Of a stretch of DNA of 64,000 nt, positions 1 through 64,000 are shown in pieces. This DNA comes from Eubacteriales bacterium (lineage in GTDB: Bacteria > Bacillota > Clostridia > Oscillospirales > SIG627), in assembly GCA_045602025.1 (NCBI GenBank), contig JAZSAT010000011.1, positions 11,173 to 75,172 of the forward strand. The letters are read 5' to 3'. The notes under the pieces are model-generated. The model saw nothing but the letters and a program-made list of their open reading frames with translations, was not told where the DNA came from and did not search any database. Numbering within the stretch: the first letter of the stretch is position 1; each line of letters starts with the position of its first letter. Both the position numbers and the translations under genes were made by a program.

Positions 1-9
1 AAAAAAGAA

Positions 10-1110
10 ATGGAAAAGATTGCTTTGGCACCTCTTGCCACAGAGGAGGATAAAGCCCATTTGGAAGGACTTTACGCAGGCCGAACCGCCTTCTACGGAG
101 ATATTCATTGCCATCCCTTAGCAGGGGTTATGCCCGACGGCAGAAAGACCCTTGCCCAGTGGAAAGAGAAAATGAAAGAGATCGGCATTGATTTTGTCGC
201 CTTTATGAACCACAGACAGATCGCTCATATGTACGAGGAGGAATGGGATGATACCCTCTTTATCGGAGGAACCGAGCCCGCTACCTCTATCAAGGATAGT
301 TCTGCACAGGATAAGAGCCTTCACTTTAATATGTTTTTCCGTGAGCCTACCGATCTGTACGATCTTTTGATGGAGTTCCCTGAGTTCAAATACACCGGCG
401 GACAGGACGGTATTCCCAAAATGGAGGGAAGCTTTTCCTACGTTGGGTTTGATACGGAGCATTTCAAGGAATTGATTGCGGCAGTAAAGGCAAAGGGCGG
501 CTTTTTCGTGAACGTTCACCCCAAACAGCAGATGCAGTCCTTCCGTGCGGAGGATTACTACTTTGCCGATCAGACAGGGCTCGAAGTTTTCTACGGTTAC
601 AAAGGAAATATTGTAGGACAGGATACCAAGGATAACTACAAGCTTTGGACAAAGCTTCTTTCTATGGGAAAGCGAATCTGGGCAACGGCCGGCTCGGACA
701 GCCACGGTGACGCCACCACGGCAGCCTTGACCTGTATCTATTCCGAAAAGCAAAAAGACACGTCTTACCTTTCCTACTTGCGAGAGGGGGATTTTGTTTG
801 CGGATTTGCAGGAATCCGAATGACGGTAGGGGACGCGAAAATGGGATCCTCTACGGATTTTAACGGAAAAAGAGTTGTGATTTCCGTAGATGCCGTTCAT
901 CCCACGATGTGCCAAGAGGGAAGAGAGTATACCATTCTGATCTACGATGGTAAGGGTGAGGTGTATTCTGCTGCCTACGACGGAAAAACAAACGTTACCT
1001 TTGCTTTTGATGCAGACGAGAATACGGATTTTTATCGCGTAGAGGTTCGGGACGAAAAGAAGACTGCACAGCCTATTATTGCCATCGGCAATCCCATCTG
1101 GAACGATTAA
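10..1110 (+). CDS. PHP-fold (CehA/McbA-like) metallohydrolase; frame is open from base 1, so may be the C-terminal part of a longer gene
   Basis: YGDIHCHP, MNH, VHP and GSDSHG motifs typical of PHP-family hydrolases; ends NPIW. Confidence 0.65.
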   Translation: MEKIALAPLATEEDKAHLEGLYAGRTAFYGDIHCHPLAGVMPDGRKTLAQWKEKMKEIGIDFVAFMNHRQIAHMYEEEWDDTLFIGGTEPATSIKDSSAQDKSLHFNMFFREPTDLYDLLMEFPEFKYTGGQDGIPKMEGSFSYVGFDTEHFKELIAAVKAKGGFFVNVHPKQQMQSFRAEDYYFADQTGLEVFYGYKGNIVGQDTKDNYKLWTKLLSMGKRIWATAGSDSHGDATTAALTCIYSEKQKDTSYLSYLREGDFVCGFAGIRMTVGDAKMGSSTDFNGKRVVISVDAVHPTMCQEGREYTILIYDGKGEVYSAAYDGKTNVTFAFDADENTDFYRVEVRDEKKTAQPIIAIGNPIWND

Positions 1111-1141
1111 AAAAAGCCGCACAAATCGTGCGGCTTTTTTC
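1110..1141. terminator. Bidirectional intrinsic terminator
   Basis: AAAAAAGCCGCAC-aaatc-GTGCGGCTTTTTT between convergent reading frames. Confidence 0.85.
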
Positions 1142-1548
1142 TTATTTTTTGTGGAGGAGGACGTAGTCCATCAGACCGTTCCAGTCCTCGCGGCTGAAGT
1201 AGTGGGTGCCGGGGCGGATCTGGTAGGCAAGATCGCCTTCGTGGAATCTTTCGTTATCGCCCGTGAGGCGGTCGGGGTTTTTCAGGCCCAACTCTTTCCA
1301 AGCGGGGGATGCGGCAACACAGGATAAATACTCGTTTCCGGGGTCTGCCCAGGCATCCTCCGAGCCACTTCCTATCAGTATGTTGCGAGGAGCGATGGAT
1401 GCGATGAGATAGTGCTGATCGAAAGGCAATTTTTCTTCGTTATTTCTGTATTTCCAGTAGTTTTCGCAGAACCAGTAGTCAAATCTTCTGCAAATATCGT
1501 CGATGGATTCGCCTTTGTTTCCTCTTGCAAGGCTTGCGCCGGCACAGC
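1142..1548 (-). pseudogene. 5'-truncated copy of the 3' end of the CE15-like esterase gene at 7929-8960
   Basis: Reads CAGASLARGNKGESIDDICRRFDYWFCENY...HYFSREDWNGLMDYVLLHKK, near-identical to the protein from 7929-8332; in-frame stop just upstream; lacks the GHSRLGK catalytic motif. Confidence 0.85.
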
Positions 1549-1734
1549 TGCCCCGATTTCATTGCTAAACTGCAAATTGTCTTAAAAGAATGCTACGAAA
1601 CGGAATACTGGATCGAGATTGCCCAAAAAGCAGATCTCATTACGGAAAATGCCGCAAAGTCTGTTCTCCACGATTGCGGCTCCATCCGCAGAATGCTCAT
1701 CTCCTCCATCACCACCGCCAAAGAGAATATATAA
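1543..1734 (+). pseudogene. 5'-truncated four-helix-bundle protein (TIGR02436 / 23S-IVP-like) fragment
   Basis: HSCPDFIAKLQIVLKECYETEYW...CGSIRRMLISSITTAKENI aligns by eye with the C-terminal half of 34199-34552; the N-terminal half (SVGANIHEA) is absent. Confidence 0.75.
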
Positions 1735-1740
1735 TAACTG

Positions 1741-1775
1741 AAACTCCCGAAGCTATATGCCTCGGGAGTTTTTCT
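1741..1775 (+). terminator. Intrinsic terminator
   Basis: AAACTCCCGA...TCGGGAGTTT stem followed by a T-run. Confidence 0.7.
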
Positions 1776-1953
1776 TTTTTTATGATATTTGTCTTTAAAC
1801 AGGACTAAGGTTTCTTCTCTGCGTATTGTGTCAGTTTACTTCTTTATATTTACCGTGCAAGATTAAAGGTGCGTTGTAATCGATCCAAAGCTTTCGTTTC
1901 AATCAGGCAGAAAAGTATTCTGCTGATCATTGTACGGCGTTTTATATTCTTAT

Positions 1954-3258
1954 TTACAGGATATCAATATATTCTCCGTTGAGAGCCTTGTTCATACTTC
2001 TGACTGCGCAGAATTTACCGCACATAGAGCAGGTATCATCGTGTTCGGGTTTTCGTTCATCGCGGATGCGTTTTGCCGTTTCGGGATCCAGTGCACACGC
2101 CCACTGCTTTTCCCAATCAAGCTCGCGGCGGGCATCTGCCATGCGGTCGTCAATATCTCTTGCGTGAGGGATCTTTTTTGCGATATCTGCGGCGTGGGCG
2201 GCGATCTTGGATGCAATAATACCTTGCTTTACATCTCCCACATCCGGAAGAGCCAGGTGCTCGGCAGGGGTAACATAACAAAGGAAGGCCGCGCCGCTTG
2301 CTGCGGCAATCGCACCGCCGATGGCTGAGGTAATGTGGTCATAGCCGGGAGCAATATCGGTAACGATGGGGCCGAGTACATAGAAGGGTGCACCCATACA
2401 AATGGTCTGCTGTATTTTCATATTGGCTTCGATCTGATCCATGGGCATATGTCCGGGACCTTCCACCATGACCTGAACATCCTTCTCCCAGGCACGCTTT
2501 GTAAGCTCACCCAGGCGCACAAGCTCCTCGATCTGGCATACATCACTACCGTCGGCAAGACAGCCGGGGCGGCAGGCATCCCCGAGAGAAATGGTCACAT
2601 CGTACTCGCGACAGATATCAAGGATTTCATCATAATATTCATAGAAGGGATTCTCCTCTCCCGTCATACACATCCAGGCAAATACAAGAGAGCCTCCGCG
2701 GGAAACAATGTTCATTTTTCTTTTGTGCTTGCGGATCTGCTCAATGGTCTTGCGGGTAATGCCGCAATGGAGTGTTACGAAATCCACACCGTCTTCAGCG
2801 TGAAGCCTTACTACATCAATGAAGTCCTTTGCGGTAAGGGTTGCAAGGTCTCTTTGATAGTGGATAACGCTATCGTATACGGGAACCGTACCGATCATCG
2901 CGGGGCATTCGCTTGTAAGTTTTTGGCGGAAGGGGCGGGTATTTCCGTGGGAGGAAAGATCCATAATGGCTTCCGCACCCATATTAACGGCCGCCATTAC
3001 CTTTTCCATTTCGATATTATAGTCCTTGCAATCGCGGGAAACGCCAAGGTTCACATTGATCTTGGTGCGCAGCATCGAGCCGATGCCGTTGGGATCAATG
3101 CAGGCATGTAATTTGTTCGCGCAAATAGCAACCTGCCCCTTGGCAACAAGGCTGCGGATCTCTTCTTCGCTTCTGTATTCCTTGGTTGCAACAGCCTTCA
3201 TTTCGGGAGTGATGATGCCTTTTTTTGCGGCGTCCATTTGTGTTGTATAATTTCTCAT
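1954..3258 (-). CDS. thiC: Phosphomethylpyrimidine synthase
   Basis: KINVNLG, MDLS, IGTVPVY, EGPGH, APGYDH and C-terminal CSMCGKFC motifs. Confidence 0.97.
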
Positions 3259-3281
3259 TATTTTTTCCTTTCGAGCAATAT

Positions 3282-4085
3282 CTATTTCGAAAACCGACCG
3301 TGAAGATCAAAGGCGTGGTTCATAGGGCCGGAGCCTTTTCCCAGATCAAGCATTGATGAAAGTGCGCCTGATATGTAGTCCTTTGCCCTTTTTATGGACT
3401 TGGTAAGAGTAAATCCCTTGGCAAGATTAGAGGCGATCGCACTGGAGAGCGTGCATCCGGTTCCGTGAGTGTTTGGATTTTGGATACGCTTACCCTCAAA
3501 CCAAACAAATTCACTGTTTGCATAGAGCAAATCATTTGCATTGCTTACGCTGTGACCGCCTTTGAGAAGAACTGCACAGCCGTAGGTATCGCCGATGAAT
3601 TTTGCGGCAGAGAGCATGTCTTCCCTGCTTTCGATCATCTTTCCGGAAAGGATCTGTGCTTCGGGGATGTTCGGTGTAACGAGAATTGCGATGGGTAAAA
3701 GCTTCTCTGCTAAGGTCTGCACTGCATCGTTTTTCATCAAAGAGGAGCCGCTGGTTGCCACCATAACGGGAACTACTACCACATTTTTTGCCTGATGATA
3801 GCGGAGCCTGTCTGCGATCACACAAATCAGCTCCGAAGAAGCTACCATACCGATCTTTACGGCATCGGGGTAAATATCCTCGAACACCGCATCTAATTGC
3901 TGTTTTAAAAATTCAGGTGTTACCTCCTGAATTGCTCTGACGCCGGTGGTGTTCTGTGCCGTGAGGGCTGTGATCGCACTCATAGCGTAAACACCGTTCA
4001 TCGTCATTGTTTTCAGATCTGCCTGAATACCGGCGCCTCCGCTGCAGTCGCTTCCTGCAATGGTCAATGCTGTTTTCATTTTCAT
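3282..4085 (-). CDS. thiD: Hydroxymethylpyrimidine/phosphomethylpyrimidine kinase
   Basis: [31 protein letters not shown]; ATG at 4085 follows an AAAGGAG RBS. Confidence 0.95.
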
Positions 4086-4163
4086 AAAATACTCCTTTCG
4101 TTTTTCAGCATCGTTTTGTATAGCGGCATAAGGTGGTGCCCCCAATCTGCCGCTGTTTCTTAT

Positions 4164-4799
4164 TTAAAGAGAGAATAGCTTTTTCGCCGTGGCTTTTAGT
4201 TCCTCGGCTGCTGCCTTGGGATCAGATGCTTTCATAATGGCGGATACCACACAAATTCCTGCAATGGGAATACCTGTAAGAATGTCAAGATTCTCTTTAT
4301 TCAGACCTCCGATGGCATTTGCGGGAATCGGTACGGCATTGCAGATATCCCGAAGGGTATCGGTAGAAGTCAGAACCGTCTTGACCTTGGTCGTGGTGGG
4401 ATAGATGGCACCCACACCAAGATAGTCAGCCCCCTCTTCATAGGCTTTTTTTGCCCAAGGAACCGTTTTCGCTGTAGCTCCTATGATCTTCTCTTCGCCC
4501 ATCAGGCGTCTTGCGGTCCGGATAGGCATATCTTCCGCTCCCACATGTACTCCTTCTGCATCGATCGCAAGCGCAACATCCACACGGTCGTCGATGATCA
4601 GCGGCACATTGTAACGCTTCGCGATTGCGTGCACTTTTTCTGCAAGCCGGATATATTCCCGTGTACTCTTATTCTTCTCGCGAAGCTGAAGAAGGGTTGC
4701 ACCGCCTTTGAGGGCTTCTTCTACACGATAGAGGAATTCTTCCTCGGTGTAATTTGTACTGTCGGTGATAAAATATAAACTCGGATCAAACTTTTTCAT
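4164..4799 (-). CDS. thiE: Thiamine-phosphate synthase
   Basis: LYFITD, QLREK, GVHVG, DYLGVG.IYPTTTK, AIGG. Confidence 0.95.
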   Translation of the reverse strand: MKKFDPSLYFITDSTNYTEEEFLYRVEEALKGGATLLQLREKNKSTREYIRLAEKVHAIAKRYNVPLIIDDRVDVALAIDAEGVHVGAEDMPIRTARRLMGEEKIIGATAKTVPWAKKAYEEGADYLGVGAIYPTTTKVKTVLTSTDTLRDICNAVPIPANAIGGLNKENLDILTGIPIAGICVVSAIMKASDPKAAAEELKATAKKLFSL

Positions 4800-4809
4800 T
4801 TTCTTTCCC

Positions 4810-6063
4810 TCATACATATAGATAATCGTTTAGGACAGGCTGTAAGCCTTCGCGGGCGATGTCCTTATACATCTTGTCAAGACTGCGGTCATCGTCGATT
4901 TCAAACTGTTCATCGCCCCCAACTTCATCGGAGTCTTTGCCTGTATATTTGCTTTCGTGGTCGCCGATGCCGGTAGAAACACCTGCAGAGACCTTGGTTG
5001 CCGCAATCTTCACAATACCGTTGCGGAATTCGGCACTCTCCCGGGAGGAGACCGTGATGCCTACATAGGGCAAGAAAATGCGGTATGCACAAAGTACCTG
5101 ACAAAGCTCGGTTTCGTGAACATCCAAAGGGCTCAACTTATCGTTGTTGATGATCGGTCTGAGCCTCGGGCAGGAAAGGGACATTTCCGCGTGAGGGTAT
5201 TTTCTTTGCAGGTAATAAACATGAAGCGCACTTGCCAAGGCGTCTTTGCGAAAGTCAGAAAGACCCAGAAGTGCCGAGAATGCAACCCCGCGCATACCGC
5301 CCCGAAGCGCTCTTTCCTGCGCATCAAAGCGGTACGGCCACACACGCTTATGACCAAGCAGATGAAGCTTTTCGTATTTATCGGTGTCGTAGGTTTCCTG
5401 GAATACGGTTACATAGTCCGCGCCGCATTCGTGAAGATACTTGTATTCATCGGTATTGACGGGATAGATCTCAAGACCGACCATACGGAAATACTTTCTT
5501 GCCAGCTTGCAGGCCTTTCCGATATATTCCACATTGCTCTGACCGCGGCTTTCTCCGGTGAGGATCAAAATTTCTTCCATACCGCTGTCTGATATGACCT
5601 TCATCTCTTTTTCGATCTGCTCCATACTAAGCTTCATCCGCTTAATGTGGTTGTAGCAGTTAAAACCGCAGTACACACAGTAATTCTCACAGTAATTGGC
5701 TATGTAAAGAGGGGTAAATAAATAAACGGTGTTGCCGAAGTGCTTACTTGTTTCAAGGCGTGCACGCTGTGCCATCTGCTCTAAAAAGGGCTTTGCCGCA
5801 GGGGAAAGGAGAGCTTTAAAGTCCTCGATTGTGCAAGTATCGTGCTCTAAGGCCGCCTTTACATCAGCGGCGGTATATTTTGTGGGGTCGTAGGAGTTCA
5901 TCTGTGCCATTACATTTGCCTGGATATCCGATTCGATCACTTCCATTCCCGGAAGATACTCCATATGGCTTTTTCGGGAGGAGGGGTCGGTTTCAAGACG
6001 GTGCTTTTTTGCAAGTGCTTCCGGCGACAAATGCTCTGAATCTACAAAAAACTGATTTTCCAT
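4810..6063 (-). CDS. thiH: 2-iminoacetate synthase (radical SAM)
   Basis: FTPLYIANYCENYCVYCGF CxxxCxxC motif, FQETY, C-terminal EQFEIDDDR; operon context. Confidence 0.93.
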   Translation of the reverse strand: MENQFFVDSEHLSPEALAKKHRLETDPSSRKSHMEYLPGMEVIESDIQANVMAQMNSYDPTKYTAADVKAALEHDTCTIEDFKALLSPAAKPFLEQMAQRARLETSKHFGNTVYLFTPLYIANYCENYCVYCGFNCYNHIKRMKLSMEQIEKEMKVISDSGMEEILILTGESRGQSNVEYIGKACKLARKYFRMVGLEIYPVNTDEYKYLHECGADYVTVFQETYDTDKYEKLHLLGHKRVWPYRFDAQERALRGGMRGVAFSALLGLSDFRKDALASALHVYYLQRKYPHAEMSLSCPRLRPIINNDKLSPLDVHETELCQVLCAYRIFLPYVGITVSSRESAEFRNGIVKIAATKVSAGVSTGIGDHESKYTGKDSDEVGGDEQFEIDDDRSLDKMYKDIAREGLQPVLNDYLYV

Positions 6064-6073
6064 AGCCTTCACC

Positions 6074-6844
6074 TTAATCTCTGAGGAAGCCTGTCAGGGG
6101 ATCGGATGCAGATGCGCCGCGAGTCAATACTCTGCCAAGACCGGAAAGATAGGCCTTGCGACCGGCTTCAATGGCGTTTTTAAAAGCGGAAGCCATCATT
6201 GTCAGGTCCCCTGCGGTGGCAAGAGCGGTATTTGCCATAATTGCGGCGGCACCCATTTCCATTGCTTCGCAGGCCTGGGAAGGTCTGCCGATCCCGGCAT
6301 CCACAATGATAGGAAGATCGATCTCATCAATAAGGATCTGAATAAACTCTTTTGTGGCAAGACCTTTGTTGGAACCGATGGGAGAAGCTAAGGGCATAAC
6401 ACTTGCCGCACCGGCATTTACAAGGTCACGGGCTACATTCAGATCAGGATACATATACGGCATTACCACAAAGCCTTCTTTGGCAAGGATCTCGGTTGCC
6501 TTGATGGTTTCCTGATTGTCGGGAAGCAGATACTTAGAATCACGCATGATCTCGATCTTTACAAAATTTCCGCAGCCGATTTCGCGGGCAAGGCGTGCGA
6601 TGCGGACAGCTTCTTCTGCATTTCTTGCGCCGCTGGTGTTGGGAAGCAAGGTGATCCCTTTGGGGATGTAATCCAGGATACTTTCCTGTTCCTTTGTGTT
6701 TGCACGGCGAAGCGCAAGGGTAATGATCTCAGCCCCTGCATCCTTTACGGCAGCTTCAATCAGTTTCATAGAGTATTTGCCGGAGCCGAGAATAAAGCGG
6801 GAGTTAAATTCGTGTCCGCCAATGATGAGTTTATCGGTTGTCAT
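6074..6844 (-). CDS. thiG: Thiazole synthase
   Basis: [36 protein letters not shown]. Confidence 0.96.
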
Positions 6845-6859
6845 TTTTATTTCCTTCTT

Positions 6860-7498
6860 TCATTCAGTTTCAAATTGTTCTGCTAAAATACGCAAAACTG
6901 TATGTGCCTGATGCGCAGCGCAGAGCATGACTCGGGAAGAGATCAGACTGCCTTCCGATTGCACATCACTTCGTTCGTCTCCGCATAGATAAAAACGGTT
7001 CATAACCTTTCGCGTGCGGACGGTGTTTGCACTGCCAAGCCCTGCCATGCCGGAGGCGGCAACAAGATATTTGTCCGAAAATTCTTCAAGCACAAGATTT
7101 GTCAGCAGTGCCTTTTCTTCCGCACCATCAAAGGCTTCACAGATAATGTCTGCGTTTTTCAGAAGCTTTGCGGCATTTTCCTCGGTAATGCGAACCGTAT
7201 GGGTTTTAATTTCTGTATACGGTGCGATCTCCAAAAGATGATTCCGCAAGGCATCTGTCTTGTTCATACCGATCTGATTTGCTTTGTACTGCTGGCGATG
7301 GAGATTTGTAATATCTACCCGGTCAAAATCAACAAGAATCAGTTTTCCAATACCGGCACGGGCTAAAGCAATTGCAATATTAGAGCCGAGACCGCCAAGA
7401 CCGCAAATGGCAACCGTAGCCGATGAAAATTTCTTTTGCAGCTTTTCTCCGTGTCGCTCATATAAAGCCTTGTTCCATTCTTCTTTTGTGGGGAGCAT
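6860..7498 (-). CDS. thiF: Sulfur carrier protein ThiS adenylyltransferase
   Basis: GLGGLGS, DFDRVDITNLHRQ, EAFD. Confidence 0.92.
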   Translation of the reverse strand: MLPTKEEWNKALYERHGEKLQKKFSSATVAICGLGGLGSNIAIALARAGIGKLILVDFDRVDITNLHRQQYKANQIGMNKTDALRNHLLEIAPYTEIKTHTVRITEENAAKLLKNADIICEAFDGAEEKALLTNLVLEEFSDKYLVAASGMAGLGSANTVRTRKVMNRFYLCGDERSDVQSEGSLISSRVMLCAAHQAHTVLRILAEQFETE

Positions 7499-7693
7499 TT
7501 AGCCACCTCCCACAAAGCTGACAACTTCTATGCTGTCACCGTCTTGAAGTACCGTTTTGCCGTACAGTGCTTTCGGGACAATGTTGCCGTTACACTCTAC
7601 TGCGATCCTTTTGGGATCATAATTTGCAGATGCCAGATATTCCGCAACTGTCTTACCTGCAATATCCAGTTCTTCTCCGTTGATCTTTACCAT
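7499..7693 (-). CDS. thiS: Sulfur carrier protein
   Basis: 64-aa ubiquitin-like protein ending VSFVGGG; GGAGG RBS before ATG 7693. Confidence 0.93.
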   Translation of the reverse strand: MVKINGEELDIAGKTVAEYLASANYDPKRIAVECNGNIVPKALYGKTVLQDGDSIEVVSFVGGG

Positions 7694-7712
7694 AAAATTC
7701 ACCTCCAAAAAC

Positions 7713-7746
7713 AAAAAAAGGAAGTTACCGATTTGGTAACTTCCTT
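7713..7746 (-). terminator. Riboswitch-controlled attenuator terminator
   Basis: AAGGAAGTTACC / GGTAACTTCCTT stem with a T-run on the minus strand, between the TPP aptamer and thiS. Confidence 0.75.
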
Positions 7747-7771
7747 AATAAGCTTCGTTCTTCCCAATATC

Positions 7772-7870
7772 CTTGTATCAGGCATCCCTACGTTGGCATT
7801 ATCCAAATCAGGTTCTCGGTCGAAGGTTACACCTTCCTCTCAGCCTGTTATACAAGCTCCCGTTGATTCA
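7772..7870 (-). promoter_or_regulatory. TPP riboswitch
   Basis: Minus strand GGGAGC...GCTGAGAG...GACC...AACCTGATTTGGATAATGCCAACGTAGGGA fits the THI-box consensus; upstream of the thi operon. Confidence 0.93.
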
Positions 7871-7882
7871 ATTGTTTACTGC

Positions 7883-7911
7883 ATTATACACCGATTGCAA
7901 TGAAAAATCAA
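7883..7911 (-). promoter_or_regulatory. Sigma-A promoter of thi operon
   Basis: TTGATT-17 bp-TATAAT on the minus strand just upstream of the riboswitch. Confidence 0.75.
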
Positions 7912-7928
7912 GTAGCTTTTTCGTTTTT

Positions 7929-8960
7929 TTATTTCCGATGGAGAAGAATGTAGTCCATCAGGCCGTTCCAATCCTCGCGGCTGAAGTAGTGGGTGCCGGG
8001 GCGGATCTGATAGGCAAGGTCTCCCTCGTGGAATCTTTCGTTATCGGTTGTGAGACGGTCGGGATTTTTCAGTCCCTTTTCCCAAGCGGGGGAAGCGGCT
8101 ACGCAGGAAAGATATTCATTTTTCGGGTCGGCCCAAGCATCCTCTGATCCGCTTCCAACCAGTACATTTCGCGGCGCAATGGAAGCAATGAGATAGTGCT
8201 GGTCAAAGGGCAATTTTTCTTCGCCATTTCTGTATTCCCAGTAGTTTTCGCAGAACCAGTAGTCGAATCTTCTGCAAATGTCGTCGATGGATTCGCCCTT
8301 GTTTCCTCTTGCAAGGCTTGCACCGGCGCAGCCGGAGCCGTTGGAATAGCAGAAGGCAAAGCGAGGATCGTTTGCCGCGGTCCAAAGGGCGGTCTTACCG
8401 AGGCGGGAGTGACCGCAAACGGCGGCGTTTTTGATATCGAGCACATGGGAAAGTTCTTTTTCCGCATAGTCCATCAGGCGCATGGCAGTCCACGCCCACA
8501 TGGAAATCTTACCGCAGTCATCTTTTTCTCTTTTTCCATCCTTATAAAGAACGCCCGCAAGACCGTTTGTCAAATCCCCGTCGTCGGAGGTGATGTCCTT
8601 GTAGTTGAAGACGAGAATGGCAAAGCCCCGGTCGACGATCTCCTCAGCAGGCATATGTCTGTCGGGAATTTCGGGACGGAAGTTCGGCATTACAAAGAAG
8701 GGGTGCTTGCCTTCCTTGGTAGGAATAATGGTGTGAAAGGGGAAGGAAAACTCCTGTCCCTTTACGGTGCAAGAGACCGTTACGCGGTTTGTTTTTGCTT
8801 TCCCTGCAAATTTGGGGTGGATGTCTTCTTTTACCTCGTAGCGCACATTTTCAGGCTTGGGAGGCAGAGCACCGAACAGCTTTTTCTCCAGGATCTGAAA
8901 CATTTCTTCTCTTGTTTTCAAGGGGGGGAGCGTCAGGCTCTCAAGTATTTCGTTCAGCAT
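7929..8960 (-). CDS. CE15-like (glucuronoyl esterase-type) alpha/beta hydrolase
   Basis: GHSRLGKTALW nucleophile motif, GSGCAGAS, LPFDQH, IAPR, DAWADP. Confidence 0.8.
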   Translation of the reverse strand: MLNEILESLTLPPLKTREEMFQILEKKLFGALPPKPENVRYEVKEDIHPKFAGKAKTNRVTVSCTVKGQEFSFPFHTIIPTKEGKHPFFVMPNFRPEIPDRHMPAEEIVDRGFAILVFNYKDITSDDGDLTNGLAGVLYKDGKREKDDCGKISMWAWTAMRLMDYAEKELSHVLDIKNAAVCGHSRLGKTALWTAANDPRFAFCYSNGSGCAGASLARGNKGESIDDICRRFDYWFCENYWEYRNGEEKLPFDQHYLIASIAPRNVLVGSGSEDAWADPKNEYLSCVAASPAWEKGLKNPDRLTTDNERFHEGDLAYQIRPGTHYFSREDWNGLMDYILLHRK

Positions 8961-8990
8961 AATGTTCTCCTTATAAAAAGTAAAATACGG

Positions 8991-9437
8991 TTATTTAATT
9001 TTATTCCAAAAGGCATCAAGACCAAGCTTTACATCCTCGTAGGTATCGTCAAAGTTTCCTGTCCACCAGGGGTCGGCAATGTCTCGGTCCAGCCCTGCAT
9101 AGGAGAGAAGAGTCTTTACCTTATGTGCATTATTTCCGATAAAGGGGGCAAGGTTTCGACGGTTATTTTCGTCCATGATGATGAGAAGATCTGCCTCGTC
9201 GCACTCTTTTTTTGTGATCTGCTGTGCGTGTTTTCCCTTGCAGGAAATGCCGAGTCTGTCGAGTACTCTTCTGGTACCGGGATGCACGGGATTGCCGAGC
9301 TCCTCAGTGCTGGTTGCGCGGGACGAAACGGAAAAATCCCGTTCTCTCTTTTCTTTTTTCAGCATATCAAGAAAAAGAAATTCCGCCATGGTACTGCGGC
9401 AGATATTGCCGTGGCAGATAAAAATGATCTTTGTCAT
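8991..9437 (-). CDS. Low-molecular-weight protein-tyrosine phosphatase
   Basis: CHGNICRS P-loop and DIADPWWTG. Confidence 0.92.
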   Translation of the reverse strand: MTKIIFICHGNICRSTMAEFLFLDMLKKEKRERDFSVSSRATSTEELGNPVHPGTRRVLDRLGISCKGKHAQQITKKECDEADLLIIMDENNRRNLAPFIGNNAHKVKTLLSYAGLDRDIADPWWTGNFDDTYEDVKLGLDAFWNKIK

Positions 9438-10078
9438 AAAAGATTGCGGATCCTTTCGTAGAGTTCTTCGGCCGTATCGGCAAAGTATTTGGCACCTGCT
9501 TTTTCAAGGTCCTCTCTGTCACGGAACCCCCAGGTGACGGCAATGGCTGGGATCCCTGCATTGTTTGCCGTAATAATATCCACATCGGAGTCGCCGATGT
9601 AAACGCACGCCTCTTTTGTGCCGCCGATCTCCTCCAACGCGCGGAAGATGCCGTCGGGAGCGGGCTTTCTTGCAACCCCTTCCTTTTCTCCCGCTGCCAC
9701 GGCAAAGGAGGGGAAGAAGGTCTTGCAAAGCTCTACCACCGCTTTGTTGGGCTTGTTGGAAACAACCCCGCACGCATATCCGTCTTTTATAAGACGCTCG
9801 ATCAGAGGGAGAATGCCGGGGTAAGGTGCGCTTTTCACCTGAGAATGGGCCGCGTAATAAGGGCGGAAGATCTCAAGAGCCTTTGGCGCAAGATCCTTCT
9901 TATCTTCGGGAACAACACCCTCAATGAGCTTCTGAATGCCGTTGCCAACGCTTTTGCGCACTTCCTGAAGGGTTTTGGTAGGAAAATTCATTTCCTTCAT
10001 TGCATAGTTTACAGAATCGGCAATGTCCTGCAGGGTGTCCAGCAGGGTGCCGTCAAGATCAAATAAAACCGTTTTCAT
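9434..10078 (-). CDS. HAD-IA hydrolase (phosphoglycolate phosphatase-like)
   Basis: FDLDGTLLDT, VSNK, KPAP, YIGDSDVD. Confidence 0.9.
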   Translation of the reverse strand: MKTVLFDLDGTLLDTLQDIADSVNYAMKEMNFPTKTLQEVRKSVGNGIQKLIEGVVPEDKKDLAPKALEIFRPYYAAHSQVKSAPYPGILPLIERLIKDGYACGVVSNKPNKAVVELCKTFFPSFAVAAGEKEGVARKPAPDGIFRALEEIGGTKEACVYIGDSDVDIITANNAGIPAIAVTWGFRDREDLEKAGAKYFADTAEELYERIRNLL

Positions 10079-10152
10079 AATTGCCTCTTTCTTTTTTCAA
10101 AAGTTTACCATAAAAAGGGGAAAAATGCAATCCTTTCTCTTTTTTCTTTCTT

Positions 10153-10172
10153 GTTTAAATTCTGTTTATATT
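10153..10172 (+). promoter_or_regulatory. OmpR-family direct-repeat operator (HssR-box-like)
   Basis: GTTTAAATT-CT-GTTTATATT, 11-bp periodicity, upstream of the response regulator. Confidence 0.5.
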
Positions 10173-10216
10173 TCTGTGTTAGAATAAAGTGTAAGTAATG
10201 AAAGCGGAGGTTTTCT

Positions 10217-10894
10217 ATGTTTAAAATTCTGGTGGTGGAAGACGACCCTCATACCCGGCTTCTTTTCGGAAAGATCTTAGAGCAAAACGGGTATTCTCCC
10301 ATTCTCTCTACCGATGGGATGGATGCACTTGAAAAAATGGACCACGAGCATGTGGACCTGATCCTCTTGGATGTGATGATGCCCCGTATGAACGGCTTTG
10401 AATTTGCCCGCACCCTGCGGGAAACGGGGTGCCAGATCCCGATTTTAATGGTAACGGCAAAAGAGGGAAGGCTGGATAAAAAAGAGGGCTTTCTTTCCGG
10501 TACCGACGATTATATGACAAAGCCCGTGGATGAGGAGGAAATGCTCCTTCGCATTGCGGCACTTCTGAGAAGAAGCAAGATCAATTCTTCTCATAGGATC
10601 GAGATCGGAAAAACGGTGCTTGATTTTGATTCTCTCACCGTATCCTGTCCCGAGGGGGATGTTTTACTTCCGCAGAAGGAATTTTTGGTGCTTTTCAAGC
10701 TCCTCTCCTTCCAAAATAAGATCTTTACCCGTCGGCAGCTGATGGATGAGATCTGGAATTTTGATTCGGAAAGCGACGAGAGAACGGTGGATGTACATAT
10801 TCACAGACTCAGAGAGAGGTTTGAATCCAATCCCGATTTTGAGATCGTGACTATTCGGGGACTTGGATATAAGGCGGTGAAGAAGAATGGGTAA
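10217..10894 (+). CDS. OmpR-family response regulator (HssR-like)
   Basis: VVEDD, LDVMMP, DDYMTKP, RTVDVHI, RGLGY. Confidence 0.92.
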   Translation: MFKILVVEDDPHTRLLFGKILEQNGYSPILSTDGMDALEKMDHEHVDLILLDVMMPRMNGFEFARTLRETGCQIPILMVTAKEGRLDKKEGFLSGTDDYMTKPVDEEEMLLRIAALLRRSKINSSHRIEIGKTVLDFDSLTVSCPEGDVLLPQKEFLVLFKLLSFQNKIFTRRQLMDEIWNFDSESDERTVDVHIHRLRERFESNPDFEIVTIRGLGYKAVKKNG

Positions 10895-11915
10895 GCCATA
10901 CCGTTTCCGAACCATTATCCACTTGTTTATCATTCTGATTATGGTTTGCTCGGGCCTTTTGACAGTAGTGACCTTTTCTATGCTCAGGGGCTTTCGCATT
11001 TTACCTCCTGCCTTTTTTGCTACGGTCTGGATGCCCGTTGTGTTGTTTCTGGTGGCGAATGTGGTTGCGGGAATCGCCAATATCTTTTTGGTACCTCGCC
11101 TGATCCATCCCATTGAAGATCTAATCGAAGCTATGGGTAAGGTGGCAGCAGGTGACTTTTCCGTCCAGATCAAATCGGAAAACTACGACGGTGAAATTGA
11201 AAAGCTTATGGAAAGCTTTAACGCCATGACCAAGGAGATCGGCAGTACCGAGATCTTCCGCAGTGATTTTATCCGCGATTTTTCTCATGAATTCAAGACT
11301 CCTATCGTGTCTATGAACGGCTTTGCAAAGCAGCTGAAAAAAGAAAATCTTACGGAAGAGGAAAGGCAGACCTACTGCGATATCATTATCTCCGAGTCGG
11401 ACAGGCTCACAAAGCTTGCATCCAACATTCTCCTTCTTTCCAAGGTGGAAAACCAAAGGATCATTTCCGACAAAAAGCCTTATCGCCTGGATGAGCAGCT
11501 TCGGGACTGTGTGCTTTTGCTGGAAAGGGAATGGGAGGAAAAAGAGATCCTTTGGGATCTGGATCTTGCAAATATTACCTTTACCCACAATGCCGATCTT
11601 TTGTATCATATCTGGTCAAATCTTATCTCCAATGCGGTCAAATTCAGTCCCCACGGTGGAAAGATCTCTCTTACTGCTGCGGAAAACAGTGAATGCATCA
11701 TCGTGACCGTAAGGGACGAGGGCATCGGTATGACAGAAGAAGAAATGAAGCATATTTTTGAAAAATGCTATCAGGCAGACCCATCCCGAACAGGTCGCGG
11801 CAACGGTCTCGGCCTTTGTATCGCAAAGCAGATCTGTACTCTTGCAGGCGGAAAAATATCTGTTCGGAGCACCCCCGGAAAGGGAACCGTATTCACGGTC
11901 ATTTTGAATAAATAA
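10887..11915 (+). CDS. HAMP sensor histidine kinase (HssS-like)
   Basis: Two TM segments, SHEFKTP H-box, NAVKFS, DEGIG, GNGLGL. Confidence 0.92.
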   Translation: MGKPYRFRTIIHLFIILIMVCSGLLTVVTFSMLRGFRILPPAFFATVWMPVVLFLVANVVAGIANIFLVPRLIHPIEDLIEAMGKVAAGDFSVQIKSENYDGEIEKLMESFNAMTKEIGSTEIFRSDFIRDFSHEFKTPIVSMNGFAKQLKKENLTEEERQTYCDIIISESDRLTKLASNILLLSKVENQRIISDKKPYRLDEQLRDCVLLLEREWEEKEILWDLDLANITFTHNADLLYHIWSNLISNAVKFSPHGGKISLTAAENSECIIVTVRDEGIGMTEEEMKHIFEKCYQADPSRTGRGNGLGLCIAKQICTLAGGKISVRSTPGKGTVFTVILNK

Positions 11916-11924
11916 AAAAAGCGT

Positions 11925-11960
11925 AAGAGCTGAAATCTTTTGATTTCGGCTCTTTTTTTG
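11925..11960 (+). terminator. Intrinsic terminator
   Basis: AAGAGCTGAAATC / GATTTCGGCTCTT followed by a T-run. Confidence 0.75.
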
Positions 11961-12047
11961 TGGGTCGGAACAAGATGTCATTGCGGGTCAGTACTGCTAT
12001 CTGTTACCCTTACGAAAACCCGCGAAGAAAAGAAAAGGAGGAGAAAA

Positions 12048-12377
12048 ATGGATTTAATTATGGATCTTGTCAGCGAGGCGATCTTGTCTCTTTTAGGGGC
12101 AGTACTTACCTTTGTGGCAGCCAAAATCGGAGCATGTATCGGTGCCTGGTACCGCGAAAAGATCACAAACGAGACTCTTCGCTCGGTAGCGCAGACCTGT
12201 GTCCGCGCAGTGGAACAGATGTACAAAGAATGGGGCGGTGCCCAAAAGCTGGAAAAAGCACTTTCGATGGGGGAAGAAATGCTTCGGAAAAAAGGCATAA
12301 AAATTGAAAAAGATGAAATGCGTGTGCTCCTGGAAGCAGCATTGAATGAATTAAAAGGGGCAATGGAAAAATCATGA
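12048..12377 (+). CDS. Phage holin, LL-H-like family
   Basis: N-terminal TM then VRAVEQMY...GAQKL...LLEAALNE pattern; strong AGGAGG RBS before ATG 12048. Confidence 0.75.
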   Translation: MDLIMDLVSEAILSLLGAVLTFVAAKIGACIGAWYREKITNETLRSVAQTCVRAVEQMYKEWGGAQKLEKALSMGEEMLRKKGIKIEKDEMRVLLEAALNELKGAMEKS

Positions 12378-12778
12378 CGGTTTTGGGATGGATCTCATCC
12401 TCCCTTTCCGTTGTGATCGGGATCGGTACGGTTTTGACTGTCACCATTCCTTCCCTGCGGCATAAACTAAAGCAGGCTTTTTTCAGCGGAGAAGCGGAGA
12501 AAAAAGAGGTACTGCGTATCGGGAAAATGCTGGAGGAGCATGTATCTCAGGATGCCAAAAGGGAGGCGGAGGTCGCGCTTCAAAGAGAAGTGGATCTTTG
12601 TGTTTTGCGTGATCTGATCACGGCAATTTACTATCGCAGATTGGACGAAAAAAAGATCCACATTTATGAATTGGAGGATGTTTCGGCCCTGCACGACCTG
12701 TATCTTCGCCGCGGTGGAAATTCCTATGTAAGCGGTCTTTACCGTCAGATGTCCCGAGAGTGGACGATCATAAAATAA
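12374..12778 (+). CDS. Phage lysis-module membrane protein
   Basis: N-terminal TM and LRD.I...Y...GGNSYV motif recognised from holin-adjacent Firmicute phage proteins; overlaps the holin stop. Confidence 0.6.
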   Translation: MTVLGWISSSLSVVIGIGTVLTVTIPSLRHKLKQAFFSGEAEKKEVLRIGKMLEEHVSQDAKREAEVALQREVDLCVLRDLITAIYYRRLDEKKIHIYELEDVSALHDLYLRRGGNSYVSGLYRQMSREWTIIK

Positions 12779-12790
12779 AGGAGAGAAAAG

Positions 12791-14413
12791 ATGAGAGAAC
12801 TAAAATTTGACCTTTCTGCCGATTCTTATTTGCCTCAAAGTGAATTTGCCGGCTTTGAAGGGGAGCACAATGCAACGCGTGTTATATTGCTTCTTCCGGA
12901 GCGTCTGCAGGTGGAGGGTGCTGAATTTTATATGGTGTTCGAACTTTTAAAAAGTAAGGAAACCATATTTTCCGCACCGCTGATTCCCGAGAGTGGAGCC
13001 ATAATGCTTGATTTGCCAAAACAGCTGATGGTGTCTCCCGGTACAAGCGTTTATGCTGCCGTTTACCAAAGGGTGGGGGAGGATCTTTTGCAGATCGCAA
13101 AAACCGGAAAGGTCTTTCTTGAGATCAAGGAGCCGGAGGACGGCGTTCTGGTGGCCTATTCTGCACAGGGCGGAAGTGCCCCCGGGCTTGTGATCGAAAG
13201 CGAGATCAAAGCAAAAAGCACAAATCCCGTCTCTTCGGATGCCATTTGCCGTGCTTTGGAAAAGCTTGTCTCCAAGGAAGAGATGAAAGGCGAGACAGAA
13301 AGGATAGACGAAGAATTTTCAAAACAAGGCATTCAGATCCGATTTCTTGAAAGTGAAAAGGTGCGGCTTGAAGGTGATATTTCGGCGCTTCGAGGTGAAA
13401 AAGAGCTTTTGTCGGCAAAAACTCAGGAGCTTAGTGAAAAGATTGAAAGCCAAAAAAACGCGCTTCTTGCCAATGCTCTGAATGGATATGTAAAAGGGGG
13501 TACGGCTCTTCAGATCGATGATATTTCAGAGGCGGAGGAGGAGATTTCTGTCAAGCTGTCTGACGGTTACCGCCTTGTGCAGATCTATGAAAATTCACCT
13601 TCGGAAATATCGGAAAAAGGGTGTTATACCGTTACCGGAATCCTATCACCCGAGCTTGGTGATGATCGCTGGGAGTTTTCGGTTGAAGGCGGAGTATTTT
13701 TAATATACCCCGAAGCGAAAAATGTATATGAAACGGCAAAGCTTGTTCAGGTCGGAGATCAGCTCCTCCATGATCCAAAAACCGGAAACGGTTTTTGGAT
13801 GCAAAAGGTCAGCGATCTGTCAGCGGCAAAGCTTTGGAAATACGGCAAGAACATATTTAACCGAAGTAAAACCGTATGTGCAAAAGGTTATTTGAACTTT
13901 TTCGAAACGAAGCAAACCTTCCTAAGCATAGACGGCGGCGGTGATCTGAATACGGTGCTTGGAAAATACAAGGATTTTTCGGGAAAGACCATAACCATCT
14001 CTTATGATTTTGTTGATTATCAAGGAGAAAATCCATCCTTTGCAACCATGCTTAAGGTCGGTGATAAGGTTTTGAACATTGATGGAAAGGATGCGAGCTT
14101 TTATAAGGCATATAAAGAGGGCGGTGTGAAGGTTTCGGCCACCTATACCATTCCCGAAAATGACTCTGAAGAAGATTTGATCCTGAGACAGTATGTGGGA
14201 TATATTACAAAAAACGCCGGCGATTTTGTTACCCTGGATCATCTACAGGTGGAGATCGGAACCTGTGTCACCGATTTTGAAGAATACAGGAAACCGATCT
14301 TATATATTCCGTCGGAAAACGGAGAGGTGAAGATCCCTGTTTCATCCTCTATGACCACGCTGATGACGGATCTCAGCTTAGGCTCCATCGAAGTACAAAA
14401 GGGATATGAATAA
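12791..14413 (+). CDS. Phage tail/baseplate-like protein (probably frameshifted near the C-terminus)
   Basis: GEHNATRV N-terminus, STNPVSS, coiled coil, YGKNIFN and LQVEIGTCVTDFEEY motifs resembling siphophage tail proteins. Confidence 0.6.
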   Translation: MRELKFDLSADSYLPQSEFAGFEGEHNATRVILLLPERLQVEGAEFYMVFELLKSKETIFSAPLIPESGAIMLDLPKQLMVSPGTSVYAAVYQRVGEDLLQIAKTGKVFLEIKEPEDGVLVAYSAQGGSAPGLVIESEIKAKSTNPVSSDAICRALEKLVSKEEMKGETERIDEEFSKQGIQIRFLESEKVRLEGDISALRGEKELLSAKTQELSEKIESQKNALLANALNGYVKGGTALQIDDISEAEEEISVKLSDGYRLVQIYENSPSEISEKGCYTVTGILSPELGDDRWEFSVEGGVFLIYPEAKNVYETAKLVQVGDQLLHDPKTGNGFWMQKVSDLSAAKLWKYGKNIFNRSKTVCAKGYLNFFETKQTFLSIDGGGDLNTVLGKYKDFSGKTITISYDFVDYQGENPSFATMLKVGDKVLNIDGKDASFYKAYKEGGVKVSATYTIPENDSEEDLILRQYVGYITKNAGDFVTLDHLQVEIGTCVTDFEEYRKPILYIPSENGEVKIPVSSSMTTLMTDLSLGSIEVQKGYE

Positions 14414-14464
14414 AACGATTGAGAGAATTGAAAAAGCAATTGTATCTTTAGGAGGTAATGTATA

Positions 14465-14647
14465 ATGTTCAGCTTAAGTTCTTTTATTAAAAATGGACTT
14501 TTGAAGGCAATCGGAAAAATGGCGGATTATCAGGTGATCTTAAATGCCGCGGGATGGCTGGAAAAGGGCGTCTTGGAGGAAAGCGATCTTGCTGAAATTC
14601 AGCATGCGATCGACGAGCAGTATCAGTATGATGAAGGGGTGATTTGA
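14465..14647 (+). CDS. Small XkdX-like phage protein
   Basis: 60 aa, GGAGG RBS, WLEKGVLEESD motif; lies between tail and lysin genes. Confidence 0.55.
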   Translation: MFSLSSFIKNGLLKAIGKMADYQVILNAAGWLEKGVLEESDLAEIQHAIDEQYQYDEGVI

Positions 14648-14648
14648 T

Positions 14649-15410
14649 TTGGCAAAAGTTTTCTTAGGTGTTGGCCACGGCGGGAAGGATCCCGGTGCGG
14701 TGGCAAACTCAGTGAGAGAAAAGGATCTGAATCTTTCCATTGCTCTTTCCTGCAGTGAAGAGCTTTACCGTCACGGTGTGATCGTTTTGATGAGCCGTAC
14801 GGGAGATGAGGAGGATCCCATCGATCAGGTGGTAAAAGAGTGTAATGCCTTTTCGCCTGATCTTGCAGTGGATATACACAATAACGCAGGCGGCGGCGAT
14901 GGGGCGGAGGTGTTTCGGTTTTCCGGAGGAGGCATATCCCAAACCCTTGGGGAAAATATCATTTCGGAGATCGTTGCCATTGGGCAGAACAGCCGCGGTG
15001 TAAAGGTAAGGCTTGGGAATAACGGAAGGGACTACTATGCATTTGTAAGAGATACTTATGCGCCCGCGGTGATCGTAGAGTGTGCCTTTTTGGATAATGC
15101 ATCGGACCTTGCGATCATTGATACCGAAGCGGAAAGAAAGGCGATGGGGATCGCCATTGCCAAGGGGATTCTGAAAACCCTCGGAATTGCCTATGTTTCA
15201 CCTGAACCTGTGCCGGAGCCGGTACCTGTGCCCGAACCTGTACCGGAGCCTGAGCCCGAGCCCGAGCCTGTACCCGAGCCTGTACCCGAGCCTGTACCGA
15301 CTCCTTCCGATCCGATTTTGATTCCCGATGAGAAAGCACTTTCTTTTTGGAAGACGGTTTTGGGGAGGCTTAAGGCTGTGATCGACTGGTTTTTCCGTAA
15401 ATTGGATTAA
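14649..15410 (+). CDS. N-acetylmuramoyl-L-alanine amidase (Amidase_3) with Pro/Glu-rich linker
   Basis: GHGGKDPGA, EKDLNL, DIHNNA, AVIVECAFLDN; (PE/PV)n tract. Confidence 0.88.
   Translation: MAKVFLGVGHGGKDPGAVANSVREKDLNLSIALSCSEELYRHGVIVLMSRTGDEEDPIDQVVKECNAFSPDLAVDIHNNAGGGDGAEVFRFSGGGISQTLGENIISEIVAIGQNSRGVKVRLGNNGRDYYAFVRDTYAPAVIVECAFLDNASDLAIIDTEAERKAMGIAIAKGILKTLGIAYVSPEPVPEPVPVPEPVPEPEPEPEPVPEPVPEPVPTPSDPILIPDEKALSFWKTVLGRLKAVIDWFFRKLD
15201..15300 (+). repeat. Hexamer/dodecamer tandem repeat encoding PEPV/PEPE
   Basis: Iterated CCTGTACCCGAG / CCCGAG units. Confidence 0.85.
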
Positions 15411-15415
15411 AAAAA

Positions 15416-15443
15416 GAAGCTCTGCCATCGGCAGGGCTTTTTT
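15416..15443 (+). terminator. Intrinsic terminator
   Basis: AAGCTCTGCC-atc-GGCAGGGCTT followed by a T-run. Confidence 0.75.
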
Positions 15444-15510
15444 GCTTGAGCTTTTGATAAGAAAAACGGCAAAAAACCTGTTATTTCAAGGGAAAAAGTT
15501 GTGATCCTCC

Positions 15511-15546
15511 TTGACTTTACCACTTTGGTGTGATAATATGGTAAAG
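15511..15546 (+). promoter_or_regulatory. his operon promoter overlapped by a TrpR/HisR-type operator
   Basis: TTGACT-17-(TG)TAATAT; CTTTACCA...TGGTAAAG inverted repeat with 8-bp periodic half-sites. Confidence 0.6.
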
Positions 15547-15569
15547 AGATTTTGAGTGAGGTGAAAAAT

Positions 15570-15866
15570 ATGCATAAACTCCGTTCCGAATCTGTGGACC
15601 GCTTGTTTCAGAGTATTCTGAATTTGCAGTCTTTGGATGAGTGCTATGATTTTTTTGAAGATCTTTGTACGATCAAGGAAATTTTGGATATGTCGCAGAG
15701 ACTGGATACCGCTTTGCTTCTTTCTCAGGGGCTCAGCTACCAAAAAATCGCAGAGCAGGTTGCTGTGAGCAGTGCTACCATCGGCAGAGTCAGCAAATGC
15801 TTGAATTACGGTAGCGGCGGATATAAAAAAGCAATTGAAAAGCTGAATTTATCGGAGGAAAAATGA
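15570..15866 (+). CDS. TrpR-like YerC/YecD regulator (probable HisR)
   Basis: FFEDLCTIKE, SSATIGRV, LNYGSGGY; first gene of the his operon. Confidence 0.88.
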   Translation: MHKLRSESVDRLFQSILNLQSLDECYDFFEDLCTIKEILDMSQRLDTALLLSQGLSYQKIAEQVAVSSATIGRVSKCLNYGSGGYKKAIEKLNLSEEK

Positions 15867-17413
15867 TAGAGGCATCTTTTAGTCTTCAGGAAAAAGTAAT
15901 GTTCGATTTGCGAGAGCTTTATCGCAACAACGGATATGCTCATTATAAAATGAGTAAATTTGAGGAGTATGACCTGTATGCAAAAAACAAGGACTTTCTC
16001 ATTTCCGACAGTGTGATTACTTTTACCGATACCAACGGGAAGCTGATGGCACTCAAGCCTGATGTGACCCTTTCCATTATAAAAAATATTAAGGATAAAA
16101 ACGACGGCGTTCAAAAACTTTTTTACAACGAAAATGTTTACCGTATCTCCAAAGGGACTCGCAATTATAAGGAGCTTATGCAGGTGGGCCTTGAATGTAT
16201 GGGCGATGTAAAAAAGGAAGATCTTTGTCAGGTGATCCGCCTTGCAGCGGAAAGTTTGAAGAAGATTTCAAAGAGCTGTGTTTTATTGATTACGGATCTG
16301 GATCTTCTCACCGCTGTGATCGGTGAAGCAGAAAATGCAGACACAGAAGAGATCTTTCGCTGTGTAGAAGAAAAGAACGAAGCGGAGCTGAAGAAAATAC
16401 TTCCCGAAAAATCCTATCGGATCCTTCAAAGCCTGATCCGTTCTTCCGGCAAAGCGACAGAGGTTTTGCCGAATCTGATCGCTTCTCTTGACGATCTTTT
16501 GGATACCGCTCCTTTGAAAAAGCTTTCGGAAATGATTCTGTCCATTGAGGATGCAGCGCTTCAGGATATGATCCGTGTGGATTTTTCCGTTGTCAGTGAT
16601 ATCAACTACTACAACGGCATTGTGTTCAAAGGCTTTGTGGAAGGGGTTCCTTCCGCGGTGCTCTCCGGCGGCCAGTATAATAAACTGATGAAAAAAATGA
16701 AGCATACCGGTGATGCCGTAGGTTTTGCGGTATATTTGGATATGCTGGATATGGCACCTGTTGTACAGGAGGATGAGAAAAAGTTTTTGAATGTGGCACT
16801 TCCCAAGGGAAGACTTGGTGAAAAAGTGTATGCCATGTTTGAAAAAGCCGGCTTTTCTTGCCCTTCCATCAAGGAAAACAGCAGAAAATTGATCTTTGAG
16901 AATCCTGCGGTAGGTGTGCGTTATTTTTGGGTGAAGCCGTCGGATGTTGCCATTTATGTAGAACGAGGCGCGGCAGATGTGGGCGTTGTGGGCAAGGATA
17001 TTCTTTTGGAGTATCAGCCTGAGGTATATGAGCTTCTTGATCTCGGCATCGGAAAATGCCGTATGGCAGTTGCCGCAAAGAAGGATTTTTGTGACAATAC
17101 AGACAGAGCACTTCGGGTTGCCACCAAGTTTTCCGGTATTGCTCAGGACTATTATCTTTCCAAAGGAAGAGATATCGATATTATCCACCTGAACGGCTCC
17201 ATTGAGATCGCTCCTATTTTGGGACTTTCCGATGTGATCGTGGATATTGTGGAAACAGGAACCACCCTGAAGGAAAATGATCTGGAGGTATTCGAGACCA
17301 TTGTTCCCATCAGCGCAAGGCTGATCGCCAATAAAACAAGCTTTCAGTTTAAAGAAAAGAAGCTTATGCAGCTGAAAGAACATCTTGCAGCCCAGACGGA
17401 GGCGGAGAAATGA
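15863..17413 (+). CDS. hisG: ATP phosphoribosyltransferase, HisZ-HisG(short) fusion
   Basis: N-terminal HisRS-like part (LKPDVTLSI, YYNGIVF, SGGQY); C-terminal ALPKGRL, KPSDV, VATKF, GSIEIAP, DIVETGTTL. Confidence 0.9.
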   Translation: MIEASFSLQEKVMFDLRELYRNNGYAHYKMSKFEEYDLYAKNKDFLISDSVITFTDTNGKLMALKPDVTLSIIKNIKDKNDGVQKLFYNENVYRISKGTRNYKELMQVGLECMGDVKKEDLCQVIRLAAESLKKISKSCVLLITDLDLLTAVIGEAENADTEEIFRCVEEKNEAELKKILPEKSYRILQSLIRSSGKATEVLPNLIASLDDLLDTAPLKKLSEMILSIEDAALQDMIRVDFSVVSDINYYNGIVFKGFVEGVPSAVLSGGQYNKLMKKMKHTGDAVGFAVYLDMLDMAPVVQEDEKKFLNVALPKGRLGEKVYAMFEKAGFSCPSIKENSRKLIFENPAVGVRYFWVKPSDVAIYVERGAADVGVVGKDILLEYQPEVYELLDLGIGKCRMAVAAKKDFCDNTDRALRVATKFSGIAQDYYLSKGRDIDIIHLNGSIEIAPILGLSDVIVDIVETGTTLKENDLEVFETIVPISARLIANKTSFQFKEKKLMQLKEHLAAQTEAEK

Positions 17414-18687
17414 TAAAAATCTTGAAATTTTCCGAGGTGAAGGCAGAAGAGGTTTTTGCCAGAGCAGAGAACTCACTGAATGTGTCCGAGATCGTTTCGG
17501 AAATTATTGCAAATGTAAGAAAATACGGGGACAAGGCACTGTTTGAATACTGCGAAAAATTCGACGGTGCAAGGCTGGATGCGCTTCAGGTTACCCCGCG
17601 TGAGATCGAAGAGGCGATGGAGTGTGTTGAGCCTCGCTTTTTGGAGGTCTTGAAAAAGGCGGCGGAAAACATTCGCCTGTTTCACGAAAAGCAGCGTCGG
17701 GAAGGTTTTTCCTTTGAGAAAAAAGACGGTGTTATTTTAGGACAGAAGATCATTCCCGTATCCCGTGCGGGCCTTTATGTGCCCGGCGGAACGGCAGCCT
17801 ATCCCTCCACCGTTTTGATGGATTCTATCCCTGCAAAAATCGCAGGCTGTCAGGAAGTGGTTATGGTGACCCCTCCCGGAAAAGACGGTAAGATCAATCC
17901 TGTTATTTTAGCGGCGGCAGGCATTGCAGGTGTGGATAAGATCTTCAAGATCGGCGGGGCTCAGGCCATTGCTGCCCTCGCTTACGGAACCGAAAGTGTT
18001 CCCAAGGTGGATAAGATCGTGGGACCCGGAAACGCCTTTGTGGCAGAGGCAAAAAAGCAGGTGTTCGGTACCGTTTCTATTGATATGATCGCAGGCCCCA
18101 GCGAAATTCTTATTGTGGCAGACGGCAAGACCGATCCCCGCCACGCGGCGGCTGATCTTTTGAGTCAGGCAGAGCACGATAAGCTTGCCAGCGCGGTTCT
18201 GGTAACCGATTCCATGGATCTTGCGCAGAAGGTAAGAGAAGAGCTCGAAAAACAGATCGCGCTTCTCCCACGCGCGGAGATCGCAAGAGCTTCCATTGAT
18301 AACAACGGCAAGATCATTGTGGCAGATGACTTAAAAAATGCCATCGACATTGCCAACAAGATTGCGCCGGAGCATTTGGAGCTTCTCCTTGACAACCCCT
18401 TTGACTGGCTTGACAGTATCCGTCATGCAGGCTCTGTTTTTATGGGCCGATATTGCCCCGAGGCTCTCGGAGACTATCTTGCAGGCCCCAACCATACTCT
18501 GCCTACCAGCGGAACCGCAAGATTTTCAAGTCCCTTGTCGGTAGACGATTTTGTTAAAAAAACACAGTTTATTTATTATACGGAAGAAGCCCTGGCAAAA
18601 ACCTATGAGGATGTGGCGTATTTTGCCGAAAAAGAAGGACTTTCCGCTCACGCAAGAAGCGCGGTGGTCCGATTGGAGGACAAGTGA
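17410..18687 (+). CDS. hisD: Histidinol dehydrogenase
   Basis: GLYVPGG, GPGNAFV, DMIAGPSE, QAEH, APEHLE, GPNHTLPT. Confidence 0.97.
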   Translation: MIKILKFSEVKAEEVFARAENSLNVSEIVSEIIANVRKYGDKALFEYCEKFDGARLDALQVTPREIEEAMECVEPRFLEVLKKAAENIRLFHEKQRREGFSFEKKDGVILGQKIIPVSRAGLYVPGGTAAYPSTVLMDSIPAKIAGCQEVVMVTPPGKDGKINPVILAAAGIAGVDKIFKIGGAQAIAALAYGTESVPKVDKIVGPGNAFVAEAKKQVFGTVSIDMIAGPSEILIVADGKTDPRHAAADLLSQAEHDKLASAVLVTDSMDLAQKVREELEKQIALLPRAEIARASIDNNGKIIVADDLKNAIDIANKIAPEHLELLLDNPFDWLDSIRHAGSVFMGRYCPEALGDYLAGPNHTLPTSGTARFSSPLSVDDFVKKTQFIYYTEEALAKTYEDVAYFAEKEGLSAHARSAVVRLEDK

Positions 18688-18688
18688 A

Positions 18689-19753
18689 GTGAGTCGTTTT
18701 TTCAGCGAGAAGTTTGAAAAATTAACTCCCTATACCCCCGGAGAACAGCCGAGGGATATGAAATATATTAAGCTCAATACCAACGAGTCGCCCTATCCCC
18801 CTTCTAAAAAGGGACAGAAATTGGCGGCCGAGGAAGCCAAAAAGCTTCAGCTTTATTCCGATCCCGCATGCAGAAGCTTGGTGAAGGAAGGAGCGCGGGC
18901 GTTTGGGGTAAAGGAAGAGGAGATCATTTTTACCAACGGATCGGATGAGGTTTTGAATTTTGCCTTCATGGCATTTTGCGATGAAAAAACTCCTGCCCTC
19001 TTTCCCGATATTACCTACGGTTTTTATAAGGTATTTGCGCAGCTGAACGGTGTTCCTTACAGGGAGATTCCCTTGAAGGAGGATTTTACTGTTCCTGTGG
19101 AAGCTTTTCTCGGACAGAAAAGTACGGTATTTCTTGCCAATCCCAATGCACCCACGGGGCTTTCCCTTAAAGCGGAGGAGATCGAAAGGATCTTGCAGTC
19201 AAATCCGGACAATGTGGTGGTTATCGATGAAGCGTATGTGGATTTCGGCGGTGAAAGTGTAATCCCTTTGATCCGAAAGTACGACAATCTTTTGGTCACG
19301 GGAACCTTTTCCAAATCCCGCTCTCTGGCGGGAGGAAGACTTGGCTTCGGCATTGCATCAAGCAGCCTGATCCGGGATCTGAATACCATAAGGTTTTCTA
19401 CAAACCCGTACAATGTAAACCGTATGACCATGGCCTTTGGCGTAGGAACCCTGCAGGACGAAGCGTATGTAAGAAAAAACTGCGAAGAGATCCAAAAAAC
19501 AAGGGAATGGGTCTGTGAAAAAATGAAAGCCATGGGCTTTAGCATGACCGATTCCAAAGCCAACTTCATTTTCGCAAGGCATCAAGCGGCAGACGGTAAA
19601 AAAATATATTTAGGCCTAAAAGAAAAAGGTGTTCTGGTTCGCCATTTTGATACACCGAGACTTTCCCCCTATAACCGCATTACCGTGGGAAGTTATGAGG
19701 AAATGGTGATCTTTTTGGAAAAACTGGAAGAAGTATTGGAGGATTTAAAATGA
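18689..19753 (+). CDS. hisC: Histidinol-phosphate aminotransferase
   Basis: KLNTNESPY, NGSDE, NPNAPTG, DEAY, TFSKSRSLAGGRLG; GTG start after a GGAGG RBS. Confidence 0.95.
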   Translation: MSRFFSEKFEKLTPYTPGEQPRDMKYIKLNTNESPYPPSKKGQKLAAEEAKKLQLYSDPACRSLVKEGARAFGVKEEEIIFTNGSDEVLNFAFMAFCDEKTPALFPDITYGFYKVFAQLNGVPYREIPLKEDFTVPVEAFLGQKSTVFLANPNAPTGLSLKAEEIERILQSNPDNVVVIDEAYVDFGGESVIPLIRKYDNLLVTGTFSKSRSLAGGRLGFGIASSSLIRDLNTIRFSTNPYNVNRMTMAFGVGTLQDEAYVRKNCEEIQKTREWVCEKMKAMGFSMTDSKANFIFARHQAADGKKIYLGLKEKGVLVRHFDTPRLSPYNRITVGSYEEMVIFLEKLEEVLEDLK

Positions 19754-20337
19754 GAAGTGCAACGATCGAGCGTAAAACAGGTGAAACGGAGATTTTGCTG
19801 ACCCTGAATCTTGACGGAAAAGGAGAAAGCAAGATTCAGACCGGGTGCGGTTTTCTGGACCATATGCTGACTCTTTTTGCAAAGCACGGCAGATTCGATC
19901 TTGCTGTTTCCTGTAAGGGAGATACCCAGGTGGACGATCATCACACCGTGGAGGATATCGGTATTGCCTTGGGCAAGGCTTTTCAGGAGGCGCTTGGCGA
20001 AAAGAGAGGGATTTTACGCTACGGCAATATGATCCTTCCTATGGATGAAGCATTGATCCTTGCTGCCGTTGATCTTTCCGGCAGAGGACATTTAAGCTAT
20101 TCCCTTGAAATTCCAATGGAGAAGGTAGGCACCTTTGATACAGAGCTTGTAGAAGAATTTTGGCTTGGCTTTGTAAGAAACGGAAGCCTTACCCTGCACA
20201 TTCAAAAGCTTGCGGGAACCAATTCTCACCACATTATCGAAGGGGCATTCAAATCGGTGGCTCGCTCTCTGCGCAGTGCAGTCTCTATCGATCCGTCCTT
20301 TGCCGATGATATTATGTCCACAAAGGGTGTTCTGTAA
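19750..20337 (+). CDS. hisB: Imidazoleglycerol-phosphate dehydratase (monofunctional)
   Basis: DHML, DDHHTVED, PMDE, NSHHIIE, STKG; no N-terminal phosphatase domain. Confidence 0.96.
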   Translation: MRSATIERKTGETEILLTLNLDGKGESKIQTGCGFLDHMLTLFAKHGRFDLAVSCKGDTQVDDHHTVEDIGIALGKAFQEALGEKRGILRYGNMILPMDEALILAAVDLSGRGHLSYSLEIPMEKVGTFDTELVEEFWLGFVRNGSLTLHIQKLAGTNSHHIIEGAFKSVARSLRSAVSIDPSFADDIMSTKGVL

Positions 20338-20957
20338 TGATTGCGATTATTGACTACGGCGTAGGAAATCTCTTTTCCCTTTGTTCTTCCTTGAAAAAGA
20401 TCGGTGCGGAAAGCATTGTCACCTCTGACCCTGACGACATCCGAAAAGCGGATAAATTGATCCTGCCCGGTGTGGGAGCCTTTTCCGATGCCGTAAAAAA
20501 GCTTCGGGAGACGGGGCTTGATCTTGTTGTAAAAGAGGAAGCGAAAAAAGGCAAGGACCTGATGGGAATTTGCCTCGGTATGCAGATGCTTTTTGAAAAA
20601 AGCTTCGAGTTTGGCGAATATGACGGACTTGGGCTTCTTCGCGGCAGTGTTGTTCCTATGAAAGGGGTCATTCCCGAGGAACTGAAGGTTCCTCATATTG
20701 GCTGGAACGGACTTCATTTTTCTAAAAAAAGCAAGCTCCTTCGCAATATTAAGGAAGGAGACTGTGTGTATTTTGTTCATTCCTTTTATGCCGAAAACTG
20801 CGAGGACAGCGTGGTTGCAACCGCCGAATACGGAAAGGAATTGACGGCGGCGGTGGAACAAGGAAATATTTACGGTTGTCAGTTTCATCCGGAAAAAAGC
20901 GGTGAGGTAGGTCTTGCCATTTTGCGCGCCTTTTGCGAGGGGGAGGAAGAAAAATGA
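20337..20957 (+). CDS. hisH: Imidazole glycerol phosphate synthase glutaminase subunit
   Basis: DYGVGN, LPGVG, GICLGMQ, QFHPEKS. Confidence 0.96.
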   Translation: MIAIIDYGVGNLFSLCSSLKKIGAESIVTSDPDDIRKADKLILPGVGAFSDAVKKLRETGLDLVVKEEAKKGKDLMGICLGMQMLFEKSFEFGEYDGLGLLRGSVVPMKGVIPEELKVPHIGWNGLHFSKKSKLLRNIKEGDCVYFVHSFYAENCEDSVVATAEYGKELTAAVEQGNIYGCQFHPEKSGEVGLAILRAFCEGEEEK

Positions 20958-21667
20958 TTTTATTTCCTGCCATTGATCTTTATGAAAAAAAGGCGGTTCG
21001 CTTATACAAGGGCGATTATGCCAATATGACTGTTTACAGCGAAAACCCCATCGAAATCGCAAAAGATTTCGAGGCTTCGGGCTGCACCCATATTCACATG
21101 GTGGATCTGGAGGGCGCGAAGGACAGCACAACACCGAATTTTTCCATTGTGGAACAGGTTGCCCGTGAAACCTCTCTTTTTGTAGAGATCGGCGGCGGCA
21201 TCCGCAATATGGAAACGGTAAAGCGGTATCTTGATGCGGGGGTAAACCGAGTCATTTTAGGCACTGCAGCTGTCAACGACGAGGCCTTTTTGAAAGAGGC
21301 TGTTTCCACCTACGGGGATAAGATCGCTGTGGGTGCGGATATTAAGGACGGATATATTGCCATCAAGGGGTGGCTTGAAAAATCTCAATTGACCACTGAA
21401 GAATTTTTTGAGAAAATGGAAGGGCTTGGTGTGAAGAACATTATTTGCACCGATATTTCAAAGGACGGTGCCATGAAGGGAACCAATCTCGGCCTTTACA
21501 AAAGCCTCTCGGAAAAATTCAAGATCGATCTGACGGCTTCCGGCGGTGTTTCCTCTATGGAAGACATCCAAAGCCTGAGAAAAATGGATCTTTACGGAGC
21601 GATCATCGGGAAAGCTTATTATACCGGTGCCATTGATCTAAAAAAAGCACTGGAGGTGGCAAAATGA
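20954..21667 (+). CDS. hisA: ProFAR isomerase
   Basis: PAIDL, VDLEGA, GGGIR, TDISKDG, SGGV. Confidence 0.95.
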   Translation: MILFPAIDLYEKKAVRLYKGDYANMTVYSENPIEIAKDFEASGCTHIHMVDLEGAKDSTTPNFSIVEQVARETSLFVEIGGGIRNMETVKRYLDAGVNRVILGTAAVNDEAFLKEAVSTYGDKIAVGADIKDGYIAIKGWLEKSQLTTEEFFEKMEGLGVKNIICTDISKDGAMKGTNLGLYKSLSEKFKIDLTASGGVSSMEDIQSLRKMDLYGAIIGKAYYTGAIDLKKALEVAK

Positions 21668-22422
21668 TTACCAAACGAATTATTCCTTGCCTTGATATCA
21701 AAAACGGAAGAGTGGTAAAGGGAACCAACTTTCAGGGGCTTTCCGATGTTTCTTCCCCGATAGAGCTTGCAAAAATCTATTCCGATTCCGGTGCGGACGA
21801 GCTTGTGTTTTACGATATTACAGCATCCGCAGAAGGAAGAGGGCTTTTTACCGATGTTCTCCGTGAAGTTGCTTCCCAAATTTTTATTCCTCTTACCGTT
21901 GGTGGCGGCATCAATACAGTAGAGGATTTTGACCGTGTTTTAAAATGCGGTGCGGATAAGGTAAGTGTCAATTCCGGAGCGATCCGAAACCCGAATTTGA
22001 TCTACGAAGCCGCGCAAAAGTACGGAAGTCAGTGCGTGGTGCTTTCTGCGGATGTTAAGCGTGTGGATGGCCAGTTTCGCGTATTTGCCAAAGGCGGCAG
22101 AGAGGATACGGGTATGGAGGCCATCTCCTGGATCTGCCGTGGTGTGGAAATGGGCGCAGGGGAAGTTGTGGTCAATTCCATTGATACCGACGGCGTCAAA
22201 AAAGGCTTTGATATTGAAATGCTGCAAAAGGTTGTGGAAAGCGTAAATGTGCCTGTGATCGCCTCAGGCGGTGCAGGGTGTGAAGCGCATTTTTCCGATC
22301 TTTTCCGTAAGATTCCCACCATTGATGCGGCTCTTGCGGCATCGGTGTTTCACTTCGGTCAGATCAAAATTCCGGATCTGAAGAAAATGCTTGCAGAAGA
22401 AAATATCATTATGAGGCTGTAA
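21664..22422 (+). CDS. hisF: Imidazole glycerol phosphate synthase cyclase subunit
   Basis: RIIPCLD, VVKG, GADELVFYDI, GADKVS, IASGGAG. Confidence 0.96.
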   Translation: MITKRIIPCLDIKNGRVVKGTNFQGLSDVSSPIELAKIYSDSGADELVFYDITASAEGRGLFTDVLREVASQIFIPLTVGGGINTVEDFDRVLKCGADKVSVNSGAIRNPNLIYEAAQKYGSQCVVLSADVKRVDGQFRVFAKGGREDTGMEAISWICRGVEMGAGEVVVNSIDTDGVKKGFDIEMLQKVVESVNVPVIASGGAGCEAHFSDLFRKIPTIDAALAASVFHFGQIKIPDLKKMLAEENIIMRL

Positions 22423-22432
22423 GGAGAAGGGT

Positions 22433-23443
22433 ATGATCAAATTTTCAGTTTTTGCAGATTTTCATTATAAAAAGGGAATGTATACACCTACGGTCTCCGA
22501 TCTCGAAAAGATCCTTCGGCGTGCCCACGAGGAAGGTGCGGAATTTGTTGTTCATTTAGGGGATTTCAGTAATGACTATAAAGGCTCTCCCGAAATTATT
22601 GATGCATATCTGAATAACCATTACAACCTTCCCGTTTACGGTGTGTTCGGAAACCACGAATTGGAATCGAAAAATCTGATGTCCTTTGTAACCCCGCGGC
22701 TTTGCAATCGGGAGGTAACGTGGGGTGTGGGAGAAAGAGTTGCCTATTGGAGTACCGACATCGGAAATTTTCGCCTCATTGGTCTGGATACCAACTATTC
22801 CCGCCGTCCCGACGGGGTTTGGGAGCACAATCTTGATTGTAGTTCCGGTCCCAGAAGCGGCAATGTGGATTACAATAACCTGGGCCCCGAGCAGCGCGCG
22901 TGGCTTTACGATACCTTGAAAGATGCGAAGGATAAAGGAAAAAAGGTTCTGACCTTTTCCCACGCAGGCTTTGCAGGAACCTTCTCTTCCTCTTCCGATG
23001 CTGCTGAGGTTCGCAAGATCTTTGCAGCTTTTCCGGGAACTGTGATTTTAGCGACCAGCGGACACCTTCATACCGATCATTTTGATGTGGTGGAAAATAT
23101 TGCCTACTGGGATGTAAATGTAGTTCTGAACGGCGGATGGCGGCCCCATGACAATTATCACTACACCGATGATATGACCTTCCGGTTTCAGGATTACGAT
23201 GAAGAAGGAAAACCCAAGGGTGAGGCCTACGACAGGGCAATGAATTCCTTTGGTTCTTCTGCTCGAAGCACCTGGTTTTTTACCGAGCCGCTTTCTGCTA
23301 TCGTCACTGTGACCGAAGCGGGCGAAATCGAGATCGAAGGGTCTGAGACTCAGTGGCTTTACGGCATAGAGCCGGACTGGACAGAATCGGGAATGGTTCC
23401 CTATATTTCTTCTCACAAAATAAAACTTGATCTTCCAAAATAA
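22433..23443 (+). CDS. Calcineurin-like metallophosphoesterase
   Basis: ADFH, HLGD, GNHE, SH, GHLH motifs; AAGGAG RBS; between hisF and hisIE. Confidence 0.85.
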   Translation: MIKFSVFADFHYKKGMYTPTVSDLEKILRRAHEEGAEFVVHLGDFSNDYKGSPEIIDAYLNNHYNLPVYGVFGNHELESKNLMSFVTPRLCNREVTWGVGERVAYWSTDIGNFRLIGLDTNYSRRPDGVWEHNLDCSSGPRSGNVDYNNLGPEQRAWLYDTLKDAKDKGKKVLTFSHAGFAGTFSSSSDAAEVRKIFAAFPGTVILATSGHLHTDHFDVVENIAYWDVNVVLNGGWRPHDNYHYTDDMTFRFQDYDEEGKPKGEAYDRAMNSFGSSARSTWFFTEPLSAIVTVTEAGEIEIEGSETQWLYGIEPDWTESGMVPYISSHKIKLDLPK

Positions 23444-23457
23444 GAAAGGCGACAAAA

Positions 23458-24108
23458 ATGCTTGATATTGAAAACTTGAAATTTGACGAAAAAGGATTGA
23501 TTCCCGCTGTGGTGGTGGATTCGGTTACCAAAAAAGTGCTCACGGTAGCCTATATGAATAAAGAAAGCCTGAAGATCTCTATGGAGAAAGGTCTTACCTG
23601 CTTCTGGAGCCGTTCCAGACAGGAGCTTTGGCTCAAAGGGGAGACCAGCGGAAACTTCCAGCACATTGTAAGCATTACAGCCGATTGCGACGGGGATGCA
23701 CTGGTTGTAGTGGTGGAAAAGGACGGCCCCGCTTGTCACAAAGGGACCGATTCTTGTTTTAACGATCTTGTTTGGCAAAGCGAAGAAAAACAGGAGTTTT
23801 CTCTTTACGGTCTTTATGATATGCTCCTTGACCGTCAAAAGACCCGTCCCGAAGGCTCATATACCACCTATCTTTTTGAAAAAGGTATTGATAAGATACT
23901 GAAAAAGGTAGGGGAAGAGTGTACCGAGGTGATCATCGCGGGAAAAGCAGATGACAAAAAGGAAACCATTTACGAAATTGCAGATCTTGCTTACCACACA
24001 ATGGTTCTGATGGTACAAATGGGTATTTCCGTGGAAGAGGTTCACAAGGAGCTTGCTTCCCGCCACATTATCGACCACAAGGTAAAACAGGAAAAAATGA
24101 CAAAATAA
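23458..24108 (+). CDS. hisIE: Bifunctional PR-AMP cyclohydrolase / PR-ATP pyrophosphatase
   Basis: WSRSR, KGETSG, DCDGD, ACHKG..SCF; SYT, KKVGEE, EIADL. Confidence 0.96.
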   Translation: MLDIENLKFDEKGLIPAVVVDSVTKKVLTVAYMNKESLKISMEKGLTCFWSRSRQELWLKGETSGNFQHIVSITADCDGDALVVVVEKDGPACHKGTDSCFNDLVWQSEEKQEFSLYGLYDMLLDRQKTRPEGSYTTYLFEKGIDKILKKVGEECTEVIIAGKADDKKETIYEIADLAYHTMVLMVQMGISVEEVHKELASRHIIDHKVKQEKMTK

Positions 24109-24113
24109 AAAAA

Positions 24114-24143
24114 GAAAAACCGTCGGAAAACCGACGGTTTTTT
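24114..24143. terminator. Bidirectional terminator
   Basis: AAAACCGTCGG-aaaa-CCGACGGTTTT. Confidence 0.8.
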
Positions 24144-24155
24144 GTTGGTGAAAAC

Positions 24156-24845
24156 TTAAGGTAAAATTTCGTCAATGCTTTCGAAAAGCTGAGAATCGAT
24201 TCCGTTTGCCTCTTTTTCAAGCTCGGCTGTAATATAGCCGTAGGATTTTTCGTCCAAGGTGTTTACAAGATCCGGATATTTTCCGTTTTCCAGATCGGAA
24301 AGGATCAGGCCGTACTGCTCGTTTTTCAAATGATGAAGCAATTCCTCGTATTTGCCGGAGGAAAGCTCCTTCAAAAAGGGCTCGTATTCTTCCCCGAGCA
24401 TTTTGGTAAGGCCGGGGGTGAATCCGGAAACCATACGGGAATAATTGCCGCCGATCAGGTCGGTTGCGATGGTAACAAACTCGGATAAATCCTTAAATTC
24501 CGTTCCCAAGGCGGTATTGACCACAGGAAGGATCAATCCGAACACAGAGGTGACAAGAACGGAAAGCAGAAGAAGGGAAGCAATCGCGTGTACCGTGATA
24601 TAGGTAATGCTTGCTCCTGCAAAGTTTTTAATTGTTTTGGTTTTGCCAGCAAAAATGAATATAAGCGCGGCGATCCAGCCCAGTACCGGAATGGAAAAAA
24701 GGACGATCATGCCGAGAAAAGCCCAAAAGCTGACCGTTTTTTTACTTTCTTCCGTGAGCGGCTTTTCTTCTGCGGAAAAGAAATTTTCTTTAGAATTTTC
24801 GGAAGGGGATTCTTCTTTTACAACATTTTCTTTGTATTCGTCCAT
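24156..24845 (-). CDS. Hypothetical membrane protein
   Basis: 229 aa with hydrophobic segments (SIPVLGW...KNFA); AGGAG RBS. Confidence 0.7.
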   Translation of the reverse strand: MDEYKENVVKEESPSENSKENFFSAEEKPLTEESKKTVSFWAFLGMIVLFSIPVLGWIAALIFIFAGKTKTIKNFAGASITYITVHAIASLLLLSVLVTSVFGLILPVVNTALGTEFKDLSEFVTIATDLIGGNYSRMVSGFTPGLTKMLGEEYEPFLKELSSGKYEELLHHLKNEQYGLILSDLENGKYPDLVNTLDEKSYGYITAELEKEANGIDSQLFESIDEILP

Positions 24846-24901
24846 TTTGATCTCCTTTTATTCTAGAAAAACCCACATTTGTAAAACAAACGTGGGTTTT
24901 A

Positions 24902-24977
24902 TGGTGGAGCATAGGGGACTTGAACCCCTGACCCCCACACTGCCAGTGTGGTGCGCTCCCAACTGCGCTAATGCCCC
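24902..24977 (-). tRNA. tRNA-Ala(GGC)
   Basis: GGGGCATTAGCGCAGTTGGGAGCG...CTGGCAG loop...GGTTCAAGTCC...CTCCACCA, 76 nt. Confidence 0.95.
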
Positions 24978-25037
24978 GTAAGATTAAGGGCATTGTACCA
25001 TAGCAGAAGGGAAAAAGCAATATTTTTTCAAAAAAAA

Positions 25038-25484
25038 TCAATTTTTTTGTGTTCTTACTGTTCGGAAAAGATAAAGAAGTGCCGTGATGACGCTGATACC
25101 GATGGCAAGACCTAAGGTCGTATAAAGAGTCTGAAGGCCGAATTTGTAAAAAAGGGAAAGGTTTTTTTCTACTACCGCCTCCATGGTACGATAGAGGCTT
25201 CCGCCGGGAATCAGAGGGATCAGGGAGGTGATGTAAAAAACAGTGGCGGGAGATTTTAAAAGCCTTGCTAAAAACTCCGAATAGATCTGGCAAACAGCAC
25301 CTGCTACGAGGCTCGAAAGAAAAATACCCGCATCAAACAGATGAAAGGGGATCTGATAAAAAAGACAAACAATCAGACCGCCCAGAGCTACGGGAAAAAG
25401 ATTCTTTCGGCGAACATTGAATACCATTGCAAAGCCAAGGGAGCCAAAAAAGGAGGTGATCAGTTCCGTAAGGATCGTGTTCAT
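25038..25484 (-). CDS. Threonine/serine exporter family, ThrE_2 subunit
   Basis: Hydrophobic; FAMVFN, IPLIPGG; paired with the adjacent ThrE gene. Confidence 0.85.
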   Translation of the reverse strand: MNTILTELITSFFGSLGFAMVFNVRRKNLFPVALGGLIVCLFYQIPFHLFDAGIFLSSLVAGAVCQIYSEFLARLLKSPATVFYITSLIPLIPGGSLYRTMEAVVEKNLSLFYKFGLQTLYTTLGLAIGISVITALLYLFRTVRTQKN

Positions 25485-25488
25485 ATTT

Positions 25489-26250
25489 TTACCTCCCGCA
25501 AAGCATCATAGCAAGGACAAAGCCTGCCGCAAGGCATGCCGCCCAAAGGATGCATTCCAAAAGCTTTGTAATGCCCGAAATGGTGTCGCCTACCAAAATG
25601 TCACGCACGGACATTGTGGTTGCAATTCCCGGGATCAAAAGCATAATATCGCCGATCATGATCATATCTACATGCAGCGGGAAAAGAGGCAAAGCCTTTT
25701 TTGCAAGGCAGATCCCAACGCCCGAGAAAAAGGATGCGAAAAAAAGAAAGAATGCCTTGTTTGGGAAAAAGGAGGCGATCTTTAGCTGGAAAAAGCAGAT
25801 CAAAAGACCGAAAAGGGCACTGAAAAAGCCGTCAAAAAGATTGCCACCGAAAAAGACGGCAAAAGCCCCTGCCGCCAATGCACTGCCTAAGTACAGCTTA
25901 AGGGGAGAGCAAGTTTCCCTGCAGATCTTTTTTAATTCCGATTCGATCTCTTCCGGGGGAAGGGGATTTTCGGTGCATCTCCTGCTGAGGGCGTTCAGCT
26001 TTCGAAGCTTGTCAAAATTGGTGTCTGTTTTTTCTATGCGTCGTGAACCGGTATATTCTCCCTCGGGAAAGCGAAGGGTCAGAACCAGGCTGGATGTGAT
26101 GGCAAAAACTTCTGTCCGCACGGCACCGTATGAGATGCCCATACGGGAAAGAGAGTCTTCTACGCGGCCGATCTCGGCACCGGAGGACATCATTGCTTCT
26201 CCAAAATCCAGAAAAACAGAAAGAAGGGTGCTGTTTTTAGTCTGTTCCAT
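25489..26250 (-). CDS. Threonine/serine exporter family protein (ThrE)
   Basis: SGAEIGRVED, LNALSR, MLLIPG, RDILVGD. Confidence 0.88.
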   Translation of the reverse strand: MEQTKNSTLLSVFLDFGEAMMSSGAEIGRVEDSLSRMGISYGAVRTEVFAITSSLVLTLRFPEGEYTGSRRIEKTDTNFDKLRKLNALSRRCTENPLPPEEIESELKKICRETCSPLKLYLGSALAAGAFAVFFGGNLFDGFFSALFGLLICFFQLKIASFFPNKAFFLFFASFFSGVGICLAKKALPLFPLHVDMIMIGDIMLLIPGIATTMSVRDILVGDTISGITKLLECILWAACLAAGFVLAMMLCGR

Positions 26251-26519
26251 TTTCTCTCCAAAATACGAAAAATCTTGTTTCTATTATAACGAAACAAAAC
26301 AAAAAGTAAAAGTGGGTATTTTTATTTTTTTTCGTAAAGCTTTCGGCAAAGGAGTGCTTTATCCAAAAAAATTGCTTTTTTTCCAAGGCGGATTTCGGGA
26401 AAAGGGAGACCGAGGGCGGTTTTTATGCATATATTGAAAGTAGAAAGACTTCTTTGAATCCGAAGCATTCGATCTTTTTTTTGTGTGTGTCGTAAAAGCC
26501 AAAAAATTCAGGGAAATCC

Positions 26520-26548
26520 TTGACAATACTGGCTTTTTGTGATACGCT
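26520..26548 (+). promoter_or_regulatory. Sigma-A promoter of lysine operon
   Basis: TTGACA-17-(TG)TACGCT immediately before the riboswitch. Confidence 0.65.
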
Positions 26549-26552
26549 AACA

Positions 26553-26720
26553 GAAGATAGAGGCGCACTTTTCTATGAGTAACTTTTTCCAGCGGCTGCC
26601 GTGGCCGAAAAAGCGAAAGGAGTAGGTGCCGAAGCGGTTTTCTTTTCGGCAAAGAGGCTTGCTGGCAGCTGGGAATAAGATCTCAGGTGTTGTCGCAGTG
26701 ATGCGGAGAGCTATCCAACT
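26553..26720 (+). promoter_or_regulatory. Lysine riboswitch (L-box)
   Basis: GATAGAGGCGC...AGTA...GAAAGG...GCCGAA...TGTCGC...GCGGAGAGCTATC; upstream of dapA-lysC-lysA; terminator-like stem at 26751-26783. Confidence 0.88.
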
Positions 26721-26810
26721 TCCCAAGGGATATATTTTGCGTTTTATTGGAGTTGGTAGCTGTTTTGCAGCTGCCGATTTTTTTGGAAATTTTCAGAGAG
26801 AGGGAACAAT

Positions 26811-27701
26811 ATGAAAAAAACTATTTTTCTCGGCGCGGCTACCGCGATCGTCACGCCTATGACATCGGCCGGAGAGGTGGATTATGAGAATTTTGCAAAG
26901 CTGATCGAGTTCCAGATCAAAGGTGGGATCAGTGCTCTCGTGGTTGCAGGTACTACCGGTGAAGCGGCCACCCTTTCCACCGAGGAACACATTGAGGTGA
27001 TCCGTTTTGCTGTCGAAAAGGCAGCGGGCAGAGTGCCTGTAATCGGCGGCACCGGCTCTAACGACACTGCTTACGGTGTAGAGCTTACCCGTCTTGCCTG
27101 CGAAACGGGGATTGACGGTCTTCTGATGGTGACTCCCTATTACAACAAAGCGACTCAGAGCGGTCTGTATGAGCATTTCAAGGCAATGGCAGATGTGGCA
27201 ACTTGCCCTGTTATCCTTTACAATGTCCCTTCCAGAACCGGTTGCAACTTAAAGCCCGAAACGGTTCTCCGCCTTTCCGAGCATCCTATGATCGTGGGTA
27301 TCAAGGAAGCAAGCGGCGACCTTTCTCAGGTGGCAACCCTTGCAGCGCTTTGCGGTGATAAGATTGATATCTATTCCGGTAATGATGACCAGATTCTTCC
27401 CATTCTTTCACTGGGCGGAAAAGGTGTTATTTCCGTTTTGTCAAATCTTCTTCCGGGTGAGACCGATGCGATTTGCCGCAAGTTCTTCGACGGCGATCTG
27501 AAAGGCGCAAAGGATCTTCAGCTGAAATATCTTCCACTGATCCATTTACTCTTCTGCGAGGTTAACCCCATTCCAGCAAAAGCCGCAATGGCAAAAATGG
27601 GATTTGGCGAAAACACACTTCGTCTGCCCCTGACTCCCATGGAAGAGGGCAATTATGAAAAACTGATTGAGGAAATGAAAAAACAAAAGATCGTCTTTTG
27701 A
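26811..27701 (+). CDS. dapA: 4-hydroxy-tetrahydrodipicolinate synthase
   Basis: GTTGE, TPYYNK, YNVPSRTG, GIKEASG, NPIP. Confidence 0.96.
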   Translation: MKKTIFLGAATAIVTPMTSAGEVDYENFAKLIEFQIKGGISALVVAGTTGEAATLSTEEHIEVIRFAVEKAAGRVPVIGGTGSNDTAYGVELTRLACETGIDGLLMVTPYYNKATQSGLYEHFKAMADVATCPVILYNVPSRTGCNLKPETVLRLSEHPMIVGIKEASGDLSQVATLAALCGDKIDIYSGNDDQILPILSLGGKGVISVLSNLLPGETDAICRKFFDGDLKGAKDLQLKYLPLIHLLFCEVNPIPAKAAMAKMGFGENTLRLPLTPMEEGNYEKLIEEMKKQKIVF

Positions 27702-27710
27702 GGTGAAACA

Positions 27711-29018
27711 ATGTTAAAGGTTATTAAATTCGGCGGTACCAGTCTTGCTAGCGCAGATCAGTTCCGCAAGGTTTCTGAAATTGTAAAAGCGGACAAGAGT
27801 CGCCGTTATGTGGTGGCATCTGCTCCCGGAAAGCGTTTTCCCGAGGACATTAAGGTGACAGACCTTCTGCTCTCCTGCTACCGCTTGGCAAAGGAAGGGG
27901 AATCCTTTGACGCTCCCTTCGAGCAGATCCGCGCACGCTTCAATGAGATCATTTCCGATCTTGGAATTGATTTCAGCTTGGAAGAAGAGTTTTCCGAGTT
28001 TTATGAAAGGGTCCGCAAGGGTGCCAGCGAAGCGTATATCGCTTCCCGCGGCGAGCATTTCAATTCCCGCATTTTAGCGGCATTTCTCGGCATTCCCTTT
28101 ATTGAAACGGCAGAGGGCATTATTTTTGATCAGAACGGAAAGCTTTTGGAAGAAGAAACCAATGAAAAATTAGGTGCGCTTCTGAGAAAGCAGCCCCGTG
28201 CGGTGCTTCCCGGCTTTTACGGTGCTACCGAGTTTGGGGATATCCGTATTTTCTCCCGCGGCGGTTCCGATATTACAGGTTCTCTTGCCGCTCGCGCCAT
28301 TAAGGCAGATCTTTATGAAAACTGGACCGATGTTTCCGGCCTTCTGATGGCAGACCCCCGCATTGTAGAGGGTCCCAAGGCAATTGATGTAGTTACCTAC
28401 CGTGAGCTTCGCGAGCTTTCCTATATGGGTGCAAGCGTGCTTCATGAGGATGCTATTTTCCCGGTGCGCAGAGAGGGGATCCCGATCAATATCCGTAACA
28501 CCAATGCCCCCGAGGATGCAGGTACCATGATCGTAGAGCAGGCTGAAAAAGGCGGCTCTGTGGTAACCGGTATTGCCGGTAAAAAAGGCTTCGGTGCCAT
28601 TTACATTGAAAAGGGTATGATGAATAACGAATTGGGCTTTGGCAGAAGAGTCCTTTCCGTTTTGGAAGAAAGAGGAATTAGCTTTGAGCATTTTCCCAGT
28701 GGCATCGATACGATGACCGTTGTGGTAGAGCGCGGTGCGCTTGTGGGCCATGAAAATGAATTGATCCACGCCCTGCAGAAGGCTGTTCATCCCGATCGCA
28801 TCCACCTGGTGGAGGATCTTTGCCTGATCGCGGTAGTGGGAAGAGGTATGATCGCTTCTCCCGGTACGGCAGCAAGACTTTTTACCGCTCTTGCCAAGGA
28901 AAATGTAAATATCCGTATGATCGACCAGGGCTCCAGCGAATTGAATATTATCGTTGCACTGGATGAAAAGGATTACGAGAAGGGCATTCGTGCCATCTAT
29001 TCTGCATTTAATTCCTGA
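27711..29018 (+). CDS. lysC: Aspartate kinase
   Basis: KFGGTS, SRGGSD, WTDV, C-terminal ACT domains (QGSSE). Confidence 0.9.
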   Translation: MLKVIKFGGTSLASADQFRKVSEIVKADKSRRYVVASAPGKRFPEDIKVTDLLLSCYRLAKEGESFDAPFEQIRARFNEIISDLGIDFSLEEEFSEFYERVRKGASEAYIASRGEHFNSRILAAFLGIPFIETAEGIIFDQNGKLLEEETNEKLGALLRKQPRAVLPGFYGATEFGDIRIFSRGGSDITGSLAARAIKADLYENWTDVSGLLMADPRIVEGPKAIDVVTYRELRELSYMGASVLHEDAIFPVRREGIPINIRNTNAPEDAGTMIVEQAEKGGSVVTGIAGKKGFGAIYIEKGMMNNELGFGRRVLSVLEERGISFEHFPSGIDTMTVVVERGALVGHENELIHALQKAVHPDRIHLVEDLCLIAVVGRGMIASPGTAARLFTALAKENVNIRMIDQGSSELNIIVALDEKDYEKGIRAIYSAFNS

Positions 29019-29042
29019 AAGACAAAGAAAGAAAAGTATTTT

Positions 29043-30338
29043 ATGATTTGTGAAAACTTAAAGGTTGAAGACGGCAGGCTTCTTTTCGCCGGAAGAGACC
29101 TAAGGGAAATTGCCGATCTTTACGGTACTCCCCTTTATTTGATGGACGAAGACCGCATCCGAGAAAAGTGCCGCATATATAAAAGTGCGATGCTGAAGGC
29201 CTTCGGTGAGAATGCCACCCCCCTGTATGCAGGCAAGGCCTGCGCCTTTCGCAGAATGTACCAAATCATGCAGGAAGAAAAAATGGGCGTGGAAGTGGTT
29301 TCCCCGGGCGAGATCTATACGGCAAAAAGTGCCGGTGCGGACCTTTCGGAAAGCTACTTTAACGGCAATAATAAGACCGATGAAGATATCCGTTTCGCCA
29401 TGGAGTGCGGTGTGGGATATTTTGTGGTGGATAATGAAGAAGAGATCGATGCCATCGACCGTGTAGGAGAAAAACTCGGCAAAAGCCAGAAGATCCTCCT
29501 TCGGATCACCCCCGGTATTGATACTCATACTTATGAAGAAATTGCCACCGGTCAGGTGGATTCCAAGTTCGGCTCTGCCATTGAAACAGGGCAGGCGATG
29601 GAGATCACAAAAAAAGCACTTTCGTCAAAAAGAGCACTTCTTGTAGGCTTTCAGTGTCATGTAGGCAGTCAGGTGTTCGATTCCGATACCTTTATCCGTT
29701 CTGCCCGTATTATGATGGAGTATCTTTCTACCGTGCGGGAGGAAACGGGCTTTGTAGCAAAGCAGCTTTCTCTTGGCGGCGGTTACGGTGTTCGCTACAC
29801 CGAAGAGGATCCCGAAATGGACCTTGAGGAAAATATTTTGCAGGTGGGAGCGGAAGTAAGAGCTCTTTGTGATAAGTACAATTTCCCTCAGCCGAAGATT
29901 TTACTTGAGCCGGGTAGGAGTATTGTTGCCGATGCAGGCCTTACGCTTTATTCCGTTGGTACGGTGAAGCGCATTCCCGGATATAAAAATTATGTTTCCG
30001 TCAACGGCGGTATGACCGACAATCCTCGGTTTGCCCTTTACGGCGCAGTACACACCCCTGTTCTTCCCGAAAAAATGGATGAAGAAAAGGATATGGTCTG
30101 CTCTGTAGTGGGTGCTTGCTGCGAAAGCGGTGATATTATTTGTGAGGGAGCCCGTCTTCCTTCCTCGGTAAAGAGAGACGATCTTCTTGCAGTTCTTACC
30201 ACCGGCGCGTACAACTATGCTATGGCTTCCAACTATAACCGCCATTTAAGGCTTCCTGTTGTAATGCTCTCAGGCGGCAAGGATTATGTAGCTGTTCGCA
30301 GAGAAACCTTTGAGGATTTGATCTCTTGTGATCTGTAA
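29043..30338 (+). CDS. lysA: Diaminopimelate decarboxylase
   Basis: YGTPLY, YAGKA, SKFG, HVGSQ, EPGRS, CESGD, GAYNY..ASNYN. Confidence 0.94.
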   Translation: MICENLKVEDGRLLFAGRDLREIADLYGTPLYLMDEDRIREKCRIYKSAMLKAFGENATPLYAGKACAFRRMYQIMQEEKMGVEVVSPGEIYTAKSAGADLSESYFNGNNKTDEDIRFAMECGVGYFVVDNEEEIDAIDRVGEKLGKSQKILLRITPGIDTHTYEEIATGQVDSKFGSAIETGQAMEITKKALSSKRALLVGFQCHVGSQVFDSDTFIRSARIMMEYLSTVREETGFVAKQLSLGGGYGVRYTEEDPEMDLEENILQVGAEVRALCDKYNFPQPKILLEPGRSIVADAGLTLYSVGTVKRIPGYKNYVSVNGGMTDNPRFALYGAVHTPVLPEKMDEEKDMVCSVVGACCESGDIICEGARLPSSVKRDDLLAVLTTGAYNYAMASNYNRHLRLPVVMLSGGKDYVAVRRETFEDLISCDL

Positions 30339-30371
30339 AAGAAAAAGAACCCGATTTCGGGTTCTTTTTTT
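30339..30371. terminator. Bidirectional terminator
   Basis: AAAAAGAACCCG-attt-CGGGTTCTTTTT. Confidence 0.8.
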
Positions 30372-30675
30372 ATATCAAAAACAATTCAAGCAGAAAGACC
30401 GTAGCACAGGAGATGCAGGCAACGGGGAAAAGCCCTGCTCCAAACCAAGCGGCTAAAATACCGATCACAAGGGCAACTGCTCCCGCTATGGGGGAATGGG
30501 TCGCTTCTATAATGGCGGGGAAGGTCATCACTGCCAAGGTCACATAAGGGACATAATATAAAAAAGAATGAACAAATTGGCTTTTGATGGGTTTTCGGAT
30601 CAGCGTCATGGGAAGCGTGCGGATCAGGTATGTAACGCCTGCCATAATAAGAATATAGATATAAGTGTTATGCAT
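30370..30675 (-). CDS. azlD: AzlD-family branched-chain amino acid transport protein
   Basis: MAGVTYLIR.LP, FLYYVPY; downstream of azlC. Confidence 0.8.
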   Translation of the reverse strand: MHNTYIYILIMAGVTYLIRTLPMTLIRKPIKSQFVHSFLYYVPYVTLAVMTFPAIIEATHSPIAGAVALVIGILAAWFGAGLFPVACISCATVFLLELFLI

Positions 30676-31393
30676 CTCGGTCCTCCTTTTCTACCTTCAC
30701 AGGGAAGAGGAAGGCACCAAGGGCTGAAATAAGAAGGGTCAGGATAATGGTGCGGCTTCCTTCCGAAAGGGTGTTCAAAAGGGGAAGGTAATGAAAAAGG
30801 CCGCTTGAAAGAAAACCGATTCCCACAAGAAGGGCGATCACACGGTTTTTCCTTGCAGGGGGAATGATAATAGCAAGGAACATACCGTAAAGGGCAACGC
30901 TCAAGGCTGAGACCACTCTTGCAGGCAGAATGTTTCCCGCAAGAATACCGAGGGATGTACCGATGGCCCAGGCGGGCATGGCAACGGTCATGGCACCGTA
31001 GTGATAAGGGGGGGATGTTGCTCCTTCTCTGGCAATGGAAATACCGAAAATTTCATCGGTTACAGCAAGGCCCATCAGAAGTCTGTGTAAAAGACCCGTT
31101 TTAGGCGAAATGCGCTGCGCGAGAGCAAAGCTCATTAAAAGATAGCGGGCATTGGTGATCAGGGTGATCAGTGCCATTTCCAAATAAGAAGCATTTGCAC
31201 CGATCAGGAGAAAGCCGGCATATTCCCCTGCAGAGGCATTGTTTAAAATACTGGCGAGAAACCCTTGGAAAGCATCAAGCCCTGCCTTTTTTGCAGCAAT
31301 TCCGAGGGAAAAGGAAACGGCAAAATATCCTAACGCAATGGGGATCCCGTCACGAAGGCCTTCCCGATAGGGAAGAGAGCGTGTTTTTTTCAT
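30668..31393 (-). CDS. azlC: AzlC-family permease
   Basis: PIALGY, ASAGE, NARY, TDEIF. Confidence 0.85.
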   Translation of the reverse strand: MKKTRSLPYREGLRDGIPIALGYFAVSFSLGIAAKKAGLDAFQGFLASILNNASAGEYAGFLLIGANASYLEMALITLITNARYLLMSFALAQRISPKTGLLHRLLMGLAVTDEIFGISIAREGATSPPYHYGAMTVAMPAWAIGTSLGILAGNILPARVVSALSVALYGMFLAIIIPPARKNRVIALLVGIGFLSSGLFHYLPLLNTLSEGSRTIILTLLISALGAFLFPVKVEKEDRDA

Positions 31394-31455
31394 AGCCTTT
31401 CCTTTCCGAAAATAAAATTGCAAAAGAAAAAAGCACTTCTTCCGAAGTGCTTTTT

Positions 31456-31532
31456 TGGTAGCGGAAGTCGGATTTGAACCAACGACCTGCCGGGTATGAA
31501 CCGGATGCTCTAGCCAACTGAGCTATTCCGCC
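31456..31532 (-). tRNA. tRNA-Met(CAT), probably elongator
   Basis: GGCGGAATAGCTCAG...TTCATAC loop...GGTTCAAATCC...CGCTACCA. Confidence 0.92.
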
Positions 31533-31559
31533 GAATACATCCTTGCGGATAAAAATAAG

Positions 31560-31637
31560 TGGGGTGGATAATCGGATTCGAACCGACGACCTCCAGGGCC
31601 ACAACCTGGCGCTCTAACCAACTGAGCTATATCCACC
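31560..31637 (-). tRNA. tRNA-His(GTG)
   Basis: G-1 GGTGGATATAGCTCAG...TTGTGGC loop...GTTCGAATCC...CCCCA. Confidence 0.94.
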
Positions 31638-31641
31638 ATAA

Positions 31642-31718
31642 TGGCGTGCTTTGAGGGATTCGAACCCCCGACCTACTGCTTAGAAGGCAGTTGCTCTATC
31701 CGGCTGAGCTAAAAGCAC
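31642..31718 (-). tRNA. tRNA-Arg(TCT)
   Basis: GTGCTTTTAGCTCAGCCGGATAGAGC...CTTCTAA loop...GTTCGAATCC...GCCA. Confidence 0.94.
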
Positions 31719-31722
31719 ATAG

Positions 31723-31796
<74 letters not shown>

Positions 31797-31929
31797 GTAG
31801 CACTCGGCTTAAAAAGCCGCTCGAATATAGTAACACAAAGAGACTCAATTGTCAATAACTTTTTGAAGAAAAAATCATCAAAATTTCCAAAAAAAATAAT
31901 AAAAAGCTGAAAAAATATTGAAAAAAGCC

Positions 31930-31958
31930 TTGACAAAGAGACTTCCAAAGCATATAAT
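31930..31958 (+). promoter_or_regulatory. Consensus sigma-A promoter for tRNA-Pro
   Basis: TTGACA-17-TATAAT. Confidence 0.85.
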
Positions 31959-31969
31959 ATTTAGGCTAT

Positions 31970-32045
31970 CTGGGTGTAGCGCAGATGGTAGCGCGCTACC
32001 TTGGGGTGGTAGAGGCCGTGGGTTCAAATCCCGCCACTCAGACCA
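31970..32045 (+). tRNA. tRNA-Pro(GGG)
   Basis: CTGGGTGTAGCGCAGATGGTAGCGCG...TTGGGGT loop...GGTTCAAATCC...GACCA. Confidence 0.93.
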
Positions 32046-32169
32046 GTAAAAGACAGGTTTCTTTAGAGACCTGTCTTTTTCATTTTTTCGGTCTTATTTA
32101 CAAGCCTTGTTTTTTGTGATAAATTATTATTATTGTTGATATTAGTTTTTATTTGTGAACGGAGATAAA

Positions 32170-33798
32170 ATGGAACCATTTCAGGAAGGAAAGACATTTT
32201 ATGCCTGCGGAACAGCGGTTATTGTCCGTGAGGATACTCGTGGTGAAACCCATATTTTTCGCGCGTCTGACGGTATTTGCCTTTCAAAGGAAGACCTTAC
32301 AGGCGGCGTTGTTTTTGGCGGCGGTAAGGGCGAGAGCTTAACTTGTACAAATGTAACAATGGAATCCGGCTTTTTAAAGGATCTTTTCGGCGGCGGTGAG
32401 GACGGTTTTGTCAAAAGCATAAAAATCTCTCTTTTGGGCGGATTGATCGAAAGATATTTTTGCGGCGGCGGACTGGATGATTCGGTCGGGAGTGTGGAAT
32501 TTTCTGCTATGGGCGGTGTTGTCCGCCATTCTGTTTTTGCTTTTGGTATGTCGAAGAGATGTGAGTGCGCTAATGTTTTGTATGACGGTACACTCTGCAC
32601 CAATTTTCGGCTTGGAAGCAAGCATTTAGATGCCGAGATCCTGGGCGAATCTCATTTTATAATGAAAAGCGGTCACATTTTTGATCTTGCCTTTGGGGCA
32701 AAAAAGCAAAAAGGCAGAATTGCCGCCGAGATCTGCGGCGGCACCGTGGAGCAGAGAATTTCTGCCAGATGTGAACCTGAGAAACTCTCTTTGAAATTAT
32801 ATGAAAATATTTTTTATCCCGACGGCCACGGAGGCTTTTTTCCAAGGCTTCCCGAAAGGCTCCCGATCTCCTATCTTCCCAAAATAAAAAAAGAGATGCA
32901 AAAAAGCAGAACAGGAAAGGACGCGTTCTTTTTTGATACTGCCGGAGAAAAGGGAAAGCTGGTTTTCCGCTTTTTCGGCCTGAGGCATCCGGAGGTATCC
33001 CACGATATTACGCCTTTTTCCGATTTCATCGGAGATGCTTTTCTCATTTCTTTTCCCAATGGACAACATATGCTTGTGGATACAGGAATGCCTTATGCTT
33101 ACGGCGAAATTTATAATTCCCTGAAAAAATTAAATGTAAAGAAAATTGATTTTCTTATGATAACGCATTCCCATATTGATCATATCGGTAATGCAGAGAA
33201 GATCCTTTTGGATTTTTCGGTTTCGGAGCTTTGGCTTCCCGATCTTGATATGGTTTTATCCGATGAAGAAGAAAAAATGGAAAAAGATCTCCTTTTAACA
33301 GCAAAACAAAAAGGAGTTCTTTTCAGAAAAGTGGGAAGAGGCGATCGTATTTTTGTGGGAGAAGGGGAGCTTTCTTCCGAAATTCTTATTCTGAATCCAA
33401 ACCGTGGGGATAAGGAGCTTGCGGATCCAAACGGTGTTTCCATCGCCTGTAAAGTAAGCTTTCAAAAAGGGTCTGCCATTCTCGGCGGTGATATTTCAGA
33501 GCGCGAGGAGAAACAGATCCTCTGCGATTTTCCCGGAGAGCTTGCGTGTGATCTTATAAAACTTTCCCATCACGGAATCGTTTATCAAAATTCTCCTGCT
33601 TTTATAGAGGCCTGTTCTCCCAAAAAAGCAGTCGTGCAAAATACAAGAGATGAGGGGGCCTTTGTTAAAATCACTTCTTTTGCACTGGAAAAGGCAAACG
33701 GCTTTTCCAAAGACAATCTTTTTGTTACAGGGAAACACGGAAAAATCAAAGTGATTTTATCCGATCAGGGAAAGCTTGAAATTGCAACGGAATTTTAA
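32170..33798 (+). CDS. ComEC/Rec2-type metallo-beta-lactamase-fold hydrolase with glycine-repeat N-terminal domain
   Basis: GDAFLI, LVDTG, THSHIDHIG, GGD, SHHG; N-terminal VFGGG/LFGGG/FCGGG repeats. Confidence 0.8.
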   Translation: MEPFQEGKTFYACGTAVIVREDTRGETHIFRASDGICLSKEDLTGGVVFGGGKGESLTCTNVTMESGFLKDLFGGGEDGFVKSIKISLLGGLIERYFCGGGLDDSVGSVEFSAMGGVVRHSVFAFGMSKRCECANVLYDGTLCTNFRLGSKHLDAEILGESHFIMKSGHIFDLAFGAKKQKGRIAAEICGGTVEQRISARCEPEKLSLKLYENIFYPDGHGGFFPRLPERLPISYLPKIKKEMQKSRTGKDAFFFDTAGEKGKLVFRFFGLRHPEVSHDITPFSDFIGDAFLISFPNGQHMLVDTGMPYAYGEIYNSLKKLNVKKIDFLMITHSHIDHIGNAEKILLDFSVSELWLPDLDMVLSDEEEKMEKDLLLTAKQKGVLFRKVGRGDRIFVGEGELSSEILILNPNRGDKELADPNGVSIACKVSFQKGSAILGGDISEREEKQILCDFPGELACDLIKLSHHGIVYQNSPAFIEACSPKKAVVQNTRDEGAFVKITSFALEKANGFSKDNLFVTGKHGKIKVILSDQGKLEIATEF

Positions 33799-33820
33799 AC
33801 CGTATCCGACGGATTTCCCC

Positions 33821-33849
33821 TTGATTTTGTGTGCTTTCTATGTTATAAT
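33821..33849 (+). promoter_or_regulatory. Sigma-A promoter for tRNA-Gly
   Basis: TTGATT-17-(TG)TATAAT. Confidence 0.75.
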
Positions 33850-33860
33850 TCTACCATCAA

Positions 33861-33934
33861 GCGGGTATAGTTCAGTGGTAGAATGTCAGCTTCCCAAGCT
33901 GAAAATGCGGGTTCGATTCCCGTTACCCGCTCCA
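33861..33934 (+). tRNA. tRNA-Gly(CCC)
   Basis: GCGGGTATAGTTCAGTGGTAGAA...TTCCCAA loop...GTTCGATTCC...CTCCA. Confidence 0.95.
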
Positions 33935-33937
33935 TGT

Positions 33938-33976
33938 AAAAAACCTCTTTTGCCTACCGGACAAAAGAGGTTTTTT
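33938..33976. repeat. Long hairpin (terminator-like); inverted paralog at 35111-35144
   Basis: AAAAAACCTCTTTTG-cctaccgga-CAAAAGAGGTTTTTT. Confidence 0.8.
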
Positions 33977-33977
33977 A

Positions 33978-34150
33978 CAATGATATCCGTTCCTGGCGGA
34001 ACGGGTGATATACCCTGCGGGTATGATATCTGCTTCGCAGATGATATATGCCTTCGGCATATGAAGGAACGGATATCATATCATGCTTGCGAAGCAAGTA
34101 TATCATACGCCGTTAGCCGTATATCATATCGCGTCAGCGATATATCATTG
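33978..34150. repeat. Mirror-symmetric array of TGATAT/ATATCA-delimited hairpins
   Basis: TGATAT at 33981, 34006, 34024, 34042; ATATCA at 34073, 34078, 34100, 34121, 34142; seven short stem-loops; terminal IR CAATGATAT/ATATCATTG. Confidence 0.85.
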
Positions 34151-34176
34151 AAAAACACAGCATTTTATGATATAAT
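34148..34176 (+). promoter_or_regulatory. Sigma-A promoter of four-helix-bundle gene
   Basis: TTGAAA-17-(TG)TATAAT; the -35 overlaps the array end. Confidence 0.75.
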
Positions 34177-34198
34177 GCCGTTGAAATAAGGTGTATTT

Positions 34199-34552
34199 GT
34201 GTCCGAAAACAAATTACTTGACTTATCTTTTGAATTTGCGGTTGCTATTGTTAATCTTGTTGACGGTGTAACTGCACCGAAAAGTTCTTATATGACCGAT
34301 CAGCTTGCAAGAGCCGGCACTTCTGTTGGAGCTAACATCCACGAAGCACAGTACGCACAGAGCAAGAAAGATTTTGTGGCAAAGTTAGAGATTGCACTCA
34401 AAGAATCCAACGAAACAAGTTATTGGTTGAAATTGATGTGCGAAACTAAAAGGATAGATAATGCAACCTATCAACACGCGGAGAAACTTTGCGGCAATAT
34501 CCGCAGACTGTTGATTGCATCTTGCAAAACCGCAAAGGAGAATAATAAATGA
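34199..34552 (+). CDS. Four-helix-bundle protein (TIGR02436 / 23S-IVP / Avd-like fold)
   Basis: DQLARAGTSVGANIHEAQYAQSKKDFVAKLEIALKESNETSYWL signature. Confidence 0.9.
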   Translation: MSENKLLDLSFEFAVAIVNLVDGVTAPKSSYMTDQLARAGTSVGANIHEAQYAQSKKDFVAKLEIALKESNETSYWLKLMCETKRIDNATYQHAEKLCGNIRRLLIASCKTAKENNK

Positions 34553-35037
34553 AACGCGTAATTGTAATCGGGTGTCCCGGAAGCGGCAAAACAACTTTTG
34601 CAGAAAAACTAAATAAGATAACAGGGTTGCCGCTGTATTATCTTGATGCTATTTGGCACAAGCCTGATAAAACGCATATCTTAAGGGAAGAATTTGATCA
34701 AAGAATACAAGAGATTTTTGCAACAGATGCGTGGATCATTGACGGCAATTACAGCAGGACGGTTGAAATGCGGCTTAGAGAATGCGATACCGTCATTCTC
34801 TTTGATCTGCCGACAGAGGTTTGCTTGCAGGGGGCAACGGAGCGGCTTGGAAAGGGTCGCTATGATCTGCCGTGGATAGAAAAAGAATTGGATCCGGAAT
34901 TCGAAGGCTTTATTAAAGACTTTTCCAAGCATTCTTTACCAAAACTATATGAGTTAATTGAAAAGTATCGAGCAGAAAAACAAGTAATCATTTTTAAAAG
35001 CAGAAAAGAAGCGGATGACTTTTTGAGTAGAGCATAA
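34549..35037 (+). CDS. FlaR/topology-modulation-type P-loop kinase (adenylate kinase-like)
   Basis: GCPGSGKT, LDAIWH, WIIDGNY; ATGA overlap with the upstream gene. Confidence 0.85.
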   Translation: MKRVIVIGCPGSGKTTFAEKLNKITGLPLYYLDAIWHKPDKTHILREEFDQRIQEIFATDAWIIDGNYSRTVEMRLRECDTVILFDLPTEVCLQGATERLGKGRYDLPWIEKELDPEFEGFIKDFSKHSLPKLYELIEKYRAEKQVIIFKSRKEADDFLSRA

Positions 35038-35110
35038 ATATACCTTTCCGGTAACCCTCCGATTGCCTTAGGTATATTTACTATTCAGTTGCGTATGGTA
35101 ACTCTTTCAA

Positions 35111-35144
35111 GAAACCCCTTTTGTCGGTAGGCAAAAAGGGGTTC
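35111..35144. repeat. Hairpin, inverted paralog of 33938-33976
   Basis: AAACCCCTTTTG-tcggtagg-CAAAAAGGGGTT; core TTTTGTCGGTAGGCAAAA is the reverse complement of TTTTGCCTACC(G)GACAAAA. Confidence 0.7.
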
Positions 35145-35306
35145 CCTTTTTAACTGAAACCACCCTTTTGGGTGGAGAAAGTATTTTTGTTGATTTTATG
35201 GAGAGCAACAGAAAAATGAATCATATGCCCGAGAAAGGATCTTCTTGATTTGTACGAAAAGAAATGGTAAAATCTTTTTAGAAAATTTCGGTCAATGGGA
35301 GAAGAT

Positions 35307-36209
35307 ATGTCCTACCGCGATCTGAATACTTACTTAAGAGAAAAATTCGGTAAAAAAATATATAAAATATCCCTTTCCACCCCTTTTACCTGTCCCAACC
35401 GTGATGGAACGAAGGGGGTAGGGGGATGCATCTTTTGTTCTGCATCCGGCAGCGGAAATTTTGCGGCAAAAGGGAGCGATCCCGTATCCCTTCAGCTTTT
35501 GGAAGGAAAAGAAAGGGTAAAGAATAAGATACGCGGAGAAGCGGGCTATATTGCCTATTTTCAGTCCTTTTCTTCTACTTACGGAGATGTTTCCGTGCAA
35601 AGAAAAGTTTTCTACGAAGCCATCTCGGATCCTGAGGTGGTTGCTCTTTCCGTTGCCACCCGTCCGGACTGTTTACCCGAAGAGGTTTTGGACCTTTTGG
35701 AAGAGATCAACCGTACAAAGCCTGTTTGGGTGGAGCTTGGGTTTCAGACGGCAAAGGTGGAAACTGTCGAATTGATCCGTCGCGGCTATGACAACAGCGT
35801 TTATTTAGAAGCGGTATCCAACTTGAAGAAAAGAGGAATTCCTGTGATCGTTCATCTGATCCTGGGTCTTCCCGGGGAGGATCATAATGATGAGATTCGT
35901 TCCCTTCGCTATGCAATCAGAGAGGGCGTGGAAGGGGTAAAATTTCACCTTCTCCATGTGCTTCGGGGAACGGATCTTGCAGAAATGGACTATGAGGCTC
36001 TTTCCTTGGAGGAGTATGTATGGCGTGTAACAGATCTGATCCGATATGTTCCGAAAAACGTTGTGATCCACAGGCTCACCGGTGACGGAGATAAAAAAGA
36101 ATTGATTGCCCCCCTTTGGAGCGGCGATAAAAAGAGAGTGCTGGCAGAGATCGCAAAGCGCATACGAAGAGAAAATATTGTGCAGGGGGAAGCACTTTTT
36201 CAAAAATAA
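35307..36209 (+). CDS. TIGR01212-family radical SAM protein (YhcC/YtqA-like)
   Basis: FTCPNRDG...GCIFC, YFQ, TRPDC, VELG.Q, HRLTGD. Confidence 0.9.
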   Translation: MSYRDLNTYLREKFGKKIYKISLSTPFTCPNRDGTKGVGGCIFCSASGSGNFAAKGSDPVSLQLLEGKERVKNKIRGEAGYIAYFQSFSSTYGDVSVQRKVFYEAISDPEVVALSVATRPDCLPEEVLDLLEEINRTKPVWVELGFQTAKVETVELIRRGYDNSVYLEAVSNLKKRGIPVIVHLILGLPGEDHNDEIRSLRYAIREGVEGVKFHLLHVLRGTDLAEMDYEALSLEEYVWRVTDLIRYVPKNVVIHRLTGDGDKKELIAPLWSGDKKRVLAEIAKRIRRENIVQGEALFQK

Positions 36210-36229
36210 GAAATTTTTTCAAAAACCTC

Positions 36230-36258
36230 TTGACAAATACCGCTTGCTCTGTTAAAAT
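36230..36258 (+). promoter_or_regulatory. Sigma-A promoter for tRNA-Glu
   Basis: TTGACA-17-TAAAAT. Confidence 0.8.
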
Positions 36259-36270
36259 AACCAAGTCTTC

Positions 36271-36345
36271 GGCCCGTTGGTCAAGCGGTTAAGACACCGC
36301 CCTTTCACGGCGGTAACATGGGTTCGATTCCCGTACGGGTCACCA
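36271..36345 (+). tRNA. tRNA-Glu(TTC)
   Basis: GGCCCGTTGGTCAAGCGGTTAAGAC...CTTTCAC loop...GTTCGATTCC...CACCA. Confidence 0.95.
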
Positions 36346-36430
36346 GCAAAAAAGGACTTGCGAGAGCAAGTCCTTTTTTTTGCAGATTATTGATATAAAT
36401 AAATATGTATTGATAAAAAACGGAGTCAAT

Positions 36431-37087
36431 ATGAAAAAACTTATCATTTTTGATTTGGACGGAACCTTATTTGATACCACCCGTTCTATGGTCGCCTGCG
36501 GAAATGAGGCTCTTGAGAAACTGGGTCTTCCTCTTCTTTCCGCAAAGGATTACGCCCGTTTTTCCGGTGCAGGTGTAGAGGGCTATGTCCATGCTATTTT
36601 AGAGGCGGCAGGGGACAAGGAGCATAAAAATGCCCAGATCTTCTGGCAGTATTACACAAGCAAAAACGAAGCGGATCAAATGGACCTGATCACGCCTTAC
36701 AAGGGAATCACGGAGCTTCTTTCTTCTTTGAAGAAAAAGGGAATTACCCTTGCCGTGCTCTCTAACAAAAACGAGGAGGCCTGCGTCCCCATTGTTCACG
36801 CGGTATTCGGTAAAGAGGTATTTGATGTGATCTGGGGTGATAAAGAAGGCTTTTGCCCCAAGCCTGATCCTAAGAATGTTTTTGCGCTCATGGACCTTTT
36901 TTCCGTAAAAGGTGAAGAGTGTCTTTATGTGGGGGATACCCAAGTGGATATGAAAACGGGCAAAAATGCAAAGATCGATACGGTGGCAGTTCTTTGGGGC
37001 TACCGGGAAAAGAAGGATCTGGAACCCTTCTCTCCCGAATATTTTGCAGAAAAGCCCCTGGATATTCTTTCTATTTTGGATGAATAA
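36431..37087 (+). CDS. HAD-IA hydrolase
   Basis: FDLDGTLFDT, LSNK, KPDP, YVGD. Confidence 0.9.
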   Translation: MKKLIIFDLDGTLFDTTRSMVACGNEALEKLGLPLLSAKDYARFSGAGVEGYVHAILEAAGDKEHKNAQIFWQYYTSKNEADQMDLITPYKGITELLSSLKKKGITLAVLSNKNEEACVPIVHAVFGKEVFDVIWGDKEGFCPKPDPKNVFALMDLFSVKGEECLYVGDTQVDMKTGKNAKIDTVAVLWGYREKKDLEPFSPEYFAEKPLDILSILDE

Positions 37088-37093
37088 AGAAAT

Positions 37094-37128
37094 GAAAAGC
37101 CAAGCAGCAATTTGCTGCTTGGCTTTTT
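37094..37128. terminator. Bidirectional terminator
   Basis: AAAAGCCAAGCAGCAA-t-TTGCTGCTTGGCTTTT. Confidence 0.8.
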
Positions 37129-37131
37129 ATA

Positions 37132-38148
37132 TCAATATTTTTGTGATTCTTTTAAATATCCGATATCCATTAAAATTTCATTGATCTCGTTGAAAGAATT
37201 TGTTGAAAGGGCATAAATGACAGTGTCGTTCTGATACATAACAAGGTAATGCATACCGTTTTTTGCAAAGGTAAACATTTTGCTGCCTCCCGGAAGCACG
37301 GTTTCGTGCTTTTTACGCTCAGAAGGCTCCATCTCCGGCGCAGTAAGATATACAATTTGGTTATATACCAGATCAACCGTTTCACCATCTGAATATCCGT
37401 AAAATTCAAACTTGTTTTCCCCCTTAACTCCGGCAGCTACATGGAGAAGCTTGTCTTCATCCAACTCCCAGTAAGTGGTGGGGATATTTGCGGTTTCATA
37501 GCCTTTTTCTTCAAGAAGGGTGATCAGATCTGCCCGTATTGAGATTGCTGTCTTTTGAGACGGCATATCCTGAGAATATCTTTGGGGCTGTGTGAGACCT
37601 GCGATTCCAAGCATAAAAAAGAGCAAAATTCCAAAGAAAAAGATTCCCACAAGTGCGTAAACGATGATATTTTTTACCTGATTTTTTTCGCCTTCTTCTT
37701 TTTCTTGTACTTTGTTTGAAATTGGAAGGGGGTGCTTCTTTTTGTAATTTCTACCAAAAAGAAAAAGAAGCGTGTTGATCACTACAAGGATAAGATTTCC
37801 GAGAAAAGCGTATTTTACCTTGTCAATATGAAGAGCGGCAAAGGCAGCGATATTAAGTGCCACAAGGCCGGGAAGTGTACATATTCCAAAGGCCCACAAA
37901 AGCCGGATGGATTTTTGCGGGTCGGAGCTTTGCTTTTTGAAGAATTTTATAAAAAAACGCTGTTTTTTCCTTAAGCGGTGTCTTCCGATGCTTGAAAAAG
38001 GACGCTCGGAAGAGGTTTTTTCCAAAAATTCCCTGAAGGTCATTCCCGTTAAATTCAGTGCTTCTTGAAAAAGCCAAAAAGCACAGTAAAGATTTACCGG
38101 GAGGAGGATAATGGAAAGAATCATATTGAATATTTGATATGTTACCAT
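37132..38148 (-). CDS. Hypothetical membrane protein
   Basis: 338 aa, about four TM segments and a soluble C-terminal domain; no family recognised. Confidence 0.65.
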   Translation of the reverse strand: MVTYQIFNMILSIILLPVNLYCAFWLFQEALNLTGMTFREFLEKTSSERPFSSIGRHRLRKKQRFFIKFFKKQSSDPQKSIRLLWAFGICTLPGLVALNIAAFAALHIDKVKYAFLGNLILVVINTLLFLFGRNYKKKHPLPISNKVQEKEEGEKNQVKNIIVYALVGIFFFGILLFFMLGIAGLTQPQRYSQDMPSQKTAISIRADLITLLEEKGYETANIPTTYWELDEDKLLHVAAGVKGENKFEFYGYSDGETVDLVYNQIVYLTAPEMEPSERKKHETVLPGGSKMFTFAKNGMHYLVMYQNDTVIYALSTNSFNEINEILMDIGYLKESQKY

Positions 38149-38268
38149 TTTACAAGGGATGCCTTTCGTAATCGGTCTTGCAGGCTATATATTATCATAT
38201 ATGATCAAGGTTTGCAAGAAGATGCCCAACAGCTGTGCTGTTGGGCATAGAATACTTATTTGGCTTTT

Positions 38269-39057
38269 TTATTTTCCTTCCGCCAAGCGAACGATATCAC
38301 CTACACCGTCAAGAACCACAGAGGGGCGGTAACCGAAGGTTTTTAAGGTTTCCTTGGAGGAAACTCCCGACAGGACCAGAACGGTGGACATGCCGCTTTC
38401 AAGGCCGGATATGACATCTGTATCCATACGGTCGCCTACCATAACCGCCTCACCCGAATGGCAGTTTAAAAGCTTCAGGCCGGTTCGCATCATTAAAGGA
38501 TTTGGCTTTCCGCAGAAATATGCCTTCTTTCCCGTAGCGATCTCAATGGGGGAAACCAAAGCACCGCAAGCGGGGGCAATGCCGTTTTCAATGGGACCGG
38601 AAACATCGGAATTGGTGCCGATGAGCTTTGCGCCGCCCAAAACGAGATTGGTGGCCTTGGTAATGGTTTCCAAAGAGTAGGTCTTGCCTTCTCCCACTAC
38701 CACATAATCGGGATTGATATCGTTCATGGTAATGCCTGCATCGTAAAGGGCACCCCACAGACCTGCCTCGCCGATGGCGTAAACGCTGCAGCCCGGTGCT
38801 TGCTCCTTAAGAAAGGACGCGGTGGCAAGGGCACTGGTGTAAAAATGATCTTCAGAGACCTCAAGACCCATGCGAAAAAGCTTCTGCTGAAGTTCTTTTG
38901 TGGTGTATCCGCTGTTATTGGTCAAAAAAAGATATTCTTTTTTCTCACGATTCAGCCAGTCGATAAATACTTTTACACCGGGCAGAATCTTGTTACCGTG
39001 ATAAATGACACCGTCCATATCACAGATAAAGCCCTTTTTCTCATTGAAATTCAGCAT
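38269..39057 (-). CDS. HAD-IIA hydrolase (NagD-like)
   Basis: DMDGVIY, LTNN, GKP, VGDRMDTD, LVLSG. Confidence 0.92.
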   Translation of the reverse strand: MLNFNEKKGFICDMDGVIYHGNKILPGVKVFIDWLNREKKEYLFLTNNSGYTTKELQQKLFRMGLEVSEDHFYTSALATASFLKEQAPGCSVYAIGEAGLWGALYDAGITMNDINPDYVVVGEGKTYSLETITKATNLVLGGAKLIGTNSDVSGPIENGIAPACGALVSPIEIATGKKAYFCGKPNPLMMRTGLKLLNCHSGEAVMVGDRMDTDVISGLESGMSTVLVLSGVSSKETLKTFGYRPSVVLDGVGDIVRLAEGK

Positions 39058-39154
39058 TTTTTCACCTCTTCTTAGAATTTACATTTTTATTATATCGCAT
39101 TTTTTATAAAAAGAAAAGTCTTTTTAAAAAAAGGGAGCAATTTGCTCCCTTTTT

Positions 39155-40879
39155 TTATTCCGCTTCTTTTTTTATTTCTTCGTGACGCTTTACCTTTGCG
39201 GTGCTTGTCTTGATGAGAGGCTGAGTCTGGAAGGTCAAATGCTTGATGTGCTTGTACCCGGGAAGGGTCTCGTTGATCTTAACGATCTCAGATTTCATAA
39301 AGGCTGCGAAATCCTCCTCGGTACCCTCGGGCAATTTTTCACGGAAGAATTCTTTTGAGTAAACGATCTTGGCAGAAACCAAAAGATCGTCCTCCTTTTT
39401 CTTGCCGTATACCATTACCTCGCTGACGAAGGGGAGCTTTGAGATCAAAGCTTCCAATTCCTCGGGATATACATTTTTACCGCTCTTTAGTACCAGAACA
39501 TTCTTTTTTCTTCCTGTGATAAAGATAAAACCGTCTTCGTCGATCCTGCCAAGGTCACCGGTAAAGAATTTGCCGTCCTTTAATACGGCCGCTGTTTCTT
39601 CGGGCATTTCATAGTAGCCCAGCATCACATTGCCGCCCTTTGCCGCGATCTCGCCAATACCCTCTTCATTCGGATTTTCGATGGTGATCTCAACGGAGGG
39701 GAAGGCTTTTCCAACAGAGCCGTATCTCATATCCTTGGGGTTTTCTGCGGTGAGAACGGGGCTTGTTTCCGTCAGGCCGTAGCCTTGTACGGTGAGAATG
39801 CCGAAATCATTGAAGCCTTTTGCAACATTTTTGTCAATGGCGGAAGCACCGCTGATGATAAAGCGGATCTCTCCTCCAAGCTCATCCAGAATGCTTTTGA
39901 ATAGCTTTCTTCTGGCATCAATTCCCACCTTCATAAGACCTTCGCTGATCTTCAGAGCGTTTTTTACGGTTTTTGTCATGCCTTTTTTCTCAATACCGCG
40001 CCAGATATTGCGGTACATTACTTCCAAAAGAAGGGGAACGCAAACAAAGGTGGTGATCTTGTATTCCTTCAGATTTTTTTGCACATGGCGAAGGCCGTCG
40101 CAGAACATATTGGTCGTACCGGATGCGAGAAAATAGGTGAGGCCTACACTTCCGAAGGTGTGATGCAGGGGAAGGAATACGAGATTTCGATCTCCCGGAT
40201 AGATATTTTCTACCGACAAAAGATCGTAGAGGTTGGTTGCGATGTTGCGGTTGGACAGCATCACTGCTTTTGCGGCGGAGGTGGTGCCTGAGGTGAAGAT
40301 AATGGATGCAATGGCATCGGGATCGGGAGAATAGGAGTCGAAGGAGTCAAAGGCATCCTTTCTTTGCAGATAAAGATCTCCCATCTCTTCAATTTCGGCA
40401 ATGCTGGGAAGATCGGAAAAAAGCTTTTTGGTGCTGATAAAATGCTCAATGCCGAATTTCTTTTCTTTTGCAAGGCTGTACATCAGATCCTTGTGTTTAT
40501 CGTCGAAAACCACGGCATCTGCGCGGCTTCTTTCGAGAGAGAGAAGGATCTCCGATTCGGTAAGCTCTTTATCCAAGGGAACGATCACACCTACCCCGCA
40601 AAGAACGGAAAGATAGGTGAGGATCCATTCGTAGGAATTGAATCCGATCAGAGCCACTCTTTTGCCGGAAAGTCCAAGGGAGGCAAGACCCGAGCCGAAA
40701 CGGCGCATCTCCTGCCAAAAGCTGTGATAGGTAATGCTGCGGTAATGAGCCTTCTCTGCGTTTTCTTCCGTTTTCAGAACAAAGGCGTCAAGATCACTGT
40801 AGAGGTGAACCGCATCCATGATATAATCACGAATCAATTCGTGCTTTTGTGCTTCTTTCAAGATCGTTAGATGGTTCAT
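39155..40879 (-). CDS. Long-chain acyl-CoA synthetase (AMP-binding)
   Basis: FTSGTT..AK, QGYGLTE, TGDLG, GRKKN, GKNVYPEE. Confidence 0.9.
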   Translation of the reverse strand: MNHLTILKEAQKHELIRDYIMDAVHLYSDLDAFVLKTEENAEKAHYRSITYHSFWQEMRRFGSGLASLGLSGKRVALIGFNSYEWILTYLSVLCGVGVIVPLDKELTESEILLSLERSRADAVVFDDKHKDLMYSLAKEKKFGIEHFISTKKLFSDLPSIAEIEEMGDLYLQRKDAFDSFDSYSPDPDAIASIIFTSGTTSAAKAVMLSNRNIATNLYDLLSVENIYPGDRNLVFLPLHHTFGSVGLTYFLASGTTNMFCDGLRHVQKNLKEYKITTFVCVPLLLEVMYRNIWRGIEKKGMTKTVKNALKISEGLMKVGIDARRKLFKSILDELGGEIRFIISGASAIDKNVAKGFNDFGILTVQGYGLTETSPVLTAENPKDMRYGSVGKAFPSVEITIENPNEEGIGEIAAKGGNVMLGYYEMPEETAAVLKDGKFFTGDLGRIDEDGFIFITGRKKNVLVLKSGKNVYPEELEALISKLPFVSEVMVYGKKKEDDLLVSAKIVYSKEFFREKLPEGTEEDFAAFMKSEIVKINETLPGYKHIKHLTFQTQPLIKTSTAKVKRHEEIKKEAE

Positions 40880-41040
40880 AAAAATCTCCTATCTGGTATT
40901 TAAAACCATGTTATCAAATGTTCTTGACTTTGTCAATGCGTTTTTGAAAAATATTCCATAATGAAATTTGTCTTAAAAGCCTTGTGCTTCCTTTTGGTAT
41001 GTGATAAAATGGGAAAAAAATATGAAAAGGAGGAAAGAAA

Positions 41041-42321
41041 ATGGGAAACAGAAAAACAGATCGAAAATGGCTTCGGCTGGATAACGCGGCGAAGATATTT
41101 CCTGCGTCCATGCGTTCCACCTGGAGCAATGTTTTCCGTCTTTCCATAACCTTTTACGATAAAGTAGAAGTTTCTGCCTTGAAAAGGGCTGTGAAAAAAA
41201 TTACCCCCCGCTTTCCTTCGGTTTGTGTCCGCTTGGGAAGAGGTCTTTTTTGGTATTATCTGGAGGAAAGCAAGGATCCTTCCGTTTTGGCGGAGGGCTG
41301 TCAGCCTCTTCTTCCCATGAGAAAAAAAGAAATGGCAAGATCTGCCCTTCGGATCCTGTATTTTGAGAACCGTATCGCTGTGGAGTTTTTTCACGCTCTG
41401 ACGGACGGCACCGGTGCTCTTGTATTTATTAAAAATCTTGCCGCTGCCTATCTTGAGGAACGCTATGGAGAAGAGATCCCCAAAACCGATGGGATCCTGT
41501 CTTTTTCCGAAAGTCCGAAAAAGGAAGAAATGGAGGACGCTTTTTTACGCTACGCAGGAGAGAATTTGGCAAAAAGAGAAACGGAGTCTGCCTTCTCCTT
41601 GAAGGGGATTCCGGAGCCTGACGGCTTTTTGCATGTGACCACGGCGACCGTTCCCCTGTCCGATGCGCTGCGCCTTTCCAAGGAAAAAGGGGTAAGCCTT
41701 ACGACCCTTTTGTCTGCGGCTCTTTGCTTAAATTTAGCGAAGATCCAAAAGAAAAAGGTAGCAAAAAATAAAGAAAAAGCAGTGCGTATTCAGATTCCTG
41801 TCAATTTGAGAAAGCATTTTCCTTCCGAAACCCTACGGAATTTTGTTGCTGTTTACAATGTGGGAATGGAGAAGGGAGAGACCGATGCGGATTTTGACGA
41901 GATCCTTTCCCGCATTCATCATCAGATGGCACTGTTCAATACCCCCCGCAATCTCCGCGCTGTTTTCTCTACCAATGTAAACAGTGAAAAAGGACTTGGC
42001 ATTCGCCTTGTTCCCCTCTTTTTAAAGAATATTGTGATGCGCGCGGTCTTTGATCGGGTGGGGGAGAGCCTTGCCTGTCTCTGCCTTTCCAACCTCGGTC
42101 CCGTAAAGCTTCCCGAGAAGATGGCGGAAAAGATCTCCCGTTTTGATTTTATTATCGGTCCTCAGGCAAAAGCACCCTATAACTGTGGTGTGGTAAGCTT
42201 TGGGAACGAACTTCGTATCAGCCTTGTAAGAAACACGGTAGAGCCTGAGCTTGAGAGGGAATTTTTCCCCTTCCTTTCTTCCTTGGGACTTCCTGTTACT
42301 CTGGAAAGCAACGAGAGGTAA
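41041..42321 (+). CDS. Alcohol acetyltransferase / condensation-fold acyltransferase
   Basis: LDNAAKIFP, FHALTDGTG (HxxxDG), PVNLRKHFPSETLRNF, SNLG. Confidence 0.75.
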   Translation: MGNRKTDRKWLRLDNAAKIFPASMRSTWSNVFRLSITFYDKVEVSALKRAVKKITPRFPSVCVRLGRGLFWYYLEESKDPSVLAEGCQPLLPMRKKEMARSALRILYFENRIAVEFFHALTDGTGALVFIKNLAAAYLEERYGEEIPKTDGILSFSESPKKEEMEDAFLRYAGENLAKRETESAFSLKGIPEPDGFLHVTTATVPLSDALRLSKEKGVSLTTLLSAALCLNLAKIQKKKVAKNKEKAVRIQIPVNLRKHFPSETLRNFVAVYNVGMEKGETDADFDEILSRIHHQMALFNTPRNLRAVFSTNVNSEKGLGIRLVPLFLKNIVMRAVFDRVGESLACLCLSNLGPVKLPEKMAEKISRFDFIIGPQAKAPYNCGVVSFGNELRISLVRNTVEPELEREFFPFLSSLGLPVTLESNER

Positions 42322-42323
42322 CT

Positions 42324-43010
42324 ATGTATTGTATGAAATGCGGTGTCCGCCTTCAGGATACCGAGAAAAAATGCCCCCTGTGCGGATTTTCCCTGCCGGA
42401 GATCTCCCCTATCCAAAAGGGAACCTATCCTTCGGTAAAAAGACCCCGCGATCGGGAGGATTTCAGAGGGCTTCTTCTATTTGTTACGCTGATTCTTTTC
42501 GGCGCAGGTGGCGCGGTATTTGCGGCGGATATGATCCTTGGCGGCGGTGTGACCTTCTCCGGCTTGGTGCTGTTTTCTCTTCTTTTGTTTTACGCCGCTT
42601 TTCTTCTGCCCCGTTGGTTTCGCCGTCCCAATCCTGTGGTTTTTTTACCCATCTTTTGTCTTTGTCTCGGCGTGTTTTTATTCTATCTTGATTTCTTTTA
42701 CGGAAATGGGTGGTTTTTCCCCTTTGCACTTCCTTTGTTGGGAGGTGTTCTGATACTTTTGGAAACGGTGATCACCCTTGCCCGCTATGTTCATAAAGGA
42801 TATTTTTACATTTACGGTGGTTTCTTTTTGGGTCTGGGGGTGCTTTCCCTTGTAGGGGAGATCTTGTATCGTGCTTATGCTCATCTTCCCGTGATGCTGA
42901 CCTGGTCTCTGATCCCGCTGATCTTCTTTTCCCTGGTGGGACTCGGACTGATCGTAATTGCCATTGTAAGACCCTTCCGTGCTTTCATAGAACGCAGATT
43001 TTTCGTTTGA
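42324..43010 (+). CDS. Zinc-ribbon membrane protein (DUF6320-like)
   Basis: CMKCG...CPLC followed by about six TM segments. Confidence 0.7.
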   Translation: MYCMKCGVRLQDTEKKCPLCGFSLPEISPIQKGTYPSVKRPRDREDFRGLLLFVTLILFGAGGAVFAADMILGGGVTFSGLVLFSLLLFYAAFLLPRWFRRPNPVVFLPIFCLCLGVFLFYLDFFYGNGWFFPFALPLLGGVLILLETVITLARYVHKGYFYIYGGFFLGLGVLSLVGEILYRAYAHLPVMLTWSLIPLIFFSLVGLGLIVIAIVRPFRAFIERRFFV

Positions 43011-43011
43011 C

Positions 43012-43030
43012 CTTAAGAGAATATTAAGAT
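43012..43030 (+). promoter_or_regulatory. Possible OmpR-type direct repeat
   Basis: TTAAGA repeated at 11-bp spacing upstream of the response regulator. Confidence 0.4.
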
Positions 43031-43086
43031 TTTAACTCATTTTTTCTTAAACCTTTTTTTGATAAGATGTCTTCGGAGGTGAAAAA

Positions 43087-43800
43087 ATGCATAATATTTT
43101 AATTTGCGACGATGAAAAAGATATCGTTTCTGCCTTGAAGATCTATCTTTCGGCAGAAGGGTATCAGACCTTTGAAGCCTATAACGGAAAAGAGGCTCTT
43201 TCTGTTCTGGAGAAAAATGATATTCACCTGGTGCTTCTCGACATTATGATGCCCGAGATGGATGGAATGAGTGCCTTATCTCTTCTGAGGGAAAAATTCA
43301 ATCTTCCCGTGATCCTGATCAGTGCAAAATCAGAGGATACCGATAAGGTCTTAGGCCTGAATGTAGGGGCAGACGACTATATTACAAAGCCCTTTAATCC
43401 CGTGGAGGTCCTTGCCAGGATCCGTTCTCAGCTCCGCAGATATACAAAGCTGGGTTCCATGGAAGAAAAAGCAGAGGAGAAAAAAGAGGATGCCCTCACA
43501 GTGGGAGACATTACGCTTTTCGACGACAGGAAAGAGGTCTTTTTGCTTGGGGAAGCGGTTCTTTTAACTCCTACGGAATTTGAGATCTTAAAGCTTTTGA
43601 TGCAAAACCCGGGCAAGGTTCTTTCTCCGAAAAAGATCTATGAAGCGGTGTGGAATCAGTCCCCCTTCGGTGCGGAAAATACCGTAGCCGTTCACATCCG
43701 TCACCTGCGGGAAAAGATCGAGATCGATCCCGCTTCTCCCCGATACCTGAAGGTGGTTTGGGGACAGGGATATAAATTGGAAAAGGGGGACATGAAATGA
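43087..43800 (+). CDS. OmpR-family response regulator
   Basis: CDDE, LDIMMP, GADDYITKPF, VHIRHLREK, VWGQGY. Confidence 0.93.
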   Translation: MHNILICDDEKDIVSALKIYLSAEGYQTFEAYNGKEALSVLEKNDIHLVLLDIMMPEMDGMSALSLLREKFNLPVILISAKSEDTDKVLGLNVGADDYITKPFNPVEVLARIRSQLRRYTKLGSMEEKAEEKKEDALTVGDITLFDDRKEVFLLGEAVLLTPTEFEILKLLMQNPGKVLSPKKIYEAVWNQSPFGAENTVAVHIRHLREKIEIDPASPRYLKVVWGQGYKLEKGDMK

Positions 43801-45674
43801 AAAAATGTGTTTTCAGCCTTCCCATCAAATTTCTTGCCATCCTTCTTGCGATTCTTTGTATTTTTTCGGCCATCGTGTCGGGCTTTGGTGTGTTCTGTCT
43901 TTTGATGCAGGACGGCTATTACTATTCTTATAACAAAATGCAGCAGAGGATCCTTGAAGTTCAGTACGGACATCTCTGCCATTCCATTGCTTACATCTAC
44001 CACGAAAATTTTCACGATAGCAACGAGGCTATTGAGGCAAATCTTTTTCATTTAAAGGATGCGGCGGTGGACTTCAACTGCACGGTATCGTCTTTAAGAG
44101 ACGTGCTTTACTCGGACGTAAACGAGTCTTCTTCCCAGGAGTACGTTGCTGCCTTTTCCGAGCGGATCTATATTGAGTCCGATTCGATTTATGAGCAGGA
44201 ATCGGTTTACGATATCACGGTCTATTTAAAGGAGCCTGCGCCGGGAAGCGGTCTTGATACAAAGCTTGAGATCCTCGAGATCTTTTATTCTATGCGCTAT
44301 TCCCTTATCTGGATCTTTTCTTCCTGCACCCTGGGTGCGATCCTTCTTTTGATCTACCTTTCCTTTGCCGCAGGCAGATGGGGAGAAAACCCTCCGAAAT
44401 TGAGGCTTTTTGATAAGATCCCCTTGGAATTTTACATTCTCGGCGGTGTGCTTGCCTTTTTCCTTGAGATAGGCTTTATTGATATTGCTCCCTCGCAGAT
44501 CTGGTTCTGCCTTATAGCGGCCGTGCTGTTTATTCTTGCGGATGCGGCACTGGTGGTCCTCTTCTTTATGACCCTTGCCGCAAGAATCAAAACCAAATGC
44601 TTTTTTGAAACCACTCTTGTGGGAAAGATCTGGTTTCTTGCGAAAAAATACGCCCATCTTTTCCGCCGTTTTTGGGAAGATATGCGGCTGGTGCCCAAGC
44701 TTGTTTTGATTTTAGGTGCAACAGCCCTTTTTGATCTTATCCTTGCAGACGTGATTTTCTATATTCAGTTTTATGTGGTGCTTCTGATCGAAGGGCTTTG
44801 TCTCGCGGGCTTTCTTATCTGGTACGGCGCCTCCTTGCAGCATCTGAAACAGGACCAGGAGATCCTTGCAGACGGAAAGCTTGACCACCGCTGTGATACC
44901 CAAAGGCTTCCCTACGGCCTTCGATCCTTGGGGGATGCCATGAATCGCTCCGCAGAAGGAATGGAAAAGGCGGTGGAGGAAAAGATCAAGAGTGAACGGT
45001 TTAAAACGGAACTGATTACAAACGTTTCTCACGATATCAAAACGCCCTTGACCTCTATTATCAACTACGTGGATCTGATAAAAAAGGAAGAGATTGAAAA
45101 CGAAAAGATCAAAGAATACGTGGAGGTTCTGGAAAGACACTCCGCCAGGCTGAAGAAGCTTACGGAGGATCTTGTGGAGTCCTCCAAGGCAGCAAGCGGA
45201 ATCCTTCCTATGGAAATTATTCGGTGCGACGTAGGCGTTCTTTTGGAGCAGGCCCTTGGGGAATACCAAAGTGCTTTTGAAGAAAAGGGTCTCATCCCTT
45301 GCTTTTCTCTGCCCGAGGAGAGCGTGTATATTCTTGCCGACGGCAAACGCCTTTGGCGTGTGATGGATAATCTCCTGCGAAATATTGAAAAATATGCCCT
45401 TTCCGGCACCAGAGTCTACGTGAATTTAGAGGAAAAAGACGGAAAGGTTCAGATCATTTTCCGAAATATTTCTGCCCAGCCCATCCCTGTTTCGGGGGAA
45501 TATTTGTCGGAAAGGTTTGTAAGAGGAGATCTTTCCAGAAATACGGAAGGATCGGGGCTCGGTCTCGCCATTGCCAAAAGCCTTGTGGAATTACAAAAGG
45601 GAAGTCTTACTGTTACGGTAGACGGTGACCTTTTTAAAGCAGTCATTGAATTTTACAGCGATCAGGAGCGATAA
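43797..45674 (+). CDS. Multi-TM sensor histidine kinase
   Basis: NVSHDIKTPLT, NIEKY, ERFVRGD.SR, GSGLGL. Confidence 0.92.
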   Translation: MKKCVFSLPIKFLAILLAILCIFSAIVSGFGVFCLLMQDGYYYSYNKMQQRILEVQYGHLCHSIAYIYHENFHDSNEAIEANLFHLKDAAVDFNCTVSSLRDVLYSDVNESSSQEYVAAFSERIYIESDSIYEQESVYDITVYLKEPAPGSGLDTKLEILEIFYSMRYSLIWIFSSCTLGAILLLIYLSFAAGRWGENPPKLRLFDKIPLEFYILGGVLAFFLEIGFIDIAPSQIWFCLIAAVLFILADAALVVLFFMTLAARIKTKCFFETTLVGKIWFLAKKYAHLFRRFWEDMRLVPKLVLILGATALFDLILADVIFYIQFYVVLLIEGLCLAGFLIWYGASLQHLKQDQEILADGKLDHRCDTQRLPYGLRSLGDAMNRSAEGMEKAVEEKIKSERFKTELITNVSHDIKTPLTSIINYVDLIKKEEIENEKIKEYVEVLERHSARLKKLTEDLVESSKAASGILPMEIIRCDVGVLLEQALGEYQSAFEEKGLIPCFSLPEESVYILADGKRLWRVMDNLLRNIEKYALSGTRVYVNLEEKDGKVQIIFRNISAQPIPVSGEYLSERFVRGDLSRNTEGSGLGLAIAKSLVELQKGSLTVTVDGDLFKAVIEFYSDQER

Positions 45675-45683
45675 AAGATAAAA

Positions 45684-46454
45684 ATGAAAAGTCCCGTAAA
45701 AGAAATCCTGGAAACGGAAGAAAAAAAAGACATTCTCTCAAACGAGGAGCAGGCTCAGACTGCTAAAGCTTTGCCGCCTGAGGAAAAAAGAAAAGGGAAT
45801 TTTTCTCTTTTTTCTCTTCTTGTGCCCGTTCTTTGCTTTTTTGTTCTGTTTTTGGGGATTCTTTTGGGAAAAGCCTTCAGCAAGCCGCAGACAGAAGAGA
45901 TGCCTGCGGCGCAAGAGGAGGATGTTCGGGAAGAAGAGGCAGAAGTAGAGCGTTACGGCTTTCCCGAATGGATTACGCCCGTGGTCCTTACCCTGGACGG
46001 CGTCAGCCGCAGCGGAGAAAAGCTTGAGGCGGTACGGGACATTGCGGTGCATTATGTGGCAAATCCCGGCAGTACAGCCATGGCCAACCGTGACTATTTT
46101 GAAGGACCCGATTCCTCCACCAGCGCACATTTTATCGTAGGGCTTGACGGGGAGATCCTTCTTTTGATCCCGCCTGATGAAAGAAGCTGTGCTACCAACA
46201 AAAGAAATATCGATACCCTTTCCGTGGAGGTGTGTCATCCGGACGAAACGGGTGTGTTTTTGCCTGAGACAAGAGAAAGTCTTGTCAGGCTTCTTGCCCA
46301 TCTTTGTGTTCGTTTTGATCTGACGGAGGAAAATCTGATCCGCCACTACGATGTAACGGGGAAAATGTGTCCTCTCTATTATGTTGAAAATCCTTTGGAA
46401 TGGGAAGCATTAAAAGAGGATGTAAAAAATAAAATACAGGAGGGAGAAATTTGA
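45684..46454 (+). CDS. Membrane-anchored N-acetylmuramoyl-L-alanine amidase (Amidase_2)
   Basis: TM anchor; VHYVAN, SAHF, EVCH, RHYDVTGKMCP. Confidence 0.85.
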   Translation: MKSPVKEILETEEKKDILSNEEQAQTAKALPPEEKRKGNFSLFSLLVPVLCFFVLFLGILLGKAFSKPQTEEMPAAQEEDVREEEAEVERYGFPEWITPVVLTLDGVSRSGEKLEAVRDIAVHYVANPGSTAMANRDYFEGPDSSTSAHFIVGLDGEILLLIPPDERSCATNKRNIDTLSVEVCHPDETGVFLPETRESLVRLLAHLCVRFDLTEENLIRHYDVTGKMCPLYYVENPLEWEALKEDVKNKIQEGEI

Positions 46455-47146
46455 CAGAAAAGCAGAAAAAGATCGTGGGCTTTTTTGCAGGCCTTTTGGC
46501 GATTTTGTTTTTACTTTTGATCACTGCTTTTTTGGGAAAGCCCTTGATGGCTCTCACCTCCGATCCCGGTGCTCTGAAGGAGTTTGCAAAGGCCCACGGC
46601 TTTTGGGCGGAGATCGTCTTTGTGGGGATGGTTGTCTTTCAGGTTGTTATTGCTCTGATTCCCGGGGAGCCCTTAGAAATTGCTGCAGGGGTAGCCTTCG
46701 GAAGCCTGGAAGGAACGCTTCTTTGCCTTTGCGGGATTTTCCTTGGCAGTATGATCGTTTTTCTTCTTGTAAGAAAGCTCGGTGTCAGGCTTGTGGAGGT
46801 ATTTTTCCCGATTGAAAAAATTCGATCTCTGCGTTTTTTGCAGAAAGGGAAACGCTTTGATGCCTTTCTTTTTCTTATTTTGATGATCCCGGGCACGCCC
46901 AAGGACCTGATCAGCTATTTTGTACCCTTAACCAAAATTAAAATGAGCCAGTGGCTTATTCTAACTACCTTTGCCCGTATTCCCTCGGTGGTTACCTCTA
47001 CCGTCGGAGGGTCTGCTTTGCGGGACGGGCGGTACCTTTTTGCGGTGATCCTCTTTGCTGTGACCGCTGCCGTAAGTATAATAGGCGCGATTTTATTCGA
47101 TAAATTTCTTCAGCATCGCAGAAAGAAAAAAGAGAAGAGATCATAA
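46451..47146 (+). CDS. TVP38/DedA (VTT) membrane protein
   Basis: QVVIALIPGEP, IPGTPKD, RIP. Confidence 0.85.
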   Translation: MTEKQKKIVGFFAGLLAILFLLLITAFLGKPLMALTSDPGALKEFAKAHGFWAEIVFVGMVVFQVVIALIPGEPLEIAAGVAFGSLEGTLLCLCGIFLGSMIVFLLVRKLGVRLVEVFFPIEKIRSLRFLQKGKRFDAFLFLILMIPGTPKDLISYFVPLTKIKMSQWLILTTFARIPSVVTSTVGGSALRDGRYLFAVILFAVTAAVSIIGAILFDKFLQHRRKKKEKRS

Positions 47147-47156
47147 GGAGGTTTTT

Positions 47157-49958
47157 ATGCTCCAAATCAAAAATTTAACAAAGATATACAAACCGAAAAA
47201 AGGGGTTCCCGTAACCGCTCTGGATCATGTATCCCTTACCCTTCCCGAAAAGGGTATGGTATTCCTTCTCGGCAAAAGCGGAAGCGGCAAAAGCACTCTG
47301 CTGAATCTCCTCGGCGGTCTTGATTCCTTCGATTCCGGTGAGATCATTATTTCCGGTGAAAAGACAGATTCTTTTCGTCAGTCGGATTTTGTCTCTTACC
47401 GCAATACGCTGGTAGGCTTTATTTTTCAGGAATACAATGTTCTGGAAGAATTTACCGTAGGGGCAAATATTGCTCTTGCTTTGGAATTGCAAGGCAAAAA
47501 AGCCACAGACGAAGAGATCGGGAAAATTCTCGATAGGGTCGACCTTTCAGGCTTTGGCAACCGCCGTCCCAATGAGCTTTCCGGCGGTCAGAAGCAGAGA
47601 GTTGCCATTGCCCGTGCTTTGGTGAAAAATCCCAAGATCATTATGGCAGATGAGCCTACGGGCGCATTGGATTCCGTAACGGGCCGTCAGATCCTGGATA
47701 CCTTGAAAAAGCTCTCCGCGGAAAAGCTTGTGATCGTCGTTTCCCACGATAGGGATTTTGCCGAAAAGTATGCGGATCGTATCATTGAGCTTTCCGACGG
47801 CAAGGTCATTTCCGATATGGAGTATGAAAACGAAGCCTTTGCCTTTGAGGAAAAAGGCATATCCTACGGAGAAAACGAAATTACCGTTTCCGCAGGATAT
47901 CACTTAACGGAGGAAGACAGAGAGGCGATCAATGCTTATCTGGACGCTCTTTCCCATGGGGAAAAGGCGCGCATTTTACCGAAGCAATCGGGCAGAAAAA
48001 AGCATGAGACTCGGGAAGAGAAAATTGTAGTTTCAAAAGAAAAACTGGAATTGATTCCCTCAAAGCTTCCCATCAAGCCGGCTTTTCGCATCGGTGCGGG
48101 TGCATTGAAGCACAAAAAGATCCGCCTTGTATTCACGATCTTCCTTTCCTGTATCGCTTTTGGACTCTTCGGTCTTGCGGATACCTTCGGCGCATACGAT
48201 CATATCACTACCTGTGTCAGGAGTATTCTTGACAGCAAGATCTCTTACGCTTCTGTCAGAAGAGAGGAGAAGGTCTGGTATGAAAACGGTGACAAAAAAG
48301 ATTATTATATGACCGACGGCGGCCGGATCAAGGAGGAAGAGCTTCTTGAGATCGGCAAAAAAACAGATGTTGTTTTGGAGGGAGTCTTCACTCCTTACGG
48401 TCAAAATCTGAATTTTTCCCATTTGTACGATGGGGATGCGGAATTTACCAAGTCCGAATTTCATATTTATCCCTATTATTTTAACGGCTTTGCGAAAGCG
48501 GACGAAAAAAACCTTTCGGAAATGGGCCACACCCTTCTTGCGGGCAGAATGCCTCAGGCAGGGAAAGGGGAAATTGTCATCACCTCTTATGTTTGTGAGA
48601 CCTTTATGATCGGCGGCTTTGCCAAAACGGGTGAAGACGGAAAGATCACCTATGAAAAGGTAAGAGGTCCCGAGGATATGCTGGGCAAGATCTTTACCCT
48701 TTCCGAAAAGGAGTACACCGTTGTAGGTGTGGTGGACTGCGGCTTTGATCTGGAACGGTACCGTCCCCTTACCGAAGAGGTGCTGGACGAATCCACCGCA
48801 GATCTTCTGATCTCTTATGCGCTCAGTCAGGAGCTTAGCGGCATTCGCGAGTATTCTCTCGCACAGGTGGCTTTTGTCCACGAAGAGGACCTTGCCGAAA
48901 TGGCAGCCGCACAGCCCGGCTTCAGCCAAGGTGCAGACGGGCATTTTTCCGCCGAGTGGTATGAAGGAAACAATAAGGATAATTGGTATGGGATCTGGGC
49001 GGAGAATTTCGGCACCTTGAAGGATACAAAAGGGTATACTGTTCTCTGGACGGAAGGAGAAAAAGAAACTCTTGCAGAAAACGAGATGATCCTGTCCCTG
49101 AGATGCGCCATGGAAAATTTAGGCATCTCTCTTTCTCCCGAAGCTTATGACGAAAAGGGGGAAGTCAATTATAAAACCCTTACGGAAGAAGATAAGAAAA
49201 TGCTTCTGTCTGCCGTGAGAGATCTTCCGGCCATGACCATTATTTCCCATAGCTATCACGATTATGAAAACACTGCAAAAACCGTTGAAAACGGCAAGGT
49301 GGTGGGAATCCTTCTTCCTTCCGAAGGGCTCTATGATCCCGGCAGCGTGATCATTGCCTCCAATGAACTGATGAAAAATGTGATCCGTCTGGACGACGGC
49401 ATCTATCAATACGCAGTGGGTAAAATGCCTGAGGAGACAGCCTCTCTTCGCCCCCTTGTGGAATTTTGCTACGATGAAAAGGGTGATGTGGCGTTCCCCT
49501 TGCAGAACTCCGTTTGCTTTGAGCTGGACGGCATCCATGAAATGCTGCAAATCTTAGCCAAGGTGTTCCTTTGGGTCGGAGTTGGCTTTGCCCTGTTTGC
49601 AGCCCTGATGCTCTCTAACTTTATTTCCACCAGTATTATTTACAAAAAACAGCAGATCGGTATTCTTCGTGCCATCGGTGCAAGAAGCAGCGATGTATTC
49701 CGCATTTTCTTCTCGGAAAGCTTCGTCATTGCTATGATCAACTTTGTTCTTTCCGCTGCGGGAACCTTTATCGCGGTAACCTTGATCAATTATTTCATTC
49801 GCAGTGAAACGGGTATTTTGATCACCATTCTTACCTTCTCTGTAAGACAGGTGCTGTTGCTGCTTCTCGTCAGCCTTCTGGTGGCGGCTGTGGCAAGCTT
49901 TATTCCCGTGAAAAAGATTGCATCCAAAAAGCCCATCGATGCCATTCGAGGCCGATAA
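47157..49958 (+). CDS. MacB-like fused ABC transporter ATPase/permease
   Basis: GKSGSGKST, LSGGQKQR, ADEPTG; FtsX-like C-terminus IGILRAIGA. Confidence 0.92.
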   Translation: MLQIKNLTKIYKPKKGVPVTALDHVSLTLPEKGMVFLLGKSGSGKSTLLNLLGGLDSFDSGEIIISGEKTDSFRQSDFVSYRNTLVGFIFQEYNVLEEFTVGANIALALELQGKKATDEEIGKILDRVDLSGFGNRRPNELSGGQKQRVAIARALVKNPKIIMADEPTGALDSVTGRQILDTLKKLSAEKLVIVVSHDRDFAEKYADRIIELSDGKVISDMEYENEAFAFEEKGISYGENEITVSAGYHLTEEDREAINAYLDALSHGEKARILPKQSGRKKHETREEKIVVSKEKLELIPSKLPIKPAFRIGAGALKHKKIRLVFTIFLSCIAFGLFGLADTFGAYDHITTCVRSILDSKISYASVRREEKVWYENGDKKDYYMTDGGRIKEEELLEIGKKTDVVLEGVFTPYGQNLNFSHLYDGDAEFTKSEFHIYPYYFNGFAKADEKNLSEMGHTLLAGRMPQAGKGEIVITSYVCETFMIGGFAKTGEDGKITYEKVRGPEDMLGKIFTLSEKEYTVVGVVDCGFDLERYRPLTEEVLDESTADLLISYALSQELSGIREYSLAQVAFVHEEDLAEMAAAQPGFSQGADGHFSAEWYEGNNKDNWYGIWAENFGTLKDTKGYTVLWTEGEKETLAENEMILSLRCAMENLGISLSPEAYDEKGEVNYKTLTEEDKKMLLSAVRDLPAMTIISHSYHDYENTAKTVENGKVVGILLPSEGLYDPGSVIIASNELMKNVIRLDDGIYQYAVGKMPEETASLRPLVEFCYDEKGDVAFPLQNSVCFELDGIHEMLQILAKVFLWVGVGFALFAALMLSNFISTSIIYKKQQIGILRAIGARSSDVFRIFFSESFVIAMINFVLSAAGTFIAVTLINYFIRSETGILITILTFSVRQVLLLLLVSLLVAAVASFIPVKKIASKKPIDAIRGR

Positions 49959-49960
49959 CA

Positions 49961-49996
49961 AAAAACTCCGTTTGCACAGCAAACGGAGTTTTCTTT
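49961..49996 (+). terminator. Intrinsic terminator
   Basis: AAAACTCCGTTTGC-aca-GCAAACGGAGTTTT. Confidence 0.8.
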
Positions 49997-50056
49997 TCCT
50001 TGACTTTCGGGCAACATCTGATAAAATAGATCTATCGAAAACAAAGAGGATTTTAT

Positions 50057-50692
50057 ATGAAAACAGATATTTATTTGATCCGTCACGGTCAATCAGAAGG
50101 AAATCTCCACGATCTTTTTCTCGGACATACGGATCTTGATTTAACTCCCCTTGGCAAAAAGCAGGCGGAGAGGGTCGCAAGCTATTTGGAAAATATTTCT
50201 GTTGACAAGATCTATTCCAGTGACCTTTTGCGCGCCTTTCATACCGCCCTTCCCTTGGCAGAGAAAAAGGGCCTTTCCATTTTGAAAAGAAAAGACCTGC
50301 GGGAGATCTATGCGGGGCTTTGGGACGGACTTGCCGTTTCCGAGCTTCGGGAAAAATATCCCGAAAGCTGCCACATCTGGTGGCACGATACGGGCCTTGC
50401 CCGCCCCGATGGCGGTGAAAGTGTAGAGGAGCTCCAAAAAAGGGTTCTTTCCGCCGTTTATGAAATTGCCGAGGAAAACATAGGAAAAAAGGTCTGTATT
50501 TTCACCCATTTTACTCCCATTTATGCACTAAAGACCGCCTGGTCAGGCGCGCCCCTTTCGGAAATGAAAAATATGCCCAAGCCCCAAAACGCCTCCGTGA
50601 CCCACGTCCTTTACGAAAAGGGCGAGTTTGAAATTGCAGAATACGCCTACAACGGCTATCTTGGGGATCTGGCATCCAATTTCTTCGGTTGA
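50057..50692 (+). CDS. Histidine phosphatase (phosphoglycerate mutase-like) family protein
   Basis: LIRHGQS, SSDLLRA, LRE, GES, TH. Confidence 0.9.
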   Translation: MKTDIYLIRHGQSEGNLHDLFLGHTDLDLTPLGKKQAERVASYLENISVDKIYSSDLLRAFHTALPLAEKKGLSILKRKDLREIYAGLWDGLAVSELREKYPESCHIWWHDTGLARPDGGESVEELQKRVLSAVYEIAEENIGKKVCIFTHFTPIYALKTAWSGAPLSEMKNMPKPQNASVTHVLYEKGEFEIAEYAYNGYLGDLASNFFG

Positions 50693-50715
50693 TTTTAGAT
50701 AAAAGGAGTTTTTTT

Positions 50716-51045
50716 ATGTCAGCTTCTGTATTGACACTGCTGATCGGAATTCTTTGTATTTTTCTTGGACTTCAGAATATGAAAGGGAATATCTCCTCCC
50801 TCCATTCCTATCACAGGCACAGAGTGTCTGAAGAGGATCGGCTTCCCTTTGGTAAAAAAGTGGGCCTTGGTACGGTCATCATCGGTGCGGGGATCTCCTT
50901 TTTTGGTGTTTTTTCTGCCTTGACCCTTTATACCGATCGGTCGATTTTTATTTTGGTCGGCACAGCGGTTCTGATTATAACCCTTGTGGTGGGACTGGGA
51001 CTCAGTTTTTACGCAATGATAAAATACAATAAGGGTATTTTTTAA
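50716..51045 (+). CDS. Small membrane protein
   Basis: Three TM segments, GNISSLHSYH motif, ends KYNKGIF; AAGGAG RBS. Confidence 0.7.
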   Translation: MSASVLTLLIGILCIFLGLQNMKGNISSLHSYHRHRVSEEDRLPFGKKVGLGTVIIGAGISFFGVFSALTLYTDRSIFILVGTAVLIITLVVGLGLSFYAMIKYNKGIF

Positions 51046-51159
51046 TCAAAAAAGAATGGAGCAACCCAAAGTTTACAATTAGAAACGCCGGATTGGTAGT
51101 ATGTTTTTGCTGTGCATTCTATAATAAGCACAACACACAAAAGCATAAGGAGAAGAAAT

Positions 51160-51558
51160 ATGACTCTTGGCGAAAAAATCGCAAAACAAAGAAAAGAATT
51201 GAATTTTACACAGGAGCAGCTTGCTGAGATCCTCTGTGTATCCCGCCAGTCTGTCAGCAAATGGGAGTCGGACCTCGCCTTCCCCGAAACCGAAAAACTC
51301 CTTGAACTTGGGAAACTCTTTGACTGTTCCATGGATTATCTTTTGAAAGAAGAGATTACGGGTAAAAGCGGTGTGCAAACACCCGGCTTTGCCGAAAAAG
51401 TCGAAGAGGTCAGCCGAAAGGTAATGACGGAGAAAAACAAGGGGAAATTAAAGAAAATGCTAAAGGTCATCGGTATTGTTTTGGCGGCTCTTTTGGCGGT
51501 GGATATTGTTTCGCTGATATTGTATCTTTTTGTTTTAGGTATGCGTCTCATTAAATAA
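51160..51558 (+). CDS. XRE-family HTH regulator with C-terminal TM
   Basis: TQEQLAE.LCVSRQSVSKWES...PE. Confidence 0.85.
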   Translation: MTLGEKIAKQRKELNFTQEQLAEILCVSRQSVSKWESDLAFPETEKLLELGKLFDCSMDYLLKEEITGKSGVQTPGFAEKVEEVSRKVMTEKNKGKLKKMLKVIGIVLAALLAVDIVSLILYLFVLGMRLIK

Positions 51559-51577
51559 GAATTTGCGAGGTGTTGGT

Positions 51578-51745
51578 ATGAAAAAGTTTTTTCAAGTAAT
51601 TTGTTGTGCGGTAGGCAGTGGAATGATTGGTTTCTTTTCAAGTGAGTTGAACACAGTAGTTGGATGTGTGTTTTTCACGCTTGGTGTTGCTTTGCTTGTT
51701 GGTTCCATCATTTTGGTGTCAAAACAGGATAAAGAGGACAAGTAA
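51578..51745 (+). CDS. Small two-TM protein
   Basis: 55 aa, hydrophobic, GAGGTG RBS. Confidence 0.55.
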   Translation: MKKFFQVICCAVGSGMIGFFSSELNTVVGCVFFTLGVALLVGSIILVSKQDKEDK

Positions 51746-51873
51746 ATCCCAATATGTCTAACAGTTAGGAAAATAAGAAATTGCCTCCACCACATCAAAA
51801 ATGGGGGGTGGCTTGACAGTCCATTGACGGTTTTCCTTCATTGCCGTAGAATGATGGGCGGAGGGGAACCGAT

Positions 51874-52875
51874 ATGACTGATAAAAAAACACTTGGCTCG
51901 TTCATTAAAGCGAAACGAACCGAGAAAAATTATTCACAAAAGGATTTGGCTGAAATATTGTTTGTTACCGAGGGTGCGATCAGCAAATGGGAACGAGGTG
52001 TGTCATATCCTGATATTACATTGATTGCTGATATCTGCCGTGTCCTTGAGATAAGCGAACATGAATTGATTACTGCGTCAACTGATATGGACACACGAAA
52101 AATGAAACAAGAGGCTCGAAAGTTCCGTACTATTCGTGACACCTGGTTTTGGGCCCCGACAATAGCCTATGGCGTTACGCTAATTACCTGTCTCATTTGT
52201 AATCTTGCAGTAAACCATATGCTTTCTTGGTTTTTTGTTTTGTTGGCCGCATTGATTTGCGCTTTTACCTTTGTACCCACAGTTACCAGTTTTTTTGAGA
52301 CGAAAAAGCTGCTTGCTTTCTCTGTTTCAACATATCTGTCTATTTGCCTGCTTTTATTTACTTGTGCGGTATACACCAACGATCTGACTTGGTTCTTGAC
52401 TGCTGCTATTGGTGTCTTGATGGGGTATGTGATGGTATTTGTACCTGTCTTACTAAAAAGAACGAATTATTCGAGGTATAAGTATATCATATCCTTTTCC
52501 GCACTATTTGCATTGACTGTTTTGATGATGTTGCACATCCGTATTTGGCACCCGTTTATGCTTGGTAAGGCAATGTTGCTGGCTGGTTACGGCTTTGTAC
52601 CAGTAATTGCTTGTGCGGTGATATGTGCCTTCAGATTTAACGCATTTCTTAAGGCAGGAATCTGTACCACAGTCATTGGAATCATACTTTATTGCGCAAA
52701 TTATGTCATTGCAGCCTTGTTTGGCCCACCTGATAACAAACCCTATCAGGTGGATTTCCAAAACTGGAAACAATGCCTGGATGGAAATGTTCACTTCATC
52801 ATGTTGATGTTGTTCTTGTTGGTGAGCATCATCTTATTTATGATAGGATTTTTTAGAGTTAGAAGAAACAATTAG
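51874..52875 (+). CDS. XRE-family HTH regulator fused to a polytopic membrane domain
   Basis: SQKDLAE.LFVTEGAISKWERG.SYPD followed by about eight TM segments. Confidence 0.85.
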   Translation: MTDKKTLGSFIKAKRTEKNYSQKDLAEILFVTEGAISKWERGVSYPDITLIADICRVLEISEHELITASTDMDTRKMKQEARKFRTIRDTWFWAPTIAYGVTLITCLICNLAVNHMLSWFFVLLAALICAFTFVPTVTSFFETKKLLAFSVSTYLSICLLLFTCAVYTNDLTWFLTAAIGVLMGYVMVFVPVLLKRTNYSRYKYIISFSALFALTVLMMLHIRIWHPFMLGKAMLLAGYGFVPVIACAVICAFRFNAFLKAGICTTVIGIILYCANYVIAALFGPPDNKPYQVDFQNWKQCLDGNVHFIMLMLFLLVSIILFMIGFFRVRRNN

Positions 52876-52951
52876 ATAAATTAAAGTTTGTCGAAAAGTT
52901 TTGAGCGATGGGTAATCCCCATCTTTTTCCACCCGAAAGTTTTCGGAAGTT

Positions 52952-53071
52952 TGAAACCCTTTTTCAAAAGGGTTTCATATCAGATTAAAAATAAAAAAAG
53001 AGCCCGATTGGGCTCTTTTTTGCGCCTTCTCCAGTGGGAGAAGGGGGACCGCTTGCGGTGGATGAGGTGTT
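52952..53071. repeat. Cluster of REP-like hairpins and a terminator
   Basis: TGAAACCCTTTT-tc-AAAAGGGTTTCA; AAAAAAGAGCCC-gatt-GGGCTCTTTTTT; CCTTCTCC-agtg-GGAGAAGG; ACCGC-tt-GCGGT. Confidence 0.6.
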
Positions 53072-53680
53072 TTAACACCCGCAAGGCTTGTCAAAGCTGG
53101 GGTTAAATGCGTAGAAGTTCTTTTCGTCCATTCTGTCGGTGGCAATGCGAAGCGCATCACCGAATCTCTGATAGTGAACGATCTCTCTTTCTCTCAGATA
53201 TTTGATGGGATCTCTGACATCGGGGTCGGAAACCAGGCGAAGAATGTTGTCGTAGGTGACTCTTGCCTTCTGCTCGGCGGCAAGGTCCTCGTTCAGATCG
53301 GCGAGAAGATCGCCCTTTACACCGATATACTTCATATCACAGGGAACCCCTGCGGCAGAAGCGGGATAGATCCCCGCGGTGTGATCGACAAAATACTGAT
53401 CCATTCCCGCTTTGCGAATCTCATCGGGAGAAAGGCCCTTTGTCAATTGATACAAAATAGCACCGATCATTTCAAGGTGTGCAAGCTCCTCTGTGCCTAC
53501 ATCCGTTAAGATGCCGATTACTTCGTTATAAGGGGCAGAGTAACGCTGATTCAAATAGCGCATGGCAGCGGCCAGCTCTCCGTCGGGTCCGCCAAGCTGA
53601 CTGATGATGATCTTGGCATAGGCGGCATTGGGGTTTTTGATCCTTACCGGGTATTGGAGTTTTTTCTCATAAGCCCACAT
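53072..53680 (-). CDS. cotJC: Spore coat manganese catalase-family protein
   Basis: MW.YEKKLQYPV, GGPDGE, GTEELAHLE, REIVHYQRFG. Confidence 0.92.
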   Translation of the reverse strand: MWAYEKKLQYPVRIKNPNAAYAKIIISQLGGPDGELAAAMRYLNQRYSAPYNEVIGILTDVGTEELAHLEMIGAILYQLTKGLSPDEIRKAGMDQYFVDHTAGIYPASAAGVPCDMKYIGVKGDLLADLNEDLAAEQKARVTYDNILRLVSDPDVRDPIKYLREREIVHYQRFGDALRIATDRMDEKNFYAFNPSFDKPCGC

Positions 53681-53681
53681 A

Positions 53682-53936
53682 TCAGTTCGCCTCCTTTTCC
53701 CAAGGCCACGGGGAATCTACCCAGTGCCAGCAGCTACTGTCACGGTTTCCGTAAAGGGTCAGCGGACCAAAGACTTCCTCGTATTTTTCCCGAAGGGCAA
53801 GGGAATTCTTTTTGTGCTGACAGTAATGGGAAAGTGCCTTTTGGCAGGTAGGGTGTCCGTTCAGGTACAGAGCGGTTTCATACAGAGCAAAATCCTCTGC
53901 CTGAATTTCTTTTAAAAGTGCAGTTTTTTGATCCAT
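53682..53936 (-). CDS. cotJB: Spore coat protein CotJB
   Basis: LYLNGHP, FGPLT, W.WVDSPWPWE. Confidence 0.9.
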   Translation of the reverse strand: MDQKTALLKEIQAEDFALYETALYLNGHPTCQKALSHYCQHKKNSLALREKYEEVFGPLTLYGNRDSSCWHWVDSPWPWEKEAN

Positions 53937-53937
53937 A

Positions 53938-54468
53938 TCAGCATCTCCGATCGCCGTAAAAAGGCTTGTTCAGATTGCAGAAAATGGTGCCGTTGCAAAG
54001 CCCTTGCCGAGGGTCGTAAAGTTCTTCATAGTTCTGATAGGGAGAATAGACCATTGCAAGGCTTCTTCCCTTTAAAATACCGTCGTTTTCCGCACCTCGG
54101 TTGCAGTCTGTGCAGCCGCAGTCGTTGGAACGGGTTACGGTAGTCTGTGTGCCGCCGCAACCGCAATCATTGGAACGGGTTACCGTAGTCTGTGTGCCAC
54201 CGCAGCCGCAGTCGGAGGTGCGGGTTACGGTAGTCTCTGTGCCGCCGCAGTCGCAGCCTGAGCGGGTGTTCCAGGCCTGTCTTTGGCAGGAAGCGCAGGA
54301 ACGGGTGCTCCAAGGCTGTCTTTGGCAAATATTATCGGAACGGGAGTTCCAGGACTGTCTTCGGCAGAAGCAGTCTGAGCGATTTTCGCCACAGCTGCCC
54401 GAACTCCATGCATTTGCCCGCGGACAGTTTCCATACTGCTGTCCGCATCGATAAAATGGATGATTCAA
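53938..54468 (-). CDS. cotJA: Spore coat protein CotJA with Cys-rich repeat extension
   Basis: C-terminal LAMVYSPYQ...LYD...GL..GTIF..LNKPF; operon position. Confidence 0.8.
   Translation of the reverse strand: MNHPFYRCGQQYGNCPRANAWSSGSCGENRSDCFCRRQSWNSRSDNICQRQPWSTRSCASCQRQAWNTRSGCDCGGTETTVTRTSDCGCGGTQTTVTRSNDCGCGGTQTTVTRSNDCGCTDCNRGAENDGILKGRSLAMVYSPYQNYEELYDPRQGLCNGTIFCNLNKPFYGDRRC
54112..54370 (-). repeat. Three 45-bp and three 39-bp coding tandem repeats
   Basis: CGGGTTAC at 54131/54176/54221; CGGG...CCA at 54263/54302/54341. Confidence 0.85.
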
Positions 54469-54534
54469 AATTATGATCCCCTTTTTTGTTTTTTGATACG
54501 GAGCATATCGCTCCGTGAGCCGTTGCTCAATTTC

Positions 54535-54560
54535 AGTATATGTTTTAAAAAGGGGCGAGT
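54535..54560 (-). promoter_or_regulatory. Possible mother-cell (sigma-K/sigma-E) promoter of cotJ
   Basis: Minus strand AC-16 bp-CATATACT. Confidence 0.4.
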
Positions 54561-54659
54561 TCTTTTAGAAGCGGCGGAAAAAGAGGCGTTTGAAAGCACG
54601 GGAGTATTTTTCCGTATTAAATGACAGGTATTTTCTTTGGTTTCAATGGAAAAAGAAAA

Positions 54660-55394
54660 TTATCCCAATACCACATCCATCGTCATCATCAGGGAAAAGC
54701 CGATGGCAAAGCTGAAAAGTCCCCATTCTTTTTTCTCTCCTTCCAGTGAGGGAATCAATTCATCCGCTACCACAAAAAGCATGGCACCTGCGGCAAAGGA
54801 TAGAATATAGGGAAGAAGAAAGGTAATAAACCTTGTGAGAATGAGGGCGAGGATCGCACCGACGGGTTCTACTGTTCCCGAAAGAACACCAAAGCCGGCG
54901 GCTTTTCTTTTTTTGATGCCACTCGCCACGAGAGGAGTGGATAAAATTGCCCCTTCGGGAAAGTTTTGCAGCGCGATCCCCACTGCAATGAGAAAAGCCT
55001 CGGCAAAAGAGAGGGATCCGCCGAATGCCCCTGCAAAGGCGACACCGACTGCCATTCCTTCCGGGATGTTGTGCAGGGTCACGGCAAAGAAAAGGTTTTT
55101 CTTAGTAACCTGTTTTTTTGCCATGTTCTTTTGCTTTTTGTCGCATAGAATGAAAAATCCCATTCCAAAAAGAAAGCCGATAACAGCCGGAAAAGGGGAG
55201 GGGGATAGCTCGATAGAAGGGATCAGAAGCGACCAGACCGAGGAAGCGATCATTACGCCTGCGGCAAAGCCAAAAAGACATTTTTTCAGTTTCTCCCCGA
55301 AACCCTTTTTGATGAAAAATACAGTTCCCGCTCCCAGCGATGTTCCCAAAAAAGGAAGCAGAATACCGATAAAAGTGAGAAGGGTAGGATTCAT
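54660..55394 (-). CDS. ZIP-family metal transporter (ZupT/GufA-like)
   Basis: GFAAGVM, LHNIPEG, LQNFPEG, FAAGAM...DELIP. Confidence 0.92.
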   Translation of the reverse strand: MNPTLLTFIGILLPFLGTSLGAGTVFFIKKGFGEKLKKCLFGFAAGVMIASSVWSLLIPSIELSPSPFPAVIGFLFGMGFFILCDKKQKNMAKKQVTKKNLFFAVTLHNIPEGMAVGVAFAGAFGGSLSFAEAFLIAVGIALQNFPEGAILSTPLVASGIKKRKAAGFGVLSGTVEPVGAILALILTRFITFLLPYILSFAAGAMLFVVADELIPSLEGEKKEWGLFSFAIGFSLMMTMDVVLG

Positions 55395-55639
55395 AACTAA
55401 CTCCGTTTTGTTTGATTGAAAGGGAATATACCTTTCTGAAACAGTGTATTCTTTTCGGAAAAAACTTGTGTGTTGTGTAAAATGAAGTAAAAAACGCCCG
55501 AAAAAATGCTTTTTTGTTGAAATATTCCTAAAAAAAGAACAAAATGTTAAGGAAAGTATTGCAATTTGTGAAAAGCTGTGCTAAAATAAAAGTAGCAATT
55601 ATTGCTAAAGAGAATTCTAATTTTTGGAGGATACTTATT

Positions 55640-55915
55640 ATGAATAAGACCGAACTGATTGCTGCTGCTGCAAGTGCAGCAAATGTATCTAAGAAGGACG
55701 CTGCTGCTGTTATCGACGCTGCTATCGCTGCTGTTACCGCTTCTCTTCAGAAGGGCGATAAGGTTCAGCTCATCGGCTTTGGCACTTTCGAAGCTCGCGC
55801 TCGCGCTGCTCGTCAGGGCAAGAACCCCAGAACCGGCGAAGTGATTAAGATCGCTGCTACCAAGGTTCCCGCATTCAAAGCAGGTGCTGCTCTTAAGAAC
55901 GCAGTCAACAAATAA
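55640..55915 (+). CDS. hup: DNA-binding protein HU
   Basis: [26 protein letters not shown]. Confidence 0.95.
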
Positions 55916-55925
55916 GAAAAAAGAG

Positions 55926-55958
55926 AAAAGACCTTCGCAATCGCGAAGGTCTTTTTTT
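55926..55958. terminator. Bidirectional terminator
   Basis: AAAAGACCTTCGC...GCGAAGGTCTTTT. Confidence 0.8.
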
Positions 55959-56995
55959 TAGTGAACGGTATCGGTGGAGATCTTTTCCCAATCTGTTCCA
56001 TAGGTGACCTTGATTTTTTCCGCTCTTTTTTGATAAAGCAAAACAAAGTCTTCATCATATGCCCCCGGGTGAAAAACGCCGTCTTCATCAGTAAAGCCAA
56101 AGAGTGCCTCTTGCCGCTTTTTTTCCATCAGAAAAGGGGAATCCTCGATTCTTCTGATGAGGAGAACGCCTTTTTCCGTGAAAATGGGTGAAGAGATTTC
56201 CCCTGTCTTCAAAGAGGCTGCGGCCGAAAAGAGCTCCGGCTCCGTCTGCTTTTTGTCCAAGGAATCGCCTTCTTGAAAAACAAGGTTATTTTCATAGGCT
56301 TTGATCAGTAAATAAAAGTCTTCTCCGTTCTTTAACCTTTCCAGGATCTCTTCGGCTTTTTTCAGGGTTTTCGGAGCGTTTTCCTTTGTTTCACTTTCGG
56401 CGTAGGGCAGAAGGATCCTTTCTGCGGACAGGTAATTCTCTTTAAAATATGCGTAATAGGTATTGGTATCCCAGGCCTCTTTTCCGCCGTCTTCATAAAG
56501 TAAATTGAAAAGCTTCCGGGAAAGAAGGGATTCCTCCAAGGTTTTTTTATAAAGCTCTTCGGTCAGAAAAGAGGCGGAGAGTGTTTCGGAAAAGCCCTCG
56601 TTTTCTTCATAAAATTTCTTGCTTTTTTTCATTTCTTCGGCAACGGTTTTTCGATCGGTTTCGGTGAAGACCACACCGTTTTCCTCAGCGAAAAGCTGGA
56701 TCGCTTCTTTGTCAAGAAGAATGCTGACCACATCGCTTTTTAGCTTTTCTTTGTTTTCTTCATTGTCAAAAAATGAACTGTCGTTTTCCAGGTACATTTT
56801 TTTGTAGTTTAAAAAATAGTAGCGAAACACATCGTAGGAGACGGCTCTTCCATCAAAAAAGAGAAAGCCTTCGGGATAAAAATCACTGTTTTCGGTTTGG
56901 ATCTCGTCGAAGGCTTCGGCAGAGGGGGCTTTTTTCTCGCAGGAAGGGAAAAAAAGAAGCAGTATCAGCATAAAGATAAAAAGGTGTTTTTTCAT
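55958..56995 (-). CDS. PrsA/SurA-like parvulin foldase lipoprotein (degenerate)
   Basis: Lipobox FPSC; ILL, LKNGEDF, LKTGEISSPI...G. Confidence 0.7.
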   Translation of the reverse strand: MKKHLFIFMLILLLFFPSCEKKAPSAEAFDEIQTENSDFYPEGFLFFDGRAVSYDVFRYYFLNYKKMYLENDSSFFDNEENKEKLKSDVVSILLDKEAIQLFAEENGVVFTETDRKTVAEEMKKSKKFYEENEGFSETLSASFLTEELYKKTLEESLLSRKLFNLLYEDGGKEAWDTNTYYAYFKENYLSAERILLPYAESETKENAPKTLKKAEEILERLKNGEDFYLLIKAYENNLVFQEGDSLDKKQTEPELFSAAASLKTGEISSPIFTEKGVLLIRRIEDSPFLMEKKRQEALFGFTDEDGVFHPGAYDEDFVLLYQKRAEKIKVTYGTDWEKISTDTVH

Positions 56996-57096
56996 AAAAA
57001 TCCTTTCTGAAAATGCTCCCCAAAGGGGGCAGACTTGATTTTTTTACGGATATATGATAAAATTTCTTAAAATTTTACGAAAGGAGGAAGCAAATT

Positions 57097-58974
57097 TTGA
57101 AAAAAGAAGAGCTGGAAAAGAACGATTCTTCACTGAAAAATAAGGAGAAAAGGAAGCGATCCGTTGCTGCGGTTTCAAGACGCGCCAGAAAGAAAAAAGC
57201 AGAATCTGCTTCCTCCGAAAAACCGAATTTTACCCAAAGAAAAAAGCTGTTCAAAAAAAGAAGCTTTCGCAGACAGTATGATCTTTTTCGCCAAGGTGGC
57301 TTGGGTGTTATCGATTCCTTTTTCAACGCCTTTTATATTACTCTGACGGAAAAAAGCATCGAAAGAGAAAAACAGCGTTTGGAGGAAGCGGGAGAAGGTG
57401 CCTCCTCCGACCAGAACTTTTTGGAGCATCATTCTCTTGTTTTGCGGCTTTTGTCCTTTTTCCCACGGAAGGTGGGAGAAGCTTTCTCCTGGGCCTTGTC
57501 TTTTTGGAAAAAGGATGGAGGAGAAAAGGTGCACCGCTCCAAAATCGAGTTTTTGCGTCAGCACCGCACGGAGATCGCCGTGATCGCGCTTGCTCTTTTT
57601 GTGGCTGTTTTTGCCGCACTTCAGCTCTCAAAGCCGGTAGTTCTTCGTGCTACCATTGACGGCAAGGTCATTGGAATCGTGGAGAATAAAAACCTGGTTG
57701 ACAGCGCAGTCAATGAACTTGAGGATAATGTGGAGATCATCTTAGGCAAAGCCTTTCATTTTCCCTATGAGATCCGCTATGATTTTGCCCGCGAGCGAGG
57801 AAAAGAGCTTACGGAAAAAAGCAAGGTTTCCGAGACGCTTTATACCTATGTTTCCGACTATATCTGTACCGCGGGCGGACTTTATGTGGATGATATCTTG
57901 GTGGCGGTATGTGAAAGCGAAGAAGAGATCCGAAATGGTCTGGACGAATTTGTGGATGCAAATGCAGTAGGAGGAGAAGCGGGGATCTTCAATGAGATCC
58001 TTGTTGTGACGCAGGCCTATCCTACGGAAAGCATTCTCAGTCACGATGAATTTCAGCTTCTATTAAAGGAGATGGCGACCCCTCTTTCAGAGAGGAAAAA
58101 GGAGCCTGTTCCCGGAGAGGGTGTCGTGACGGACGCCCTTTATCCGAAAGAGGAGGAAACAGAAGAGGTTCCGGCTATGGTGTTGGTTGCCGATTCTGCC
58201 TATGTCCCCGAAGAAAAGGAGATCTCCTATTCCAACTATCCCCAGCCTATTGATGGGATCAAGCTTGACCTTTATACCTTTACCACTGAGACCTATGAAA
58301 CGGTGATTCCTTACAAAACCGTTTATACCGAAAGCAATCAGCATTATACCTGTATGGCAGATGCCACTACCCGCGGCGTCGACGGAAAATCTCAGGTAGA
58401 GGCAAAGATCTATTATGTAGACGGTAAGGAAGTTAAACGCGAGATCATAAGTGAAACGGTGAAAAAAGCTCCCGTGGATCGGGTCATTTCTATCGGTACC
58501 AAGGTTTTGCCCGAGGAAATCGGTCTGTCCGGAATGGGAAGCTATATTGTTCCACGCGTGGGACTTGTCACCTCTTACTACGGAGGGCGTGGCAGCGGAA
58601 TGCATTACGGATGGGATATTCCCGCTGACGAAGGTGAAAATGTATATGCAGCCGCTTCCGGAACGGTAGTGGTAGCCATCAGTCCCGACGGTCCTATGAT
58701 CGGCAACGGTCAAAGTGCCGATTATTTTGTAGAGTACGGATACTGTGTGGTGATCGAGCATGAGGACGGGTATTCCACCTTGTACGCCCATTGCAGTGCT
58801 ATCAGCGTCACCTTGGGACAAGAGGTGAAGCAGGGCGATAAGATCGGAGAGATCGGAAATACGGGCAATTCAAGCGGCAACCATGTGCATTTTGAAGTGA
58901 GAAAAGGCACACGCCGTGTAGACCCCGCTCCCTTCTTTTACCAAGGAAAAACGACCATTTACGATAAAAAATAA
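57097..58974 (+). CDS. Membrane-anchored G5 + M23 peptidoglycan endopeptidase
   Basis: TM segment; G5-like (G..G...YVDGKEV...PVDRVISIGTK); HYGWD, YAHCS, GNTGNSSGNHVHFE. Confidence 0.88.
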   Translation: MKKEELEKNDSSLKNKEKRKRSVAAVSRRARKKKAESASSEKPNFTQRKKLFKKRSFRRQYDLFRQGGLGVIDSFFNAFYITLTEKSIEREKQRLEEAGEGASSDQNFLEHHSLVLRLLSFFPRKVGEAFSWALSFWKKDGGEKVHRSKIEFLRQHRTEIAVIALALFVAVFAALQLSKPVVLRATIDGKVIGIVENKNLVDSAVNELEDNVEIILGKAFHFPYEIRYDFARERGKELTEKSKVSETLYTYVSDYICTAGGLYVDDILVAVCESEEEIRNGLDEFVDANAVGGEAGIFNEILVVTQAYPTESILSHDEFQLLLKEMATPLSERKKEPVPGEGVVTDALYPKEEETEEVPAMVLVADSAYVPEEKEISYSNYPQPIDGIKLDLYTFTTETYETVIPYKTVYTESNQHYTCMADATTRGVDGKSQVEAKIYYVDGKEVKREIISETVKKAPVDRVISIGTKVLPEEIGLSGMGSYIVPRVGLVTSYYGGRGSGMHYGWDIPADEGENVYAAASGTVVVAISPDGPMIGNGQSADYFVEYGYCVVIEHEDGYSTLYAHCSAISVTLGQEVKQGDKIGEIGNTGNSSGNHVHFEVRKGTRRVDPAPFFYQGKTTIYDKK

Positions 58975-59001
58975 CCGCAGATCAAAGGAGGACGGGGAAA
59001 G

Positions 59002-60510
59002 ATGGCAAAAGAGATCCGCTTCCCCGACCTCTTTTTTCGGCAAAGATTAAACGCTGTGGGCATTCCGATGCTCTGCGGCGTTTCTCTTTTTGTCCTTTTT
59101 CCTCGGTGGGCGGCAGTATTTTTGTTTCTTTTGGGAATTGCCGTTCTTGTTTTCGCTGTTTTTGCAAGGGGAGAGAGGCGAAAGATCCTTCTTTGTGTTT
59201 TGACAGGGCTTTCTCTTTCTCTTCTTGTTTGGGGAATTTCGGAAATAGAGCAAAACAAGATGGAGAATACGGTAGGGGAAGAGGTGCTTGCCCAAGGATA
59301 TGTGATCTCTACCGCAGAAGACAGCTTTGACCTTGCTCTTGTAAAGCTTGACGACCACATCTGCTTCAGGACCTTTCGGGTGAAAACGAAGGAGAATCCC
59401 GAGCAGGGCCTGTGCATTCGTACTATTTTGACCGTGACCGAGATCTATCCGGAAAAAGACCGCTCAGAAGGGATCGACTGCCTGGCTTCTGATGAAAAAG
59501 GCCGGGAAACGGTGGGCAAAAGTCTCGTTTTTTCATTCGTATCACAGATCAGAAAAACGCTTTCAGAGGCCTTTTCAAGGGAGGAGGCAGGAGGCTTTCT
59601 TTCTGCCATTCTGCTGGGAGATAAAAGCAAGATCGATTCCGTTCGGGAGGATTTTGAGAAAACAGCTTCTCAGCATATTCTTGCCATTTCCGGACTTCAT
59701 ATTTCTCAGTTTGTCGGTTTTTTCGTGGTTTTGCTTCGTTTTTTGCCTATTGGTCGCCGTACCACCCGTATTTTACTCTTTCCCCTTGTGGGAATTTTGT
59801 TCCTTCTTGGCGGTGCGGGAATTTCTGTGTTCCGTGCGGGCTTTATGACGCTTTTTTCGCTTTCGGCACTTCTGACAAGAAGGAGAGGGGATTCTGTTAC
59901 AAGCCTTATTTTTGCCGCCTCGATTCTGGTGTTATTCAATCCCTATACGATCGAAAATTATTCCTTTCTGTTTTCGTTTTTGTCCACCTTTGCCCTTGTT
60001 ACCTGCGCGGTTCCTTTGAGTGAATATTATACCGATCTGATTCTTGGCGATAAAGAAAAGGAAAGCTTTTTTACAAGAGTTATCGGGAGCACGGTATCAT
60101 CCTTTACGACCGCTTCGGCTGTTTTTGTTTATCTTCTTCCTTTGCAGATCTTATTGATTGGAAATGTGCAGCTTTTTTCACCTTTGTACGCACTGATCCT
60201 GATCCCGCTTTTTCAGTTTTGTCTGATTGGTGCGCTGATCGGCGCGATCTTTGTTTTTCTCCCTTTTTCTGTCCCGCTTCTTTGGAAAGGGATCCTTTCT
60301 GTTCAAGAAGGATTCCTTTTGCTTGTGAGTGCTTTGTCAAAGGCTTCTCCGCCTCTTTTTGATTTGGAACGATATGCTGTGCCTGTTGCACTTATCTTCG
60401 GAATTTTCCTTGCGGCCCTTTTTGTGAGAAAAGAAAAATTAATACACATTCATACACTCCATTTTGCATCGTTTTTATTCTTTGCTTTTTTGTATTTGTT
60501 TTTGTCTTGA
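59002..60510 (+). CDS. comEC: ComEC/Rec2 competence membrane protein (no MBL domain)
   Basis: AILLGDK, HILAISGLHIS, SVFRA.FM, NPY, FLFSF. Confidence 0.8.
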   Translation: MAKEIRFPDLFFRQRLNAVGIPMLCGVSLFVLFPRWAAVFLFLLGIAVLVFAVFARGERRKILLCVLTGLSLSLLVWGISEIEQNKMENTVGEEVLAQGYVISTAEDSFDLALVKLDDHICFRTFRVKTKENPEQGLCIRTILTVTEIYPEKDRSEGIDCLASDEKGRETVGKSLVFSFVSQIRKTLSEAFSREEAGGFLSAILLGDKSKIDSVREDFEKTASQHILAISGLHISQFVGFFVVLLRFLPIGRRTTRILLFPLVGILFLLGGAGISVFRAGFMTLFSLSALLTRRRGDSVTSLIFAASILVLFNPYTIENYSFLFSFLSTFALVTCAVPLSEYYTDLILGDKEKESFFTRVIGSTVSSFTTASAVFVYLLPLQILLIGNVQLFSPLYALILIPLFQFCLIGALIGAIFVFLPFSVPLLWKGILSVQEGFLLLVSALSKASPPLFDLERYAVPVALIFGIFLAALFVRKEKLIHIHTLHFASFLFFAFLYLFLS

Positions 60511-60704
60511 AGCAGAAAAAAGAGCAAATATTGCACAAAATATCTTTCCGAAAACCGTCAATTTGCCGAAAATGAAAAAAAAGAGGAAGAGATGGCAAAA
60601 GGGGAACAATTTCCTCTTGCAAAAATGGAAGAAAACCGCTATAATGATGATAAGTTATTATGGGTAGAAGTCTACTCTTTTACAAACTTCAGGAGGTTCT
60701 GCGA

Positions 60705-63700
60705 ATGTTAAAGAACTCTAAAATGTTGAAAGGCGTTATCATTGCACTTGCTTTTGTACTGGTGCTTGGTGGCGGTGTTTTGCTGAAGGCAGCGGTAGAT
60801 GCAGCAGCGAAGACCGTTATCTTTTATGTTTCCGATGATGGAGACAATACTGCCGGTAAGGATGTGTCAACGGCTTTCACAAGCATTGGCGATGCATTGA
60901 AAAAGGCAAATGAAATGAAGCTTGATCCCGGTATGAAGCTTCGCCTTGTGATCGCGGATACGGTATCCATCTCCACCCAGTATATCGACAACAATATTGT
61001 TGCCAAGGATAACAAGGGTGGAAAGCTTCCCGTAACCGTAACCTCTCTTCACGATGATTCGGACGATAATATGTCCACCATCTATCTGACCTATGTTCAG
61101 GCCAGCAACCTTTTTGAGGACGGTTCTCAGAGAGCGTATGTTGTGAATGACTTTACCTTTAAGGATGTTCGCATCCAGGCAAAGGTTCACAGCACCTATG
61201 TTGCAGGAAACGGCAGTAGCGGCAACAAGGATAACCTTTACCGCATCCGTTATTTCCGTGTGGTAAACAGCAATGTGGTTTTTGATAACTGCCACTTGAC
61301 CTCCGACCTTGGTGATACGGTTCCCTGGACCATTCTGGGCGACAATATGACTGCCACCGATGCCAAGAGAGATACATTTTTAACCATCAAAAACCGCGAT
61401 CTTTCTCATGTAAAGGTCCATTTGGTTGAGGGTGCGATCTGCCCCAATTACAGTGTTTATTTCCATGGCGAAAATGTTAAGCTGGCTGAGTTTTATATTC
61501 TGAAAAGAACCACTACCACCGAAACACAGGATGTCCAGAAGGTAGAAGCCAATTTTAAGAACTGTACCTTGGGTAATCTTTACCTTTCCAGTAGCGGCGG
61601 CCATCTGACGGTTGCCGACGGCGTTGTGGTCAATGCGGAAAACACCGAGATCCTTAAGATGGCAGGCTCTTCCAGTACACCTACTGTATGTTCTGATGTT
61701 ACCTACAACTTTACCGACTGTGTCATTCACGGTCATGAAGATCTTTCCAAGATGGCATTTTTTGCCCCCAAGGGTAAGCTTTACGGAGATATCACGCTTA
61801 ATATTAAAGATACCGATTTTGCCGTAACATCTGGTTCCATTTATGCCGTGGGCAACGGCGGTAAAATTTACGGCAATGTATACAATAACATTTCCGGAAA
61901 CTCCAAGTTTAATATGCTCGTAGGCGGCAACTACAATGAAGGCGATATTGACGGAAGCATTTACACAAATATTGAGGATGCTACCGTAGGCGGAAACTTC
62001 TTTGGCGGTAACTACAACGGCGGTTCCGTGATCTCTATCTCCAACACGGTCAAAAAGACAAACTTCAAAGCAAATCTTTACTTTGGCGGCCGTAAAGGCA
62101 CGGTAAGAAACAATGTAACCACCGATATTTCCGATTCTTCCTGCACGACTGCGTATTTCGGCAACAATGTGGCAGATTTCGGAGAACCGAACCGCAAGAT
62201 CTCCTACCGCGTTAAAAGTGTGGTGAAGGACTGCACCTTCCTCAACTTCTACGGAGGCTCCGCATCGTCCTCCATTACTGCAAAAGAGGAGGACGGTAAA
62301 TACGCCAACGGTACCGTTGAGACCTATCTCAGCGGTGATATAACGGTGCAATATTTCTATGGCGGCGGTGGCGGCGGTAAGATCGACGCGATCAAAACTG
62401 TGTTTGACAGCAAGATTACTTATTCAAAGCCCAGCGACCCCATTACCTGCGGTGGATCCAATTCGGGTGATGTAGGCTCGATTCATAACATCATTGAAGA
62501 TGGCGCAGACCTGCAAAACTTCATGGGTGCGAACAACGGCGGCGGCAGGATCGACAGTGTTACCACCGTTGTAAACGGCGGTAAGATCACAGACTTTATC
62601 GGCGGCGGCAGAAATGCTGCGGCGAATATCGGTATCATTAAGAACTTCTTTACCGGCGGTACCATTGTTCCCAGTGTGAAAAAGGTGGAAGGTAAAGACA
62701 CAAAGACCTCGGTCTATTTAGGTAACAGTGGAACTGCAACTAAGGATAACACGCCCAAGGTTGAAACCATTGAAAATGTTTTCGGCAGTGCAGACTTCAG
62801 TGCAACCGGCAATGCTTTTTGCGGAAGCAAGGATGGCATTGTTGTAAATTCCATTACTAATGTGTTCGAGGGCAATGCAGGCAAGGTCTTCAAGGGCGGC
62901 GATTGGTTTTTCGGCGGAAACGACGGAGCGAAATTTGCTGATCCTACCGTTGCCATTTCCTGTCGAATCAAGAATGTTTTATCTAATGCTGACTTTATCC
63001 GTTTTGTAGGCAGCTCTGCCAGTGCGGTGGAGGGTGCCGGCGCTCTTGGTACTGTTGAGAACTATTTCGGCAACGGCTTGTACTTTGATATCAGTAGCTA
63101 CGGCGGCGGTTACAATAATAAGGTAAATACCGTCAAGAACCTGATCGACGGCAAGGTTACCGGTACTTTCATTTGCGGCGGCAGCGTTCAGGCAGATGTA
63201 GATACCATTCAGAACATTATTGAAAGCGGCGCAGACATTACTGCCTTCCATGGAACAAATAACAACAAAGGCAAGGTAGGCAGTGTAGTAAACCTTGTAA
63301 AGGGCGGTAAGATTCAGAACTTCCACGGCGGCGGCAGAAATGTTCCGGTTGAAACCGATAGCATTAAGAACTACTTCTACGGTGGTTCCGTTACCGAAAA
63401 TGCATACTGTGCCGGTGACAGAGGTGTTTCTCCTTCTGTAGAAAACTATTTCTACGGTACAAACTTTAAAAATCTCTACGGCGGCGCAAAGGGAGCTAAG
63501 GTTGAACCGGATCCCAATGATCCCACCAAGATCGTTCCCGAAACTGCAATTACTTCTATTAAGAACCACTTCAATGGCGGTACGGTTTCCGGTGTTTGCT
63601 ACGGCGGAAGCGGAATAAACAAGGTAACTTCCATTGAGAACCTGTTCGAGGCTACCAAGTTTACAGGTGAATCTGTTTACGGCGGTAACAAGGACGGTGC

Positions 63701-64000
63701 TTTGGATCGCGTTCAGAACCTTTTCAAGAGTGATATTTCCAAGGCCGGCTTTGTTTGCGGCGGTAGTGCCTCCGGCGAAGTAAAGACTGTCAGCAATAAC
63801 ATCGTAAAGGGTGCAAAGATCGCTTCCTTCTACGGTAACAACAATAGCGACGGTGCCGGAACGGTTGATACCGTTGTGAATACCCTGAGCGGCGGTTCTG
63901 TCGGCAACTTTGTCGGCGGCGGCAACGGTACCTTTACTCTCGGTTCTGTGAAAAACAACTTCATCAAAGGTAATGTAACCGGCGATGTTTTCTGCGGCAG
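60705..64000 (+). CDS. Very large secreted glycine-repeat (beta-solenoid-like) protein, truncated by the window end
   Basis: AGGAGG RBS, ATG 60705, signal peptide MLKNSKMLKGVIIALAFVLVLGGG..., FYVSDDG...AFTSIGDAL, many F/YxGG repeats; same frame at 64000 (>1090 codons) and no stop noticed. Confidence 0.85.
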   Translation, partial: MLKNSKMLKGVIIALAFVLVLGGGVLLKAAVDAAAKTVIFYVSDDGDNTAGKDVSTAFTSIGDALKKANEMKLDPGMKLRLVIADTVSISTQYIDNNIVAKDNKGGKLPVTVTSLHDDSDDNMSTIYLTYVQASNLFEDGSQRAYVVNDFTFKDVRIQAKVHSTYVAGNGSSGNKDNLYRIRYFRVVNSNVVFDNCHLTSDLGDTVPWTILGDNMTATDAKRDTFLTIKNRDLSHVKVHLVEGAICPNYSVYFHGENVKLAEFYILKRTTTTETQDVQKVEANFKNCTLGNLYLSSSGGHLTVADGVVVNAENTEILKMAGSSSTPTVCSDVTYNFTDCVIHGHEDLSKMAFFAPKGKLYGDITLNIKDTDFAVTSGSIYAVGNGGKIYGNVYNNISGNSKFNMLVGGNYNEGDIDGSIYTNIEDATVGGNFFGGNYNGGSVISISNTVKKTNFKANLYFGGRKGTVRNNVTTDISDSSCTTAYFGNNVADFGEPNRKISYRVKSVVKDCTFLNFYGGSASSSITAKEEDGKYANGTVETYLSGDITVQYFYGGGGGGKIDAIKTVFDSKITYSKPSDPITCGGSNSGDVGSIHNIIEDGADLQNFMGANNGGGRIDSVTTVVNGGKITDFIGGGRNAAANIGIIKNFFTGGTIVPSVKKVEGKDTKTSVYLGNSGTATKDNTPKVETIENVFGSADFSATGNAFCGSKDGIVVNSITNVFEGNAGKVFKGGDWFFGGNDGAKFADPTVAISCRIKNVLSNADFIRFVGSSASAVEGAGALGTVENYFGNGLYFDISSYGGGYNNKVNTVKNLIDGKVTGTFICGGSVQADVDTIQNIIESGADITAFHGTNNNKGKVGSVVNLVKGGKIQNFHGGGRNVPVETDSIKNYFYGGSVTENAYCAGDRGVSPSVENYFYGTNFKNLYGGAKGAKVEPDPNDPTKIVPETAITSIKNHFNGGTVSGVCYGGSGINKVTSIENLFEATKFTGESVYGGNKDGALDRVQNLFKSDISKAGFVCGGSASGEVKTVSNNIVKGAKIASFYGNNNSDGAGTVDTVVNTLSGGSVGNFVGGGNGTFTLGSVKNNFIKGNVTGDVFCG

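Follow-up and report, generated by a model that had tools for sequence, protein, structure and literature searches.

In REPIN-RAYT systems, short structured REP/BIME repeats are dispersed at the 3' ends of genes, and a low-copy RAYT gene is flanked by cognate repeats. Other elements target hairpins, such as IS1397 in the loops of REP sequences and group IIC introns after terminators. The intervening sequences (IVSs) of rRNA genes are selfish elements located in the apical hairpin loop of a stable RNA or structured region and bordered by complementary sequences (available part of PMC4990558; bioRxiv 10.1101/2024.02.27.582315). The protein family PF05635/TIGR02436 (23S rRNA IVP or S23p family) has the conserved motif GxxRxxxSxxxNxxE (PMC3936711). 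Its Xanthomonas homologue is described in the available part of PMC4990558 as a homopentameric toroid, and Avd of DGRs is a remote relative of the family with the same fold, which is also pentameric (available part of PMC10053308). The RNA motif Gut-1 (RF01706) was listed as a likely non-coding RNA by Weinberg et al. 2010 (PMC2864571), the available text of which gives no function, PF05635 link or mobile-element context for it.

We analyzed a window of 64,000 nucleotides, meaning the whole stretch of DNA under study, from the Eubacteriales assembly GCA_045602025.1, in which a mirror-symmetric array of small hairpins lies between a tRNA gene and a gene encoding a four-helix-bundle protein (Table 1). 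We propose, with a probability of about 0.55, that this array is the structured cis (control) module of an IVS-like mobile element of ~1.2 kb, which extends from about 33935 to 35152 and carries the four-helix-bundle gene. The element appears to settle beside or inside transcription terminators.

Table 1. Features of the element and its host gene, with positions in the window
Feature	Position	Strand	Basis
tRNA-Gly(CCC), host gene with the element adjoining its 3' end; itself outside the element	33861..33934	+	ARAGORN; Rfam tRNA, 73.7 bits
Bidirectional terminator hairpin (A-run, 18-bp perfect stem, 9-nt loop, T-run); left border	33935..33979	.	Inverted repeat, 18 nt, 100%
T-arm, four mini-hairpins with the linker (A/G)TGATAT ahead of each	33978..34064	+	Gut-1 match
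Centre segment, reverse complement of 33980-33994	34065..34079	+	Inverted-repeat search
A-arm, three hairpins with the linker ATATCAT after each	34073..34150	+	Direct-repeat search and weak Gut-1 match
Promoter of the gene, -35 TTGAAA overlapping the last linker, extended -10 TGATATAAT	34148..34176	+	Promoter scan
Four-helix-bundle gene, GTG start, 117 aa, PF05635/TIGR02436 (23S rRNA IVP / S23p family)	34199..34552	+	Profile search
Cargo gene, 162 aa, P-loop kinase-like (AAA_17/18)	34549..35037	+	Profile search
Terminator-like hairpin, probable right border	35112..35151	.	Inverted match of its inner stem and loop to those of the left hairpin

A sequence check placed all the repeats, stems and inverted repeats and the promoter of the preliminary description at the positions given there. 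In the left half, TGATAT begins at 33981, 34006, 34024 and 34042, and the four units carry the stems CCGTTCC/GGAACGG, ATACCC/GGGTAT, ATCTGC/GCAGAT and ATATGCC/GGCATAT, just as had been described. The long-range inverted repeat, previously put at 14 bp, is in fact 15 nt long and 100% complementary (33980-33994 with 34065-34079). Its two halves would form a helix, P0, around hairpins 2-4, in competition with hairpin 1; this competition had already been proposed. The linker of the A-arm is the reverse complement of that of the T-arm. The repeat TATATCAT lies in the right half at 34099, 34120 and 34141, and GATATCATATCAT is also found there, at 34072-34084. The right-half units claimed at 21-22 bp are thus present, with a spacing of 21 nt, but their stems are weaker than was implied: TGCTTGC/GCAAGTA includes one G-T pair, and TACG/CGTA has just 4 bp with an 8-nt loop. 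The 9-bp terminal inverted repeats were recovered as a perfect core (CAATGATAT/ATATCATTG) inside a 24-nt terminal inverted repeat matching at 79%.

The RF01706 covariance model matched positions 33978-34052 of the plus strand with 58.6 bits (gathering score 50) over model positions 1-77, so that the left arm fits the model end to end, and the right arm contains a weaker inverted copy on the minus strand (34095-34183, 30 bits). The preliminary description held that the array matched no described family, and had itself named an Rfam match as evidence against this view; the match overturns it. Like the model, in which three hairpins with variable stems are parted by a conserved UGA(A/U)AU linker, the array has three hairpins with co-varying stems, here with the linker UGAUAU, and both the model and the arrays derive from uncultivated gut bacteria. 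On this basis, we identify the window array as a full, two-armed copy of Gut-1. The Rfam model covers one 77-nt arm, whereas the copy described here consists of two arms in mirror image, together with a long-range helix and a terminator hairpin on either side. Linkers in our arrays vary as well (TGATAT, TGAAAT, ATGATG, TGAAGT and TGATTCCAT), so some copies escape the Gut-1 model, and by their record titles the relatives come from animal as well as human guts. A literature search, beyond whose reach lay Additional file 1 of PMC2864571, returned no publication tying Gut-1 to PF05635/TIGR02436 or to insertion into terminator loops.

The 117-aa protein downstream of the array scored 84.7 bits against PF05635 (cut-off 33.8) and 93.6 bits against TIGR02436 (cut-off 24). 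Two homologues were retrieved from the PDB, 2rld (E 8.6e-41) and 2gsc (E 7e-4), and both entries have five chains. Across 43 sequences, the motif residues R38, S42, N46 and E49 show little or no variation, and the first position of the motif is Q35 rather than G. Y52, D58, K62, E69 and E72 are further polar residues that are conserved. Because this protein has no recognisable nuclease, recombinase or polymerase domain, it cannot be called a transposase.

The promoter (TTGAAA-17 nt-TATAAT) matches at 11 of 12 positions and has a TG extension. The claim that the end of the array supplies its -35 is borne out here, and a -35 overlapping the last linker together with a -10 was present in 41 of 67 homologous loci. 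The TGATAT within the extended -10, by contrast, had been counted as one more unit of the array; we rejected this, since the same TGnTATAAT also occurs in clades with other linkers. The cargo gene begins within the stop of the four-helix-bundle gene, the two overlapping as ATGA. The nearest NCBIfam name for its product is 'DNA topology modulation protein', below the cut-off of that model. Cargo orthologues in four other species have neither an array nor a four-helix-bundle gene upstream, and the genes that follow the four-helix-bundle gene fall into 60 clusters among 74 loci. As judged from these neighbourhoods, the cargo gene is variable and the four-helix-bundle gene is the one constant gene of the element.

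To count arrays we used the Rfam model together with a mirror 6-mer count; a de novo detector was dropped as too noisy, since it reported 68 arms for the genome and still 18 for a Markov control. In this genome, each of the four intact PF05635/TIGR02436 genes immediately follows a mirror array, an arrangement for which we estimate a chance expectation of ~0.7% per gene. Among the 67 homologous loci of other species with at least 300 nt of upstream sequence, 57 have a mirror array, compared with 14 of 779 control windows, and 10 have no clear array; the commonest count is 4+4 linkers. The orientation relative to the gene is the same in 51 of 54 arrays. These surveys uphold the proposal that the array and the four-helix-bundle gene form one module. 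In 41 related genomes, both Gut-1 and the gene were found in 26, Gut-1 alone in five, the gene alone in none and neither in 10; for the 16 families represented by a single genome, the corresponding numbers were six, two, zero and eight. One of the five genomes with Gut-1 and no gene is 63% complete and another is 96% complete.

Linker sequence also follows the protein clade: TGATAT-type linkers accompany proteins resembling that of the window (65-97% identity), and ATGATG accompanies proteins at ~52-57%. Plain co-descent could be an alternative source of this link. The commonest linker of gene-less copies (orphans) was that of a resident gene-linked array in both of the two genomes examined, and seven of the 22 orphans in the present genome have linkers absent from every resident gene-linked array. 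The array does not turn over faster than the gene (identity of 81-89% and 80-90%, respectively). We also considered whether arrays lie upstream of PF05635 genes throughout the phylum. In a sample of 28 loci from the wider phylum, most had no hairpin array and 6-mer scores were mostly 2-4, and of 27 such loci that were folded, six had z below -3; the arrangement is therefore not general at that level.

As RNA, the array has a minimum free energy of -78.8 kcal/mol, compared with -47.6 +/- 4.2 in 200 dinucleotide shuffles, none of which equaled it (z -7.35); the minus strand gave z -6.87 and DNA parameters gave z -7.73. The minimum-energy fold pairs arm with arm and does not form every local hairpin. 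We rejected arm-to-arm pairing as the structure of the array, because complementarity between the arms is limited to the linkers and the hairpin bodies show no co-variation between arms (by eye, in one array alignment). In an alignment of 16 arrays, which also supplied the structure used for the counts, 96.4% of paired cells were retained as pairs versus 87.3% in shuffles, and 20 pairs were changed on both sides versus 11.6, neither value being reached in any of 500 shuffles. The preliminary description was therefore right that stem sequences differ while pairing is kept: stems co-vary and linkers are fixed. The consensus fold of the 16 arrays also predicts P0, one pair of which is G-U in 14 of them, and this helix was present in no fewer than 26 of 51 arrays and absent from all 51 shuffled controls. 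Read on the gene-sense strand, the ratio of G-T to A-C pairs is 21:2 for the A-arms of homologous loci, 27:5 for P0 and 6:0 for orphan A-arms, and the loops are of the GNA or GNRA type.

These structural features bear on whether the array might instead be a double-stranded, iteron-like operator, whose words of 6-9 bp would be bound in both directions by a transcription factor, possibly the four-helix-bundle protein itself, to control the promoter. The overlap of the last linker with the -35, the occurrence of the words in both orientations and their difference between protein clades would all fit such an arrangement. However, the words are spaced at 16 to 26 nt without helical phasing, and the spacers between them are palindromes that co-vary and that have GNRA loops and G-T pairs specific to one strand, none of which duplex binding would require. 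Most copies, moreover, have no promoter to control, and we regard an operator as very unlikely.

The array is a dispersed, multi-copy repeat, most copies of which lack the gene, a property that the preliminary description had not noticed. In this genome, 33 Gut-1 matches (11 above the cut-off) collapsed into 25 loci, and one further array was missed by the model, giving ~26 array loci in all. About 22 of them are gene-less copies in elements of ~350 bp. A tRNA or tmRNA gene on the same strand ends 150-420 nt ahead of the four-helix-bundle gene in 44 of 60 homologous loci, and 25 identities are represented among these RNAs. In genome G015, the homologous terminator follows the same tRNA as in the window and is succeeded by neither array nor gene. 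At the other end of the window element, a 12-nt inverted match to the left hairpin at 35125-35136 points to the terminator-like hairpin as the probable right border. A copy of the locus-specific left hairpin occurs downstream in only eight of 48 loci and in mixed orientation, so that no general right-border rule can be drawn for tRNA-linked elements.

Eight orphans are flanked by unique, split halves of a terminator, which places them in the loop of an intrinsic terminator. The copy on contig C47 is a gene-bearing element of 1.33 kb in the same kind of position, closed by two split-terminator halves. One orphan, C52:58461-58870, can be aligned with it as three collinear blocks from which the gene and cargo are missing; gene-less copies of ~350 bp thus derive from gene-bearing ones by internal deletion. 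The orthologous site is empty in 11 species for the copy on C45 and in at least 10 of 19 species for that on C40, and one copy is 96% identical between species, compared with 80-89% for its flanking gene. The location of copies after tRNA and tmRNA terminators or within terminator loops points to a mobile element. The junctions of the split-terminator orphans show no target-site duplication and consist of only 2-5 T-rich bases. Separately, we considered carriage by phages or plasmids and rejected it: five loci lie in viral contigs, all near contig ends, no plasmid match was obtained, and the single phage match was weak and confined to the coding part.

Mobility of this kind could be provided by a transposase or recombinase whose gene lies elsewhere or belongs to the host, with the arrays as its binding sites and the four-helix-bundle gene as the most frequent passenger. 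Inverted, multiple subterminal repeats do recall transposon ends, the elements are clearly mobile, and the small protein has no known catalytic domain. Yet the assembly, at 92.8% completeness, yielded no Y1 transposase (PF01797), IS110-type transposase or reverse transcriptase (RVT_1). The arms lie inside the element and not at its ends, and the gene, unlike the cargo, is constant and has its promoter fused to the array. Such an outside enzyme seems decidedly unlikely to us.

The distribution of copies also speaks to the original view of Gut-1 as a free-standing small RNA gene, which would place it beside the four-helix-bundle gene by chance. Its listing as a likely non-coding RNA (available part of PMC2864571) and the covariation agree with this view. 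A promoter scan of the window locus, however, found none ahead of the Rfam-sense arm, which has a terminator upstream, and the sole strong promoter points away from the array; the scan of the array region likewise found no sigma-70-like promoter on the minus strand. Given in addition an adjacency to the gene far above chance and copies located within terminator loops, we consider this explanation extremely improbable.

A structural explanation that needs no protein partner is that the array alone, as RNA or in the form of DNA hairpins, insulates 3' ends, as a bidirectional terminator or stabiliser or as a site processed by host RNases, and so shields the host tRNA or gene from the DNA inserted next to it, in which case the four-helix-bundle protein would serve another purpose of the element. 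Copies always follow or split terminators with fixed polarity. In all eight split-terminator orphans, hairpin H1 comes first after the co-directional gene; a U-rich tract follows H1, and the tails contain further terminator-like hairpins. The mirror layout would present the same arm order to transcripts from either side, the GNRA and GNA loops are compatible with such a role, and the gene is absent from most copies. Excision of rRNA IVSs by RNase III at the terminal stem, reported in the available part of PMC4990558, is a further parallel. What insulation leaves unexplained is that linkers are invariant within an array but differ between protein clades, that the gene never occurs without arrays in the 41 genomes, and that the modal count is 4+4. 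We therefore consider an insulator alone possible but rather unlikely.

Under the preferred reading, in which the array is the control module of a mobile element with its four-helix-bundle gene, a single-stranded arm would fold into three to five mini-hairpins that display identical linkers of 6-9 nt. We suggest, tentatively, that the toroidal protein pentamer reads these linkers, of which there are four or five per arm. The single-stranded form may be either RNA from read-through transcription or DNA that replication exposes. By binding to the array, the protein would couple its expression to the array by way of the -35 that the last linker overlaps, and the same binding might mark all copies with a shared linker for the upkeep or spread of the element. 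A broader and more doubtful extension is that PF05635 pentamers are the dedicated partner, possibly a processing or mobilising factor, of a class of hairpin-invading elements that would take in rRNA intervening sequences together with the elements of tRNA trailers and of terminator loops. The pentamer ring would then read the linkers of single-stranded mirror arrays, allowing structure-guided mobility or maintenance without a recognisable transposase.

Gut-1 has been in Rfam since 2010 without a function or an organism, and the link between array and gene gives it a testable partner. PF05635/TIGR02436 is a large family known only as a passenger of rRNA IVSs and as a distant relative of DGR Avd, and it now has a concrete partner too. 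The idea of an 'intervening sequence', so far tied to rRNA helices, now extends to terminator hairpins and tRNA trailers, and the repeat family described here causes breaks in genome assemblies of common gut Clostridia. If the protein binds or moves the arrays, this would be a new mechanism, and if the hairpin-invading class is real, it would provide the first biological role for Gut-1 and for a very large protein family.

Compared with known systems, the window system is not a DGR, because the whole assembly contains no reverse transcriptase (RVT_1); the neighbours of the gene are a tRNA and the P-loop kinase-like gene, and a sequence profile did not retrieve the Avd PDB entry at E <= 1. The elements resemble MITEs in that short copies are internal-deletion derivatives of a longer element, as the C52 orphan is of the C47 element, and they resemble hairpin-targeting insertion sequences in that insertion is aimed at hairpins. 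They differ from both in that the long copies lack a transposase or intron reverse transcriptase and no target-site duplication was seen, and the insertion point here is the loop of intrinsic terminators.

With REPIN-RAYT systems, the elements share dispersed structured repeats at 3' ends, a single low-copy protein gene bordered by repeats that belong to it, the co-occurrence of gene and repeats, and a repeat sequence that tracks the protein clade. The partner here, however, is a 117-aa four-helix-bundle protein and not a Y1 HUH transposase (no PF01797 in the assembly), and the repeat is a set of different hairpins joined by identical linkers instead of one conserved palindrome. In contrast to the rRNA IVSs of Coxiella, Leptospira and CPR bacteria, which lie in 23S or 16S rRNA, our elements are located after tRNA or tmRNA terminators (that of tRNA-Gly for the window copy) or within the loops of protein-gene terminators. 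Besides a hairpin array, they contain a promoter of their own and variable cargo, and they have many derivatives without the gene. What they have in common with rRNA IVSs is a selfish nature, a place in the apical loop of hairpins, the same protein family (S23p/IVP) as the only gene, here the only constant gene, and a similar enclosure, as the window copy combines the gene with inverted hairpins at both borders and the C47 copy is closed by split terminator halves. One of the phylum loci (L152) is itself a 23S rRNA IVS with a PF05635 gene.

The hairpin array is a conserved, co-varying and strand-biased structure that is tied to the four-helix-bundle gene and its promoter and belongs to a mobile element that targets terminators. 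The array belongs to the RNA family Gut-1, and the gene to PF05635/TIGR02436. The T-arm (linker TGATAT) matched the Rfam model of Gut-1 (RF01706) over its entire length, scoring 58.6 bits against a gathering score of 50, and the A-arm (linker ATATCA) matched it on the opposite strand at 30 bits. The preliminary description had found no described system for the array and had named a match to a known family as evidence against itself; on this point it is not supported. Gut-1 is itself without explanation: it was reported as a candidate non-coding RNA found only in human gut metagenomes, and the available passages of that report state no function (Weinberg et al. 2010, PMC2864571). Searches for the family's name or accession returned, in the text available, only one further work, a 2026 structure-prediction paper, and literature searches found nothing linking Gut-1 to PF05635/TIGR02436 or to terminator loops.

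In other respects the sequence of the array agreed with the preliminary description. Each of the four T-arm units led by TGATAT forms a separate stem-loop, and a perfect 15-nt inverted repeat connects the start of the array with its centre. Repeat analysis placed three units ending in ATATCAT in the A-arm at a spacing of 21 nt, and inverted-repeat analysis gave CAATGATAT and ATATCATTG as the array ends. The right-hand stems are present, but their strength had been overstated, as one contains a G-T pair and one is only 4 bp long. The last bases of the array supply the -35 box of the promoter TTGAAA-17-TATAAT, which carries a TG extension and matches at 11 of 12 positions. The array folded much more stably than shuffled sequences, with z-scores of -7.35, -6.87 and -7.73 (either strand; RNA or DNA parameters).

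Features of the window, in window positions
Feature	Position	Remarks
TPP riboswitch	7768-7873	65.8 bits, ordinary
PF05635 gene fragment	1528-1701	G000:C11:12700-12873 in the window's own genome; probably a decayed copy
Lysine riboswitch	26550-26721	91.8 bits, ordinary
tRNA-Gly(CCC)	upstream of array	
Bidirectional terminator	upstream of array	18-bp, inverted-repeat analysis
Mobile element	about 33935-35152	right border inferred
Mirror hairpin array	33978-34150	
T-arm units, starts	33981, 34006, 34024, 34042	
Four-helix-bundle gene	34199-34552	families PF05635 and TIGR02436

The tie between array and gene is real. The window's genome (1.81 Mb, 55 contigs) contained 33 matches to Gut-1 at E <= 1, of which 11 exceeded the cut-off. 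Merging gave 25 loci, and in most of them a minus-strand arm comes after a plus-strand arm. Of the five PF05635 matches in this genome, one is a fragment and four are intact genes, each with a mirror array directly upstream; one of these arrays has the linker TGATTCCAT/ATGGAATCA and was undetected by the Rfam model. By our own arithmetic, arrays occupy about 0.3% of this genome, and the chance of finding one in a given 300-nt upstream region is about 0.7%. The fragment covers only profile positions 48-105, and its upstream region lacks an array.

Using these four proteins as queries and one genome per species, we collected 80 homologous loci from assemblies with labels such as Faecousia, Acutalibacteraceae and Oscillospiraceae. 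Arrays were scored by at least six repeats of a 6-mer and its reverse complement, counting loci with at least 300 nt upstream (n = 67). The proposed association was borne out, with a mirror array in 57 of the 67 loci (commonest count 4+4) versus 14 of 779 control windows taken from these loci; in five of these 14 (L036, L037, L038, L065 and L087), the 6-mers look like further arrays. In the remaining 13 of the 80 loci, the sequence breaks less than 300 nt from the gene, which is what a repeat at this place would lead one to expect. The T-arm came first in 51 of 54 arrays. Gut-1 matches occurred in 31 of 41 related genomes, up to 64 per genome and many at contig ends; 26 of these relatives had gene and arrays, 5 arrays only, none the gene only, and 10 neither. 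With families represented by single genomes (n = 16), the corresponding counts were 6, 2, 0 and 8, giving by our own arithmetic a one-sided Fisher probability of about 0.004, although kin are not independent. TGATAT-type linkers accompany window-like proteins (65-97% identity), and ATGATG accompanies proteins at about 52-57%; less common words are TGAAGT, CTTCAC and GTGATG.

About 2 kb before the window start, a second two-armed array with linker TGAAAT (G000:C11:9017-9182) follows a tRNA-Leu gene and a terminator, ends in ATCATTGAAA, 17 nt and TACAAT, and faces a 513-aa gene instead of a four-helix-bundle gene. Some arrays are arranged in tandem. Upstream of L073, an array with promoter and a three-codon remnant precedes a second, complete array with gene; at L037 and L047, a second array begins soon 3' of the gene. 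L017 retains the A-arm and promoter, its T-arm being replaced by four copies of another word, TGCACCCCC, plus the complement. In other families of the phylum, distant PF05635 genes (L131, L137, L148 and L153) are preceded by mirror repeat arrays without hairpin spacers, for example about ten tandem 8-mers and then their near-complement, or an arm rich in GT with an AC-rich one after it, and mirror repeats may be a wider trait of the family. L152 is a classical IVS within 23S rRNA.

The usual module runs from a same-strand tRNA or tmRNA gene through terminator, T-arm, centre and A-arm, whose end, ATCATTGA, lies 17 nt before TATAAT, to the ribosome-binding site and the gene. Among the 60 loci whose sequence extends far enough, 44 have a tRNA or tmRNA with its end 150-420 nt 5' of the gene (median about 263); 25 identities were represented, including three tmRNA genes. 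The promoter with a linker-overlapping -35 was found in 41 of 67 loci. The following cargo gene is highly variable (60 clusters among 74 loci), with Pfam matches to mixed small enzymes (histidine phosphatase, methyltransferases, nucleotidyltransferases, GNAT, ASCH and MatE); that of the window is P-loop kinase-like, and upstream of its orthologues in four other species neither an array nor a four-helix-bundle gene was found. In about half of the 80 loci the cargo ATG overlaps the preceding stop as ATGA, a precise junction that recurs with unrelated cargo clusters. Terminators after different tRNA and tmRNA genes share the inner stem and loop TTTGTC-TACCNGA-CAAA while their outer stems differ (L014, L036, L049, L054, L062 and G000:C11:8975-9015, all before arrays); this core may be part of the element or a footprint.

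In the window's genome, eight gene-less copies are flanked by unique 11-18-nt inverted repeats, one bearing an A-run and its partner a T-run; each pair is a native terminator split in two. Inside the halves lie 2-5 T-rich bases, a hairpin (H1) with a GTAA-type loop, the T-arm, centre and A-arm, a tail of 130-170 nt containing terminator-like hairpins of its own, and H2, an inverted hairpin that resembles H1. In all eight copies, H1 adjoins the stop codon of a co-directional gene. We compared two copies with orthologous sites. The 345-bp copy on contig C45 splits a terminator that is intact and array-free in the 11 other species' loci compared, and it shares 96% identity with a copy from another species, versus 80-89% for the flanking gene. 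The copy on C40 is missing from at least 10 of 19 species, where the flanks lie 24-165 bp apart; it is present in one, and four carry other insertions of 1.3-4.5 kb. A gene-bearing copy of 1.33 kb on C47 is inserted into the loop of a different terminator (H1, array, promoter, gene, methyltransferase-like cargo, hairpin and H1-like right end), and a 410-nt gene-less copy aligns with it in three collinear blocks, skipping gene and cargo. Searches of the window's assembly turned up no Y1 transposase, IS110 transposase or reverse transcriptase; lacking a reverse transcriptase, the element is not a DGR. Tails of gene-less copies (e.g., G000:C40:19770-19900 and C34:40850-40990) share a conserved block of about 28 nt. 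On its 5' side lie a promoter-like TTGGCA and, 16-17 nt further on, a TAAAGT-like box; on its 3' side are a short hairpin and a T-run. The block could be the gene for a tiny RNA of about 40-50 nt within the element.

The left terminator of the window's own copy is native. In the related genome G015, a homologous terminator likewise trails the same tRNA, and the next feature is an ordinary gene. At the same place, G014 has a short TGAAAT array and a different gene, and its homology with the window ends at the array's first bases. A second terminator-like hairpin, 3' of the cargo, carries the inner stem and loop of the left hairpin in inverted form; on this basis we place the element as listed in the table, with an inferred right border. 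The module at L014 is 90% identical to that of the window in DNA and 97% in protein (array 85%, gene 90% in DNA), whereas the adjoining tRNA-Gly(CCC) is only 72.5% identical. This difference suggests transfer between lineages, and the module looks younger than its neighbourhood.

Alignment of 16 TGATAT-clade arrays showed invariant linkers, first 14 nt and centre, and variable hairpins. Their consensus fold comprises a long-range helix, P0, pairing the array start with the centre, and five local hairpins. As had been proposed, stems differ while pairing is kept: 20 of 49 pairs change on both sides, and 96.4% of cells are paired versus 87.3 +/- 0.7% in shuffles, a figure flattered by deriving the structure from the same alignment. 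None of 500 shuffles reached any of five measures, and slid controls paired 18-61% of cells. On the gene-sense strand, G-T outnumbered A-C pairs in A-arm stems (21 vs 2) and P0 (27 vs 5), compared with 3 vs 5 in T-arm stems; the A-arms of 51 gene-less copies had 6 vs 0. A-arm loops on this strand are GAA, GCA, GTA, GCAA, GTAA and GAAA, and T-arm loops are their complements. These strand-specific mismatches and loops indicate selection for sense-strand folding in the A-arm and P0 at least, whether as RNA or as single-stranded DNA. In co-directional genes, this strand doubles as the lagging-strand template. Linkers are spaced 16-26 nt apart with no preference for helical repeats, which argues against a rigid protein on duplex DNA.

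PF05635 genes have been seen within cas loci and rRNA insertions, without explanation (PMC3936711; PMC10910872; bioRxiv 10.1101/2024.02.27.582315). Solved homologues of the four-helix-bundle protein are pentameric rings. We suggest, with a probability of about 0.35, that the protein binds the 4-5 identical linkers displayed between the hairpins of each arm; such binding could feed back on the -35 box that a linker overlaps. The main rival takes its model from rRNA IVSs and their RNase III stems: the array would serve as a protein-independent insulator or processing site. Linker binding by the protein would explain why invariant linkers stand beside free-running stems, why the modal count is 4+4, why linkers track the protein clade and why the gene never occurs without arrays. 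Among known systems, the element behaves like rRNA IVSs, although its site is not in rRNA; like REPIN-RAYT, although without an HUH transposase; and like MITEs, although without target duplication. The proposed linker reading by a pentamer would resemble that of TRAP, which reads spaced triplets.
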